This document shows, piece after piece, positions 1 through 25,188 of a stretch of DNA of 25,188 nt. The DNA is from a virus (Duplodnaviria > Heunggongvirae > Uroviricota > Caudoviricetes), in the IMG/VR virus record IMGVR_UViG_2547132281_000006, positions 1 through 25,188 of that record. One strand, written 5' to 3'. Below the pieces are notes generated by a model. That model ran no database searches. It was not told the origin of the DNA and saw only the letters and a list, made by a program, of their open reading frames with translations. A program made the translations under genes and the position numbers. Each line of letters starts with the position of its first letter. Positions within the stretch are counted from its first letter, which is position 1.

Positions 1-267
1 TTACTCTGCAGGTGAAGTCGGCCACTCAATATCAGGTGCAGTTGATGTATCAACACGATTCAACAATACCCGATATTTATTCCATGCCTCCAGCAACGAT
101 CTTTCTTCCTCCGTTGCGATTTCCAGATCTACAGCATCCTGCAGTGGCGCAATATACTCACTGAATTCCTGGATGTAGAACTGTGTGGTGACGGTCTTCC
201 AGCCATTCGGCTCCTGCTGTATCGAAGCATACCAGGCTATTTCAATATCGCTATGCTGCGGCAGCAT
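1..267 (-). pseudogene. Tail-fibre assembly (Tfa) C-terminal remnant
   Basis: 88-aa ORF; last ~50 aa ([17 protein letters not shown]...[14 protein letters not shown]) closely match the C-terminus of the intact tfa at 1047-1631; first ~35 aa unrelated. DNA 19-163 is ~85% identical to 1061-1205. Confidence 0.6.
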
Positions 268-323
268 TTAACCCCTTGTAATTCATCGCCATAATTGATT
301 TAATTCACAAATAAAACTATAAC

Positions 324-992
324 ATGGTGAAATCAATGAAAAAAAACACAGATGATGGGGCTAAAATTTACACACCACTTACCCTAAAGCTTTATGACTG
401 GTGGGTTTTGGGAGTATCAAATCGGCTTGCATGGGGATGTCCTACAAAGGAACACCTTCTTCCACACTTTCTGGAACATGTAGGTAACAACCATCTGGAT
501 ATTGGTGTTGGAACTGGGTTTTACCTTACTCACGTACCTGAGAGTAGTCTGATATCTTTAATGGATTTGAACGAAGCTAGCCTGAACGCGGCATCTACAA
601 GGGCTGGGGAATCAAAAATTAAACATAAAATTAGCCATGATGTTTTTGAACCTTATCCCGCGGCGTTACATGGTCAATTTGATTCCATTTCCATGTTTTA
701 CCTTCTTCACTGCCTGCCTGGAAATATATCTACAAAAAGCTGTGTAATACGCAATGCGGCGCAGGCCTTAACTGACGATGGAACTCTATACGGAGCCACA
801 ATTCTTGGCGATGGAGTTGTGCACAATAGCTTCGGTCAAAAACTGATGCGCATTTACAATCAGAAAGGCATCTTTTCAAACACAAAAGATTCCGAAGAAG
901 GCTTAACACATATACTCTCAGAGCATTTCGAGAATGTTAAAACCAAGGTTCAAGGTACTGTAGTAATGTTTTCCGCTTCAGGGAAAAAATAG
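324..992 (+). CDS. Class I SAM-dependent methyltransferase (YbcY-like), plus-strand moron between tfa copies
   Basis: 222-aa ORF with glycine-rich SAM-binding motif LDIGVGTGFY near residue 58; alternative start ATG at 336 preceded by GGTGA. Strand opposite to the late operon. Confidence 0.7.
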   Translation: MVKSMKKNTDDGAKIYTPLTLKLYDWWVLGVSNRLAWGCPTKEHLLPHFLEHVGNNHLDIGVGTGFYLTHVPESSLISLMDLNEASLNAASTRAGESKIKHKISHDVFEPYPAALHGQFDSISMFYLLHCLPGNISTKSCVIRNAAQALTDDGTLYGATILGDGVVHNSFGQKLMRIYNQKGIFSNTKDSEEGLTHILSEHFENVKTKVQGTVVMFSASGKK

Positions 993-999
993 CATCCAA

Positions 1000-1032
1000 C
1001 CGCAGCACGTTCTTGCTTAAGACGTGCTGCGG
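1000..1032. terminator. Stable stem-loop between convergent MTase and tfa genes (candidate bidirectional terminator)
   Basis: Perfect 11-bp stem CCGCAGCACGT / ACGTGCTGCGG with 11-nt loop; T-run follows on the minus strand (complement of GGGAAAAAATAG). Confidence 0.4.
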
Positions 1033-1046
1033 CATAATCCCAATGA

Positions 1047-1631
1047 TTACTCCCTGACAGGGTTCGTAGGCCACTCAATATCAGGTGCAGTTGATGTATC
1101 AACACGGTTCAGCAACACCCGATACTTTTTCCAGGCTTCCAGCAATGAGGTTTCTTCCTCCGTTGCAATTTCCAGATCTGCAGCATCCTGAAGCGGCGCA
1201 ATATGCTCACTGGCTACCTGCATCAGGTTGTTTTTTGTTTCTTCCGCCTCCCGGATCCGGAACAGTTTTTCTGCTTCTGCATCTTTCACCCAGGTTGTGC
1301 CGTTCCACTTCTGAAACTCCCCTTCCGGCGATAACCAGGTAACATTTTCCGGTAATAAGCCGAGTTCAGAAATAAATAACGCGTCGCCGGAAGCTACGTC
1401 ATAAACCGTTTTACCCCGATGATCTTCAACGAGATGCCACGATGCCTCATCACTGTTGAAAACAGCCACAAAGCCAGCCGGAATATCTGGCGGTGCAATA
1501 TCGGTACTGTTTGCTGGCAGACCTGTATGAGGCGGAATATATGCGTCACCTTCACCAATAAATTCATTAGTTCCGGCCAGCAGATTATAAATTTTTATGG
1601 TCCGTGCTTGTTCACTCATTCTGAATGCCAT
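1047..1631 (-). CDS. tfa: Tail fibre assembly protein (lambda Tfa family)
   Basis: 194-aa ORF with typical Tfa N-terminus ([36 protein letters not shown]) and conserved C-terminal block. Confidence 0.85.
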
Positions 1632-1641
1632 TATGCAAGCC

Positions 1642-1881
1642 TCACAATATAGTTAAATGCGATGTTTTTGACGGTGTTTTCCGCGTTACCAGCAGCGTTA
1701 ACGGTGATGGTGTGTCCATGTGAACCAATCGCACCGGCGTTTTTCCGGTAATTTTGTCCAGCATCACCTCTTCGGTGTGGAAATTCACCGTACGGCGGAA
1801 AAACAGCTCCAGAAACAGCGCACGGAATTTAACTTTTTGTTCGGTATAACCGAGTAACTGGCGGGTCGTAAACAATCCCAT
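1642..1881 (-). pseudogene. Major capsid protein (lambda E-like), N-terminal ~55 codons only; deletion junction
   Basis: [41 protein letters not shown] resembles the recalled lambda E N-terminus; similarity stops after ~55 aa and the ORF ends 11 bp before tfa. Confidence 0.7.
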
Positions 1882-1938
1882 AAATCAGTTCCTTTCATTA
1901 AGAAATCAGTCAGGCCAACGCGGTGGCCTGATAACGTG

Positions 1939-2286
1939 TTACGGCAGCGCCGCGTGACTCAGGGCACTGCCGGTAAAGGCGTTGGCCTTTTTGTGTTCAT
2001 CCACACTTTCAGGCCAGCGGATTGCCTCCGTCGCAAAGGTCCCCGACTTGTAATAGGTCAGCACCGCCTCTGTGCCTTCAAGCGGCAGTACCAGTATGCC
2101 AACCGCACTACCGGCTTTCTGTCCGTCCCAGACCACCAGTTTCCCGGTGGCCCCATCCAGCATCAGGGGTGTCAGTGCCGGTGTTGCCGAGGAAATCCCG
2201 CTGCTGCCTGTGGCGGTGTGAGCCGGATCATTACCGGCAAAAATACGTACTTCCGCACGCTGTTCAGTGATGGTTTTCGTCACCAT
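1939..2286 (-). CDS. D: Head decoration protein (lambda D-like)
   Basis: 115 aa; NDPAHTATG...TPLMLD...KLVVWDG...AVGIL...YKSGTF matches recalled lambda gpD motifs; sits between protease C and the capsid-gene remnant. Confidence 0.85.
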   Translation of the reverse strand: MVTKTITEQRAEVRIFAGNDPAHTATGSSGISSATPALTPLMLDGATGKLVVWDGQKAGSAVGILVLPLEGTEAVLTYYKSGTFATEAIRWPESVDEHKKANAFTGSALSHAALP

Positions 2287-2322
2287 ATTGTTAAAACCTC
2301 GTATTGATGTTCAGCACTGACT

Positions 2323-3828
2323 TCATGGCATGGCCATGAGCATTTTCACGTCCGCATCACCGTCTTCTGACGCCTGTGACACGCCCCCCTGGACCGCAGC
2401 CGGTGAATGGTTCGCCATGAAATGTTCAAACAGGGCGGTTGTGGATGCAGAGACCGGTTCTGCCTTACCTGATCCCGCAGCCAGCACAGCCCGGGCGCTC
2501 TCCACGGTCATTCCCGGGCAGGCAGCCAGCTGTTCAGCCTGCGCCTCAGCCCCTTTTGCCTCATCCAGGGCCATGATCTGATCACGGAGTGATGGTCCGG
2601 CATTCGCCTGCGGTGAAGCAGCCAGGATCGGGCGGGCTTTTTCCACCGTCATCTCCGGCATCGCCGCCAGCGTTACTGCCAGTTGTTCACGACCGTTCGC
2701 TTCTTCACACGCCATAATGCGATCGGCTTCACTCTGCGCGGATGCCACCGGCTGCTGCGGTGCCGCCGCGGCCAGAATCGCCCGGGCCTGTTCAACGCTC
2801 ATGCCCTGTTGCCCTGCCAGCATCGTGGCAAGCTGTTCACGTCCTTTCGCTTCCTGGCATGTCAGGATCCCCATCACTCGCTGGTTCTCCTGCACGGCGG
2901 CTTCCGTTGCAGTTAATTGCGGCATAGTGCCTCCTCTGACATTACTGTTCAGCGCCGTGGCCATCACACTGATGGCATCCGACGCATTGATTAATTCATC
3001 CGCCAGCCCGGCCTCAATGCCGGACTGACCTTCAAAAACGGCGGCCTCTGTTCCCGTGACCGCATCCACAGACAACCCGGTATACATCGCCACTTTTTCG
3101 GCAAACATCCGGTGCGCCGCATCAATCCGCTGCTGCATATCCTGGCGAACCTCTGCCGGCAACGCTTCAAACTGATTGCCATCCACCTTGTGCGCCCCGG
3201 CATAAATCAGCGTGATATCCACACCGGCCTGCGCCAGATGACCGGCATAGCTGACATGGCTCATCATCACGCCAATGGAGCCGATACGGGATGTCTGGGT
3301 AACCAGCCGTCGGGAGCAGGCCGACGCCAGCAGCATGGCTGCAGAACAGGCCGTGTCATTGCACAGTGCCCAGACCGGCTTCTGCTGACGGAGGCGGTAA
3401 ATCATGTCAGCGCAGTCAAACGCGCCGGCGGCCTGCCCGCCCGGACTGTCAATGTCCAGCAGTATGCCCCGCACCTGGCTATCTGCCATTGCCTGCTGAA
3501 GACAGGCGACAATGCCGTCATAGCCAGTCATTCCGGAAAATGGCCGCATCCCCCCCAGCCGGTGCACCAGCGTGCCGCTCACCGGCAGTACCGCAATACC
3601 GTTCACCACCCGGTAAACACGGGCCGGTCGTTTACCTCCGGCCATGTACTCGTCCGTTTCAGCCAGCATTCCGGGAGCATCAAGCTGTACCTGCTGTTGT
3701 GGTACCGAAAGACTTGCTGCCCCCATCTCGCGCCCGAGCGCGCAAAAGAAAACCCGCGCATAGGCGGGCTCCAGAAGCAGCGGTTCATTGAATGCTGCGG
3801 CAATAATGTGTGAAAGATTACGTCTCAC
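2323..3828 (-). CDS. C: Prohead protease / scaffold (lambda C/Nu3-like, S49 peptidase family) with tandem C-terminal repeats
   Basis: 501 aa; N-terminal S49/ClpP-like region (ILLDIDSPGG...); C-terminal part has three ~33-aa tandem repeats (EAKGREQLA...GMSVEQARAILAA). Confidence 0.85.
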   Translation of the reverse strand: MRRNLSHIIAAAFNEPLLLEPAYARVFFCALGREMGAASLSVPQQQVQLDAPGMLAETDEYMAGGKRPARVYRVVNGIAVLPVSGTLVHRLGGMRPFSGMTGYDGIVACLQQAMADSQVRGILLDIDSPGGQAAGAFDCADMIYRLRQQKPVWALCNDTACSAAMLLASACSRRLVTQTSRIGSIGVMMSHVSYAGHLAQAGVDITLIYAGAHKVDGNQFEALPAEVRQDMQQRIDAAHRMFAEKVAMYTGLSVDAVTGTEAAVFEGQSGIEAGLADELINASDAISVMATALNSNVRGGTMPQLTATEAAVQENQRVMGILTCQEAKGREQLATMLAGQQGMSVEQARAILAAAAPQQPVASAQSEADRIMACEEANGREQLAVTLAAMPEMTVEKARPILAASPQANAGPSLRDQIMALDEAKGAEAQAEQLAACPGMTVESARAVLAAGSGKAEPVSASTTALFEHFMANHSPAAVQGGVSQASEDGDADVKMLMAMP

Positions 3829-5410
3829 GTGGTGTTGTCTCCTCTTCCGGCCTGCGACTCTCCGCTATCTGCTGCTGATACGCCTGCGCTATCCACACCG
3901 GACGTGAGAGTCCGGCTTTTTCCCGCTCTGCAGATTCCCTGACCTGCTGGCGGAAAATGTCCTGATAATCCTCGCCCATCAGCGCCAGCTCTTTCTCATA
4001 CGTGCTCAGTCCGGCCTCAATGCGCATCACTGATTCCTGAACCTCCTTGAGCCCGTCAATGGCCATTCTTCCGGCTCCAATCCACTCAGCCCGTGACCAG
4101 GCTGATCGCGCCTGATAAAAATCAAAACGTGCCCGTGGCGGACGAATAATCCCCCGAAGAAGTGCCTCTTCCAGCCAGCAGGAAAACATCTGCGTGGCCA
4201 GCCGGGACGCAATAAATTTTCGCCGCCCCATAAAATAGCGCCACGACTCATTGGCGGAGGCGCGGGCACTTGAATAACTGACCTTCGAGTAATCACGGGA
4301 CAACTGTTCGTAGGAAACGCCAAGACCGGCGGCGATATACCGCAGCAGCGCCTGTTCAAGCGCCGAAAATCCATTGTCTGAATCCTGCGCGGTCTGAAGT
4401 TTCAGATCATCACCGGGGAAAAGGTGCGGAATTTTGACACCGCCCAGCGTCACGTGATTCGTGTCATACCAGGTGGAGAACTTATCCAGAATATTAATAA
4501 GCGGATTATCCTTCTGCCCCTGCGGCGCACCGGCGATATATTCAAAGGCCTTTTCGGTATCAAGTTCACTTTCAATCGTCGCTGCATACATCGCCTTCAC
4601 TATGGCCGACTGAAGCTGTGTTGCCTGCAGGGAATCGAGCATCTTCAGCCGTTCCATGACGCTGTAAAACTGATTAGCCCCACGGGTCTGCCCGTCCTCC
4701 ACCGGCTCGAAAATATGCAGCATGGCCGGACGCCCGGTGGGAAGTTCACGCGGGATCCGTTCCCATCGTCCACTACCAGAGAACGGAAAATCGTCCTCAC
4801 AGATATGGTACGCGACGGCACGGCCATATCGATCGACCTCCACACCGGCCCGCAGAAAACGGTTCCCCATACCGTGTCCAGGCGTGTCCACCCGTTTCGG
4901 ACTCACGGCTTTAAAACGCGTACGGAATAACTGCGTGGTTTCCGTATCCCAGACCGGCTGCACAAAGATTTCGCCGTTAAACGCATGAACGCCCACACCT
5001 TCACGGATAAATTCCGTGAACGTGCGTTTTACTTCCACGTCGATCTCACCAAACATCCCTTCGGCGTATTCCGACCAGGCCGCCTCCACCTCATCGACAA
5101 AGCTTTTTGCTGCGGTCTCCCGCATCCCCAGCCAGCGCCAGTTCGGACGGTAGCTGATCAGAAACATATGCCCGACAATGTGATCCTTATGCAGAGCCAC
5201 CGCATTAGCCGCTATTCCGTTATTGCGCACCAGATCATCTGCCCGGGCATTCCCCAGACGCAACGCGGGTAGCAGGGCCGCATCGGCACTCTGCGCCGGT
5301 GGCAACCACTCCGCCATTTGCCCGCCAAATCCTGCGCCGCCCCCGTTGTAGCTGAGACTCTCACGAAGCGGAACGCCGTTCACATCAATCAGGACAGGCG
5401 TTCGTTTCAT
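3818..5410 (-). CDS. B: Portal protein (lambda B-like)
   Basis: 530 aa; co-linear with recalled lambda gpB (YNGGGAGFGGQ, GNARADDLVRNNG, FEPVEDGQTRGAN, LRYIAAGLGVSYEQLSR). Confidence 0.9.
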   Translation of the reverse strand: MKRTPVLIDVNGVPLRESLSYNGGGAGFGGQMAEWLPPAQSADAALLPALRLGNARADDLVRNNGIAANAVALHKDHIVGHMFLISYRPNWRWLGMRETAAKSFVDEVEAAWSEYAEGMFGEIDVEVKRTFTEFIREGVGVHAFNGEIFVQPVWDTETTQLFRTRFKAVSPKRVDTPGHGMGNRFLRAGVEVDRYGRAVAYHICEDDFPFSGSGRWERIPRELPTGRPAMLHIFEPVEDGQTRGANQFYSVMERLKMLDSLQATQLQSAIVKAMYAATIESELDTEKAFEYIAGAPQGQKDNPLINILDKFSTWYDTNHVTLGGVKIPHLFPGDDLKLQTAQDSDNGFSALEQALLRYIAAGLGVSYEQLSRDYSKVSYSSARASANESWRYFMGRRKFIASRLATQMFSCWLEEALLRGIIRPPRARFDFYQARSAWSRAEWIGAGRMAIDGLKEVQESVMRIEAGLSTYEKELALMGEDYQDIFRQQVRESAEREKAGLSRPVWIAQAYQQQIAESRRPEEETTPRET

Positions 5411-5613
5411 AACCTCACTCCCAGCGGACGACGGCGACGTCGGGTTGTCCCCAGTACCGACTCCGCATCATTGATCGCCCGGTTAAGCTCATCCAGAGAA
5501 GCCGCCGTATATTCAATTCTGCGACCATCTTTCTGGACAGACACCACCCGTTTACCGGTTAATAAATCAAGGCGCGCCTGACGCAGCGCCTGTAGTTCAG
5601 CGACTGTAACCAT
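5407..5613 (-). CDS. W: Head-tail joining protein W (lambda gpW-like)
   Basis: 68 aa, same length as lambda W; LTGKRVVSVQKDGRRIEYTAASL matches the recalled lambda block; overlaps the portal start by 4 nt. Confidence 0.85.
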   Translation of the reverse strand: MVTVAELQALRQARLDLLTGKRVVSVQKDGRRIEYTAASLDELNRAINDAESVLGTTRRRRRPLGVRL

Positions 5614-7525
5614 TCACTCCTCCGGACAGCTTCGCTGCCAGTTCTTTAAGGGTTGGCCGGGTCGTCTCTTCTTCCCGGGATTTTGCCAGTACAGCCAGAT
5701 CAAGCTGCCAGCGTTGCACGGACACACGTAATGCCGCATAGGCATACACCAGGCAGTCCAGCGCTTCGTTACGCCGCTTTTTGTTATCCCACAGCAGACG
5801 CATCTTTCCTTTTTCCCACTTCTCCACAAGCTCTTCCGCGACCAGTTGCTGCGCCTCTGTCTGCGAAAAAATCTCCGGATCATCAGGAAAACGGATGGCA
5901 TACGACGTGGCTTCATCCGCAGGCGTGGGATCGGCTTTCATACGGGCATAGAGAATTTCTTTTGCGGTGTCCGTCCCCACTTCACACAGATACACGCCCC
6001 GCTGATTGCGGGTTTTCGGCATGGTGATCACCGGCTTGCCATAGACAGATGCGCCTTTTACCGGCAGCACCCGGAAAACACCGTGTTTTTTTGACCTCTG
6101 ATAGACAATTTCACCATCGATCCCCCCGGTGTCCCAGCAGACACGGGAAATGGTCATTTCGGTTCCGTCTGCATGGCAGTATTTTTTGTTGATCGCCGCA
6201 TCCACACGTAACAGCGTCTCTTCCTCATCGGGACGGCCCATAATGATGATTTTATCCACCAGAAAAGCTTCCTCTCCCGGTGCCCATCCCCAGACATACA
6301 TCTCAAAACGGTTTCGCTGCGAGTCAATGCCCGCCGTCAGATAAACCACCCGGGCTGGCACCGCCGCCGTGTAATGCACGACCTTATCCATCAGTACCTG
6401 GTGATCGAGTTTTTCGCCCACGGCCTCTTCCCAGGTCTCGCCCAGCGTGGTGTTCACAAAGGTTTTCAGGCCGTTGGGATCTTTCAGTGCATCCAGCCAG
6501 TCATAGACTATCTGTACCCAGGTGGTGAACGGACTGTACGCCGTCCAGATATGGAACGTGATGGAGCGCGGCGGCGGAATTTCATTATCCGCGGCGCTGA
6601 AAAACGTCAGACCGTCACGGGTCCACATCCCCGTGTTTTCACAGATCCACCGCCCGTTGCTCTGGTCAAGCTCAGACTGATGGATCACGCAGCCATGATG
6701 TTCACAGAGGTAGAAAACGCTTTCGGGGCTGTCCTTCTCCCATTTAAGGCCAAAAGGCGTGGATTCATCGCCAAATTTCAGATACTGCTCCTCCCCACAG
6801 TGTGGGCAGGGCACATAAAAACGCATGAAATGCGCCGACTCGTTGGCCGCTTTTTCGATCTGGCAGGTGCCTTTGATTTTAGGCGTCGAGCCGCGAATGG
6901 ATTTGGGCCATACAGAGCCCTCAATACGTTTATCCCCAAGCAGGGTTGGCGAACCCTCTTTTTCGACATCCGGTTCGAACGAGGAAAGTTCGTCATAGCA
7001 GACCACGTCCACGGATTTTTCACGGTAGTTTTTAGCGGCAGCCCCGCCCAGGCACCAGAAGCCCACGCCCGATGAAAAACGTTTCAGCGTGAGGGTATTA
7101 TCACGATGTTTACGCCCAAACCACGGTGCAAGATCGAGTAAAACCGGCACATCCCTGATCGTGGGTTCCACATGAGATTTCATAAAATCTTCAGCAGCAG
7201 AATCCGTGGGCTGGAAAAGAAGGCTGTTGCGTGATTTATGCTCAATAAAATAAGCCTCCACTCCCAGCAACATCTTTGTATAACCAACACGGGCAGATTT
7301 AATCAGATTAACAGTGCGGATCCGGTCATTCCCCATGCTGTTCATGATGGCAACCTGAAACGGCAGTGTTTCCCACCGCCCCGGGGTGTAAGATGACTCT
7401 TTCGGAAGGTAATAATGTCGATCTGCCCACTGAACTGTCGTCAGAGGGACAGGAATTTTTAGCGCAAGGAGGCCGGTTGCTATCGCTCCTGCAGAATTAG
7501 CCGCCCTCAGTTCGTCTGAAATCAT
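5597..7525 (-). CDS. A: Terminase large subunit (lambda A-like)
   Basis: Start chosen at ATG 7525 so that 42 residues precede YYLPK as in lambda A; the longest ORF extends to 7567. Strong similarity throughout. Confidence 0.9.
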
Positions 7526-8045
7526 CAATCCACCTGCGCACATTCTCACCGGCTTCAGAAGCCACATCGGATGCTTTCGCGATTTCAGTTTTCACAGCAT
7601 CAAGATGTACGGGTGATATATCAGGGTATTTACGCTGCAGTGTCTGAGGGACACGGACAAGGATCCCTGATATATTCTGTGCCACTCGCTGAAAGATGTA
7701 GGTAAATAACTCCGTCTCGAGGACAAGGCCTTCCTCACGAGCATTTTTCAGCTCCTGTGCATCGGCCTGTGCCTTCGTCAGTCGGTAACGTTCGTAATCA
7801 ATGGTGCCGGGCTGAAGGTCTGATTCGCTGGCAGCCCTCAAATCCTCGATCTCTTTACGGAGTTTTTCGTTTTCAATATCAGCTTCCCTCTGCGCATACC
7901 ACTGAATGGCAGCAGTTGTATCAAAAACTGATTCAGTCCCTTTCCCTCCACCAGAAACTAGTGGTAACCCCTGACTCTGCCAGGCGGTGATGGTCCTGAC
8001 ATCAACGCCAAAAATATCGGCCAGTTTTTTCTTATTGACGTTCAT
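7497..8045 (-). CDS. Nu1: Terminase small subunit (lambda Nu1-like)
   Basis: 182 aa; [36 protein letters not shown] closely matches the recalled lambda Nu1 N-terminus; lies directly downstream of cos. Confidence 0.9.
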
Positions 8046-8059
8046 ACACTCCCCCGGGA

Positions 8060-8240
8060 ACCAGAAAGGATCTGAAAATGGCGTTTTCTAACAAAAACAG
8101 CCTTTGTCAGATCCTTTTATATTTTTAAAATTCTATTGATAATCAATCAGTTAAAAAGAAGAAGAACGGATCTGATTTTTCCCTAAAAATTTTCATAAAT
8201 AGCGAAAACCCGCGAGGTCGCCGCCCCGTAACCGGTCGGA
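8060..8240 (-). other. cos: cos site: cosN (~8215-8226) plus cosB with three GGATCTGA repeats and an AT-rich palindrome
   Basis: Reverse complement of 8191-8237 reads GGGGCGGCGACCTCGCGGGTTTTCGCTATTTATGAAA, matching the recalled lambda left end. Repeat GGATCTGA at 8068-8075, inverted at 8107-8114, direct at 8168-8175; palindrome ATTGATAATCAAT at 8136-8148. Confidence 0.75.
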
Positions 8241-8432
8241 TCGCCGGAAAGGACCCACGAAATGATAATGATTATCATCTATATAAGGTTTATCACAACA
8301 TGTGTGTACGCCATCAAACCACGAGAAATAATCAATTATGACGCAGGTATCGTATTAATTGATCTGCGTCAAATTAACGTAAAAGCAACTTCAGATAATA
8401 CAAATCAGCAACACTGAATATGGGGAAACATT

Positions 8433-8618
8433 ATGTCATCAAAGAACAGAACCCGCAGAACAACAACCCGCAACATCCGATTTCCAAACCAGATGATTGA
8501 ACAAATTAACATCGCTCTTGATCTGAAAGGTTCAGGAAACTTTTCAGCGTGGGTTATTGAAGCCTGCAGAAGAAGGCTGTCAACAGAGAGTTCGGGTATG
8601 AATTACATAATTAAGTAA
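8433..8618 (+). CDS. Small ribbon-helix-helix-like protein (YlcI/YnfO-like)
   Basis: 61 aa; basic N-terminus followed by RNIRFPNQMIEQINIAL...NFSAWVIEACRRRL; GGGGA SD 6 nt upstream; inverted repeat GACGCAG-N17-CTGCGTC at 8341-8371 upstream. Confidence 0.5.
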   Translation: MSSKNRTRRTTTRNIRFPNQMIEQINIALDLKGSGNFSAWVIEACRRRLSTESSGMNYIIK

Positions 8619-9241
8619 CATGGTGTTCACAGAACACGCAGTTACCGGACACATCAGTTTTCCATTCGCTCCCCGGCAGTACAGGCTTCCCCTCTGACGG
8701 GATAGCCTGAAAAAATAACACAGAAAATTATTTGTTATAATTAATATAACTTACTCAAAAAAAAGCGACGAGAAAATCAGCATCAACGAACAATAAGCGC
8801 CAATACGTGATAACAAATGGCAGCCATATTTATCTGCAGTATAAGCAATGGACAGGATAACCACACCAGAAACCGTCAGCATAAAATCCATTTGAACTTC
8901 CCCGGACAAAATCGACTCATCTAAAGATTTACAGCTCTTTTTATTATCAATATGTTAAAAGTAAAATAAACAGATGTTCAATAACACGAATACAAAAACG
9001 TGCTGAAATTCAATGAATCCATTTCTGTGTCATCAATTAATAGTGATAAACATCCGGCTTCTTCCACCATCGCACCGGACAGGCGACTATGAGGGGACAA
9101 CGCCGCGCTCCGTTAACGCGGTAAACCCCGGTGTGTATCGTTTTTGATTATCCCCGCACACTCGCGCAGAGGAGTCTCCCTGTCGGGCTGCGGTCTCTGT
9201 TAATGAGGGAATACAGCGACGATACGGCGCATCAACAAAAC

Positions 9242-9700
9242 TTATTTCAGGCACTGAGTGCGGATATAGTCCTGTGCCCCTTCCAGTTGCTTGTGCATCG
9301 TCATCAGCCGCTCTCTGAGGGTGAAATAATCCCGTGTAACGGTGTCTGCCAGTTGGGGGCCGGTTGCATTATCCACGCCGGAGGTGGTGGGGGCTTCATG
9401 CACGGAGCCTGGACAGGTGGCGTTGATCCGCAGGCGCTTACGACCAGCGGCAACATCAGCGCGCAGAGTTTCATTTTCAGCTCTCGCATCGGATAATTCC
9501 CTCGAGTATTTTGCATCGAGCGCAGCAACATCGCGCTGGCGCACCTGCATATCAGTAATGGTTGCGTTCGCCAGCTTCAGTTCACTGGCTTTGTTATCGC
9601 GCTGCGCTTTGTAGGTAATCGCGTTATCACGGTAATGGTCTGTTGCCATCCACAGCGCACCACAGGCCACCAGCAGAATAACGATAAACGCGGAAAGCAT
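9242..9700 (-). CDS. Rz: Rz i-spanin
   Basis: Start at internal ATG 9700 (the longest ORF extends to 9865). [14 protein letters not shown]...[10 protein letters not shown]...DYFTLRERL...KQLEG closely matches recalled lambda Rz. Confidence 0.9.
9304..9489 (-). CDS. Rz1: Rz1 o-spanin lipoprotein, embedded in Rz in another frame
   Basis: [20 protein letters not shown] lipoprotein signal with lipobox, then [30 protein letters not shown] matching recalled lambda Rz1. Confidence 0.85.
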
Positions 9701-10012
9701 TCGGTTTATGTTCACCCCAGCAGCCCCGACGAAGACAACATCACCCAGGCGAAGGACAGAAAAAGAGCAACCAGCATTAGTGAAAATGAAATACCGACAA
9801 TCACACACAGGACCTTTGCCGGCGTTATGAGTTTGTCTGACATAGCTACCCCTTAATTGCCACAATTAACTGGGATACTACCCATAAAAAAGGGATGCTC
9901 CAGACCAGCAAAAATTTCCAGTTTGGTAATTGACTAATCATGAGTCGCAACTCCCTAATCAGTTTGCTAAAATCAATCAAGGCAGCCTCCCATAGCTTAC
10001 TGCCATAAAAAC

Positions 10013-10045
10013 AAAACCCCGCTTGCTGCCAACAAACGGGGTTTT
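10013..10045. terminator. Hairpin with flanking A/T runs between lysozyme and Rz (candidate bidirectional terminator)
   Basis: AAAACCCCG - 15-nt loop - CGGGGTTTT, followed by T-rich sequence on both strands. Confidence 0.4.
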
Positions 10046-10135
10046 TACTTTTATTCACTTACATTTTGCCAGTTCGCAGGATTTCGTGTTATCCATCCGC
10101 CTTGGCCAACGTCATTTATTAGCAAAATATTCTGC

Positions 10136-10669
10136 TTATCTGTCGATTCCCCAGCACGCCAGCGCGCTCTCCTGGTCACGACGGGATACCTGACCGTAAC
10201 AGTTATTTGAGCGAATACGGCAGTCCCTGCCACCGTCCTTAATCCACCAGCGAATCGCCTCACACGCTCCCCTGCGATCACCTGCATTAATTCGTTTATA
10301 AAACGTCGACGGAAAACACTTACCGGGGCCAATGTTGTACGGACAGAATGACGCGATCCCCGCTTTCTGGGGTTCACTCAATGGCACTCTGATGTTTTTC
10401 TCCACCCATGCCAGCGCCTTATCACGCTCAATGGCGTTAACCCGGTCGCATTTTTCCTTCGACAACTTCATGCCCGGAACGACAGGTTTGCCATCCACCA
10501 GGATGGCACCGCGGCAGATGGTCCAGATACCCGCGCCATCACGGTATGCCGTGGTGTGGTTACCTTCCTTTTCATCCAGAAACTGGTCGAGAATGTCAGG
10601 CGCAGGCGCACCAGCGGCAATCAGCGCCAGAACGGCAGCCGACAGGCCGTATCTGATTTTTGTGTTCAT
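10136..10669 (-). CDS. Phage lysozyme R (GH24 endolysin, probably SAR-type)
   Basis: 177 aa; Gly/Ala-rich hydrophobic N-terminus (YGLSAAVLALIAAGAPA), then EKEGNHTTAYRDGAGIWTICRG consistent with a GH24 catalytic region. Confidence 0.85.
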   Translation of the reverse strand: MNTKIRYGLSAAVLALIAAGAPAPDILDQFLDEKEGNHTTAYRDGAGIWTICRGAILVDGKPVVPGMKLSKEKCDRVNAIERDKALAWVEKNIRVPLSEPQKAGIASFCPYNIGPGKCFPSTFYKRINAGDRRGACEAIRWWIKDGGRDCRIRSNNCYGQVSRRDQESALACWGIDR

Positions 10670-10774
10670 GGATATTTATCAGGATTTATCGGTTTCTGAG
10701 CCCTGGATATGTTTATCAGTTCCAGCCTGTTGCCTCAGGCTGCTAACAGGTCAATACAATCATGAGGATTATTT

Positions 10775-11047
10775 ATGGACAATAACACCATTTCTCTACA
10801 GGAGTTGCTCGACAGCATTTCCAGGCTTCGGGAAGACGTGAATACCCTTACCGTCGCCTTCTCATATCTGGCATTCTCAATTCCAAGGGAACAGATGCAA
10901 TCAACGCTGGCATCAATCCAGTTTGAATCATGCAATCCCAAATGGTCTCAGGAACAACAAGACTCTTTCAGGCGGCTTGCTGTATTACTGGATGAAAAAT
11001 ATGCTGGTGAAATTACCATTTCGGCGGACTCTTCAGAGAACCCGTAA
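10775..11047 (+). CDS. Hypothetical 90-aa protein, antisense insert inside the lysis cassette
   Basis: GAGGA SD 9 nt upstream; helical-looking protein; no minus-strand coding alternative in this 343-bp gap; rare AGG codons. Confidence 0.45.
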   Translation: MDNNTISLQELLDSISRLREDVNTLTVAFSYLAFSIPREQMQSTLASIQFESCNPKWSQEQQDSFRRLAVLLDEKYAGEITISADSSENP

Positions 11048-11357
11048 TTATTCCCGGTAGTTTTCCTCTGTAGGTTATCAACACATCCTGCGCCTCTAAA
11101 ATTACGGGGCGCTTTTCCGGCGACTGCTCATCCCCTTCACATAACCCGGCAGCAACATCCAGGAAGACCTGTCTGATGCTCCTTCTGGCTGCTGCCTCAT
11201 AAAACTCCAGCGCGGCACCTTCAACACGGTCCAGCGAGATGTCCAGGTCAAAAATTTCACCGTCAAAGCGTTTTTTGTCCCGTAACGCTAAAGTTACCGT
11301 AACTTTATTCTCAAAATTGCGGATCCCTTTCACAATCAGTTTATAGTTTTGAGTCAT
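11013..11357 (-). CDS. YdfR-like protein located between holin and endolysin
   Basis: 114 aa; start 4 nt after the holin stop; same position as ydfR in Qin as recalled; C-terminal ~11 aa overlap the plus-strand ORF. Confidence 0.55.
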   Translation of the reverse strand: MTQNYKLIVKGIRNFENKVTVTLALRDKKRFDGEIFDLDISLDRVEGAALEFYEAAARRSIRQVFLDVAAGLCEGDEQSPEKRPVILEAQDVLITYRGKLPGIITGSLKSPPKW

Positions 11358-11361
11358 TGAA

Positions 11362-11577
11362 TTACTCTCCCCGTGCAGCCTTACGACGGTCCTCTCTGAT
11401 TTTGAAATACAGGTTAGTCAGATATGTCAGCAGCCCAAACAGCAGACTCCCCAGCACGCCTATTGCCGCCCACTGAGACGGGGAAACCCTGTCCAGCAAC
11501 TGCAGGAACCAGTAGCCCGTTCCCACCGCTGACGTGGTGTATGACACACCTGTTGTGATTTTTTCCATCTGGTACAT
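11362..11577 (-). CDS. Holin, phage 21 S-like (pinholin class), dual-start motif MYQM
   Basis: From M27 of the longest ORF: [51 protein letters not shown] is near-identical to recalled S21; two in-frame starts 3 codons apart (11577 and 11568). Confidence 0.85.
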
Positions 11578-11727
11578 ACCCCGTCTCCCGTTATCCGGAA
11601 GCTGACAACAATAAAAAAAGCCACCAGTTAAGTACTGATGGCTCTGATAACTCATGCAGGCATCTCAGACGACCCACTGACACTACCGGTGAGTTTAACG
11701 ATACCTTCCATTTGGCTGGCTCACTTT

Positions 11728-13584
11728 TTATGATGATGCCGGTGCATTTATCTCCAGCACCAGACTTTCTATCTCAACGCCATACGCTGCATTTTTGGTA
11801 ATATCCGTCAGCGTCAGCGCATTCAGCCCCAGTGTCAGACTGTCTTTTATGACCTGGAATGCCGGGCCAGCCACTCCATTCAGTTTCGGAGTAACCGTGG
11901 CACTGCCGGCGGTGAACACCAGCTCCAGCGTCTGCCAGTCGTTACTGTAATTCCCGAACTCGCCCAACTTTGTGTTTCCTGCTTTCTTGTGATGCATCAG
12001 ATTCAGTTTGCCGTCTGTGGTCTGGGTGAAGAACGACATCAGGAACGGGTTACCAGTCCCGGTCATCGCCACGACGTCAGGTAACGCTACATCGGTATAC
12101 AGATAAATTCCCAGACCGAACTGGTTGTTGGTCAGTGCGCCTGACAGTCGAAACTTACAGCTCAGTCTGCCACCCCGTGTCAGCAGGGAGACTGCGTCAT
12201 CCACCGGATGCATCAGGGACCAGGTTTTATTGCTCTGCTTGGTAACCTTAAACACACCATCTTCCAGCGCAACACTGCCGCCGGTGATGGTCCAGCCCTG
12301 CGCAGCAGCCTCTCCGGCTGTCGGCAGCAGGGAGACTGTACGAACGGATGTGTCACCATCAGACGGCCCCGATGGAGTGTCGCCGCCGGGCGAGGGTTTG
12401 ATTTCCGGTGCCTTACCACTAATGAAGGCTAAGGTGCGACCGGCTACGTTCAGAATAGCAGTTGCCATACGATCGGGAATAATGCCACGACGCGCCCATG
12501 AGCTGAAATGCGTCGGGCGATTTGATGATACCCAATTACCATTACTACGGGATTGCGCGCCGTAATAACCTGCATCAGCAATATCCGGGTCTTCTGCCGG
12601 TAAGTTGGTGGGCGTGTTGTTGCCGTTACCGTCGGTCATGAACGGCACAAAGAAAACGTTGTCGCTCTCCCTGTTTTTGTACGCGCCGTAGACGGAGTCA
12701 TACTGTGTGCCGTATGTGTTTTTCCAGTAATACGTCGTGTCGCCACAAATCCACGGTACAACTGCAGCACTGCCGCCATGGCACTGCGCGTTAAATCCGG
12801 AAAGGTCAGTACGGAACTGCTTCAGCATGGCCGTGAACAGGTCCGGTTGCTGTGCGTAGGTGGCAGCGCTCATGTCAAATTCGCCCTGCATCCAGCACAC
12901 CGCCAGCAACACATTTTTCGGGTTCCTCTGTAATGCCGCTTTGGTGCGTGCGATCAGGTCCTGATATAACGGTTTACCCACACCCCAGCGTGCCGAATCC
13001 TGGCTGGCCCCCGTGTCCGCACTGAATGTCCCCTCCGCGCCCTGGGTGAATGCCGAACCACCACGACAGCATGGTACCAGCAGGATCCCCGCGTTATTCG
13101 GGATATACGGAAGCAGTTTTTTGGCAATATGTAAGCCCTGGCCGACACAGCCGTACTGCCCTTTGCTCAGGTCTGCCTTCGGATGATTCAGTGCGCTCAT
13201 ATCCTGAACATCATGCAGGCAGTGGTCTGCCGGAATGATGTCGTTAAATGCGCATGCTTTACCACCGGGAGTCACTGTGTTGCGACGGGCCAGTTGCTTA
13301 ATGCGTGGGTGGGGCGCATCGTAAGAATCCGGAAGCGGAAGCCCTTCACCGTAAGCCATGGCATTGGATTGCCCGGCCAGTACGATGACGTAGTACCACT
13401 CCGGCTCAGTTGCACCACTGACGACCACATCACCTTCTGCTGCAATCGCCTGCATCAGGGTATAAGGGGTTATGGCCACCGGACTACCAAACGGCTGCCA
13501 GCCCTCTTTCAGTTTATGTGTCAGCTTTTCCGCAAGATCTGACGGCGACGCCGCCCTGACAACATCATAGTGTTTAAATGCCAT
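11728..13584 (-). CDS. Prophage sialate O-acetylesterase (NanS-p type: N-terminal DUF1737-like domain plus SASA/SGNH esterase)
   Basis: Start at ATG 13584 (MAFKHYDVV, GGTGGA SD); LAGQSNAMAYGEG esterase motif; ~620 aa; sits between the stx-equivalent locus and the holin as in Stx phages. Confidence 0.8.
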   Translation of the reverse strand: MAFKHYDVVRAASPSDLAEKLTHKLKEGWQPFGSPVAITPYTLMQAIAAEGDVVVSGATEPEWYYVIVLAGQSNAMAYGEGLPLPDSYDAPHPRIKQLARRNTVTPGGKACAFNDIIPADHCLHDVQDMSALNHPKADLSKGQYGCVGQGLHIAKKLLPYIPNNAGILLVPCCRGGSAFTQGAEGTFSADTGASQDSARWGVGKPLYQDLIARTKAALQRNPKNVLLAVCWMQGEFDMSAATYAQQPDLFTAMLKQFRTDLSGFNAQCHGGSAAVVPWICGDTTYYWKNTYGTQYDSVYGAYKNRESDNVFFVPFMTDGNGNNTPTNLPAEDPDIADAGYYGAQSRSNGNWVSSNRPTHFSSWARRGIIPDRMATAILNVAGRTLAFISGKAPEIKPSPGGDTPSGPSDGDTSVRTVSLLPTAGEAAAQGWTITGGSVALEDGVFKVTKQSNKTWSLMHPVDDAVSLLTRGGRLSCKFRLSGALTNNQFGLGIYLYTDVALPDVVAMTGTGNPFLMSFFTQTTDGKLNLMHHKKAGNTKLGEFGNYSNDWQTLELVFTAGSATVTPKLNGVAGPAFQVIKDSLTLGLNALTLTDITKNAAYGVEIESLVLEINAPASS

Positions 13585-13844
13585 GGTTCTTTCCACCATC
13601 TGAAAAATGATTCTTTAAAATACCTGACATGTAATACAGAAAAAACACAAAACCATACCTTAAATAAAAACCTCATCATCAAGCAGATATGCATGGATAA
13701 ACTACAAGACGAGATATAAACCACCCTGCATTTAAATAAACAATAAACAACATCAGAAAAATAATTCTGCTCTATGGTTTACAATCAAAAATATCATTTA
13801 TACTTTTCAGAACATCACCAGCAAGGCATAAACAAGGAAACTAA

Positions 13845-14180
13845 ATGAAGTGGATTGTGATTGATACAGTTATCCAGCCATCATGCGGAATATCTTTTTC
13901 AGTCATATGGAGTAAAATAAAATTAATAATCTGGTATCAATCGGATGCTTTCTTACCTCCTGAAAGTATATTTACACTGACTCACACAGGCATCATGCTC
14001 AATAACAAAGTGCTACCTGTAACCATTTACAACGTAGTACCATTCAATAAAACATTCTGGAATTTAATCAAAAACAGCCAGGAATGCCCTACAAATACAG
14101 ATAACGTATTGAATGAATGCTTTAATAACCGTTGCACTCTGCAAATATGTCCTTATGGGCTAAAACAACAAAGTCCATAA
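13845..14180 (+). CDS. Hypothetical 111-aa protein in AT-rich stx-equivalent locus (uncertain)
   Basis: AAGGA SD 8 nt upstream; AT-rich; four Cys in the C-terminal 25 aa; antisense to the late transcript. Confidence 0.3.
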
Positions 14181-14214
14181 GGAGTTTACTCACATCTGAC
14201 AAAATCAATATAAA

Positions 14215-14236
14215 CAGCCCCTCCGGAGAGGGGCTG
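14215..14236 (-). terminator. GC-rich hairpin downstream of the tRNA cluster
   Basis: 9-bp stem CAGCCCCTC / GAGGGGCTG with 4-nt loop; on the minus strand followed by TTTATATTGATTTTG. Confidence 0.4.
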
Positions 14237-14471
14237 GAGAGTGGCGCTATGTGCCATTGCATGGTGCCGGGTGCCTCCCGGTGAATTCAGTACCAGCACC
14301 TGAATCCGCGATTATCCCATATACCTACTCGCTGATTGCCCCTCCGCACAGGGGGATTCACCATGCCAGTTTCTTTTAACAAACTCCCCGCAAACCAGAC
14401 AACAGTCAACCGCCTAAATTGTGAGACATTTAAAAAAAAGGCCCACAAAAGCGAGCCAGGGAAAATAAGTG

Positions 14472-14548
14472 TGGCGCGTTGTACTGGATTCGAACCAGTG
14501 ACCGATTGCTTAGAAGGCAATTGCTCTGTCCGGCTGAGCTAACAACGC
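14472..14548 (-). tRNA. tRNA-Arg (anticodon TCT)
   Basis: Reverse complement folds as a cloverleaf: acceptor GCGTTGT/ACAACGC, D-arm GCTC..GAGC, anticodon loop CTTCTAA, T-arm ACTGG-TTCGAAT-CCAGT, encoded CCA. Confidence 0.85.
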
Positions 14549-14561
14549 ATGATGCAGATAA

Positions 14562-14638
14562 TGGACCGCCATCGGGGACTTGAACCCCGCGCAACCAGCT
14601 TCGAAGGCTGGCGCTCTTTCCTGATGAGCTAATGGCGG
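14562..14638 (-). tRNA. tRNA-Arg (anticodon TCG)
   Basis: Acceptor CCGCCAT/ATGGCGG, D-arm GCTC..GAGC, anticodon stem CCAGC/GCTGG with loop CTTCGAA, T-arm CGGGG-TTCAAGT-CCCCG, encoded CCA. Confidence 0.8.
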
Positions 14639-14645
14639 TATGTGA

Positions 14646-14721
14646 TGGTGGCCCTTGCTGGATTTGAACCAGCGACCTGGCGATTATGAGTCGCTCGCTC
14701 TCACCACTGAGCTAAAGGGCC
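14646..14721 (-). tRNA. tRNA with CAT anticodon (Ile2/lysidine type, ileX/ileZ-like, or Met)
   Basis: Sequence GGCCCTTTAGCTCAGTGGTGAGAGCGAGCGACTCATAATCGCCAGGTCGCTGGTTCAAATCCAGCAAGGGCCACCA closely resembles recalled E. coli ileX. Confidence 0.8.
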
Positions 14722-14770
14722 GGGAGCAGAATAATAATGGTGCGTAATTAATTCTGCAATCTCATCCGTT

Positions 14771-15820
14771 TCAAACGATTAAATCCTGAACTTCCCTGAC
14801 TGTCTGCTCAAAACGTCCGGTCTCCAGTTCAACGCCAATCGCACGACGCCCGAGCGCCAGTGCAGCTTTTACCGTTGAACCTGAGCCCATAAAAAAATCT
14901 GCAACCAGGTCTCCCGGACGACTGCTTGCGCTGATTATCTGCTGCAGCATTTCTGCCGGTTTTTCGCACGGATGTTTCCCGGGATAGAACTGCACCGGTT
15001 TATGTGTCCACACATCCGTGTACGGCACCTGCGCCGTCACACCAAAATACCGCCGCAGATGCTTATATTCACTCTGCAGCTCCACATACTGCCGGTTCAG
15101 TGACGTATACGTATCCACCAGCTGGTGGTGGGGCTTTTCCAGTTCACCGCGCTGATGTTTCTCTTCTGCCACCCGGGCAAACAGCGACTGTAATTTCAGA
15201 TAATCGCTTTCGTTCGGTAGCTGCCACTGACTGGCACTGAACCAGTGCGACACCATGTTTTTCTTTCCTGTGGCATCTGCAATCTGTTTTGCCGTTATCC
15301 CCAGGGCCGCGCGCGCATCACGAAAGTAAGAAATCAGCGGGGCCATCACATGCTGTTTCAGTGCACTGCCCTTCGCCGCATACCCGGCATCTTTCGGACG
15401 ATACGGCCCCTGATAATGTTCCGCGAACAGAATGCGCTCTGTGGCGGGGAAATACGCCCGCAGGCTTTCCTTGTTGCATCCGTTCCAGCGTCCGGACGGC
15501 TTCGCCCAGATAATATGGTTCAGCACACTGAAGCGTTCACGCATCATGATTTCGATATCAGATGCCAGGCGATGACCACAGAACAGGTAAAGACTTCCGG
15601 CAGGTTTCAGCACCCGCCAGAACTGCGCCAGACACTGGTCCAGCCACTTCAGGTAATCATCGTCGCCCTTCCACTGGTTATCCCAGCCCTCAGGCTTCAC
15701 TTTAAAGTACGGCGGGTCCGTAACTATCAGGTCAACAGAATTTTCGGGTAACGACCGGATAAATTCCAGGCAGTCGGCGTTGATTAACTCACAACTGGAT
15801 ATTTTTACAGTATTAAGCAT
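14771..15820 (-). CDS. Orphan DNA methyltransferase, beta-class (N6-adenine or N4-cytosine)
   Basis: 349 aa; DPPY motif near the N-terminus (LIVTDPPYF) and FxGxG SAM motif near the C-terminus (DFFMGSGST); no adjacent restriction endonuclease candidate. Confidence 0.8.
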   Translation of the reverse strand: MLNTVKISSCELINADCLEFIRSLPENSVDLIVTDPPYFKVKPEGWDNQWKGDDDYLKWLDQCLAQFWRVLKPAGSLYLFCGHRLASDIEIMMRERFSVLNHIIWAKPSGRWNGCNKESLRAYFPATERILFAEHYQGPYRPKDAGYAAKGSALKQHVMAPLISYFRDARAALGITAKQIADATGKKNMVSHWFSASQWQLPNESDYLKLQSLFARVAEEKHQRGELEKPHHQLVDTYTSLNRQYVELQSEYKHLRRYFGVTAQVPYTDVWTHKPVQFYPGKHPCEKPAEMLQQIISASSRPGDLVADFFMGSGSTVKAALALGRRAIGVELETGRFEQTVREVQDLIV

Positions 15821-15950
15821 GGATCATTAAGCCTGTCTCTGATAGGCTCATTCTGCTTTTGCGCAAAGCAGTGGGCCTGAGGTTTGCTTGTGAACCCAAC
15901 GCATGAGCAGATGGCTGGTGGGTGCCCCTAACACCCACCAGCCGCCCATT

Positions 15951-15984
15951 TACCACAAATAAAAAAGCCTTCACTGCGGAAGGC
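15951..15984 (-). terminator. Intrinsic terminator at the end of the small ORF
   Basis: Stem GCCTTC / GAAGGC (loop CGCAGT) followed by TTTTTTATTT on the minus strand. Confidence 0.5.
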
Positions 15985-16168
15985 GTCTGTAACAACCGAA
16001 CTGATAGTCTGCCAGACCCGCCATAACCAGCTGGGTCAGTATTAACTGGCAGCGTTCGCGTGAAAGGTAAGTATTCTGCGCTATCTCCCCGACTGTCGCC
16101 GGTTCGGTAACGCTTAATTCATTAAACACCACTCTGGCGGTTTCTGTCATATCCTGCTGTTTTAGCAT
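15971..16168 (-). CDS. Hypothetical 65-aa protein, first ORF of the late transcript
   Basis: ATG at 16168 with AAGGGA SD; the longer 94-aa version starts with GTG and is less likely. Confidence 0.4.
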   Translation of the reverse strand: MLKQQDMTETARVVFNELSVTEPATVGEIAQNTYLSRERCQLILTQLVMAGLADYQFGCYRRLPQ

Positions 16169-16288
16169 GTCTTTTTCCCTTTTCCGGTTAACGTGACACA
16201 CCAATAACTCTTGTCGAAAAAGCCAGCAAGCTGAAAGACAGGTATTCACCGCCACCAGCGCGTTTACTGTACTGACGCGATTTCAGTC

Positions 16289-16313
16289 ATAAAAAACCCG
16301 CCAGGCGGCGGGG
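16289..16313 (-). terminator. tR'-like intrinsic terminator downstream of the late promoter
   Basis: Minus strand: CCCGCC-GCCT-GGCGGG followed by TTTTTTATG, about 50 nt downstream of the predicted pR' -10. Confidence 0.55.
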
Positions 16314-16361
16314 TGTAAAAAATCTTCTAACGTCAGGCATAAAACGCCCATCGTTAGAGCA

Positions 16362-16389
16362 AATTTACCACAGATTCGGGAAAAATCAA
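16362..16389 (-). promoter_or_regulatory. pR'-like late promoter (-35 TTGATT, 16-bp spacer, -10 TAAATT)
   Basis: Minus-strand sequence GGTAAATTTGCTCTAACGATGGGCG resembles the recalled lambda pR' start region; located immediately after the Q stop. Confidence 0.55.
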
Positions 16390-16394
16390 CAACA

Positions 16395-17216
16395 CTATCG
16401 CGTTACCCTCTTTAACTGCCGCTCCGCCCATGCCTCTTCAATGTCAAACCGAACCACCAACGTATCGTAAAAGCGTTTCACTGATTTTTTCCACGTATCA
16501 AGCGTGATAGCACTCGTCACTTTGCATATGGCATTAAATGCCTCCGTTGATGGCAGCCTTTCACAGCCACGACCACCACAACGCTGGCAGTCTCTGATAA
16601 CAGGCATACCACGTTTTACCGACTCTTCACGATGAATGGCGACACCACGCCCACGGCAATCCTTACAGGCGGTGGAAACCTCACCCTTTCCGCCACACTC
16701 CGGACAGGCAACTTTTACCACCTCCCTGACTTTTTTCCATTCTTCCCAGTAAGACGAATACACACCTTTCGTACACTTTGCCCATACCGGCGGCTTACCA
16801 TCCGGATACTGGACCTTGTTTGTAAAAACCTCGCTTTCAATAAATTTTTTTCCGTGACAGCAGGGGCACTGTTTTTTGCTCGCCGCGCTACGGGCATAAT
16901 CTTCAAACGCATACGAAGCCATAATACGCATCACTGCCGGTTTTATTTCTGCCGGGAGTTTTCTTAACGCCGCCACGCGATCACACCGACTGAGTGCATA
17001 TTCTGTCAGCAATTCTGTTGCCCGCTCTCTGTCATTCATACTAATGCCCATTTTACCAAGGAACGCAGAAAACCCCATCTCAGCCCGATTCTGTGTCATG
17101 CCCTGCGCGGCCATCACATCAGTGATACTCAGCGCATCTTTCGACGTTGAGGCCGATGCATCAGTCAGGCCGGGGGATTTTGGGGAGTAGTATTTCGGTA
17201 AATCTTCCAGTTTCAT
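16395..17216 (-). CDS. Q: Late-gene antiterminator Q (lambda-type, enlarged zinc-binding region)
   Basis: 273 aa; N-terminus (YYSPKSP...TDVMAAQGM), middle (ASYAFEDYARSAA) and C-terminus (RFYDTLVV...KRVTR) parallel recalled lambda Q; four CxxC motifs; start overlaps the rusA stop (ATGA). Confidence 0.8.
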   Translation of the reverse strand: MKLEDLPKYYSPKSPGLTDASASTSKDALSITDVMAAQGMTQNRAEMGFSAFLGKMGISMNDRERATELLTEYALSRCDRVAALRKLPAEIKPAVMRIMASYAFEDYARSAASKKQCPCCHGKKFIESEVFTNKVQYPDGKPPVWAKCTKGVYSSYWEEWKKVREVVKVACPECGGKGEVSTACKDCRGRGVAIHREESVKRGMPVIRDCQRCGGRGCERLPSTEAFNAICKVTSAITLDTWKKSVKRFYDTLVVRFDIEEAWAERQLKRVTR

Positions 17217-17587
17217 TTTTTGACCTGCCCTTCAAGCATTATGGGGTAAATCTTCACCCCCAGACGTCCACCAGATACTGGCTGACCACGAACGATATTG
17301 ATTTCATCAAACTGCTCATCGTCCATTAACACTCCCGCATGCGTCAGCGCATCCAGCGGTGCTTTCAGGATATTGTCCAGGTCGCGACGACGCTTATCCG
17401 GTGGCTCTGCAATCACCTTTATCGCCAGCCTTCCGGACAGGCTTAATTTCAGCCGCTGCTGGCGAACAATAAGCGCCACTGCCCGGCGATAACGCTCCCC
17501 GGCTTTTGATACAAAATATGTGCTGCCACGGCGTCGCCAGTAAGTGTTCACCGTCGGCGGGTAAGGTAAAACCAAATCTATGAGCAT
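17213..17587 (-). CDS. rusA: Holliday junction resolvase RusA
   Basis: 124 aa; LPYPPTVNTYW N-terminus and DKRRRDLDNILKAPLDALTHAGVLMDDEQF catalytic block typical of RusA. Confidence 0.85.
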   Translation of the reverse strand: MLIDLVLPYPPTVNTYWRRRGSTYFVSKAGERYRRAVALIVRQQRLKLSLSGRLAIKVIAEPPDKRRRDLDNILKAPLDALTHAGVLMDDEQFDEINIVRGQPVSGGRLGVKIYPIMLEGQVKK

Positions 17588-17831
17588 CAGTCACCTCTTT
17601 TAACAGAGCCTGCATTTTTTCAACAGCATCAGGGGTGTCTTTATCCAGCCAACGGAAAATTTTCTGGGTATTACGGGCCAGGGCTTCCGGATGGCTGTCG
17701 TCATACAGTTCCGGGAACGTCATTCCCAGCTCGAAATACGCTTTGGTAATTTTCGCAGCCGGTACTTTTTCGCCGTCCGGATGCGCCCAGGCATTCATTG
17801 CCATGCGGATGTGTTCATGCTTGATTTTCAT
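17394..17831 (-). CDS. Hypothetical protein downstream of the Cro-like gene (position analogous to ydaT of Rac); 3' end overlaps rusA
   Basis: 145-aa ORF; first ~100 aa look protein-like; last ~45 aa overlap rusA in another frame (possible lost stop or frameshift). Confidence 0.4.
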   Translation of the reverse strand: MKIKHEHIRMAMNAWAHPDGEKVPAAKITKAYFELGMTFPELYDDSHPEALARNTQKIFRWLDKDTPDAVEKMQALLKEVTDAHRFGFTLPADGEHLLATPWQHIFCIKSRGALSPGSGAYCSPAAAEIKPVRKAGDKGDCRATG

Positions 17832-18090
17832 GAATCACCCCCGCCTCTGGTTGTGTGTTAGCCTGATACTCGACAGGTAAGCCGTCGGTTGGGTTGGGAT
17901 AAGTACTGCCATCAATCTCGTGCGGAGTTACTATCCAGCCTGTTGCTTCGCACCAGCGTAAAATTTTTTTCCCCGTAAGTTTCGCCCGTCCGGTAATGAC
18001 ATGGCTTACCATCCCTTGGGTTACCCCAACAATTTCAGCAAAATGCTTCTGAGTTATACCGGAATGATGCAAATATTCTCCAAGATTCAT
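17815..18090 (-). CDS. Cro/YdaS/DicC-like HTH regulator, divergent from the repressor
   Basis: 91 aa; helix-turn-helix region GITQKHFAEIVGVTQGMVSHVITG; divergent from the repressor gene across an operator-containing intergenic region. Confidence 0.65.
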   Translation of the reverse strand: MNLGEYLHHSGITQKHFAEIVGVTQGMVSHVITGRAKLTGKKILRWCEATGWIVTPHEIDGSTYPNPTDGLPVEYQANTQPEAGVIHENQA

Positions 18091-18122
18091 TGTTCACCTC
18101 ATGTGATGTCATCACGATCATT

Positions 18123-18162
18123 AATAGCATTGTTATTTTTAAAAGTAAATAGCATCACTATT
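18123..18162. promoter_or_regulatory. Operator pair OR-like: two 15-bp palindromic sites (AATAG-N5-CTATT type), 25 bp apart
   Basis: AATAGCATTGTTATT (18123-18137) and AATAGCATCACTATT (18148-18162) in the divergent cro-like/repressor intergenic region; also palindrome TGATGTCATCA at 18104-18114. Confidence 0.5.
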
Positions 18163-18197
18163 TCAAAGAGATTAATAATCTTATTAGAATTGAAGGT

Positions 18198-18698
18198 ATG
18201 AAAAGAAAATCCCTGTCAGAGATCGACCTGCAAGCCGCCCAGAGACTGAAAGAAATCTGGACGGCGAAAAAAAATCAACTAGGGTTAACCCAAGAGCGTG
18301 CGGCAGAAATTCTGGGATTTTCGACACAGGGAGCTGTAAGCCATTATCTAAATGGTCAGACACCTTTAAATCTTGAGGCTGTTATCAAGTTCGCAGGGTT
18401 GCTGCAAGTTCCTCCCGAGTCAATCAGACCAGATATGGCCGAGTTGTTACAAATTGTAAGGATGTATCCCCAAGAATCTGGGGAGGACAATGTTGTCACT
18501 ATATCTGCAGATATGGAACAATCGGAAAACGAACTTCCGTTTAATATAGACCCCATGGAGCGGGATTTGCTCCAGACGTTCAGGGCTTTCCCCAAAGAAG
18601 ATAAAGAGAAAATGCTTAAGGAAATGAAGGAGAAAAAAGAATCAATTGAAGAAATCGTTGCGCGATGGCTAGCTGCGCAAAAGGGTCGTCGCGCCTAA
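18198..18698 (+). CDS. DicA-like prophage repressor (HTH, no LexA-type peptidase domain)
   Basis: 166 aa; HTH LGLTQERAAEILGFSTQGAVSHYLNG; C-terminal region resembles recalled DicA; no S24 peptidase motifs. Confidence 0.75.
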   Translation: MKRKSLSEIDLQAAQRLKEIWTAKKNQLGLTQERAAEILGFSTQGAVSHYLNGQTPLNLEAVIKFAGLLQVPPESIRPDMAELLQIVRMYPQESGEDNVVTISADMEQSENELPFNIDPMERDLLQTFRAFPKEDKEKMLKEMKEKKESIEEIVARWLAAQKGRRA

Positions 18699-18715
18699 TC
18701 TGAGGAGGTAAAAAC

Positions 18716-18907
18716 ATGAGTACAGCCCTTTCCCCGATAATTTCTGAATTTGAAACAGTCGAACAAGAAAACAGCTATAACGAATGGTTGCGAACCAAAG
18801 TGGCAGCAAGCCTCTCAGATCCCCGTCCTGCAATTCCACATGACGAAGTAATGGCTGAAATGGAAAACCTTATTGCTCAATTAGCTGCAACGAACAGGAG
18901 TGAGTAA
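18716..18907 (+). CDS. Type II antitoxin (ParD-like) paired with the downstream ParE/RelE toxin
   Basis: 63 aa; GAGGAGG SD; stop overlaps the toxin start (TAATG); acidic C-terminus. Confidence 0.65.
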   Translation: MSTALSPIISEFETVEQENSYNEWLRTKVAASLSDPRPAIPHDEVMAEMENLIAQLAATNRSE

Positions 18908-19197
18908 TGCTGCCCATTTTATGGCTACCTTCTGCACGTGATGATTTACGTCAGATCGTAGCCTATATTGCTAAGGAAAACCCTCCCGCTGCACGTAGAC
19001 TAAAAATACGCATTGAAACATCAGTTTTGTCACTTACTGAACACCCTTATCTGTACCCACCGAGCGAAAGAGTTCCAAGTCTTCGTGAGATAGTGACTCA
19101 TCCTAACTACATAATACTTTACCGAGTAACAGCATCTAACATCGAGATCGTAAATGTAGTTCACTCACGAAGACAGTATCCAAACAAAACCTGTTAA
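18907..19197 (+). CDS. ParE/RelE-family type II toxin
   Basis: 96 aa; LPSARDDL...YIILYRV...IEIVNVVHSRRQY pattern typical of ParE/RelE toxins. Confidence 0.8.
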   Translation: MLPILWLPSARDDLRQIVAYIAKENPPAARRLKIRIETSVLSLTEHPYLYPPSERVPSLREIVTHPNYIILYRVTASNIEIVNVVHSRRQYPNKTC

Positions 19198-19210
19198 TCC
19201 TTCCTGTCAA

Positions 19211-19235
19211 CAACCACCTTCGGGTGGTTTTTTTC
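19211..19235 (+). terminator. Intrinsic terminator ending the repressor/toxin-antitoxin operon
   Basis: AACCACC-TTCG-GGTGGTT followed by TTTTTTT. Confidence 0.7.
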
Positions 19236-19245
19236 TTGCCACGAT

Positions 19246-19285
19246 AATAGCACTGCTATTTACATAATTAAATAGTAGTGGTATT
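19246..19285. promoter_or_regulatory. Second operator pair with the same motif and spacing (OL-like), upstream of the ydfA-dicF-dicB operon
   Basis: AATAGCACTGCTATT (19246-19260, perfect palindrome) and AATAGTAGTGGTATT (19271-19285), again 25 bp apart. Confidence 0.5.
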
Positions 19286-19466
19286 GTTCATTCATCAACC
19301 CACCCCGCCCCACAGAACGCCAGGCAATACTTCGAGTTACCCGGCAGTGGTCAGGGGTTAAGTAGCCAGCCCGAGGCGTAAGAACATGACGGCAGGGTTC
19401 AACTTTAATAACTATGCAGCAGGTTTTTGTTCCGCTACCCCGGCGTTAAGGGGAAATGAGGTCAGC

Positions 19467-19619
19467 ATGGATACTATCGAGCTTGGCAACAACGAATCTC
19501 TGGTATGCGGCGTGTTTCCCAACCAGGACGGCACGTTTACCGCGATGACATATACCAGAAGCAAAACGTTTAAAACTGAAGCTGGCGCGCGTCGCTGGTT
19601 AACCAGAAACACTGACTGA
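19467..19619 (+). CDS. YdfA-like small protein
   Basis: 50 aa from internal ATG 19467 (GAGG SD); MDTIELGNNESLVCGVFPNQDGTFTAMTYTRSKTFKTE resembles recalled Qin YdfA. Confidence 0.6.
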   Translation: MDTIELGNNESLVCGVFPNQDGTFTAMTYTRSKTFKTEAGARRWLTRNTD

Positions 19620-19630
19620 TGAGGTTGACG

Positions 19631-20032
19631 ATGGAATTTAAAGATTTACCAGTACCATTCCAGGAAATGGCATCGAATGTGGTTCGCTCTCAACTGGCGA
19701 CTCTTGACCTGAGTACTGTAGAAAAGGAAACCATCGATACTATATCCGGTAACGTGCGTCGTGCCTTTATAGGTCTGTATGAAGAGAAGCGCCTATTCGG
19801 CGGACAGAATTCGCCTGAAAACAAGAATCAAGCAAATGATGAGAAGCTGAAACACATTATCGCCTTACTTTTGGAAGACGCAAAACGTCTACAGCAACTG
19901 GAACCAAATGCAGGCACAGAGGCCCGCATTTGGATTGCCATGAAATCACTCAAATGTGAAAGCAGTGATTATTTCAAAACAACAATTAAAACTACTCAAC
20001 TTTCGGGAGAGCTACTGAAGAAATTGCCATAA
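19631..20032 (+). CDS. Hypothetical ~133-aa protein (unknown family)
   Basis: ORF with GAGG SD before ATG 19631 (alternative ATG 19619 overlaps the ydfA-like stop as TGATG); helical-looking; 3' end overlaps the convergent minus-strand ORF by 41 bp. Confidence 0.5.
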   Translation: MEFKDLPVPFQEMASNVVRSQLATLDLSTVEKETIDTISGNVRRAFIGLYEEKRLFGGQNSPENKNQANDEKLKHIIALLLEDAKRLQQLEPNAGTEARIWIAMKSLKCESSDYFKTTIKTTQLSGELLKKLP

Positions 20033-20273
20033 GAGCATGGTCTTTCTCTTGTTCTGCAAGATGAGCATTAATACCTGGTATGGTTTTTTCAAATTTATCT
20101 ATCTGTTGAATAACAACTTCGCGGTATACGTTTGTTTTTGTACCACCAAGCGCAGCCGTTAATGCAGAAAGCATATTTAGTATCATATCAGTGCGATATG
20201 AAAGAATCCTGATAGCTTCATCTTGTTTTTCAATAATAGATTGCAGGGCCTCAATTTGCTTTTTATCCATTTC
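19992..20273 (-). CDS. Hypothetical 93-aa coiled-coil-like protein, antisense within the early-left operon
   Basis: ATG at 20273 preceded by strong SD GGAGGG; AT-rich; sequence MDKKQIEALQSIIEKQDEAIRILSYRTDMILNMLSALTAAL. Confidence 0.45.
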   Translation of the reverse strand, partial: EMDKKQIEALQSIIEKQDEAIRILSYRTDMILNMLSALTAALGGTKTNVYREVVIQQIDKFEKTIPGINAHLAEQEKDHALMAISSVALPKVE

Positions 20274-20602
20274 ACCCTCCTGAGGGTTGGTAATTAAGGA
20301 GTTCTCCACGGGTCAGGTGGAGTGCGTGCGCCGGACACGGGTGAACATCCGGCACTGACAGTTTACTGAAAGGATATGTCCCTGAAAAGTCAGGGCATAA
20401 AGCGAAAGCGCACGGCGAAATTGGTCTCTCTGTACGGTGTCGTTAAATTTAGTTCGACCGTGCGCTTCCGGTTGTGGCACTCCGCGAAATGGCGCGGCGG
20501 TAAGTATGGCGGGGTTATTCCTTCCCCCGTTGAGGACACCGGGTTGTCAGGTTGACCATACGCTTAAGTGACAACTCCGCTGCAACGCCCTCTGTTATCA
20601 AT

Positions 20603-20655
20603 TTTCTGGTGACTTTTGGCGGTATCAGTTTTACTCCGTGACTGCTCTGCCGCCC
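20603..20655 (+). ncRNA. dicF: DicF small RNA (ftsZ-targeting sRNA of Qin-type prophages)
   Basis: TTTCTGGTGACTTTTGGCGGTATCAGTTTTACTCCGTGACTGCTCTGCCGCCC followed by TTTTT matches recalled K-12 DicF with ~2 substitutions; lies immediately upstream of the dicB-like gene. Confidence 0.8.
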
Positions 20656-20829
20656 TTTTTAAAGTGAATTTTGTGATGTGGTGAATGCGGCTGAGCGCAC
20701 GCGGAACAGTTAAAACCAAAAACAGTGTTATGGGTGGATTCTCTGTATCCGGCGTTAATTGTTAACTGGTTAACGTCACCTGGAGGCACCAGGCACCGCA
20801 TCACAAAATTCATTGTTGAGGACGCGATA

Positions 20830-21018
20830 ATGGAAACGTTATTACCAAACGTTAATACGTCTGAAGGTTGTTTTGATATTGGTGTTCTGCTCAGTAACCG
20901 GGAGTTTACGGAAGATGCCATTAAGATGAGAAAATATGAACCTTATCTTCTCAATGATAATTCCATACTTTCCAGAATTGCCCTTCTTGAACTTGGTATT
21001 ATCGGAGAACAGCAGTGA
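20830..21018 (+). CDS. dicB: DicB-like cell-division inhibitor
   Basis: 62 aa from ATG 20830 (GAGGA SD); METLLPNVNTSEGCFDIGV...FTEDAI matches the recalled K-12 DicB N-terminal half. Confidence 0.75.
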   Translation: METLLPNVNTSEGCFDIGVLLSNREFTEDAIKMRKYEPYLLNDNSILSRIALLELGIIGEQQ

Positions 21019-21203
21019 CTTCAGCATTTGCACTGGTGATGACCGTTTTTCTTATAACGGGTGAGCCACAAAATGTGATTACCGGAATTTATGACAGTAA
21101 GTCATCCTGCATTCAGGTAAGGGACGAACAAAAAATCCCCGGTGAATGCCTCCCGTTAAAAAAAGTATCGCTGAACCTGAATAACGAAATACCGGCTGGA
21201 TAA
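21015..21203 (+). CDS. Small membrane protein in the ydfD position
   Basis: 62 aa from a GTG start overlapping the dicB stop (alternative ATG at 21039); N-terminal hydrophobic segment SAFALVMTVFLITG. Confidence 0.45.
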   Translation: MTSAFALVMTVFLITGEPQNVITGIYDSKSSCIQVRDEQKIPGECLPLKKVSLNLNNEIPAG

Positions 21204-21298
21204 CCCGCCAGCCATATTAACGCCATACCAACGGATTAAAAATGCCAGCAATGGCAGGGATTCGTTCACCCTGAAATCTGTAATGAGGTTAAAACAAA

Positions 21299-23770
21299 AT
21301 GAGTAAAGTCTTTATTTGCGCCGCCATTCCGGACGAACAGGCAATAAAGGAAGAAGGTGCCGTCGCTGTAGCCACTGCCATTGAAGCCGGTGATGAACGT
21401 CGCGCCCGCGCAAAATTTCACTGGCAATTCCTGGAACATTATCCGGCTGCTCAGGACTGCGCTTATAAATTTCTTGTCTGCGAGGATAAACCCGGTATAC
21501 CCCGCCCTGCCCTCGATTCCTGGGATGCTGAATATATGCAGGAAAACCGCTGGGATGAGGAATCCGCTTCCTTTATTCCGGTCGAATCAGAATCCGATCC
21601 GATGAACGTCAATTTTGACAAGCTGTCCCTTGAAGTACAGAACGCGGTCCTGGTTAAGTTCGACACATGTGAAAACATCACCGTTGATATGGTTATTAGC
21701 GCACAGGAATTGTTGCAGGAAGACATGGCAACATTCGACGGACATATCGTTGAAGCGTTGATGAAAATGCCAGAAGTTAACGCCATGTATCCGGAGCTTA
21801 AGCTGCATGCCATCGGGTGGGTTAAGCATAAATGTAAGCCTGGTGCCAAATGGCCCGAAATTCAGGCAGAGATGCGCATCTGGAAAAAACGTCGCGAAGG
21901 TGAACGCAAGGAAACCGGAAAATACACGTCTGTTGTTGATCTCGCCCGCGCCAGAACCAATCAACAGCACAGTGAAAATTCAACAGGAAAAATCAGCCCG
22001 GTCATTGCTGCCATTCATCGCGAATACAAGCAGACATGGAAAACACTGGATGACGAACTGGCCTACGCTCTCTGGCCTGGTGATGTGGATGCCGGAAACA
22101 TTGACGGCAGCATCCATCGCTGGGCAAAAAATGAAGTTATCGACAACGACCGCGAAGACTGGAAGCGTATCTCGGCATCAATGCGCAAACAGCCTGATGC
22201 CCTTCGCTACGACCGCCAGACTATTTTTGGCCTTGTCCGTGAACGTCCGATCGACATTCACAAAGACCCTGTGGCACTGAACAAATACATTACTGAATAC
22301 CTGACTACAAAGGGCGTGTTTGAAGATGAAGGAAGAAATCAGAGCGCAACTGATACTCTCTCGTCGCCAGTACCAGAAACTGATGCAGTGGAAACGGCAA
22401 TTCCGGACAACGAAAAAACCGAATGCAAAGTGGAAGTCGAACCATCTGTAGAGCGTGAGGGGCCGTTCTACTTCCTCTTCACCGACAAGGATGGCGAAAA
22501 ATACGGTCGCGCAAACAAACTTTCTGGTCTGGATAAGGCGCTGGCTGCCGGGGCTACTGAAATCACGAAAGAAGAATATTTCGCCCGCAAAAACAGTACA
22601 TACTCAGGTTCACAACAAAATACTGGTGTATCTGACACGATCGCACAACCAGAGCCGGTAAAAGTTACCGCTGACGAAGTAAACAAAATTATGCAGGCAG
22701 CCAATATCAGCCAGCCTGACGCCAATAAGTTGCTTGCTGTATCACGTGGTGAATTTGTTGCAGGGATTAGCGACCCGAATGATCCGAAATGGGTGAAGGG
22801 GATTGAAACCCGCGATTCAGTGAATCAGAACCAGCAAGAAACGGAAAAGAACGGCCAGAAAGCGGAACAAAACAGCCCAAATGCGTTACAAAACGAGCCA
22901 GAAACGAAACAACCTGAACCAGTAGCGCAACAGGAACCGGAAAAAGTCTGCACCGCCTGCGGTCAGACCGGCGGCGGCAACTGCCCTGATTGTGGCGCGG
23001 TGATGGGCGACGCAACATACCAGGAAACATTCGATGAAGAGTATCAGGTTGAAGTTCAGGAAGATGATCCGGAGAAAATGGAAGGCGCTGAACATCCACA
23101 CAAGGAGAATGCTGGCAGCGCTCAGGACCACGCCAGCGATAGTGAAACTGGCGAGACGGCAGATCCCTTAATTACGGTGAACGGTCATCACGTTATCACA
23201 TCCACCAGCAGGACGTGTGACCATCTAATGATCGACCTTGAAACCATGGGAAAAAATCCTGATGCCCCGATCATCTCAATAGGTGCAATATTTTTCGATC
23301 CGCAAACCGGAGATATGGGACCGGAATTTAGTAAGACTATCGATCTGGAAACTGCTGGCGGAGTCATTGATCGGGACACCATTAAATGGTGGCTTAAGCA
23401 ATCACGCGAAGCGCAATCTGCCATTATGACCGATGAAATCCCGTTAGATGATGCACTGTTACAATTGCGGGAATTTATCGACGAAAACTCCGGTGAATTT
23501 TTTGTTCAGGTCTGGGGAAATGGAGCCAACTTCGACAACACGATTTTGCGCCGTTCATACGAACGGCAGGGGATCCCCTGCCCGTGGCGTTACTACAACG
23601 ATCGCGATGTACGCACAATCGTTGGGCTGGGGAAAGCCATAGACTTCGATGCCAGAACGGCTATTCCATTCGAAGGTGAGCGCCATAATGCACTTGATGA
23701 CGCCCGTTACCAGGCAAAATACGTTTCAGCTATCTGGCAAAAACTGATCCCGAGTCAGGCTGATTTTTAA
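21299..23770 (+). CDS. Large early protein with C-terminal DnaQ-like DEDDh 3'-5' exonuclease domain
   Basis: 823 aa; C-terminal motifs MIDLETMG (Exo I), VWGNGANFDNTIL (Exo II), HNALDDARYQAKY (Exo III); CxxC-N7-CxxC (CTACGQTGGGNCPDCG); acidic Q/E/P-rich linker. Confidence 0.75.
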   Translation: MSKVFICAAIPDEQAIKEEGAVAVATAIEAGDERRARAKFHWQFLEHYPAAQDCAYKFLVCEDKPGIPRPALDSWDAEYMQENRWDEESASFIPVESESDPMNVNFDKLSLEVQNAVLVKFDTCENITVDMVISAQELLQEDMATFDGHIVEALMKMPEVNAMYPELKLHAIGWVKHKCKPGAKWPEIQAEMRIWKKRREGERKETGKYTSVVDLARARTNQQHSENSTGKISPVIAAIHREYKQTWKTLDDELAYALWPGDVDAGNIDGSIHRWAKNEVIDNDREDWKRISASMRKQPDALRYDRQTIFGLVRERPIDIHKDPVALNKYITEYLTTKGVFEDEGRNQSATDTLSSPVPETDAVETAIPDNEKTECKVEVEPSVEREGPFYFLFTDKDGEKYGRANKLSGLDKALAAGATEITKEEYFARKNSTYSGSQQNTGVSDTIAQPEPVKVTADEVNKIMQAANISQPDANKLLAVSRGEFVAGISDPNDPKWVKGIETRDSVNQNQQETEKNGQKAEQNSPNALQNEPETKQPEPVAQQEPEKVCTACGQTGGGNCPDCGAVMGDATYQETFDEEYQVEVQEDDPEKMEGAEHPHKENAGSAQDHASDSETGETADPLITVNGHHVITSTSRTCDHLMIDLETMGKNPDAPIISIGAIFFDPQTGDMGPEFSKTIDLETAGGVIDRDTIKWWLKQSREAQSAIMTDEIPLDDALLQLREFIDENSGEFFVQVWGNGANFDNTILRRSYERQGIPCPWRYYNDRDVRTIVGLGKAIDFDARTAIPFEGERHNALDDARYQAKYVSAIWQKLIPSQADF

Positions 23771-23831
23771 TGTTCAACCGTCGCCAGTTGTCGTTGATAT
23801 TCTGCAACTGGCGCGTTCCGGAGTGATAGCC

Positions 23832-24101
23832 ATGAGCGAACAGTACCTGATAACGCTCGACGAGTGGAAACCAAAACGGTTCAGTCTCCCAATAACAAAC
23901 ACTACCCTGGTGAAATACGGAAAACTAGGATACATCGTTCCAAGACCACAAAAAATTCGTGGGCGTTGGCTGATAGATCGCCGAGCAGTATTTGTTGGGC
24001 CTGGTGAAACGGGAATTGCGCCGGAAATTCATACTGGCGATGATGATGCACTGAAGGAGATTTTAACTCATGTCACCGAGGCCACGAAAAAACAGCACTG
24101 A
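23832..24101 (+). CDS. xis: Excisionase (lambda Xis-like)
   Basis: 89 aa from ATG 23832 (GGAG SD); YLITLDEWKPKR...PRPQKIRGRWL resembles recalled lambda Xis; 3' end overlaps the int start by 32 nt. Confidence 0.7.
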   Translation: MSEQYLITLDEWKPKRFSLPITNTTLVKYGKLGYIVPRPQKIRGRWLIDRRAVFVGPGETGIAPEIHTGDDDALKEILTHVTEATKKQH

Positions 24102-25188
24102 CGTAGCCGGTCTTTACGAAAAGTTTGATCGCAGAACTGGCAGAGTTTACTACCAGTATAAAAATCCTGTGACTGGAAAATTTCACGGACTCGGAACAGA
24201 CAAAGGTAAGGCAGAAAAAATCGCTTCCACAGCCAATCAGCGAATAGCTGCAGCAGAAGCTGAATATTTCATGCGCAAAATTGATGAAAGTCCGTCAGCA
24301 ACAAAACGTCGGGGTATCAGATTAAAGGCATGGGTTGATCGATATCTGAAAATACAGGACACGCGACTGAAAAATGGAGATATTGCAGCTACAACTCACA
24401 AAGAAAAAACTCGAATGGCTGCATACCTGGTTTCCCGTCTGGGAAACCACCCATTGAAAGAACTGGAAGTAAGAGACTTTGCATTAATACTGGATGAGTG
24501 GCTGGATAAAGACATGGTCAGCACAGCGAGAGTAAATCGTGGATTATGGGTTGATATTTATAAAGAAGCACAGCATGCAGGGGAAGTTCCTCCTGGATGG
24601 AATCCTCCGGAGGCTACCCGTAAACCGATCCCTAAAGTAACCAGAGCCAGGCTCACCATGGAAGACTGGCAAAAAATTTACAATGCAACGCCTGAAAAAC
24701 ACTTTATCCGTAACGCAATGCTTCTTGCGATTGTTACTGGTCAGCGCCGTGATGACATTTGCCACATGCGTTTTTCAGATGTGTGGAACGAACACTTGCA
24801 TATCACCCAGGGAAAAACCGGAATGCGTCTGGCGTTACCGCTTACACTACGCTGTGATGCCATTGGGATAACGTTAAAAGAAGTTATTGATGGGTGCCGA
24901 GACAGAATATTAAGTCCATATCTAATCCATAGTCGGCACCAGAAACAACCGAAGCCGATGAGTAAAGACAACCTGAGCGACTACTTTGCCAAAGCACGGG
25001 ATCTGGCTGGGATAATTCCACCAGCAGGAAAAACTCCGCCAACATTTCATGAACAACGCTCTCTATCAGAACGGCTGTACCGTGCACAGGGTATCGATAC
25101 AAAAACATTACTAGGACATAAAGTCCAGGCAACCACCGATCGCTATAACGATACTCGAGGTCAGGAATGGGTTAAGCTGGTTATTTGA
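24070..25188 (+). CDS. int: Tyrosine integrase (lambda Int family)
   Basis: 372 aa; arm-binding N-terminus (GRVYYQYKNPVTGKFHGLG), catalytic-core blocks (LLAIVTGQRRDDIC, HEQRSLSERLY, LLGHK...TTDRY) co-linear with recalled lambda Int. Confidence 0.9.
   Translation: MSPRPRKNSTDVAGLYEKFDRRTGRVYYQYKNPVTGKFHGLGTDKGKAEKIASTANQRIAAAEAEYFMRKIDESPSATKRRGIRLKAWVDRYLKIQDTRLKNGDIAATTHKEKTRMAAYLVSRLGNHPLKELEVRDFALILDEWLDKDMVSTARVNRGLWVDIYKEAQHAGEVPPGWNPPEATRKPIPKVTRARLTMEDWQKIYNATPEKHFIRNAMLLAIVTGQRRDDICHMRFSDVWNEHLHITQGKTGMRLALPLTLRCDAIGITLKEVIDGCRDRILSPYLIHSRHQKQPKPMSKDNLSDYFAKARDLAGIIPPAGKTPPTFHEQRSLSERLYRAQGIDTKTLLGHKVQATTDRYNDTRGQEWVKLVI

What the first reader, a model, noticed from the sequence alone, without database searches (positions are those of the whole stretch)
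19619..20273. Convergent, 3'-overlapping pair of unknown genes between ydfA and dicF
Seen: a ~133-aa plus-strand ORF (GAGG SD) and a 93-aa minus-strand ORF (strong GGAGGG SD) converge and overlap by 41 bp at their 3' ends. The minus-strand gene is antisense to the early-left operon and AT-rich. Neither resembles anything I recognise. Inference: a convergent overlapping arrangement implies mutual antisense regulation; candidate accessory or defence/anti-defence cassette in the slot K-12 Qin fills with ydfB/ydfC.
Basis: partly seen in the sequence, partly recalled or inferred. Interest (0 to 1): 0.6.

Follow-up and report, generated by a model that had tools for sequence, protein, structure and literature searches.

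The report
Swappable antisense small-gene slot in prophage
The two converging unknown genes are real protein-coding genes, but they are not a matched pair: they are one allele of a swap-in slot, found in many enterobacterial prophages, where different small genes sit backwards inside the early lytic operon behind one conserved structured leader; what the proteins do is still unknown.

Summary
A 133-aa plus-strand ORF (19631-20032) and a 92-aa minus-strand ORF (20270-19992) converge and share 41 bp, between ydfA and dicF. Both are true genes: against Salmonella homologs, p92 has dN/dS 0.08-0.25 and substitutions of 9/0/28 at codon positions 1/2/3.

Neither matches Pfam, NCBIfam, PADLOC, PDB or fold libraries. 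RefSeq and PHROGs already list them as hypothetical.

The pair is not a co-adapted cassette:
- p133 is a conserved N-module ("MEFKDLP...") fused to a variable C-module.
- That C-module occurs alone and next to three different antisense genes.
- p92 relatives occur with three different partners, or none, including in P2-like prophages.

Every antisense ORF starts at the same SD/ATG. It lies behind a conserved leader of two hairpins plus an anti-SD:SD helix that covaries perfectly. In viral contigs this leader precedes at least 10 ORF families, nearly all unrelated (p92 and the 91-aa type are distant homologs), or no ORF at all, as in K-12 Qin.

My best reading is a moron-like cargo slot, expressed against the repressed dicBF-type operon and mutually interfering with it. 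Expression and biochemical function remain untested. A defence role is unsupported.

The parts
19467..19619 (+). ydfA homolog (DUF1391). Its stop TGA (19617-19619) and the following GAGG form the conserved junction that precedes p133.
   Evidence: Pfam PF07151 at 9e-28. PGAP annotates a 50-aa DUF1391 protein in identical loci. 92% identical to K-12 ydfA DNA.
19631..20032 (+). p133, a 133-aa protein of unknown function (WP_001339605.1, phrog_1363), part of the early-left operon.
   Evidence: ORF. 259 homolog clusters. PHROG 9.5e-45. AF2 model all-helical with mean pLDDT 60. No Pfam, NCBIfam or PADLOC hit.
19631..19816 (+). N-module of p133 (aa 1-62, MEFKDLP...). It is the conserved left anchor of the variable slot.
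   Evidence: The same module is fused to at least 6 different C-terminal regions, giving proteins of 106-212 aa. tblastn finds it in Stx-converting and other lambdoid phages. Two helices with pLDDT about 80.
19835..20032 (+). C-module A of p133 (aa 69-133; core KHIIALLLEDAKRLQQLEPNAGTEARIW).
   Evidence: It exists as a free-standing 48-71-aa ORF in Salmonella and other loci (L004, L009, L052, L098). dN/dS is 0.18-0.55. It is paired there with p92, a 74-aa ORF or a GhoS-like ORF.
19992..20270 (-). p92, a 92-aa protein of unknown function (WP_000358771.1, phrog_18692), antisense to the operon. It is the 'cargo' of this allele.
   Evidence: dN/dS is 0.08-0.25 at dS 0.67-0.89. Codon-position differences are 9/0/28. 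The family is restricted to Enterobacteriaceae prophages. AF2 gives three helices with pLDDT 68.5. No hit in Foldseek PDB or BFVD. GC is 36.9%.
19992..20032 (.). 41-bp overlap of the two 3' ends. p92 wobble positions lie opposite p133 second codon positions, and vice versa.
   Evidence: Coordinates; frame relation read from the sequence. The same 41-bp overlap occurs in Salmonella L004/L009 and in P2-like L016/L017. The p92 C-terminus (ISSVALP) is conserved even where there is no partner (L018).
20275..20281 (-). Shine-Dalgarno AGGAGGG of p92. It is the 3' arm of the anti-SD helix.
   Evidence: Sequence. Invariant GGAG in all 24 leaders.
20297..20301 (-). Anti-SD CUCCU, predicted to pair with the SD.
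   Evidence: RNAalifold helix. 98.3% of cells paired. The pair at columns 65-86 is UA in 12 and AU in 11 sequences. There are 18 CTCCA..TGGAG and 14 CTCCT..AGGAG unique leaders and no mixed ones.
20304..20322 (-). Leader hairpin hp1 (CUCCAC-7 nt-GUGGAG).
   Evidence: Compensatory variants CCCGAC/GTCGGG and CACACG/CGTGTG. The wobble variants CTCCAT/GTGGAG and ACAYGT/GCGTGT pair only on the p92-sense strand.
20329..20354 (-). Leader hairpin hp2 (10 bp including 3-4 G.U pairs, 6-nt loop), the most conserved element. It would be the 5'-terminal stem if transcription starts at about 20354.
   Evidence: Invariant across lambdoid, Salmonella and P2-like loci. 95.4% of cells paired. Only 6 bp can form on the plus strand.
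20360..20388 (-). Weak sigma-70-like candidate promoter: TTTTCA (20388-20383), 17 nt, TAAACT (20365-20360).
   Evidence: My own reading of the sequence. It matches 8 of 12 positions, below the scan tool's threshold, and the tool reports no minus-strand site in 20285-20600. Inferred, not shown.
20285..20603 (.). Conserved non-coding stretch between the slot and dicF, the 'long UTR' of the dicBF operon. It holds the leader and a boxB-like hairpin at 20381-20396.
   Evidence: 93.6% identical to K-12. Matched in 4564 of 5426 E. coli genomes, in 64 phage records, and partly in P2-like loci.
20604..20655 (+). dicF sRNA gene, downstream in the operon.
   Evidence: Rfam RF00039, 75.8 bits.
20830..21018 (+). 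dicB, a cell-division inhibitor gene downstream in the operon.
   Evidence: Pfam PF05358, 3.7e-38.

Best explanation
SHOWN.
- p133 and p92 are both genuine protein-coding genes.
- They occupy a recombination-bounded, polymorphic slot in the early-left (ydfA...dicF-dicB-exo-xis-int) operon of a lambdoid prophage.
- The left anchor is the conserved N-module of the plus-strand gene. The right anchor is a conserved structured leader: hairpins hp2 and hp1, plus an anti-SD:SD helix. This leader ends in a fixed SD/ATG from which a variable 'cargo' ORF is read backwards.
- Between the anchors, C-modules and cargos are exchanged independently. The window carries C-module A plus the cargo p92.
- p92 (with its distant 91-aa relatives) is a three-helix, slightly acidic, non-membrane protein family confined to enterobacterial prophages. 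It has moved together with the leader into P2-like prophages.
- The 3' overlap arises because whatever plus-strand ORF lies upstream reads into the complement of the conserved p92 C-terminal codons until it meets a stop.

INFERRED (mechanism).
- p92 is a moron-like gene, transcribed from a weak promoter just upstream of hp2 while the prophage repressor keeps the early operon off.
- The 5' hairpins stabilise its mRNA, and the anti-SD helix throttles its translation.
- The early operon must transcribe through the whole p92 unit to reach dicF/dicB/exo/xis/int. The two transcription units therefore oppose each other through RNA polymerase collision and fully complementary RNA. Cargo transcription would damp leaky read-through into the toxic dicF/dicB genes, and operon induction would shut the cargo off.
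- The protein most likely serves the lysogen (host modulation or exclusion of other phages). Its biochemical activity is unknown.

The confidence of 0.5 is a blend: about 0.85 for the shown anatomy and evolution, and about 0.35 for the inferred expression and interference mechanism.
For: Coding status: dN/dS 0.08-0.25 for p92 and 0.18-0.55 for C-module A. Codon-position differences are 9/0/28, and an indel is in frame.

Slot architecture: the homology break with K-12 falls exactly at the p92 SD (20285) and at the ydfA end. The minus ORFs of four E. coli alleles all start at the same SD/ATG.

Diversity behind the leader: an IMG/VR scan with the hp2 pattern returned 120 loci. Of 121 leader instances, 53 are followed by an SD plus an ORF, and these ORFs belong to at least 10 families (92, 91, 73/74, 77, 64, 69, 61/80, 94 and 22/57 aa). 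About 40 are K-12-like, with no ORF.

Partners: they are nearly always MEFKDLP proteins with different C-modules, and the overlaps are 0-44 bp.

Independent assortment: C-module A occurs with a 74-aa cargo (L052) and with a GhoS-like cargo (L098). C-module B occurs with the 91-aa and the 73-aa cargos. p92 homologs occur with an HTH 171-aa protein, with a 109-aa protein, or with none.

Mobility: p92 plus about 250 nt of leader and UTR is present in P2-like (Cox/Int/C4 RNA) prophages, again antisense to the early operon.

Leader structure: 90.8% of cells pair, against about 40% when the partners are slid. The covariation score is 0.145 against 0.068 in shuffles (0 of 500 reach it). The anti-SD/SD covariation is perfect in 32 unique leaders. 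G.U pairs exist only on the p92-sense strand.

Moron-like traits: GC 36.9% against 49.6%, and presence/absence polymorphism.

Read-through geometry: no terminator-like site on the plus strand between p133 and dicF. ydfABC-dicF-dicB is described as one operon repressed by DicA (PMC5069750).

Homology between p92 and the 91-aa type: hhalign probability 96.8%, E 2.3e-10.
Against: - There is no expression data of any kind. No TSS, RNA-seq, Ribo-seq or proteomic evidence was found.
- The candidate promoter matches only 8 of 12 positions, is not reported by the scan tool, and is not conserved in the non-lambdoid contexts.
- No terminator-like site follows p92.
- Single-sequence folding of the leader is no more stable than shuffles (z -0.67).
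- The leader also occurs without any ORF in more than half of the sampled loci, including K-12. It may therefore have a function of its own on the operon (plus) strand.
- The covariation rests on a few lineages, and the shuffle control does not correct for relatedness.
- No functional clue comes from Pfam, NCBIfam, PADLOC, PDB sequence search or Foldseek. 'Serves the lysogen' is therefore an analogy with morons, not a result.
- p92 gave no tblastn hit in 50,697 deposited phage genomes. It may be confined to cryptic prophages.
Confidence: 0.5

Rival explanations
1. The two genes form a cognate two-protein system (toxin-antitoxin or effector-immunity). The variable C-module of the plus-strand protein would be neutralised by the matching antisense-encoded protein, much as polymorphic toxins carry variable C-terminal domains with a linked immunity gene.
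For: A conserved N-module, a variable C-module and an adjacent variable small ORF resemble polymorphic toxin loci. The C-module A plus p92 arrangement, with the identical 41-bp overlap, is kept between E. coli and Salmonella at dS of about 0.7-0.9. One alternative cargo reaches the Pfam GhoS (type V antitoxin) threshold, 21.2 against 21 bits. In L024 the p92 body is lost but the codons that complete the partner ORF are retained.
Against: The pairing is not exclusive. C-module A is found with p92, with a 74-aa ORF and with the GhoS-like ORF. C-module B is found with two unrelated cargos. p92 homologs occur with unrelated partners that share only the overlap-encoded tail, or with no partner at all (L007, L018). 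About 42 E. coli genomes keep C-module A without p92. There is no toxin or antitoxin domain; the RelB-like NCBIfam score of 15.9 is far below the cutoff of 50. Neither protein is hydrophobic.
Confidence: 0.12
2. The conserved hairpins are an element of the plus-strand operon RNA, for example processing or stability signals for releasing DicF or C4-type sRNAs from the long transcript. The antisense ORFs merely sit next to it. p92 would then be expressed from some other, possibly distant or induced, promoter, and the 'leader' idea would be wrong.
For: The element is far more widespread than any cargo: 4564 of 5426 genomes have it, against 124-168 with p92. It occurs without an ORF in K-12 and in about 60 of 121 viral-contig instances. 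It lies in the 'long untranslated region containing dicF' of an operon known to be processed by RNase E and RNase III (PMC5069750). The P2-like loci that carry it have a processed C4 RNA downstream. All Watson-Crick covariation is strand-symmetric. One variant (L013, G to A) gives a G.U pair only on the plus strand.
Against: On the plus strand hp2 shrinks from 10 to 6 bp and the consensus energy is weaker (-19.6 against -24.1 kcal/mol). The bona fide hp1 wobble variants pair only on the minus strand. The third helix involves the cargo's SD and covaries with it, and the element always ends at a fixed distance from the cargo ATG. In K. oxytoca (L018) a diverged copy precedes a p92 homolog outside any recognisable early operon.
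Confidence: 0.18
3. p92 is an induced (lytic-phase) counter-defence or host-takeover factor rather than a lysogen-expressed gene. It would be switched on from the leader only after induction or infection.
For: Early-left operons of lambdoid phages are rich in host-takeover and anti-restriction genes (general knowledge). SD sequestration suggests translation is held off until a signal arrives. The promoter is weak or unrecognisable.
Against: After induction the strong early operon transcribes straight through p92 in the opposite sense, which should suppress it rather than activate it (geometry). There is no similarity to known anti-defence proteins in Pfam or PHROGs. p92 is absent from 50,697 deposited phage genomes, which argues against a role needed for lytic growth.
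Confidence: 0.1
4. The 92-aa ORF is a chance open frame on the antisense strand, and only the plus-strand gene is real.
For: There is no functional annotation, and the ORF is short and AT-rich. No promoter or terminator is predicted.
Against: The frame stays open in homologs down to 40% identity in three genera, with an in-frame indel. Substitutions follow pos3 > pos1 > pos2 (9/0/28) and dN/dS is 0.08-0.25. A strong SD is conserved at fixed spacing. Only 41 of its 279 nt overlap the other gene, so it is not a shadow of p133.
Confidence: 0.02

Closest known systems
Prophage 'morons': independently transcribed accessory genes inserted between phage genes, such as lambda bor/lom and HK97 gp15 (named from my own knowledge).
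   Same: AT-rich compared with its surroundings (36.9% against 49.6% GC). Present or absent among otherwise near-identical prophages. Oriented independently of the surrounding operon. Small protein of no essential phage function. Has moved between unrelated phage types (lambdoid and P2-like).
   Different: No convincing promoter and no terminator could be found. The gene sits inside, and antisense to, a polycistronic early operon that must read through it. It shares one conserved structured leader and SD with at least 10 alternative ORF families. This looks like a fixed docking and expression site rather than a self-contained insert.
[quoted passage not shown] 2022, PMC9122126; seen, not read in detail).
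   Same: Conserved flanks bracket a highly variable set of cargo genes in temperate phages of E. coli. Cargo is exchanged by recombination at the flanks.
   Different: The location is different: the early operon next to cox or ydfA, not the P2 hotspots described there. The cargos are single ORFs of 60-95 aa. None matches any PADLOC model. No defence phenotype is known.
K-12 Qin dicBF operon (ydfA-ydfB-ydfC-dicF-dicB-ydfD; Balasubramanian et al. 2016, PMC5069750).
   Same: Same operon backbone. ydfA, the long UTR, dicF, dicB and DUF1482 are 82-94% identical.
   Different: K-12 has neither gene of the pair. p133 and p92 are not homologous to YdfB or YdfC (blastp E > 1). The window lacks ydfB and ydfC, and other prophages have both sets.
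Convergent type I toxin-antitoxin loci with 3'-overlapping transcripts, such as txpA/RatA and bsrG/SR4 of B. subtilis prophages (from my own knowledge).
   Same: Convergent units in a prophage whose RNAs are complementary at their 3' ends. There is potential for RNase III-dependent mutual control.
   Different: Both partners here are conserved soluble proteins. There is no small hydrophobic toxin (GRAVY -0.10 and -0.48) and no non-coding antitoxin RNA.
GhoS/GhoT type V toxin-antitoxin.
   Same: One alternative cargo in the same slot reaches the Pfam GhoS threshold.
   Different: p92 itself has no GhoS similarity. No GhoT-like membrane peptide lies next to any allele.

Membership tests
PHROG phrog_18692 (p92) and phrog_1363 (p133), both of unknown function | Full-length profile match | tested here: met
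   5.9e-63 over 1-92 of 92, and 9.5e-45 over 1-131 of 139. These families carry no functional information.
YdfB / YdfC (K-12 Qin slot occupants) | Sequence homology to YdfB (42 aa) or YdfC (72 aa) | tested here: not met
   Best blastp E-values are 1.7-7. ydfB and ydfC homologs co-occur with a sister pair in L012, L010 and L023.
Prophage moron | Base composition distinct from neighbouring phage genes | tested here: met
   p92 is 36.9% GC. The flanking UTR is 54.1% and the window 49.6%.
Prophage moron | Present or absent among otherwise homologous phages (dispensable insert) | tested here: met
   124 genomes have the full unit, while 4564 have the backbone. K-12 and about 40 of 121 viral-contig loci lack any cargo.
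Prophage moron | Own promoter | tested here: inconclusive
   The scan finds no minus-strand site with at least 9 of 12 matches in 20285-20600. TTTTCA-17-TAAACT, with 8 of 12 matches, is placed so that transcription would start at the base of hp2. No TSS data are available.
Prophage moron | Own terminator | tested here: not met
   No terminator-like site on the minus strand in 19100-20800.
Type II toxin-antitoxin pair | Recognisable toxin or antitoxin domain | tested here: not met
   No Pfam hit. The NCBIfam RelB-like score is 15.9 against a cutoff of 50. The real TA module of this window is PaaA2/ParE at 18716-19197.
Type II toxin-antitoxin pair | Strict co-inheritance of the two cognate genes | tested here: not met
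   C-module A is found with three different cargos. p92 is found with three other partners or none.
Type I toxin-antitoxin (convergent, 3'-overlapping) | Small hydrophobic toxin peptide plus a non-coding antisense RNA | tested here: not met
   Both ORFs are under protein-level selection. GRAVY is -0.10 and -0.48, with no transmembrane-like segment.
Known anti-phage defence systems (PADLOC-DB v2) | Profile match to any component | tested here: not met
   p92 has none. p133 has only HerA at E 0.022 and 11 bits. Eight alternative cargos and partners have none.
Known anti-phage defence systems | Protection phenotype against phage | not testable with these tools
   This needs a phage-challenge experiment.
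cis-encoded antisense / convergent-transcription regulation | Both strands are transcribed across the same DNA | not testable with these tools
   Geometry allows it: operon read-through is required to reach dicF/dicB, and no plus-strand terminator intervenes. No transcript data were found.
Structured 5' leader with SD sequestration | Conserved helices with covariation, one of which pairs the SD | tested here: met
   21 pairs with 90.8% of cells paired, against 37-49% when slid. The anti-SD pair is UA in 12 and AU in 11 sequences. There are 32 of 32 concordant unique leaders. Caveats: few lineages, and thermodynamic z is only -0.67.

The most novel reading that the evidence does not exclude
The conserved hp2-hp1-antiSD leader may be a portable docking and expression platform. 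Behind it, temperate phages of two unrelated architectures (lambdoid dicBF-type and P2-like) swap small single-gene cargos, at least 10 families including p92, read antisense to the early lytic operon. In the lysogen the platform would express a protective or host-modulating small protein. By convergent transcription and complementary RNA it would also act as a safety lock on the toxic downstream genes (dicF, dicB/kil). On induction the operon would override it. The cargos would then be a reservoir of uncharacterised exclusion, defence or regulatory mini-proteins.
Probability: 0.2. Interest if true: 0.7.

Novelty: new variant of a known kind. Interest (0 to 1): 0.48.

Why it matters
The dicBF-type operon sits in most E. 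coli genomes. It encodes toxic cell-division inhibitors and a known phage-protective protein, DicB, yet what keeps it silent, apart from DicA, is poorly understood.

If the structured leader really drives a swappable antisense gene inside that operon, two things follow. It would provide a built-in convergent brake on dicF/dicB. It would also provide a catalogue of at least ten families of 60-95-aa prophage proteins with no known function, which are obvious candidates for superinfection exclusion, defence or host modulation.

For annotation, the work shows three things. Both ORFs should be kept as genes. p133 is a modular fusion. The pair should not be treated as a functional unit.

Tried and rejected
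- Family searches (Pfam, NCBIfam, PADLOC, PHROGs) for both proteins gave only unknown-function PHROGs.
- A profile search of PDB sequences gave nothing below E 1.
- The AF2 model of p92 (pLDDT 68.5) had no match at E below 0.3 in Foldseek PDB or BFVD. The afdb50 library was unavailable.
- The AF2 model of p133 (pLDDT 60) was judged too poor for a fold search.
- Exhaustive HMMER against 1.84 billion representatives added three 40-45% relatives. Its hits to kinesin and ankyrin repeat proteins are spurious: multi-stretch sums on repeats, with Pfam showing unrelated domains.
- tblastn of p92 against 50,697 phage records gave no hit.
- Homology to YdfB/YdfC is rejected.
- The shared 29-aa 'tail' of the different p92 partners looked like a functional peptide at first. 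Codon inspection shows that most of it is the forced complement of the conserved p92 C-terminus, with only Y..K..IK similarity outside the overlap. I do not claim it as a motif.
- Rfam at gathering and at E up to 10 finds no known family for the leader on either strand.
- The type C 73-aa cargo is not related to p92 (hhalign E 0.14). The type B 91-aa cargo is related.
- The search for experimental transcription start sites failed. The Cappable-seq supplement is truncated and holds nothing near K-12 position 1,649,1xx. No paper cites the two WP accessions, and none links DUF1391 to prophages.
- A permissive hairpin scan that allowed A.C pairs produced noise and was discarded.
Full report
**1. 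Observation.**
- The window holds a plus-strand ORF at 19619..20032 and a minus-strand ORF at 20270..19992.
- The plus ORF is 133 aa from ATG 19631. That ATG follows GAGG (19621-19624) and gives the N-terminus MEFKDLP found in every homolog. The upstream ATG at 19619 overlaps the ydfA stop.
- The minus ORF has 92 codons, with GGAGGG four bases before its ATG.
- The two ORFs share 19992-20032, which is 41 bp. In this overlap the wobble positions of one gene face the second codon positions of the other (read from the sequence).
- DUF1391/ydfA lies immediately upstream and DicF lies at 20604-20655. DicB, DUF1482, an 823-aa exonuclease, xis and int follow.
- The description is therefore correct, apart from '93 aa'.

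**2. Both are genes.**
- The 1.3-kb stretch is full-length in 124 of 5426 complete E. coli genomes. RefSeq annotates both ORFs as hypothetical proteins, for example in EPEC E2348/69.
- Salmonella prophages carry 71-74% identical p92 homologs.
- Nei-Gojobori dN/dS is 0.08-0.25 at dS 0.67-0.89. The one indel is in frame.
- Differences by codon position are 9/0/28 for the closest pair, and pos3 > pos1 > pos2 throughout.
- The C-terminal half of p133 gives dN/dS 0.18-0.55.
- A chance ORF is excluded.

**3. No known function.**
- Pfam, NCBIfam and PADLOC give nothing significant. PHROGs places the proteins in unknown-function families.
- A profile search of PDB sequences gives no match. Foldseek against PDB and BFVD gives no match either.
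- AF2 predicts p92 as three helices (3-42, 48-59, 69-85; pLDDT 68.5). It predicts p133 as all-helical, with a confident two-helix N-module and a poorly defined C-half.
- Neither protein is hydrophobic.
- The p92 family, searched exhaustively, is confined to E. coli, Salmonella and Klebsiella. It has no tblastn hit in 50,697 phage genomes.

**4. The pair is modular, not a unit.**

The plus-strand partner:
- p133 is an N-module (aa 1-62) fused to C-module A (aa 69-133). PHROG hits split exactly there.
- The same N-module is fused to other C-terminal regions, giving proteins of 106-212 aa.
- C-module A is a free-standing 48-71-aa ORF in other loci.
- C-module A lies next to p92 (window, L004, L009), next to an unrelated 74-aa ORF (L052) and next to a GhoS-like 94-aa ORF (L098).

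The minus-strand gene:
- p92 homologs converge on a 171-aa HTH protein or a 109-aa protein in P2-like prophages (L016, L017, L020).
- They stand alone in L007 and L018.
- About 42 E. coli genomes keep C-module A while the body of p92 is replaced.

The overlap:
- Overlap lengths in sister alleles are 0-44 bp.
- The similarity among the tails of the different p92 partners is essentially the complement of the conserved p92 C-terminus.

**5. A polymorphic slot behind a conserved leader.**
- Homology with K-12 Qin stops at the end of ydfA and resumes at 20285, right at the p92 SD.
- In four E. coli alleles the minus ORF starts at the same SD/ATG. These are p92, a 91-aa ORF, a 73-aa ORF, and a 77-aa ORF found in phage Evi and in PPompW prophages.
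- The 91-aa type is a distant p92 homolog (hhalign 96.8%, E 2.3e-10). The 73-aa type is not.
Of 121 leader instances:
  - 53 have an SD plus an ORF directly behind the leader, falling into at least 10 families.
  - About 40 are K-12-like, with the leader abutting ydfC and no ORF.
  - About 20 have a disrupted hp1.
- L012 carries ydfA, ydfB and ydfC and also a pair. The pair therefore does not replace ydfB/ydfC. K-12 simply lacks it.

**6. The leader.**

Upstream of the ATG, on the p92-sense strand, lie three helices:
- hp2 (20354-20329; 10 bp including G.U pairs),
- hp1 (20322-20304),
- a helix pairing CUCCU (20301-20297) with the SD AGGAG (20281-20277).

Evidence for the structure:
- On 24 distinct leaders, 90.8% of cells pair, against 37-49% when the partners are slid. 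The covariation score exceeds all 500 shuffles.
- The anti-SD pair is U-A in 12 and A-U in 11 leaders. In 32 unique leaders the two sides always agree.
- hp1 has compensatory variants.
- Its wobble variants pair only on the minus strand. On the plus strand hp2 loses four pairs. This favours a minus-strand RNA.

Caveats:
- There are few independent lineages.
- Single-sequence stability is not above shuffles.
- Many leader copies have no ORF behind them.

Other points:
- About 250 nt of this region accompanies p92 in the P2-like prophages.
- No Rfam family matches.
- A weak promoter-like TTTTCA-17-TAAACT would start transcription at the base of hp2. The scan tool does not report it.

**7. Mechanism.**

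Shown:
- the anatomy described above,
- independent assortment of the two genes,
- selection on both proteins,
- a conserved leader whose third helix pairs the SD.

Inferred:
- p92 is a moron-like gene expressed from the leader in the lysogen.
- The early operon has no terminator before dicF and is one DicA-repressed unit in K-12 (PMC5069750). It must therefore transcribe through the whole p92 unit.
- The two would then interfere with each other through polymerase collision and complementary RNA.
- The protein's activity is unknown. A lysogen-benefit role is argued only by analogy.

**8. Comparison and novelty.**
- The closest concepts are prophage morons and phage cargo hotspots.
- It differs from them in three ways: the antisense position inside an operon, the fixed structured leader and SD shared by many single-ORF cargos, and the lack of any recognisable defence domain.
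- The genes themselves are already in RefSeq and PHROGs as hypothetical proteins.
- I found no description of the slot or the leader, but the searchable literature is incomplete.

**9. Verdict.**
- The pair as such is ordinary: two hypothetical prophage genes.
- The conserved leader with its swappable antisense cargos is the interesting result and is worth an experiment.

Noticed in passing
window 18198-19197 (+), terminator-like hairpin 19212-19229: This is a three-gene module: an HTH regulator (166 aa), PaaA2 (PF21217, 1e-21) and ParE (PF05016, 7e-18). It resembles the paaR2-paaA2-parE2 toxin-antitoxin system. It sits between the immunity region and ydfA and is followed by a strong terminator-like hairpin.
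   Followed up: partly
window 19251-19287: A 12-bp inverted repeat (19251-19280) overlaps a promoter-like site, TTTACA-17-TATTGT with a TG extension (19259-19287), just upstream of ydfA. It is a candidate operator and promoter of the early-left operon.
   Followed up: no
window 20285-20603: This 320-nt non-coding stretch (54% GC) is highly conserved. It includes a boxB-like hairpin (20381-20396) and the block ACTTACCGCCGCGCCATTTCGCGG. It is shared by 4564 of 5426 E. coli genomes, by 64 phage records and, in part, by P2-like prophages that lack dicF. What it does beyond holding the leader hairpins is unexplained.
   Followed up: partly
L065 / L098 (IMG/VR contigs), about 75-372 nt after the hp2 pattern: A 94-aa ORF (MAKFTVRIELRDS...) sits behind the same leader as an alternative cargo. 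It reaches the Pfam GhoS (type V antitoxin endoribonuclease) gathering score, 21.2 against 21 bits. It converges on a 48-aa C-module-A ORF, and no GhoT-like peptide is seen.
   Followed up: partly
L016 2526-2613 (-), L020 2373-2460 (-): The P2-like prophages that carry p92 homologs also encode a C4 antisense RNA (RF01695, 77 bits) about 0.9 kb further along the early operon, next to a 'Derepression' family gene. The layout parallels leader-then-dicF in the lambdoid loci.
   Followed up: no
window 16395-17831 (-): A YdaT-like ORF, RusA and the Q antiterminator follow one another directly, with no recognisable replication (O/P or DnaT/DnaC-like) genes in between. This suggests a defective prophage.
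   Followed up: no
window 1090-1288 (-), 14206-14395 (-), 14475-14721 (-): Rfam hits to IS009 RNA (225.7 bits) and sRNA STnc100 (132.4 bits), plus three tRNA genes, all in the late region of the prophage.
   Followed up: no
L024 (E. coli 2014C-4587) 1602-2500: In this allele the body of p92 is replaced by unrelated DNA, but the last ~14 codons of p92 (..MAISSVALQKAE) remain. The p133 homolog there is cut short by a frameshift (119 aa, ...DYLINHN*). It is a recombination scar inside the slot.
   Followed up: partly
L007 3361-3720 (+): In one Salmonella prophage a p92 homolog with a replaced C-terminus lies directly next to the repressor gene. It is preceded on the same strand by an unrelated 119-aa coiled-coil-like ORF, so this may be a two-gene antisense unit.
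   Followed up: no

Follow-up and report, generated by a model that had tools for sequence, protein, structure and literature searches.

A conserved four-way-junction RNA domain in the untranslated leader of DicF in a Qin-type prophage dicBF operon

DicF is a textbook prophage sRNA with roles in the control of cell division, metabolism and EHEC virulence, and the dicBF operon of the E. coli K-12 Qin prophage has been studied repeatedly, reportedly by Faubladier in 1990 among others. In the leader of the lambda N gene, the boxB of nutL is followed by a stem that is sensitive to RNase III. As to processed sRNAs of the SroC/CpxQ type, we know of none with a conserved tertiary-structured domain 5' of the seed, nor of a route to them by RNase III and then RNase E. 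Both SroC and CpxQ are Hfq-dependent sRNAs processed from 3'-UTRs or from within operons (reviewed in PMC9438474), and, as with DicF, RNase E frees them from a longer mRNA and an intrinsic terminator sets their 3' end. [quoted passage not shown] Among further phage RNAs, sRNA-17 of E. coli K1 RS218, encoded by an mEp460-like prophage, is 193 nt long with its ends mapped by RACE (PMC7719688), and the N-less lambdoid phage HK022 has put RNAs, antiterminators that act in cis (PMC9378689). Here, these systems are compared with positions 20285-20660 of a Caudoviricetes viral sequence of 25,188 nucleotides (the window, i.e. the whole stretch of DNA analysed), which correspond to the long untranslated leader and DicF of a Qin-type dicBF prophage operon, early-left and repressor-controlled.

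The dicBF operon of the window and its untranslated leader

The near-perfect DicF with its U-tail, which the initial annotation placed at 20603-20660 (+ strand), is borne out by Rfam, with RF00039 matching 20604-20655 over model positions 1-52 of 52 at 75.8 bits (gathering score 48). The counterpart of the 53-nt K-12 form is 20603-20655, with a T5 tail directly behind it at 20656-20660, the terminator hairpin spans 20618-20654 (in the K-12 type, its dG is about -15 kcal/mol), and a single base change, U for G at nucleotide 12, separates the K-12 and window sequences. The dicB-like gene noticed after DicF is indeed dicB (20830-21018, +, 62 aa; Pfam PF05358, 129.5 bits, profile positions 1-62 of 62), described as served by read-through of the DicF terminator. 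The dicF-dicB spacer (20653-20862, +) is structured and STnc100-like, although its match to STnc100 lies below threshold (38.7 bits, E=1e-6; gathering score 47); blastn detects an inverted repeat in it, whose outer duplex 20666-20683/20794-20811 is probably the downstream RNase III site, which would place the 3' end of a 72-nt DicF at 20674. A consensus scan yields a candidate operon promoter at 19259-19287 (+; TTTACA-17-TATTGT with a TG extension, within a 12-bp inverted repeat), preceded by a terminator-like hairpin at 19212-19229 and lying between the HTH repressor/RelBE genes and ydfA (DUF1391, 19467-19619); by its position it may be the equivalent of dicBp. The window contains only three tRNAs according to ARAGORN, at 14472-14721.

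Alignment with K-12 ydfABC-dicF identifies 20285-20899 as homologous to the spacer downstream of ydfC, with 93.5% identity to the K-12 ydfC-dicF-dicB spacer over 618 aligned positions (3001-3617 of the K-12-like genome L001), and in L001 as in phage Tritos ydfC ends about 340 nt before DicF. The order leader, DicF, structured spacer, dicB, DUF1482 gene and exonuclease is common to the window and K-12, as are the RNase III stem, linker and terminator of dicBF; however, the window is without ydfB and ydfC, and a 137-aa ORF and an antisense 92-aa ORF stand before its leader. Of 5426 complete E. coli genomes, 4317 contain the leader region, 3438 of them at a coverage of 80% or higher, and most of its relatives are more than 90% identical. 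The proposal in the initial annotation that it could be a decayed equivalent of ydfB/ydfC is rejected, as K-12 ydfB and ydfC DNA and proteins have no match in the whole window by blastn and tblastn (best E = 3.7-6) and relatives with intact ydfABC also keep the spacer, including the closest one (L003, 99.9% identical), in which ydfA, ydfB and ydfC are intact with the same spacer downstream.

The leader is GC-rich as had been noted (0.50-0.52 against 0.38-0.43 in the flanks, in 300-nt windows), reaching 0.59 in its proximal 123 nt, and it was also correctly stated to lack ORFs of 60 aa or more, none being fully contained in 20274-20603 on the + strand; on the minus strand, an ORF at 19992-20270/20309 overlaps the first bases of this interval. 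The 59-aa ORF reported at 20376-20555 exists and is rejected as a gene, being a chance ORF with neither a conserved start or frame nor codon bias nor a family: its ATG is found in 11 of the 83 loci that retain the TGAAAAGT[C/T]AG motif of hairpin H3 (described below), its frame is closed after 15 codons in the K-12 type, its region has 1-nt indels among relatives, minor-allele counts by codon phase (166/167/146) exhibit no 3-base periodicity and Pfam gives no match. Minus-strand ORFs of 49 aa and 55 aa are likewise rejected as coding. No Rfam family was found in 20285-20602 by cmscan (Rfam 15), at gathering scores or at E<=10.

Hairpins and probable processing stem of the distal leader

The leader can be divided into two parts, a division introduced here, with a distal part at 20285-20470 and a proximal part at 20471-20586. 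The distal part comprises mosaic hairpins without covariation, read from the + strand sequence, and then a long stem. The first hairpin, H1 (CTCCAC-GGGTCAG-GTGGAG), is the one described in the initial annotation and is real, but it is located at 20304-20322, 10 nt from the claimed 20294-20312; it is retained in 31 of 33 relatives with almost no covariation, and other prophages have unrelated hairpins instead. The putative hairpin H2 (GCCGGA-N12-TCCGGC, 20330-20353) combines an invariant stem with a variable loop in the 33 relatives without compensatory changes, and RNAalifold prefers an alternative long-range partner at 20467-72. H3 (CCCUGA-AAAG-UCAGGG) stands at 20380-20395 as annotated and has one compensatory variant, CUCUGA/UCAGAG; intact in the window, it is weakened in the common K-12 type (UCAGAC), where two of its six pairs are broken, and other leader types have analogous CCUG...CAGG hairpins in its place. 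Taken together, H1-H3 have no supporting covariation, with an RNAalifold covariation term of 0.01 in the distal half, and the distal 185 nt carrying them are regarded as a mosaic leader without a demonstrated structure-dependent role.

In having a small hairpin (H3, CCCUGAAAAG...) ahead of a long stem predicted to be cut by RNase III, the early-left leader resembles that of lambda N. However, a nut/boxB reading of H3 is rejected: unlike in lambda its loop is not a boxB pentaloop, no boxA is seen by inspection, the K-12 H3 stem is broken, and there is no N gene, since a tblastn search confined to two N families, those of lambda N and phiSTEC1589 N, found no homologue in 157 loci (1.38 Mb).

The long stem H4 (20403-20470, +) is probably the RNase III processing stem that sets the 5' end of the ~190-nt RNA. 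Its basal stem, CG.AAGCGCACGGCGA / UCGACCGUGCGCUU.CG, persists across 36 sequence variants while the apex varies, and its fold has a z-score of -2.24. A length of 190 nt measured backwards from the 3' end of DicF leads to 20466-20471, in the 3' arm of H4, and this double-stranded stem, some 137 nt ahead of the 5' end of DicF, is the predicted RNase III site; as far as Fig. S1 of PMC10448788 goes, it shows the H4 sequence as the region of the mapped site. Phages of the cdtI and F1055 types have long stems of their own, not homologous to H4, that stop where H4 stops. By homology and from the published K-12 experiments, the polycistronic transcript of the window would be cut as in K-12, with RNase III yielding an RNA of ~190 nt that ends at the DicF terminator, and RNase E cleaving at the equivalent of 20602/20603 to yield the 53-nt DicF. 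The initial annotation was thus right in suggesting a structured precursor or processing substrate, which is already established for the homologous K-12 sequence (93.5%; PMC10448788).

The proximal four-way junction and its relatives

The proximal part of the leader (20471-20586, +) folds as a four-way junction with a pseudoknot according to the comparative fold, the minimum free energy (MFE) structure and a covariance model. It is composed of helices P1 (20471-78/20579-86), P2 (20482-86/20493-97), P3a (20498-501/20538-41), P3b (20510-14/20525-29) and P4 (20542-49/20569-76), all on the + strand, and of a pseudoknot of 6 bp between 20504-09 (GUAUGG) and 20556-61 (CCAUAC). This covarying domain was missed in the initial annotation, whose observation is otherwise confirmed and whose interpretation is supported in part. 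The structure prediction that it had proposed gives an unexceptional energy for 20285-20660 (z -1.59, 6 of 100 shuffles being as good), and z is +0.12 for 20468-20594; the MFE structure of the isolated domain sequence is nevertheless the same junction as the comparative fold. In overall folding the minus strand does slightly better (z = -2.71), but it is set aside, since the G-U pairs of helix P1 exist on the + strand only and the published K-12 transcripts fit the + strand.

Comparative evidence was obtained from several alignments of the domain. In two MAFFT alignments, 96.6% and 95.1% of positions expected to pair are paired, and 7 and 9 pairs, respectively, have both partners altered, values that none of 500 shuffles reach; in the covariance-model-based alignment of 70 distinct sequences, 96.7% are paired and 13 pairs have compensatory changes, whereas slid-partner controls on it give at most 56% (alignment A4 was fitted to the model). 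With sequences so closely related (mean column identity 80-89%), compensatory events are few, and several of these events were contributed by the same lineages (the phage P1 type and L127). Conservation of the domain exceeds that of its flanks, and the invariant loop and junction nucleotides are preserved together with the pseudoknot between phage P1-like and lambdoid phages. The covariance model, R1, scores 144.8 bits on the window with a single copy and none in the rightward operon; an exact-pattern scan of contigs gave seven chance matches in unrelated MAGs, which were left out. A tRNA-like gene at the domain is rejected, as ARAGORN is negative there in the window and in six related loci. 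Structure beyond chance is hence not indicated by folding energy, but it is clearly indicated by comparison. By the comparison of these sequences, the last 117 bases before the linker form a discrete, covarying and portable RNA domain conserved across lambdoid prophages and phages P1/P7. The locus is already known, while the domain seems to be undescribed in the K-12 dicBF literature and the functions considered for it below are conditional.

The relatives in phages P1 and P7 are true homologues, annotated in NC_005856 as a "dicF-like region" and situated in the leader of the ban operon, which is under C1 control. They are 76-82% identical, phage P1-type sequences score 78-88 bits with R1, and helices P2, P3a, P3b, P4 and the pseudoknot are retained via compensatory changes, the pseudoknot covarying to GCAUGG/CCAUGC, with the closing helix P1 reduced to about 4 bp. 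In phage P1, no long processing stem precedes the domain, which instead begins about 25 nt downstream of the Pban start, giving a unit of about 180 nt; a terminator follows here too, but it is a different one, the DicF seed is absent and tRNA genes follow instead of dicB.

A second comparison concerns sRNA-17, for which an identical locus from a strain other than RS218 was used. Like the DicF unit, it occupies an early-left position after the repressor gene, and it shares with cdtI-type phages the same upstream leader and pre-stem, linker and terminator, as well as helix P1 of the domain (CGUUGUGGUG...CACCACAACAG). Its RACE 5' end at CGTTGTGG is the start of helix P1 (the first paired base or the one before) and its 3' end is the terminator, so that its mapped ends coincide with the boundaries proposed for the domain unit. 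However, the interior of its helix P1 frame is unrelated in sequence, and its R1 score of 11.2 bits derives entirely from helices P1 and P2. Judged by sequence, sRNA-17 is best described as a sibling occupant of the same frame and not as a member of the domain family.

What follows the domain is variable in sequence and constant in kind. In 131 of 133 loci, a stable hairpin with a T-run lies within 125 nt after helix P1, so that a structured, aptamer-like domain leads directly into an intrinsic terminator at 5-46 nt, a layout known from riboswitches and attenuators. At least seven different cassettes of linker (seed) and terminator follow the domain in different phages, with almost no linker in the cdtI/Stx2c type; the CA-rich cdtI-type cassette was considered as AgvB and rejected, as AgvB is in the late region (PMC7873438). 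In the window, the linker (20587-20613, +) is predicted in MFE structures to form a small hairpin, GUUAUCA (20594-600) with UGGUGAC (20607-13), which has no compensatory evidence; its loop includes the position of the DicF 5' end (20602/20603), and it may mask the seed. The conserved unit can thus be written as a long stem or transcription start, the folded domain, a short variable linker (seed) and an intrinsic terminator, about 180-195 nt in all.

Possible roles of the domain

The explanation that we favour, and which we hold to be somewhat more probable than its negation, is that the whole region is the leader and carrier domain of a long-form sRNA. The domain forms the 5' 117 nt and the body of the 190-nt species, and the placement of the RNase III cut in the stem 20403-20470 follows from the 190-nt length. 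As the structured body of the long-form sRNA, the domain would fix and protect the 5' end made by RNase III, would keep the linker 3' of a stable fold, single-stranded or weakly hairpinned and accessible to RNase E, and, as a constant carrier, would allow phages to exchange seeds; an effect on the maturation or stability of DicF may be expected on this model. On the other side, the loops, junction and pseudoknot are conserved more than a passive carrier seems to need, which points to a specific partner, and since the cdtI/Stx2c type is almost linkerless, seed presentation cannot be the sole role of the domain.

It is possible, though distinctly less probable than the carrier role, that the domain represents a new class of temperate-phage structured RNA with a partner of its own, most attractively the transcription machinery, and that it controls or overrides the terminator that follows, in the manner of either put or a riboswitch. 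The put-like version, in which the domain modifies RNA polymerase in cis so that it passes the DicF-type and later terminators and dicB, exonuclease, xis and int are expressed in N-less phages, is unlikely in our estimate. The two systems may be functionally analogous, as each places a folded RNA upstream of terminators in temperate-phage early operons without N. The early operons that hold the domain are always under repressor control, and the domain stands in them immediately before an intrinsic terminator with further genes behind it; its position about 25 nt after the promoter start in phage P1 is like that of putL (PMC9378689). The negative N search speaks for it as well, although with two N families only, as does the lack of an N-like gene between repressor and domain in the window, Tritos and the cdtI and Stx2c phages, while L007, the sole relative with an annotated N gene, has an empty helix P1 frame; the complex conserved fold also suggests a macromolecular partner. 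Homology to put is however rejected by covariance model, helix number and copy number: R1 finds nothing in HK022 20000-33000 (the pL/pR regions), put RNAs measure about 70 nt, have two stems and occur once per early operon, whereas the domain has four helices and a single copy per prophage, none being in the rightward operon. In K-12, moreover, the terminated ydfABC-dicF transcript is readily detected and read-through accumulates only with RNase E inactivated.

[quoted passage not shown] It would fit with domain ends that are both set by processing sites, with conservation above that of the flanks and portability between unrelated contexts, with the essentially seedless domain of the cdtI type, and with a cloverleaf-like layout adjoined by T-arm-like hairpins in F1055-type phages and by tRNA genes in phage P1. 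Deletion of sRNA-17 alters tens of transcripts and growth in blood (PMC7719688), but these phenotypes do not transfer because the interior of that RNA is different; the ARAGORN result gives no tRNA-like gene, and a T-loop or CCA-end rule fails across types.

Very doubtful is a sensor of the riboswitch or attenuator kind, in which binding of a metabolite, protein or tRNA would decide at the terminator the ratio of short sRNA to read-through. The aptamer-like fold, with its junction, pseudoknot and invariant bases, and the terminator close behind it would suit such a role, and alternative pairings are conceivable because the 5' arms of terminators (GGCGGUA...) repeat the GGCGGUA segment of the domain itself and some cassettes have GU-rich seeds (GUUGUG, UGUUG) that are able to pair with the 3' strand of helix P1 (CCACAAC). 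The pairings seen are type-specific only, however; an antiterminator pairing common to all cassette types was looked for between domain and terminators and none was found, the phage P1 terminator (GCCCAUC...) has nothing in common with the domain, the linkers differ freely in both length and sequence, an uncommon trait in an expression platform, and there is no Rfam riboswitch match.

Finally, conservation merely as recently spread prophage DNA, with no RNA structure under selection and with hairpins that are incidental or belong to the promoter or terminator of the antisense 92-aa gene, would agree with the insignificant fold energies, the lack of covariation in the distal half, the high identity of most sequences and a minus-strand gene start at 20270 whose promoter must be inside 20285-20400, but it is quite improbable and for the proximal domain already contradicted by the pairs that change on both sides with pairing far above the slid controls, the compensated helices and pseudoknot of P1/P7, the + strand G-U pairs and K-12, which keeps the region without the minus-strand gene.

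For DicF, the 137-nt extension of the long form has so far been treated as a mere precursor. At least about two thirds of the complete E. coli genomes carry this extension, which P1-family phage-plasmids share, and its conserved fold, its occurrence in phage-plasmids and its reuse with several different seeds suggest that the long form, and not just the 53-nt RNA, is a selected product. The domain links three items that have been annotated separately, the 190-nt DicF, sRNA-17 and the "dicF-like region" of phage P1, and it offers a natural scaffold on which phages could swap regulatory seeds. Should it be only a carrier, it would still be a useful annotation and a candidate new RNA family. Should it have a partner of its own, N-less lambdoid phages and phage P1 would share an RNA switch between a short regulatory RNA and the downstream early genes, with DicF and sRNA-17-type seeds as interchangeable passengers, and the domain thereby raises a testable idea of how N-less temperate phages handle a terminator midway through their early operon.

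The dicF leader and its surroundings

The locus is almost certainly a DicF/dicBF leader, a member of a known family whose leader processing is already known. DicF scores 75.8 bits in Rfam against a gathering score of 48 with the full model covered (20604-20655, +); the equivalent of the 53-nt K-12 form occupies 20603-20655 (+) and runs into a T5 tract (20656-20660). The next gene by Pfam is dicB (20830-21018, +, 129.5 bits), in line with the DicF, U-tail and dicB-like gene of the initial annotation. DicF nucleotide 12 (20614) is U here and G in K-12 (UGACUUUUGG versus UGACGUUUGG), and G, A or U among relatives. After dicB come a DUF1482/YdfD-like gene and an ORF of 823 aa, an exonuclease by annotation in near-identical relatives.

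Upstream of the leader lie an HTH repressor gene (18198-18698), a terminator-like hairpin (19212-19229), an early-left promoter-like site (19259-19287), ydfA (DUF1391, 19467-19619) and a 137-aa ORF (19619-20032, +). A RelB/RelE-type toxin-antitoxin pair (18716-19197, +; annotation in near-identical relatives) is placed between the repressor gene and the promoter-like site. Antisense to the + strand operon runs an ORF of 92 aa (19992-20270, -) that has a strong Shine-Dalgarno (GGAGG) and whose 3' end overlaps the end of the 137-aa ORF; neither ORF matches a Pfam family, and the same pair is annotated in a 99.9% relative (L003). The promoter of the 92-aa ORF must lie within the leader, at 20285-20400 on the minus strand.

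The dicF-dicB spacer (20653-20862, +) gives a sub-threshold STnc100 match (Rfam 38.7 bits versus gathering 47, E=1e-6), in which 20666-20683 pairs with 20794-20811 as an outer stem of 18-19 bp. The 72-nt DicF form produced by RNase III is expected to have its 3' end at 20674, inside this duplex, and folds of the STnc100 type may therefore serve as RNase III sites ahead of phage genes. A full STnc100 RNA (132.4 bits, 14206-14395, -) just downstream of tRNA genes Met-CAT, Arg-TCG and Arg-TCT (14472-14721, -) may with them represent the late-region sRNA/tRNA block of lambdoid prophages, and a full-length IS009 RNA (Rfam, 225.7 bits) occupies 1090-1288 (-).

A spacer between ydfC and dicF has already been described for K-12; it matches 20285-20899 at 93.5%, and ydfC ends ~340 nt before DicF in a K-12-type genome and phage Tritos. 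By megablast, 4317 of 5426 complete E. coli genomes carry the 387-nt query, nearly always without annotation. The suggestion that the region is a decayed ydfB/ydfC equivalent is refuted, because K-12 ydfB/ydfC have no DNA or protein match within the window and the closest relative (99.9%) carries intact ydfA, ydfB and ydfC as well as the spacer. The alternative suggestion, a structured precursor and processing substrate, is correct and already known from the K-12 homologue, where RNase III cleavage sets the 5' terminus of a DicF species of 190 nt, RNase E generates the 53-nt form, no internal promoter exists, and Fig. S1 shows exactly the sequence homologous to ~20420-20655 (Ragunathan et al. 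2023, PMC10448788).

As described earlier, the + strand of 20274-20603 has no ORF of 60 aa or more and is GC-rich (0.50-0.52 versus 0.38-0.43 in the flanks). The 59-aa ORF previously noted at 20376-20555 is a chance ORF: its ATG is present in just 11 of 83 loci keeping the motif of hairpin H3, the K-12 type has 15 codons before the frame closes, indels of one base separate relatives, whose substitutions lack codon periodicity, and Pfam gives no match.

Distal hairpins and stem H4

The reported hairpins are real, CCCTGA/TCAGGG (H3) lying at 20380-20395 as described and CTCCAC/GTGGAG (H1) at 20304-20322, 10 nt from its reported place, but the fold energy is unremarkable for 20285-20660 (z=-1.59) and for the proximal 127 nt (z=+0.12), and therefore the hairpin-rich look is by itself not beyond chance. 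The case for a structured leader depends on comparison with other sequences, not on fold energy. Across 150 loci, homology breaks at about 20285, 20307-14, 20325, 20380, 20403, 20440 and 20471, in the distal half (20285-20470, +, hairpins H1-H4) mostly at or close to hairpin borders. H1-H3 (H2, 20330-20353) keep their sequence among close relatives with compensatory change essentially absent (RNAalifold covariation term 0.01), and H3 is partly broken in the K-12 variant, the commonest.

The long stem H4 (20403-20470; fold z-score -2.24) retains a 14-16-bp basal stem in 36 variants with a variable apex, and 190 nt counted back from the DicF 3' end falls in its 3' arm, at 20466-20471. Unrelated long stems terminate at the same point in cdtI/Stx2c-type (GAGGGCAUUUA/UAAGUGCUCUC) and F1055-type phages (GAGAGCAUUG/CAGUGCUCUC). 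In Salmonella phage F1055 (L151, 2395-2500) this stem contains a pair of hairpins whose sequences (CUGGUUCGAUUCCAG and GUCCGUUCAAUUCGGAC) are those of canonical tRNA T-arms; L127 and L145 (Izhakiella) have such hairpins too, and ARAGORN calls no tRNA at them.

A portable, very probable four-way junction

The proximal domain (20471-20586, +) is a discrete module: phages cdtI, Ayreon and 2H10 and the Stx2c phages have it by itself, lacking both H1-H4 and DicF. It very probably folds as a four-way junction with a pseudoknot, comprising on the + strand helices P1 (20471-78/20579-86), P2 (20482-86/20493-97), P3a (20498-501/20538-41), separated by an 8x8 internal loop from P3b (20510-14/20525-29), and P4 (20542-49/20569-76, 19-nt loop), with GUAUGG on the 5' side of the P3 internal loop (20504-09) complementary to CCAUAC in the P4 loop (20556-61). 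The MFE structure of the isolated window sequence independently yields the same junction.

In MAFFT alignment A2 (65 distinct sequences) 96.6% of cells are paired, with 7 pairs changed on both sides, a level reached by 0/500 shuffles, and slid controls at 34-61%; A3, which includes phages P1/P7 and the pseudoknot (39 distinct), gives 95.1%, 9 pairs, 0/500 and 31-52%, and A4 (70 distinct), fitted to the covariance model and therefore biased towards it, gives 96.7%, 13 pairs, 0/500 and at most 56%. Compensations are seen in P3b (CGGGG/CCCCG, CUGGGG/CUCCAG, CAGGG/CCCUG, CUGGG/CCCAG), P4 (GUUGUCA/UGACAAC, GUAACCA/UGGUUAC, GUUGCCA/UGGCAAC), P3a (CGGU/ACCG and, in phage P7, CGGC/GCCG), helix P1 (GGC/GCU and GGU/ACC) and, between the close relatives phages P7 and P1, the pseudoknot (GUAUGG/CCAUAC and GCAUGG/CCAUGC). 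With a mean column identity of 80-89% the sequences are close relatives, and few of the compensatory events are independent; the retrieval pattern held 19-24 nt of P2/P3a constant in most loci, phage P1-type sequences coming unconstrained from BLAST. The U-G and G-U pairs of helix P1 are possible on the + strand only, and loop and junction bases GGUAAGUAUGG, CAGGUUGACCAU and ACACC are almost invariant. No Rfam family matches the domain, and its covariance model (R1) finds a single copy in the window.

Exchange happens inside the domain, as a recombinant copy on an E. coli plasmid (NZ_CP104667; L157, 295-398) combines a phage P1-type 5' part (P2 loop) with a lambdoid P3 interior. Actinobacillus phage vB_Apl-pPE4 (L150, 2440-2720), with a DicA/YdaT/Kil/exonuclease VIII gene set typical of E. 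coli prophages, carries a 5'-truncated copy lacking the P1 and P2 5' strands and with a duplicated CCCCGCCACAACAACCCAUGUUGAUUACC segment. E. coli-type dicF loci in MAG contigs labelled Veillonella parvula, Collinsella sp. and a soil Proteobacteria bin (L136, L143, L138) are probably mis-binned enterobacterial prophage contigs.

The recurring unit and its possible roles

Of 133 loci, 131 have a stable hairpin plus T-run within 125 nt after helix P1, beginning a median 24 nt downstream of it, and the linker and terminator, together a cassette, differ from prophage to prophage behind the common domain: DicF itself (87 loci), its seed joined to other terminators (6), a nearly linker-less cdtI type (25), CAUGUGUAGUC (4), CCAUGUUGAUUACC (5), two long forms, that of L072 and a phage P1 type. 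Putative seeds found in L004, L008, L069, L072, L127, L046 and others include CAUGUGUAGUC, CCAUGUUGAUUACC, GUUGUGUAUUGCUGUGUGUAGUC and the DicF seed joined to alternative terminators; several are GU-rich and resemble the GcvB R1 seed. Phage phiSTEC1589-Stx1c (L007, 2690-2740) has an annotated N gene and keeps H1-H4 and a GUGUAGUC-seed cassette.

In phages P1 and P7 the domain, partly labelled "dicF-like region" in GenBank, starts about 25 nt after the C1-controlled Pban start and is followed by a terminator, then tRNA-Asn and tRNA-Thr; it is found in 511 plasmid records, mostly P1-like phage-plasmids. In E. coli K1, sRNA-17 (193 nt, RACE-mapped) has its 5' end at CGTTGTGG, the helix P1 start, and its 3' end at a cdtI-type terminator (PMC7719688). 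Its interior is unrelated to the domain (model R1, 11 bits), whereas helix P1, upstream leader, linker and terminator are shared with cdtI-type loci; the locus used (L155, 2501-2693, strain 120899) is identical to the RS218 sRNA-17 primers. Megablast finds a diagnostic 49-mer of sRNA-17 in 852 of 5426 E. coli genomes, with 237 places on plasmids. Because of the terminator position, the P1/P7 arrangement and the sRNA-17 ends, the recurring unit is a 5' end defined by a long stem or by the start of transcription, the helix P1-framed domain, a variable linker and a terminator, about 180-195 nt in all, seen in vivo as 190-nt DicF and as sRNA-17.

The steps shown, or carried over from work on the K-12 homologue, are transcription from the repressor-controlled promoter upstream, RNase III cleavage to a ~190-nt RNA, RNase E cleavage at 20602/20603, and either termination or read-through at 20656-60. 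H4 would be the RNase III site, and the domain the structured body of the long form, stabilising its 5' end and presenting the linker to RNase E; the DicF seed would sit in a weak hairpin predicted here (GUUAUCA/UGGUGAC), whose loop contains the RNase E cut site. That the domain is a constant carrier for exchangeable seeds is our tentative reading, put at somewhat below even chances.

Tertiary conservation of this degree points to a specific partner, and three other readings are therefore considered. A put-like antitermination element is encouraged by the domain's position, by a search of 157 loci that found no recognisable N, by gene orders lacking N in the window, Tritos, cdtI and the Stx2c phage, and by the empty helix P1 frame (GUUGUG-AAUA-ACAAC) of the sole N-bearing relative, phiSTEC1589; it is nonetheless unlikely, as the domain is single-copy and has no homology to put, and prominent termination is observed in K-12 (PMC10448788). 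Model R1 has no match in HK022 early regions. That conservation could also reflect an independent trans-acting RNA, which is quite unlikely, while a riboswitch-like attenuator is improbable.

Four points are undescribed in the accessible literature and Rfam 15: the 137-nt extension as a covarying four-way junction with pseudoknot, the domain as a portable module shared with the phage P1/P7 ban leader, sRNA-17 and 190-nt DicF on one frame, and several alternative seeds riding on the domain; older work (Faubladier & Bouche 1994; Lobocka 2004) may contain part of them. The finding belongs among processed prophage sRNA precursors.

What the first reader, a model, noticed from the sequence alone, without database searches (positions are those of the whole stretch)
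21299..23770. 823-aa early-operon protein combining a zinc ribbon, an acidic linker and a C-terminal DEDDh exonuclease
Seen: the C-terminal ~200 aa carry the three DnaQ-like exonuclease motifs (MIDLETMG, WGNGANFDN, HNALDDARY), preceded by CTACGQTGGGNCPDCG and a Q/E/P-rich acidic low-complexity stretch; the N-terminal ~450 aa are unrecognised. It sits in the early-left operon just upstream of xis/int, where lambdoid phages carry recombination or anti-host functions, but no partner annealase (RecT/Bet-like) is present. Inference: could be a nuclease for recombination or anti-defence; assignment uncertain.
Basis: partly seen in the sequence, partly recalled or inferred. Interest (0 to 1): 0.5.

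Follow-up and report, generated by a model that had tools for sequence, protein, structure and literature searches.

The report
RecE-like scaffold with 3'-5' exonuclease
This very common E. coli prophage early gene, the intact form of the K-12 pseudogene ydfE, matches the non-catalytic part of the RecE recombination nuclease over its first ~626 residues. Its nuclease domain is instead a T4-DexA/Rv2179c-type 3'-5' exonuclease, it has no annealing partner, and although catalogued in databases it has not been tested for function.

Summary
ORF 21299-23770 (+) encodes 823 aa with an intact DEDDh exonuclease domain (Pfam Rv2179c-like, E 7.6e-67; D646, E648, D746, H796, D801), a Cys4 zinc knuckle (C551/554/562/565) and an acidic disordered linker.

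New here: the "unrecognised" N-terminus is homologous, domain by domain, to the non-catalytic region of RecE (exonuclease VIII).
- aa 1-210 are remote homologues (hhalign 96.9%).
- aa 245-473 are moderate homologues.
- aa 474-626 are about 70% identical, zinc knuckle included.

Homology stops where the RecE PD-(D/E)XK nuclease begins. The protein is therefore a RecE scaffold with a swapped nuclease of opposite polarity.

In IMG/VR loci, 37 of 37 PD-(D/E)XK versions have recT immediately downstream, against 0 of 91 DEDDh versions. It is the last gene of a Qin-type dicBF operon, and K-12 ydfE is its IS2-truncated remnant. A copy covering at least 80% of the gene is present in 3532 of 5426 complete E. 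coli genomes.

Most likely it is a Mg-dependent 3'-5' exonuclease acting on DNA ends during lytic growth, without an annealase. The biological role is inferred, not shown. It is not exonuclease VIII, although some phage records label it so. Interest is moderate.

The parts
21299..23770 (+). Complete gene, 823 aa plus stop; intact counterpart of the E. coli K-12 pseudogene ydfE
   Evidence: ORF list. PGAP annotates the same 2472-nt frame as 'exonuclease' in strain 266917_2 at 99.9% identity. The exact protein is in NCBI as 'exonuclease'. K-12 ydfE (b1577) covers nt 1-767 at 94.4% identity and is then cut by IS2E.
21285..21288 (+). GAGG Shine-Dalgarno-like motif, 10 nt upstream of the ATG
   Evidence: Read directly from the sequence.
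21299..21928 (+). aa 1-210: folded alpha/beta plus helical N-terminal domain (Pfam YdfE_N); remote homologue of the RecE N-terminal domain PF06630
   Evidence: AlphaFold2 pLDDT is mostly above 90. hhalign of YdfE_N against the RecE N-terminus gives probability 96.9%, E 1.5e-10, over 187 columns. dN/dS is 0.11. No informative structural neighbour was found.
22031..22318 (+). aa 245-340: helical middle domain (Pfam YdfE_C), the module shared by all scaffold variants including RecE
   Evidence: pLDDT above 90. It aligns to RecE 278-336 and to NCBIfam PRK09709 positions 271-603 together with the linker. It is present in the representatives that carry DEDDh, PD-(D/E)XK or other C-termini.
22460..22603 (+). 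aa 388-435: small beta-hairpin/helix domain (GPFYF...GRANK...EITKEEY)
   Evidence: pLDDT 93-97. dN/dS is 0.10. The motif is conserved in distant scaffold proteins P0125 and P0131.
22718..23176 (+). aa 474-626: segment that BLASTP aligns closely to RecE (72% identical to Rac-SA53 RecE 471-616; close match to K-12 RecE about 455-592). It contains the zinc knuckle and the acidic disordered linker, and ends at the domain-swap junction
   Evidence: BLASTP. AlphaFold2 predicts it as disordered. Composition and net charge were computed.
22949..22993 (+). aa 551-565: CxxC-x7-CxxC zinc knuckle (C551, C554, C562, C565), followed by the near-invariant GAVMGDATYQETF
   Evidence: The cysteines are kept in 114 of 120 close homologues with variable spacer residues. 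dN/dS is 0.10, against 0.41 for the linker. The same motif occurs in K-12 RecE. Metal binding itself is inferred.
23222..23737 (+). aa 642-813: DEDDh 3'-5' exonuclease domain of the Rv2179c/T4 DexA family; catalytic D646, E648, D746, H796, D801
   Evidence: Pfam PF16473 at E 7.6e-67. phmmer to T4 DexA 8KEL at E 3.4e-6. Foldseek hits to RNase T, DexA and DnaQ domains. Motif conservation. Residue numbers.
20604..20655 (+). DicF sRNA gene, upstream in the same operon (context)
   Evidence: Rfam RF00039, 75.8 bits, E 2.5e-15.
20830..21203 (+). dicB (20830-21018) and the ydfD-like DUF1482 gene (21015-21203), immediately upstream (context)
   Evidence: Pfam DicB at E 1.8e-37 and DUF1482 at E 2.8e-15. 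The order matches K-12 Qin.
23823..25188 (+). Excisionase (23823-24101) and integrase (24070-25188), immediately downstream with no recT between (context)
   Evidence: Pfam Exc. PGAP annotation of the near-identical locus. tblastn finds no RecT or Erf.

Best explanation
Shown: architecture.
- The gene encodes a chimeric, RecE-derived early protein.
- Residues 1-626 are the non-catalytic RecE-type scaffold. It comprises three folded domains and a ~140-residue acidic disordered linker that carries a Cys4 knuckle.
- Residues 642-813 are a DEDDh exonuclease of the Rv2179c/T4-DexA family with all five catalytic residues intact.
- This domain sits where RecE carries its PD-(D/E)XK 5'-3' nuclease.

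Shown: context.
- It is the last gene of a Qin-type dicBF early-left operon, directly before xis and int.
- It never has recT next to it, whereas every PD-(D/E)XK version sampled does.
- All folded parts are under purifying selection.

Inferred: mechanism.
- On prophage derepression or infection the operon is transcribed.
- The protein then acts as a Mg2+-dependent 3'-5' exonuclease on 3' ends of DNA, trimming single-stranded 3' tails or recessing duplex ends.
- The RecE-type scaffold and zinc knuckle give it the same still-unknown targeting or assembly function that they give RecE.
- Because it removes the 3' strand and has no annealase, it cannot run RecET-type single-strand annealing by itself.
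- Its likely role is accessory end-processing of phage or host DNA during lytic growth, for example 3'-flap or tail removal, or degradation of linear DNA.
- The enzyme class is close to certain. DNA as the substrate and the biological role are the uncertain steps.
For: Enzyme class.
- Pfam PF16473 at E 7.6e-67 over the full profile.
- DEDDh residues conserved.
- The nearest solved relative by sequence is the DNA exonuclease T4 DexA.

RecE scaffold.
- K-12 RecE about 455-592 matches aa 474-626 closely, and Rac-SA53 RecE 471-616 is 72% identical to it. The match ends at the start of the RecE nuclease domain.
- The NCBIfam exoVIII model matches aa 246-626.
- hhalign gives 96.9% for the N-terminal domains.

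Cassette behaviour.
- In 134 IMG/VR loci, 0 of 91 DEDDh versions (0 of 18 clusters at 95% identity) have recT.
- 37 of 37 PD-(D/E)XK versions (7 of 7 clusters) have it directly downstream (example).
- No RecT or Erf is found in the window or in the whole 45-kb genome of phage HannyBb, which carries a 92.7% identical gene.

Link to DNA metabolism.
- A stand-alone homologue, 56% identical, lies between erf/ssb and abc2 in the recombination module of Salmonella phage g341c.

Operon position.
- DicF, dicB and ydfD lie upstream.
- The operon is repressed by DicA in K-12 (bioRxiv 10.1101/2023.04.14.536235).

Selection.
- dN/dS is 0.10-0.23 in the folded domains and the zinc knuckle.
Against: - No biochemical or genetic data exist for this protein. 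The literature searches run here found none.
- The family's founding member Rv2179c is named an exoribonuclease by Pfam, so RNA cannot be excluded as the substrate.
- The function of the RecE N-terminal region is itself unknown (PMC11611040), so the idea that the scaffold targets the nuclease is an argument by analogy.
- Fold searches of the N-terminal model gave nothing informative.
- A 3'-5' exonuclease produces 5' overhangs, which are not substrates for known phage recombination pathways.
- A published study reports that a stand-alone E. coli DexA homologue protects against T4. That points to defence rather than phage DNA metabolism.
Confidence: 0.5

Rival explanations
1. Prophage-encoded defence nuclease. 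Like the stand-alone E. coli DexA homologue EcD ('HREX'), the DEDDh domain would selectively degrade incoming DNA of phages with modified cytosine (5hmC) and so protect the lysogen.
For: - PMC12153337 reports that plasmid-borne EcD degrades T4 DNA and protects E. coli from T4, and that bacterial DexA homologues are most frequent in Escherichia.
- The domain here is in the same family as DexA.
- An aromatic residue (Y766) aligns with DexA W152, and acidic residues D782 and D784 lie near the D169 position (counted by hand).
- The gene is present in 65% of complete E. coli genomes.
Against: - The gene is the last gene of the early-left dicBF-type operon. In K-12 that operon is repressed by DicA, and long transcripts reaching ydfDE were not detected. 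A lysogen-protecting gene would be expected to be expressed in the lysogen.
- The position equivalent to W152 is Tyr, not Trp.
- EcD is stand-alone, whereas this protein carries a 626-residue RecE scaffold.
- PADLOC gives only a generic Cas-associated DEDDh match at E 2.5e-5.
- The EcD sequence could not be retrieved for comparison.
Confidence: 0.15
2. Anti-host or anti-defence nuclease. Early in lytic growth it would degrade host nucleic acids that threaten the phage, such as 3' tails used by host recombination or RecBCD, retron or reverse-transcriptase-derived DNA, or linear oligonucleotide signals. Alternatively it would scavenge host DNA for nucleotides, as T4 DexA does.
For: - It has an early-operon position next to host-directed genes (DicB, DicF, YdfD).
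- T4 DexA has a documented role in host-DNA scavenging (abstract of PMC12153337).
- The protein is very acidic, with net charge -56.
- In g341c the stand-alone homologue lies next to the anti-RecBCD gene abc2.
Against: - No known anti-defence family matches.
- Nothing ties the protein to a specific defence system.
- Temperate lambdoid phages are not known to degrade the host chromosome.
- The shared RecE scaffold argues for a function related to DNA ends or recombination rather than bulk degradation.
Confidence: 0.15
3. RNA exonuclease. As the Pfam name suggests for Rv2179c, the domain would trim RNA 3' ends, for instance processing the polycistronic dicBF transcript or DicF, or host RNAs.
For: - The Pfam family is named for the exoribonuclease Rv2179c.
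- PGAP names many copies '3'-5' exoribonuclease domain-containing protein'.
- The gene is co-transcribed with an sRNA that needs processing.
- Among DEDDh folds the model also resembles RNase T.
Against: - The scaffold is shared with proteins whose other C-terminal modules are DNA enzymes: the RecE nuclease with RecT, and possibly a Rad52-like annealase.
- Stand-alone phage homologues sit in DNA recombination modules.
- The only phage member with a solved structure, DexA, is a DNase.
- RNase T itself also cuts DNA; the solved structures matched here are complexes with DNA.
Confidence: 0.1
4. It is exonuclease VIII (RecE), as several phage records annotate it: a 5'-3' dsDNA exonuclease working with a RecT-type annealase.
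For: - Annotations reading 'exodeoxyribonuclease VIII' appear in phage records.
- The NCBIfam exoVIII model hits aa 246-626 at E 6.8e-84.
- There is strong identity to the RecE linker.
Against: - The NCBIfam score of 282 is far below the 1269 cutoff.
- No PD-(D/E)XK domain is present; a DEDDh domain takes its place.
- No recT is found.
- The similarity is confined to the part of RecE that is dispensable for RecET recombination (PMC11611040).
Confidence: 0.02
5. Decaying prophage remnant without function.
For: - Truncated copies are common. K-12 ydfE is cut by IS2, strain JCC-EE 7 has an IS1-cut copy, and there are many partial records.
- The prophage in the window seems to lack replication genes.
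Against: - The full-length frame is kept in thousands of genomes and in isolated phages (mEp460, Tritos, HannyBb, Evi).
- dN/dS is 0.10-0.23 in the folded domains.
- The catalytic residues and cysteines are conserved.
Confidence: 0.03

Closest known systems
RecE / exonuclease VIII of the Rac prophage (E. coli K-12 b1350)
   Same: - The non-catalytic architecture is homologous throughout: the N-terminal domain (hhalign 96.9%), the middle domain, the zinc knuckle CxxC-x7-CxxC followed by GAVMGDATYQETFDEE, and the acidic linker (about 70% identity).
- It occupies the same place in the early-left operon, shortly before xis and int.
   Different: - The C-terminal nuclease is a DEDDh 3'-5' domain instead of the PD-(D/E)XK 5'-3' domain.
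- There is no recT downstream: 0 of 91 loci against 37 of 37.
- It fails the NCBIfam equivalog cutoff, 282 against 1269 bits.
T4 DexA (exonuclease A; PDB 8KEL/8KEN) and the E. coli homologue EcD ('HREX', PMC12153337)
   Same: - Same Rv2179c-like DEDDh family. phmmer gives E 3.4e-6, tblastn gives 28% identity over 65% of the domain, and Foldseek matches it.
- The catalytic residues align.
   Different: - DexA and EcD are stand-alone proteins of roughly 200 aa. Here the domain is the C-terminus of an 823-aa RecE-type scaffold.
- DexA W152 aligns with Tyr766.
- DexA carries extra loops.
- Oligomeric state and 5hmC preference are untested.
Mycobacterium tuberculosis Rv2179c (founder of Pfam PF16473)
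   Same: Full-length match to the family profile, positions 2-177 of 177, at E 7.6e-67.
   Different: - Rv2179c is a stand-alone bacterial protein described as an exoribonuclease.
- The protein here is phage-borne, fused to a scaffold, and lies in a DNA-recombination context.
Stand-alone Rv2179c-like exonucleases of temperate phages (Salmonella phage g341c gp30; Escherichia phage PhiR40_1)
   Same: - 56-60% identity to the C-terminal domain.
- They also lie in the early-left region. In g341c the gene is inside the erf-ssb-abc2 recombination module.
   Different: - They have no RecE-type scaffold, zinc knuckle or linker.
- In g341c an annealase (Erf) is encoded next to the gene.
E. coli K-12 ydfE (b1577, Qin prophage pseudogene)
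   Same: - Orthologous. It covers nt 1-767 of the gene at 94.4% identity, with the same upstream neighbours dicF-dicB-ydfD.
- It gives its name to the Pfam families YdfE_N and YdfE_C found on this protein.
   Different: The K-12 copy is cut by IS2E after about 255 codons and lacks the linker and the exonuclease. The window carries the intact gene.

Membership tests
DEDDh (DnaQ-like) exonuclease superfamily, Rv2179c-like family (PF16473) | Profile match above the curated threshold over the whole domain | tested here: met
   224.9 bits against a cutoff of 27, E 7.6e-67, profile positions 2-177 of 177.
DEDDh (DnaQ-like) exonuclease superfamily, Rv2179c-like family (PF16473) | Exo I D-x-E, Exo II D and Exo III H-x4-D catalytic residues | tested here: met
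   D646, E648, D746, H796 and D801. They are conserved in the homologues, while the x4 position varies.
DEDDh (DnaQ-like) exonuclease superfamily, Rv2179c-like family (PF16473) | RNase H-like fold resembling solved DEDDh enzymes | tested here: met
   Foldseek of the AlphaFold2 model hits RNase T, DexA and DnaQ domains at E about 2e-5 and probability 1.00. Model quality in this domain is only moderate, pLDDT 60-85.
DEDDh (DnaQ-like) exonuclease superfamily, Rv2179c-like family (PF16473) | Metal-dependent 3'-5' exonuclease activity | not testable with these tools
   Requires an enzyme assay.
RecE / exonuclease VIII | C-terminal PD-(D/E)XK 5'-3' nuclease domain | tested here: not met
   There is no PD-(D/E)XK match. 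Rac-SA53 RecE has PF12684 and this protein does not. tblastn with two RecE C-terminal types finds nothing in the window.
RecE / exonuclease VIII | NCBIfam equivalog PRK09709 above cutoff | tested here: not met
   282.5 bits against a cutoff of 1269. Only model positions 271-603 are matched.
RecE / exonuclease VIII | Adjacent recT annealase gene (two-component recombinase) | tested here: not met
   xis follows directly. 0 of 91 DEDDh-type loci have recT, against 37 of 37 PD-(D/E)XK-type loci.
RecE / exonuclease VIII | RecE-type non-catalytic N-terminal region, zinc knuckle and linker | tested here: met
   BLASTP shows about 70% identity for aa 474-626. hhalign gives 96.9% for the N-terminal domain.
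T4 DexA / 'HREX' 5hmC-recognising exonucleases (PMC12153337) | Homology to DexA with catalytic residues conserved | tested here: met
   phmmer E 3.4e-6 to 8KEL; alignment A1.
T4 DexA / 'HREX' 5hmC-recognising exonucleases (PMC12153337) | Trp equivalent to DexA W152 and Asp equivalent to D169, the residues proposed for 5hmC recognition | tested here: inconclusive
   W152 aligns with Tyr766, whereas the stand-alone phage homologues have Trp. D782 and D784 lie near the D169 position, but the alignment there has gaps.
T4 DexA / 'HREX' 5hmC-recognising exonucleases (PMC12153337) | Stand-alone enzyme of about 200 aa whose dimer/tetramer state sets substrate choice | tested here: not met
   The domain is fused to a 626-residue scaffold. 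Oligomeric state is not testable here.
T4 DexA / 'HREX' 5hmC-recognising exonucleases (PMC12153337) | Preferential cleavage of 5hmC DNA and protection against T4 | not testable with these tools
   Requires enzyme and plaque assays.
YdfE family (Pfam YdfE_N PF27430 + YdfE_C PF27432) | Both domains present | tested here: met
   The precomputed Pfam hits on the 90%-identity cluster representative and other close homologues list PF27430 and PF27432. These models are not in the local Pfam copy, so no score for the window protein itself was obtained.

The most novel reading that the evidence does not exclude
The RecE/YdfE N-terminal scaffold would be a general delivery platform of enterobacterial temperate phages. 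It accepts interchangeable DNA-end effector cassettes:
- a PD-(D/E)XK 5'-3' nuclease with RecT;
- a DEDDh 3'-5' nuclease alone;
- a possible Rad52-like annealase;
- a fourth, unknown module.

On this reading the DEDDh version found here carries out a distinct, annealase-independent reaction at DNA ends. One example would be destroying the 3' tails needed by host recombination or by a defence system. It would not be a degenerate RecE. This would also give the first handle on what the long-unexplained RecE N-terminal region does.
Probability: 0.25. Interest if true: 0.6.

Novelty: new variant of a known kind. Interest (0 to 1): 0.4.

Why it matters
- **Abundance.** A copy covering at least 80% of the gene is in about two thirds of complete E. 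coli genomes and in isolated temperate phages, yet it has no tested function. Records label it inconsistently as 'exonuclease', '3'-5' exoribonuclease' or, wrongly, 'exodeoxyribonuclease VIII'.
- **The RecE N-terminal region.** It is a natural domain swap on the RecE scaffold: the same ~600 N-terminal residues, a nuclease of opposite polarity, and no annealase. The RecE N-terminal region matters for linear-linear recombineering but is unexplained (PMC11611040). Whatever it binds or organises should be common to both proteins, so the swap gives a way to study it.
- **The HREX claim.** The published claim about 'bacterial' DexA homologues needs reframing. In E. coli most of these homologues are early genes of prophages.
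- **Limits.** The enzyme class is ordinary and the sequence family is already catalogued, so the finding is useful rather than surprising.

Tried and rejected
2. **Pfam and PDB sequence searches of the N-terminus.** The local Pfam copy finds nothing before aa 642. The PDB contains only DexA for the C-terminus.
3. **PADLOC.** Only a generic Cas-associated DEDDh model matched, at E 2.5e-5. The protein is not a catalogued defence component.
4. **Literature.** Searches for Rv2179c, DexA, ydfE, the RecE N-terminus and phage DEDDh defence found no study of this protein. One search was wasted because 'RecE' matched 'receptor'.
5. **EcD comparison.** The sequence of EcD (HAK9828821.1) could not be obtained, so identity to the HREX protein is unknown.
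6. **Stand-alone copy.** A stand-alone copy of the domain at 98% identity (hit H39) turned out to be an IS1-truncated pseudogene.
7. **The search for related loci.** The broad alignment A3 failed for lack of a conserved stretch. It was replaced by two narrower alignments.
8. **First RecT census.** The first census missed K-12-type RecE and RecT, because they are only 27-29% identical to the Rac-SA53 types. It was redone with both types.
9. **Third C-terminal module.** A profile of the 'c131' module against PDB sequences gave no hit. The Rad52-like reading rests only on a sub-threshold Pfam hit (E 0.037) and on a motif resemblance recalled from memory.


Full report
**1. Observation**

The window carries an uninterrupted ORF at 21299-23770 on the + strand. 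It has an ATG start, 823 codons and a TAA stop. A GAGG lies 10 nt upstream.

MIDLETMG is at aa 644, WGNGANFDN at 739, HNALDDARY at 796 and CTACGQTGGGNCPDCG at 551.

Pfam places aa 642-813 in PF16473, the Rv2179c-like 3'-5' exoribonuclease domain. The match has E 7.6e-67 and covers 2-177 of 177 profile positions.

The catalytic set is D646, E648, D746, H796 and D801. In the homologues collected, D-x-E, the Exo II Asp and H-x4-D are kept, while the residue before the last Asp varies.

The linker is as described:
- aa 499-547 are rich in Q, E, N and P.
- aa 571-640 are rich in E and D, with net charge -15.
- The whole protein has net charge -56.
- AlphaFold2 predicts aa 499-640 as disordered.

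**2. What the N-terminus is**

They are recognisable.

Three comparisons tie them to RecE:
- The NCBIfam model for exodeoxyribonuclease VIII (RecE) matches aa 246-626 at E 6.8e-84. The score is far below the family cutoff, 282 against 1269 bits, and only model positions 271-603 are matched.
- BLASTP against RecE of phage Rac-SA53 and of E. coli K-12 shows that aa 474-626 are about 70% identical to RecE (K-12 residues ~455-592). The match includes the zinc knuckle (CNACGQTGGDNCPDC in K-12 RecE), the following GAVMGDATYQETFDEE and the acidic tail. aa 262-336 align more weakly to RecE 278-351.
- The similarity stops at aa 626 / RecE 592. That is where the RecE nuclease domain begins. According to the review PMC11611040, this domain can replace the full-length protein genetically, while the N-terminal part is 'of unknown function' apart from enhancing linear-linear recombination.

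The first 210 residues do not hit the RecE N-terminal Pfam family PF06630 directly. A profile-profile comparison does show homology. An alignment of this domain against an alignment of RecE-type N-termini gives probability 96.9% and E 1.5e-10 over 187 columns.

Precomputed Pfam hits on homologues name the two domains YdfE_N (PF27430) and YdfE_C (PF27432).

**3. A modular family**

An exhaustive HMMER search with aa 1-472 found 193 cluster representatives. Mapping domains onto those of at least 450 aa shows a combinatorial architecture with four parts:
- an N-terminal domain of the YdfE_N type or the RecE type;
- the common middle domain;
- a variable linker;
- one of at least four C-terminal modules.

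The four C-terminal modules are:
- the DEDDh domain;
- a RecE-type PD-(D/E)XK nuclease;
- a module with no Pfam match that carries a KKSLTDAIKKAL-x-LGFSAD motif, with only a sub-threshold Rad52_Rad22 hit (E 0.037);
- a fourth, unknown module.

Mosaic joints are visible in E. coli itself. In strain MRSN346355 the C-terminal 45% of the gene is 96% identical to the window copy, while the 5' part does not match at megablast level.

**4. The annealase travels with the nuclease cassette, not with the scaffold**

I fetched 160 IMG/VR loci using two alignments of the middle domain. I then classified each gene by its C-terminal module and looked for recT.

Results for the 134 loci with a complete gene and at least 700 bp downstream:

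| C-terminal module | Loci | Clusters at 95% identity | recT |
|---|---|---|---|
| DEDDh | 91 | 18 | none anywhere within the fetched flanks |
| PD-(D/E)XK (two types, 29% identical to each other) | 37 | 7 | directly downstream in all 37 |

Further points:
- One example pairs a YdfE_N scaffold with a PD-(D/E)XK nuclease. It is followed by an overlapping recT homologue (39% identity, E 1e-61).
- Neither the window nor the complete 45-kb genome of phage HannyBb has a RecT or Erf homologue. HannyBb carries a 92.7% identical gene, and none of its annotated products is an annealase.
- Other annealase families were not searched by sequence.

**5. Genomic and population context**

Upstream on the same strand lie:
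- a DicA/cI-like HTH repressor gene;
- a PaaA2/ParE toxin-antitoxin pair;
- a ydfA-like DUF1391 gene;
- the DicF sRNA (Rfam, 75.8 bits);
- dicB;
- a ydfD-like DUF1482 gene.

Downstream lie xis and int.

This is the dicBF operon layout of the K-12 Qin prophage. In K-12 the corresponding gene is the pseudogene ydfE (b1577), which covers nt 1-767 of the window gene at 94.4% identity before being cut by IS2E.

In K-12 this operon is repressed by DicA, and transcripts reaching ydfDE were not detected under laboratory conditions (bioRxiv 10.1101/2023.04.14.536235).

How widespread the gene is:
- A copy covering at least 80% of the gene is present in 3532 of 5426 complete E. coli genomes, with a median of two matching places per genome that has any.
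- It occurs in isolated phages such as mEp460, Tritos, HannyBb and Evi.
- The exact protein is in NCBI as 'exonuclease', within a 90%-identity cluster of 23,183 members.

Selection was measured across 53 distinct alleles:

| Region | dN/dS |
|---|---|
| aa 1-210 | 0.11 |
| aa 388-435 | 0.10 |
| Zinc segment (aa 548-570) | 0.10 |
| DEDDh domain | 0.23 |
| Linker as a whole (aa 499-640) | 0.41 |

The middle domain could not be assessed, because the loci were selected on it.

The four cysteines are kept in 114 of 120 close homologues while the residues between them vary. The zinc knuckle is therefore a selected feature. Metal binding itself is inferred.

**6. The exonuclease domain in phages**

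tblastn finds the domain in 1197 phage records, mostly as a stand-alone gene of about 180-200 aa.

The only solved relative found by sequence is T4 DexA (8KEL/8KEN), at E 3.4e-6. Foldseek of the full model returns RNase T, DexA and DnaQ domains.

In Salmonella phage g341c a 56%-identical stand-alone copy lies inside the recombination module, between erf/ssb and abc2. In Escherichia phage PhiR40_1 a 60%-identical copy follows ea22.

**7. Mechanism**

Shown:
- an intact DEDDh domain of the DexA/Rv2179c family;
- attachment through a disordered acidic linker and a Cys4 knuckle to a RecE-type scaffold;
- an early-left operon position;
- systematic absence of recT;
- purifying selection.

Inferred:
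- The protein is a Mg-dependent 3'-5' exonuclease acting on DNA 3' ends after derepression or infection.
- The scaffold gives it the same unknown targeting or assembly function that it gives RecE.
- Because the polarity is opposite to RecE and there is no annealase, it cannot by itself perform RecET-type single-strand annealing. An accessory end-processing or DNA-degrading role is the best guess.

I put about 0.9 on the enzyme class, about 0.65 on DNA as the physiological substrate, and about 0.35-0.4 on the accessory end-processing or DNA-degrading role in phage DNA metabolism.

**8. Rivals**

- **Defence ('HREX').** Kang et al. (PMC12153337) report that a stand-alone E. coli DexA homologue, EcD, degrades T4 DNA and protects cells. 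The paper never mentions prophages, although in E. coli this domain is mostly found in the prophage gene family described here. Three points argue against a defence role here: the repressed early operon, Tyr instead of Trp at the DexA W152 position, and the large scaffold. I could not obtain the EcD sequence.
- **Anti-host or anti-defence nuclease, or nucleotide scavenging.** This fits the early position and the neighbouring host-directed genes, but has no direct support. PADLOC gives only a generic DEDDh match.
- **RNA exonuclease.** The family name suggests it. It is not excluded, but the DNA-enzyme company that the scaffold keeps argues against it.
- **True exonuclease VIII.** Refuted at sequence level.
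- **Non-functional remnant.** Contradicted by conservation.

**9. Comparison and novelty**

The protein works like a DexA/Rv2179c-type exonuclease and is built like RecE.
- It is a member of the DEDDh Rv2179c-like family and of the YdfE_N/YdfE_C family.
- It is not a member of the RecE/exoVIII family, because the defining nuclease domain, the equivalog score and the recT partner are all missing.

The sequence family is already catalogued (PHROG 2082 'exonuclease'; Pfam; PGAP names). I found no functional study, and no description of the domain-swap relationship to RecE, in the searchable literature. I rate it a new variant of a known kind, of moderate interest.

**10. Limits**

- All functional statements are inferences from sequence, context and one published study of a related protein.
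- The RecT census is drawn from E. coli-like prophages in IMG/VR and is phylogenetically non-independent, so the dereplicated counts should be used.
- The AlphaFold2 model of the exonuclease domain is only of moderate confidence.
- The Rad52-like reading of the third C-terminal module is weak.

Noticed in passing
Related proteins P0131, P0184, P0128 and others (locus L011:5001-7226 for P0131): The same YdfE/RecE scaffold carries a third C-terminal module with no Pfam match, found in about 19 of the 50%-identity representatives. It has a conserved KKSLTDAIKKAL-x-LGFSADV-x-LGLYD motif. The only support for a family is a sub-threshold Rad52_Rad22 hit (E 0.037). It may be a fused Rad52-like annealase. 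In L011 it is followed by a Sipho_Gp157 gene and then an integrase gene.
   Followed up: partly
Related proteins P0125, P0213, P0265 and others: A fourth C-terminal module of about 180 aa (phrog_26058, unknown function) sits on the same scaffold. It has no Pfam match.
   Followed up: partly
window 16395-18090 (- strand): The gene order is a Cro-like gene (17815-18090), a truncated cII-like ORF (17394-17831) that overlaps RusA (17213-17587), then a Q-like antiterminator (16395-17216). No O/P-type replication genes lie between them. The prophage has probably lost its replication module and is likely defective.
   Followed up: partly
window 18716-19197 (+): A PaaA2 antitoxin / ParE toxin pair (Pfam E 1e-21 and 6.6e-18) is inserted between the DicA/cI-like repressor gene (18198-18698) and the ydfA-like DUF1391 gene (19386-19619).
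   Followed up: no
window 20604-20655 (+): A DicF sRNA gene (Rfam RF00039, 75.8 bits) lies upstream of dicB. This confirms a Qin-type dicBF operon.
   Followed up: yes
window 14206-14721 (-) and 1090-1288 (-): There are three tRNA genes (14475-14548, 14565-14638, 14649-14721), the sRNA STnc100 (14206-14395) and an IS009 RNA (1090-1288). A DNA methyltransferase gene (14771-15820) and a 623-aa phrog_143 protein of unknown function (11728-13599) lie nearby.
   Followed up: no
E. coli K-12 MG1655 1650078-1650998 (locus L007:3079-3999): The K-12 pseudogene ydfE is the N-terminal remnant of this exonuclease gene, about 255 codons long and cut by IS2E. A second kind of remnant, cut by IS1 and keeping only the DEDDh part, occurs in strain JCC-EE 7 (L173:4004-4552).
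   Followed up: yes
Paper PMC12153337: The 'HREX' study treats E. coli DexA homologues as bacterial defence genes and never uses the word prophage. In complete E. coli genomes this domain is mostly found as the C-terminus of this prophage early gene.
   Followed up: partly
K-12 RecE/RecT (L172) against Rac-SA53 RecE/RecT (L003): The two 'RecE' nuclease domains are only 29% identical, and the two 'RecT' proteins only 27% identical. Their linkers and zinc knuckles are more than 70% identical to each other and to the window protein. The nuclease-plus-annealase pair appears to be exchanged as one cassette.
   Followed up: partly
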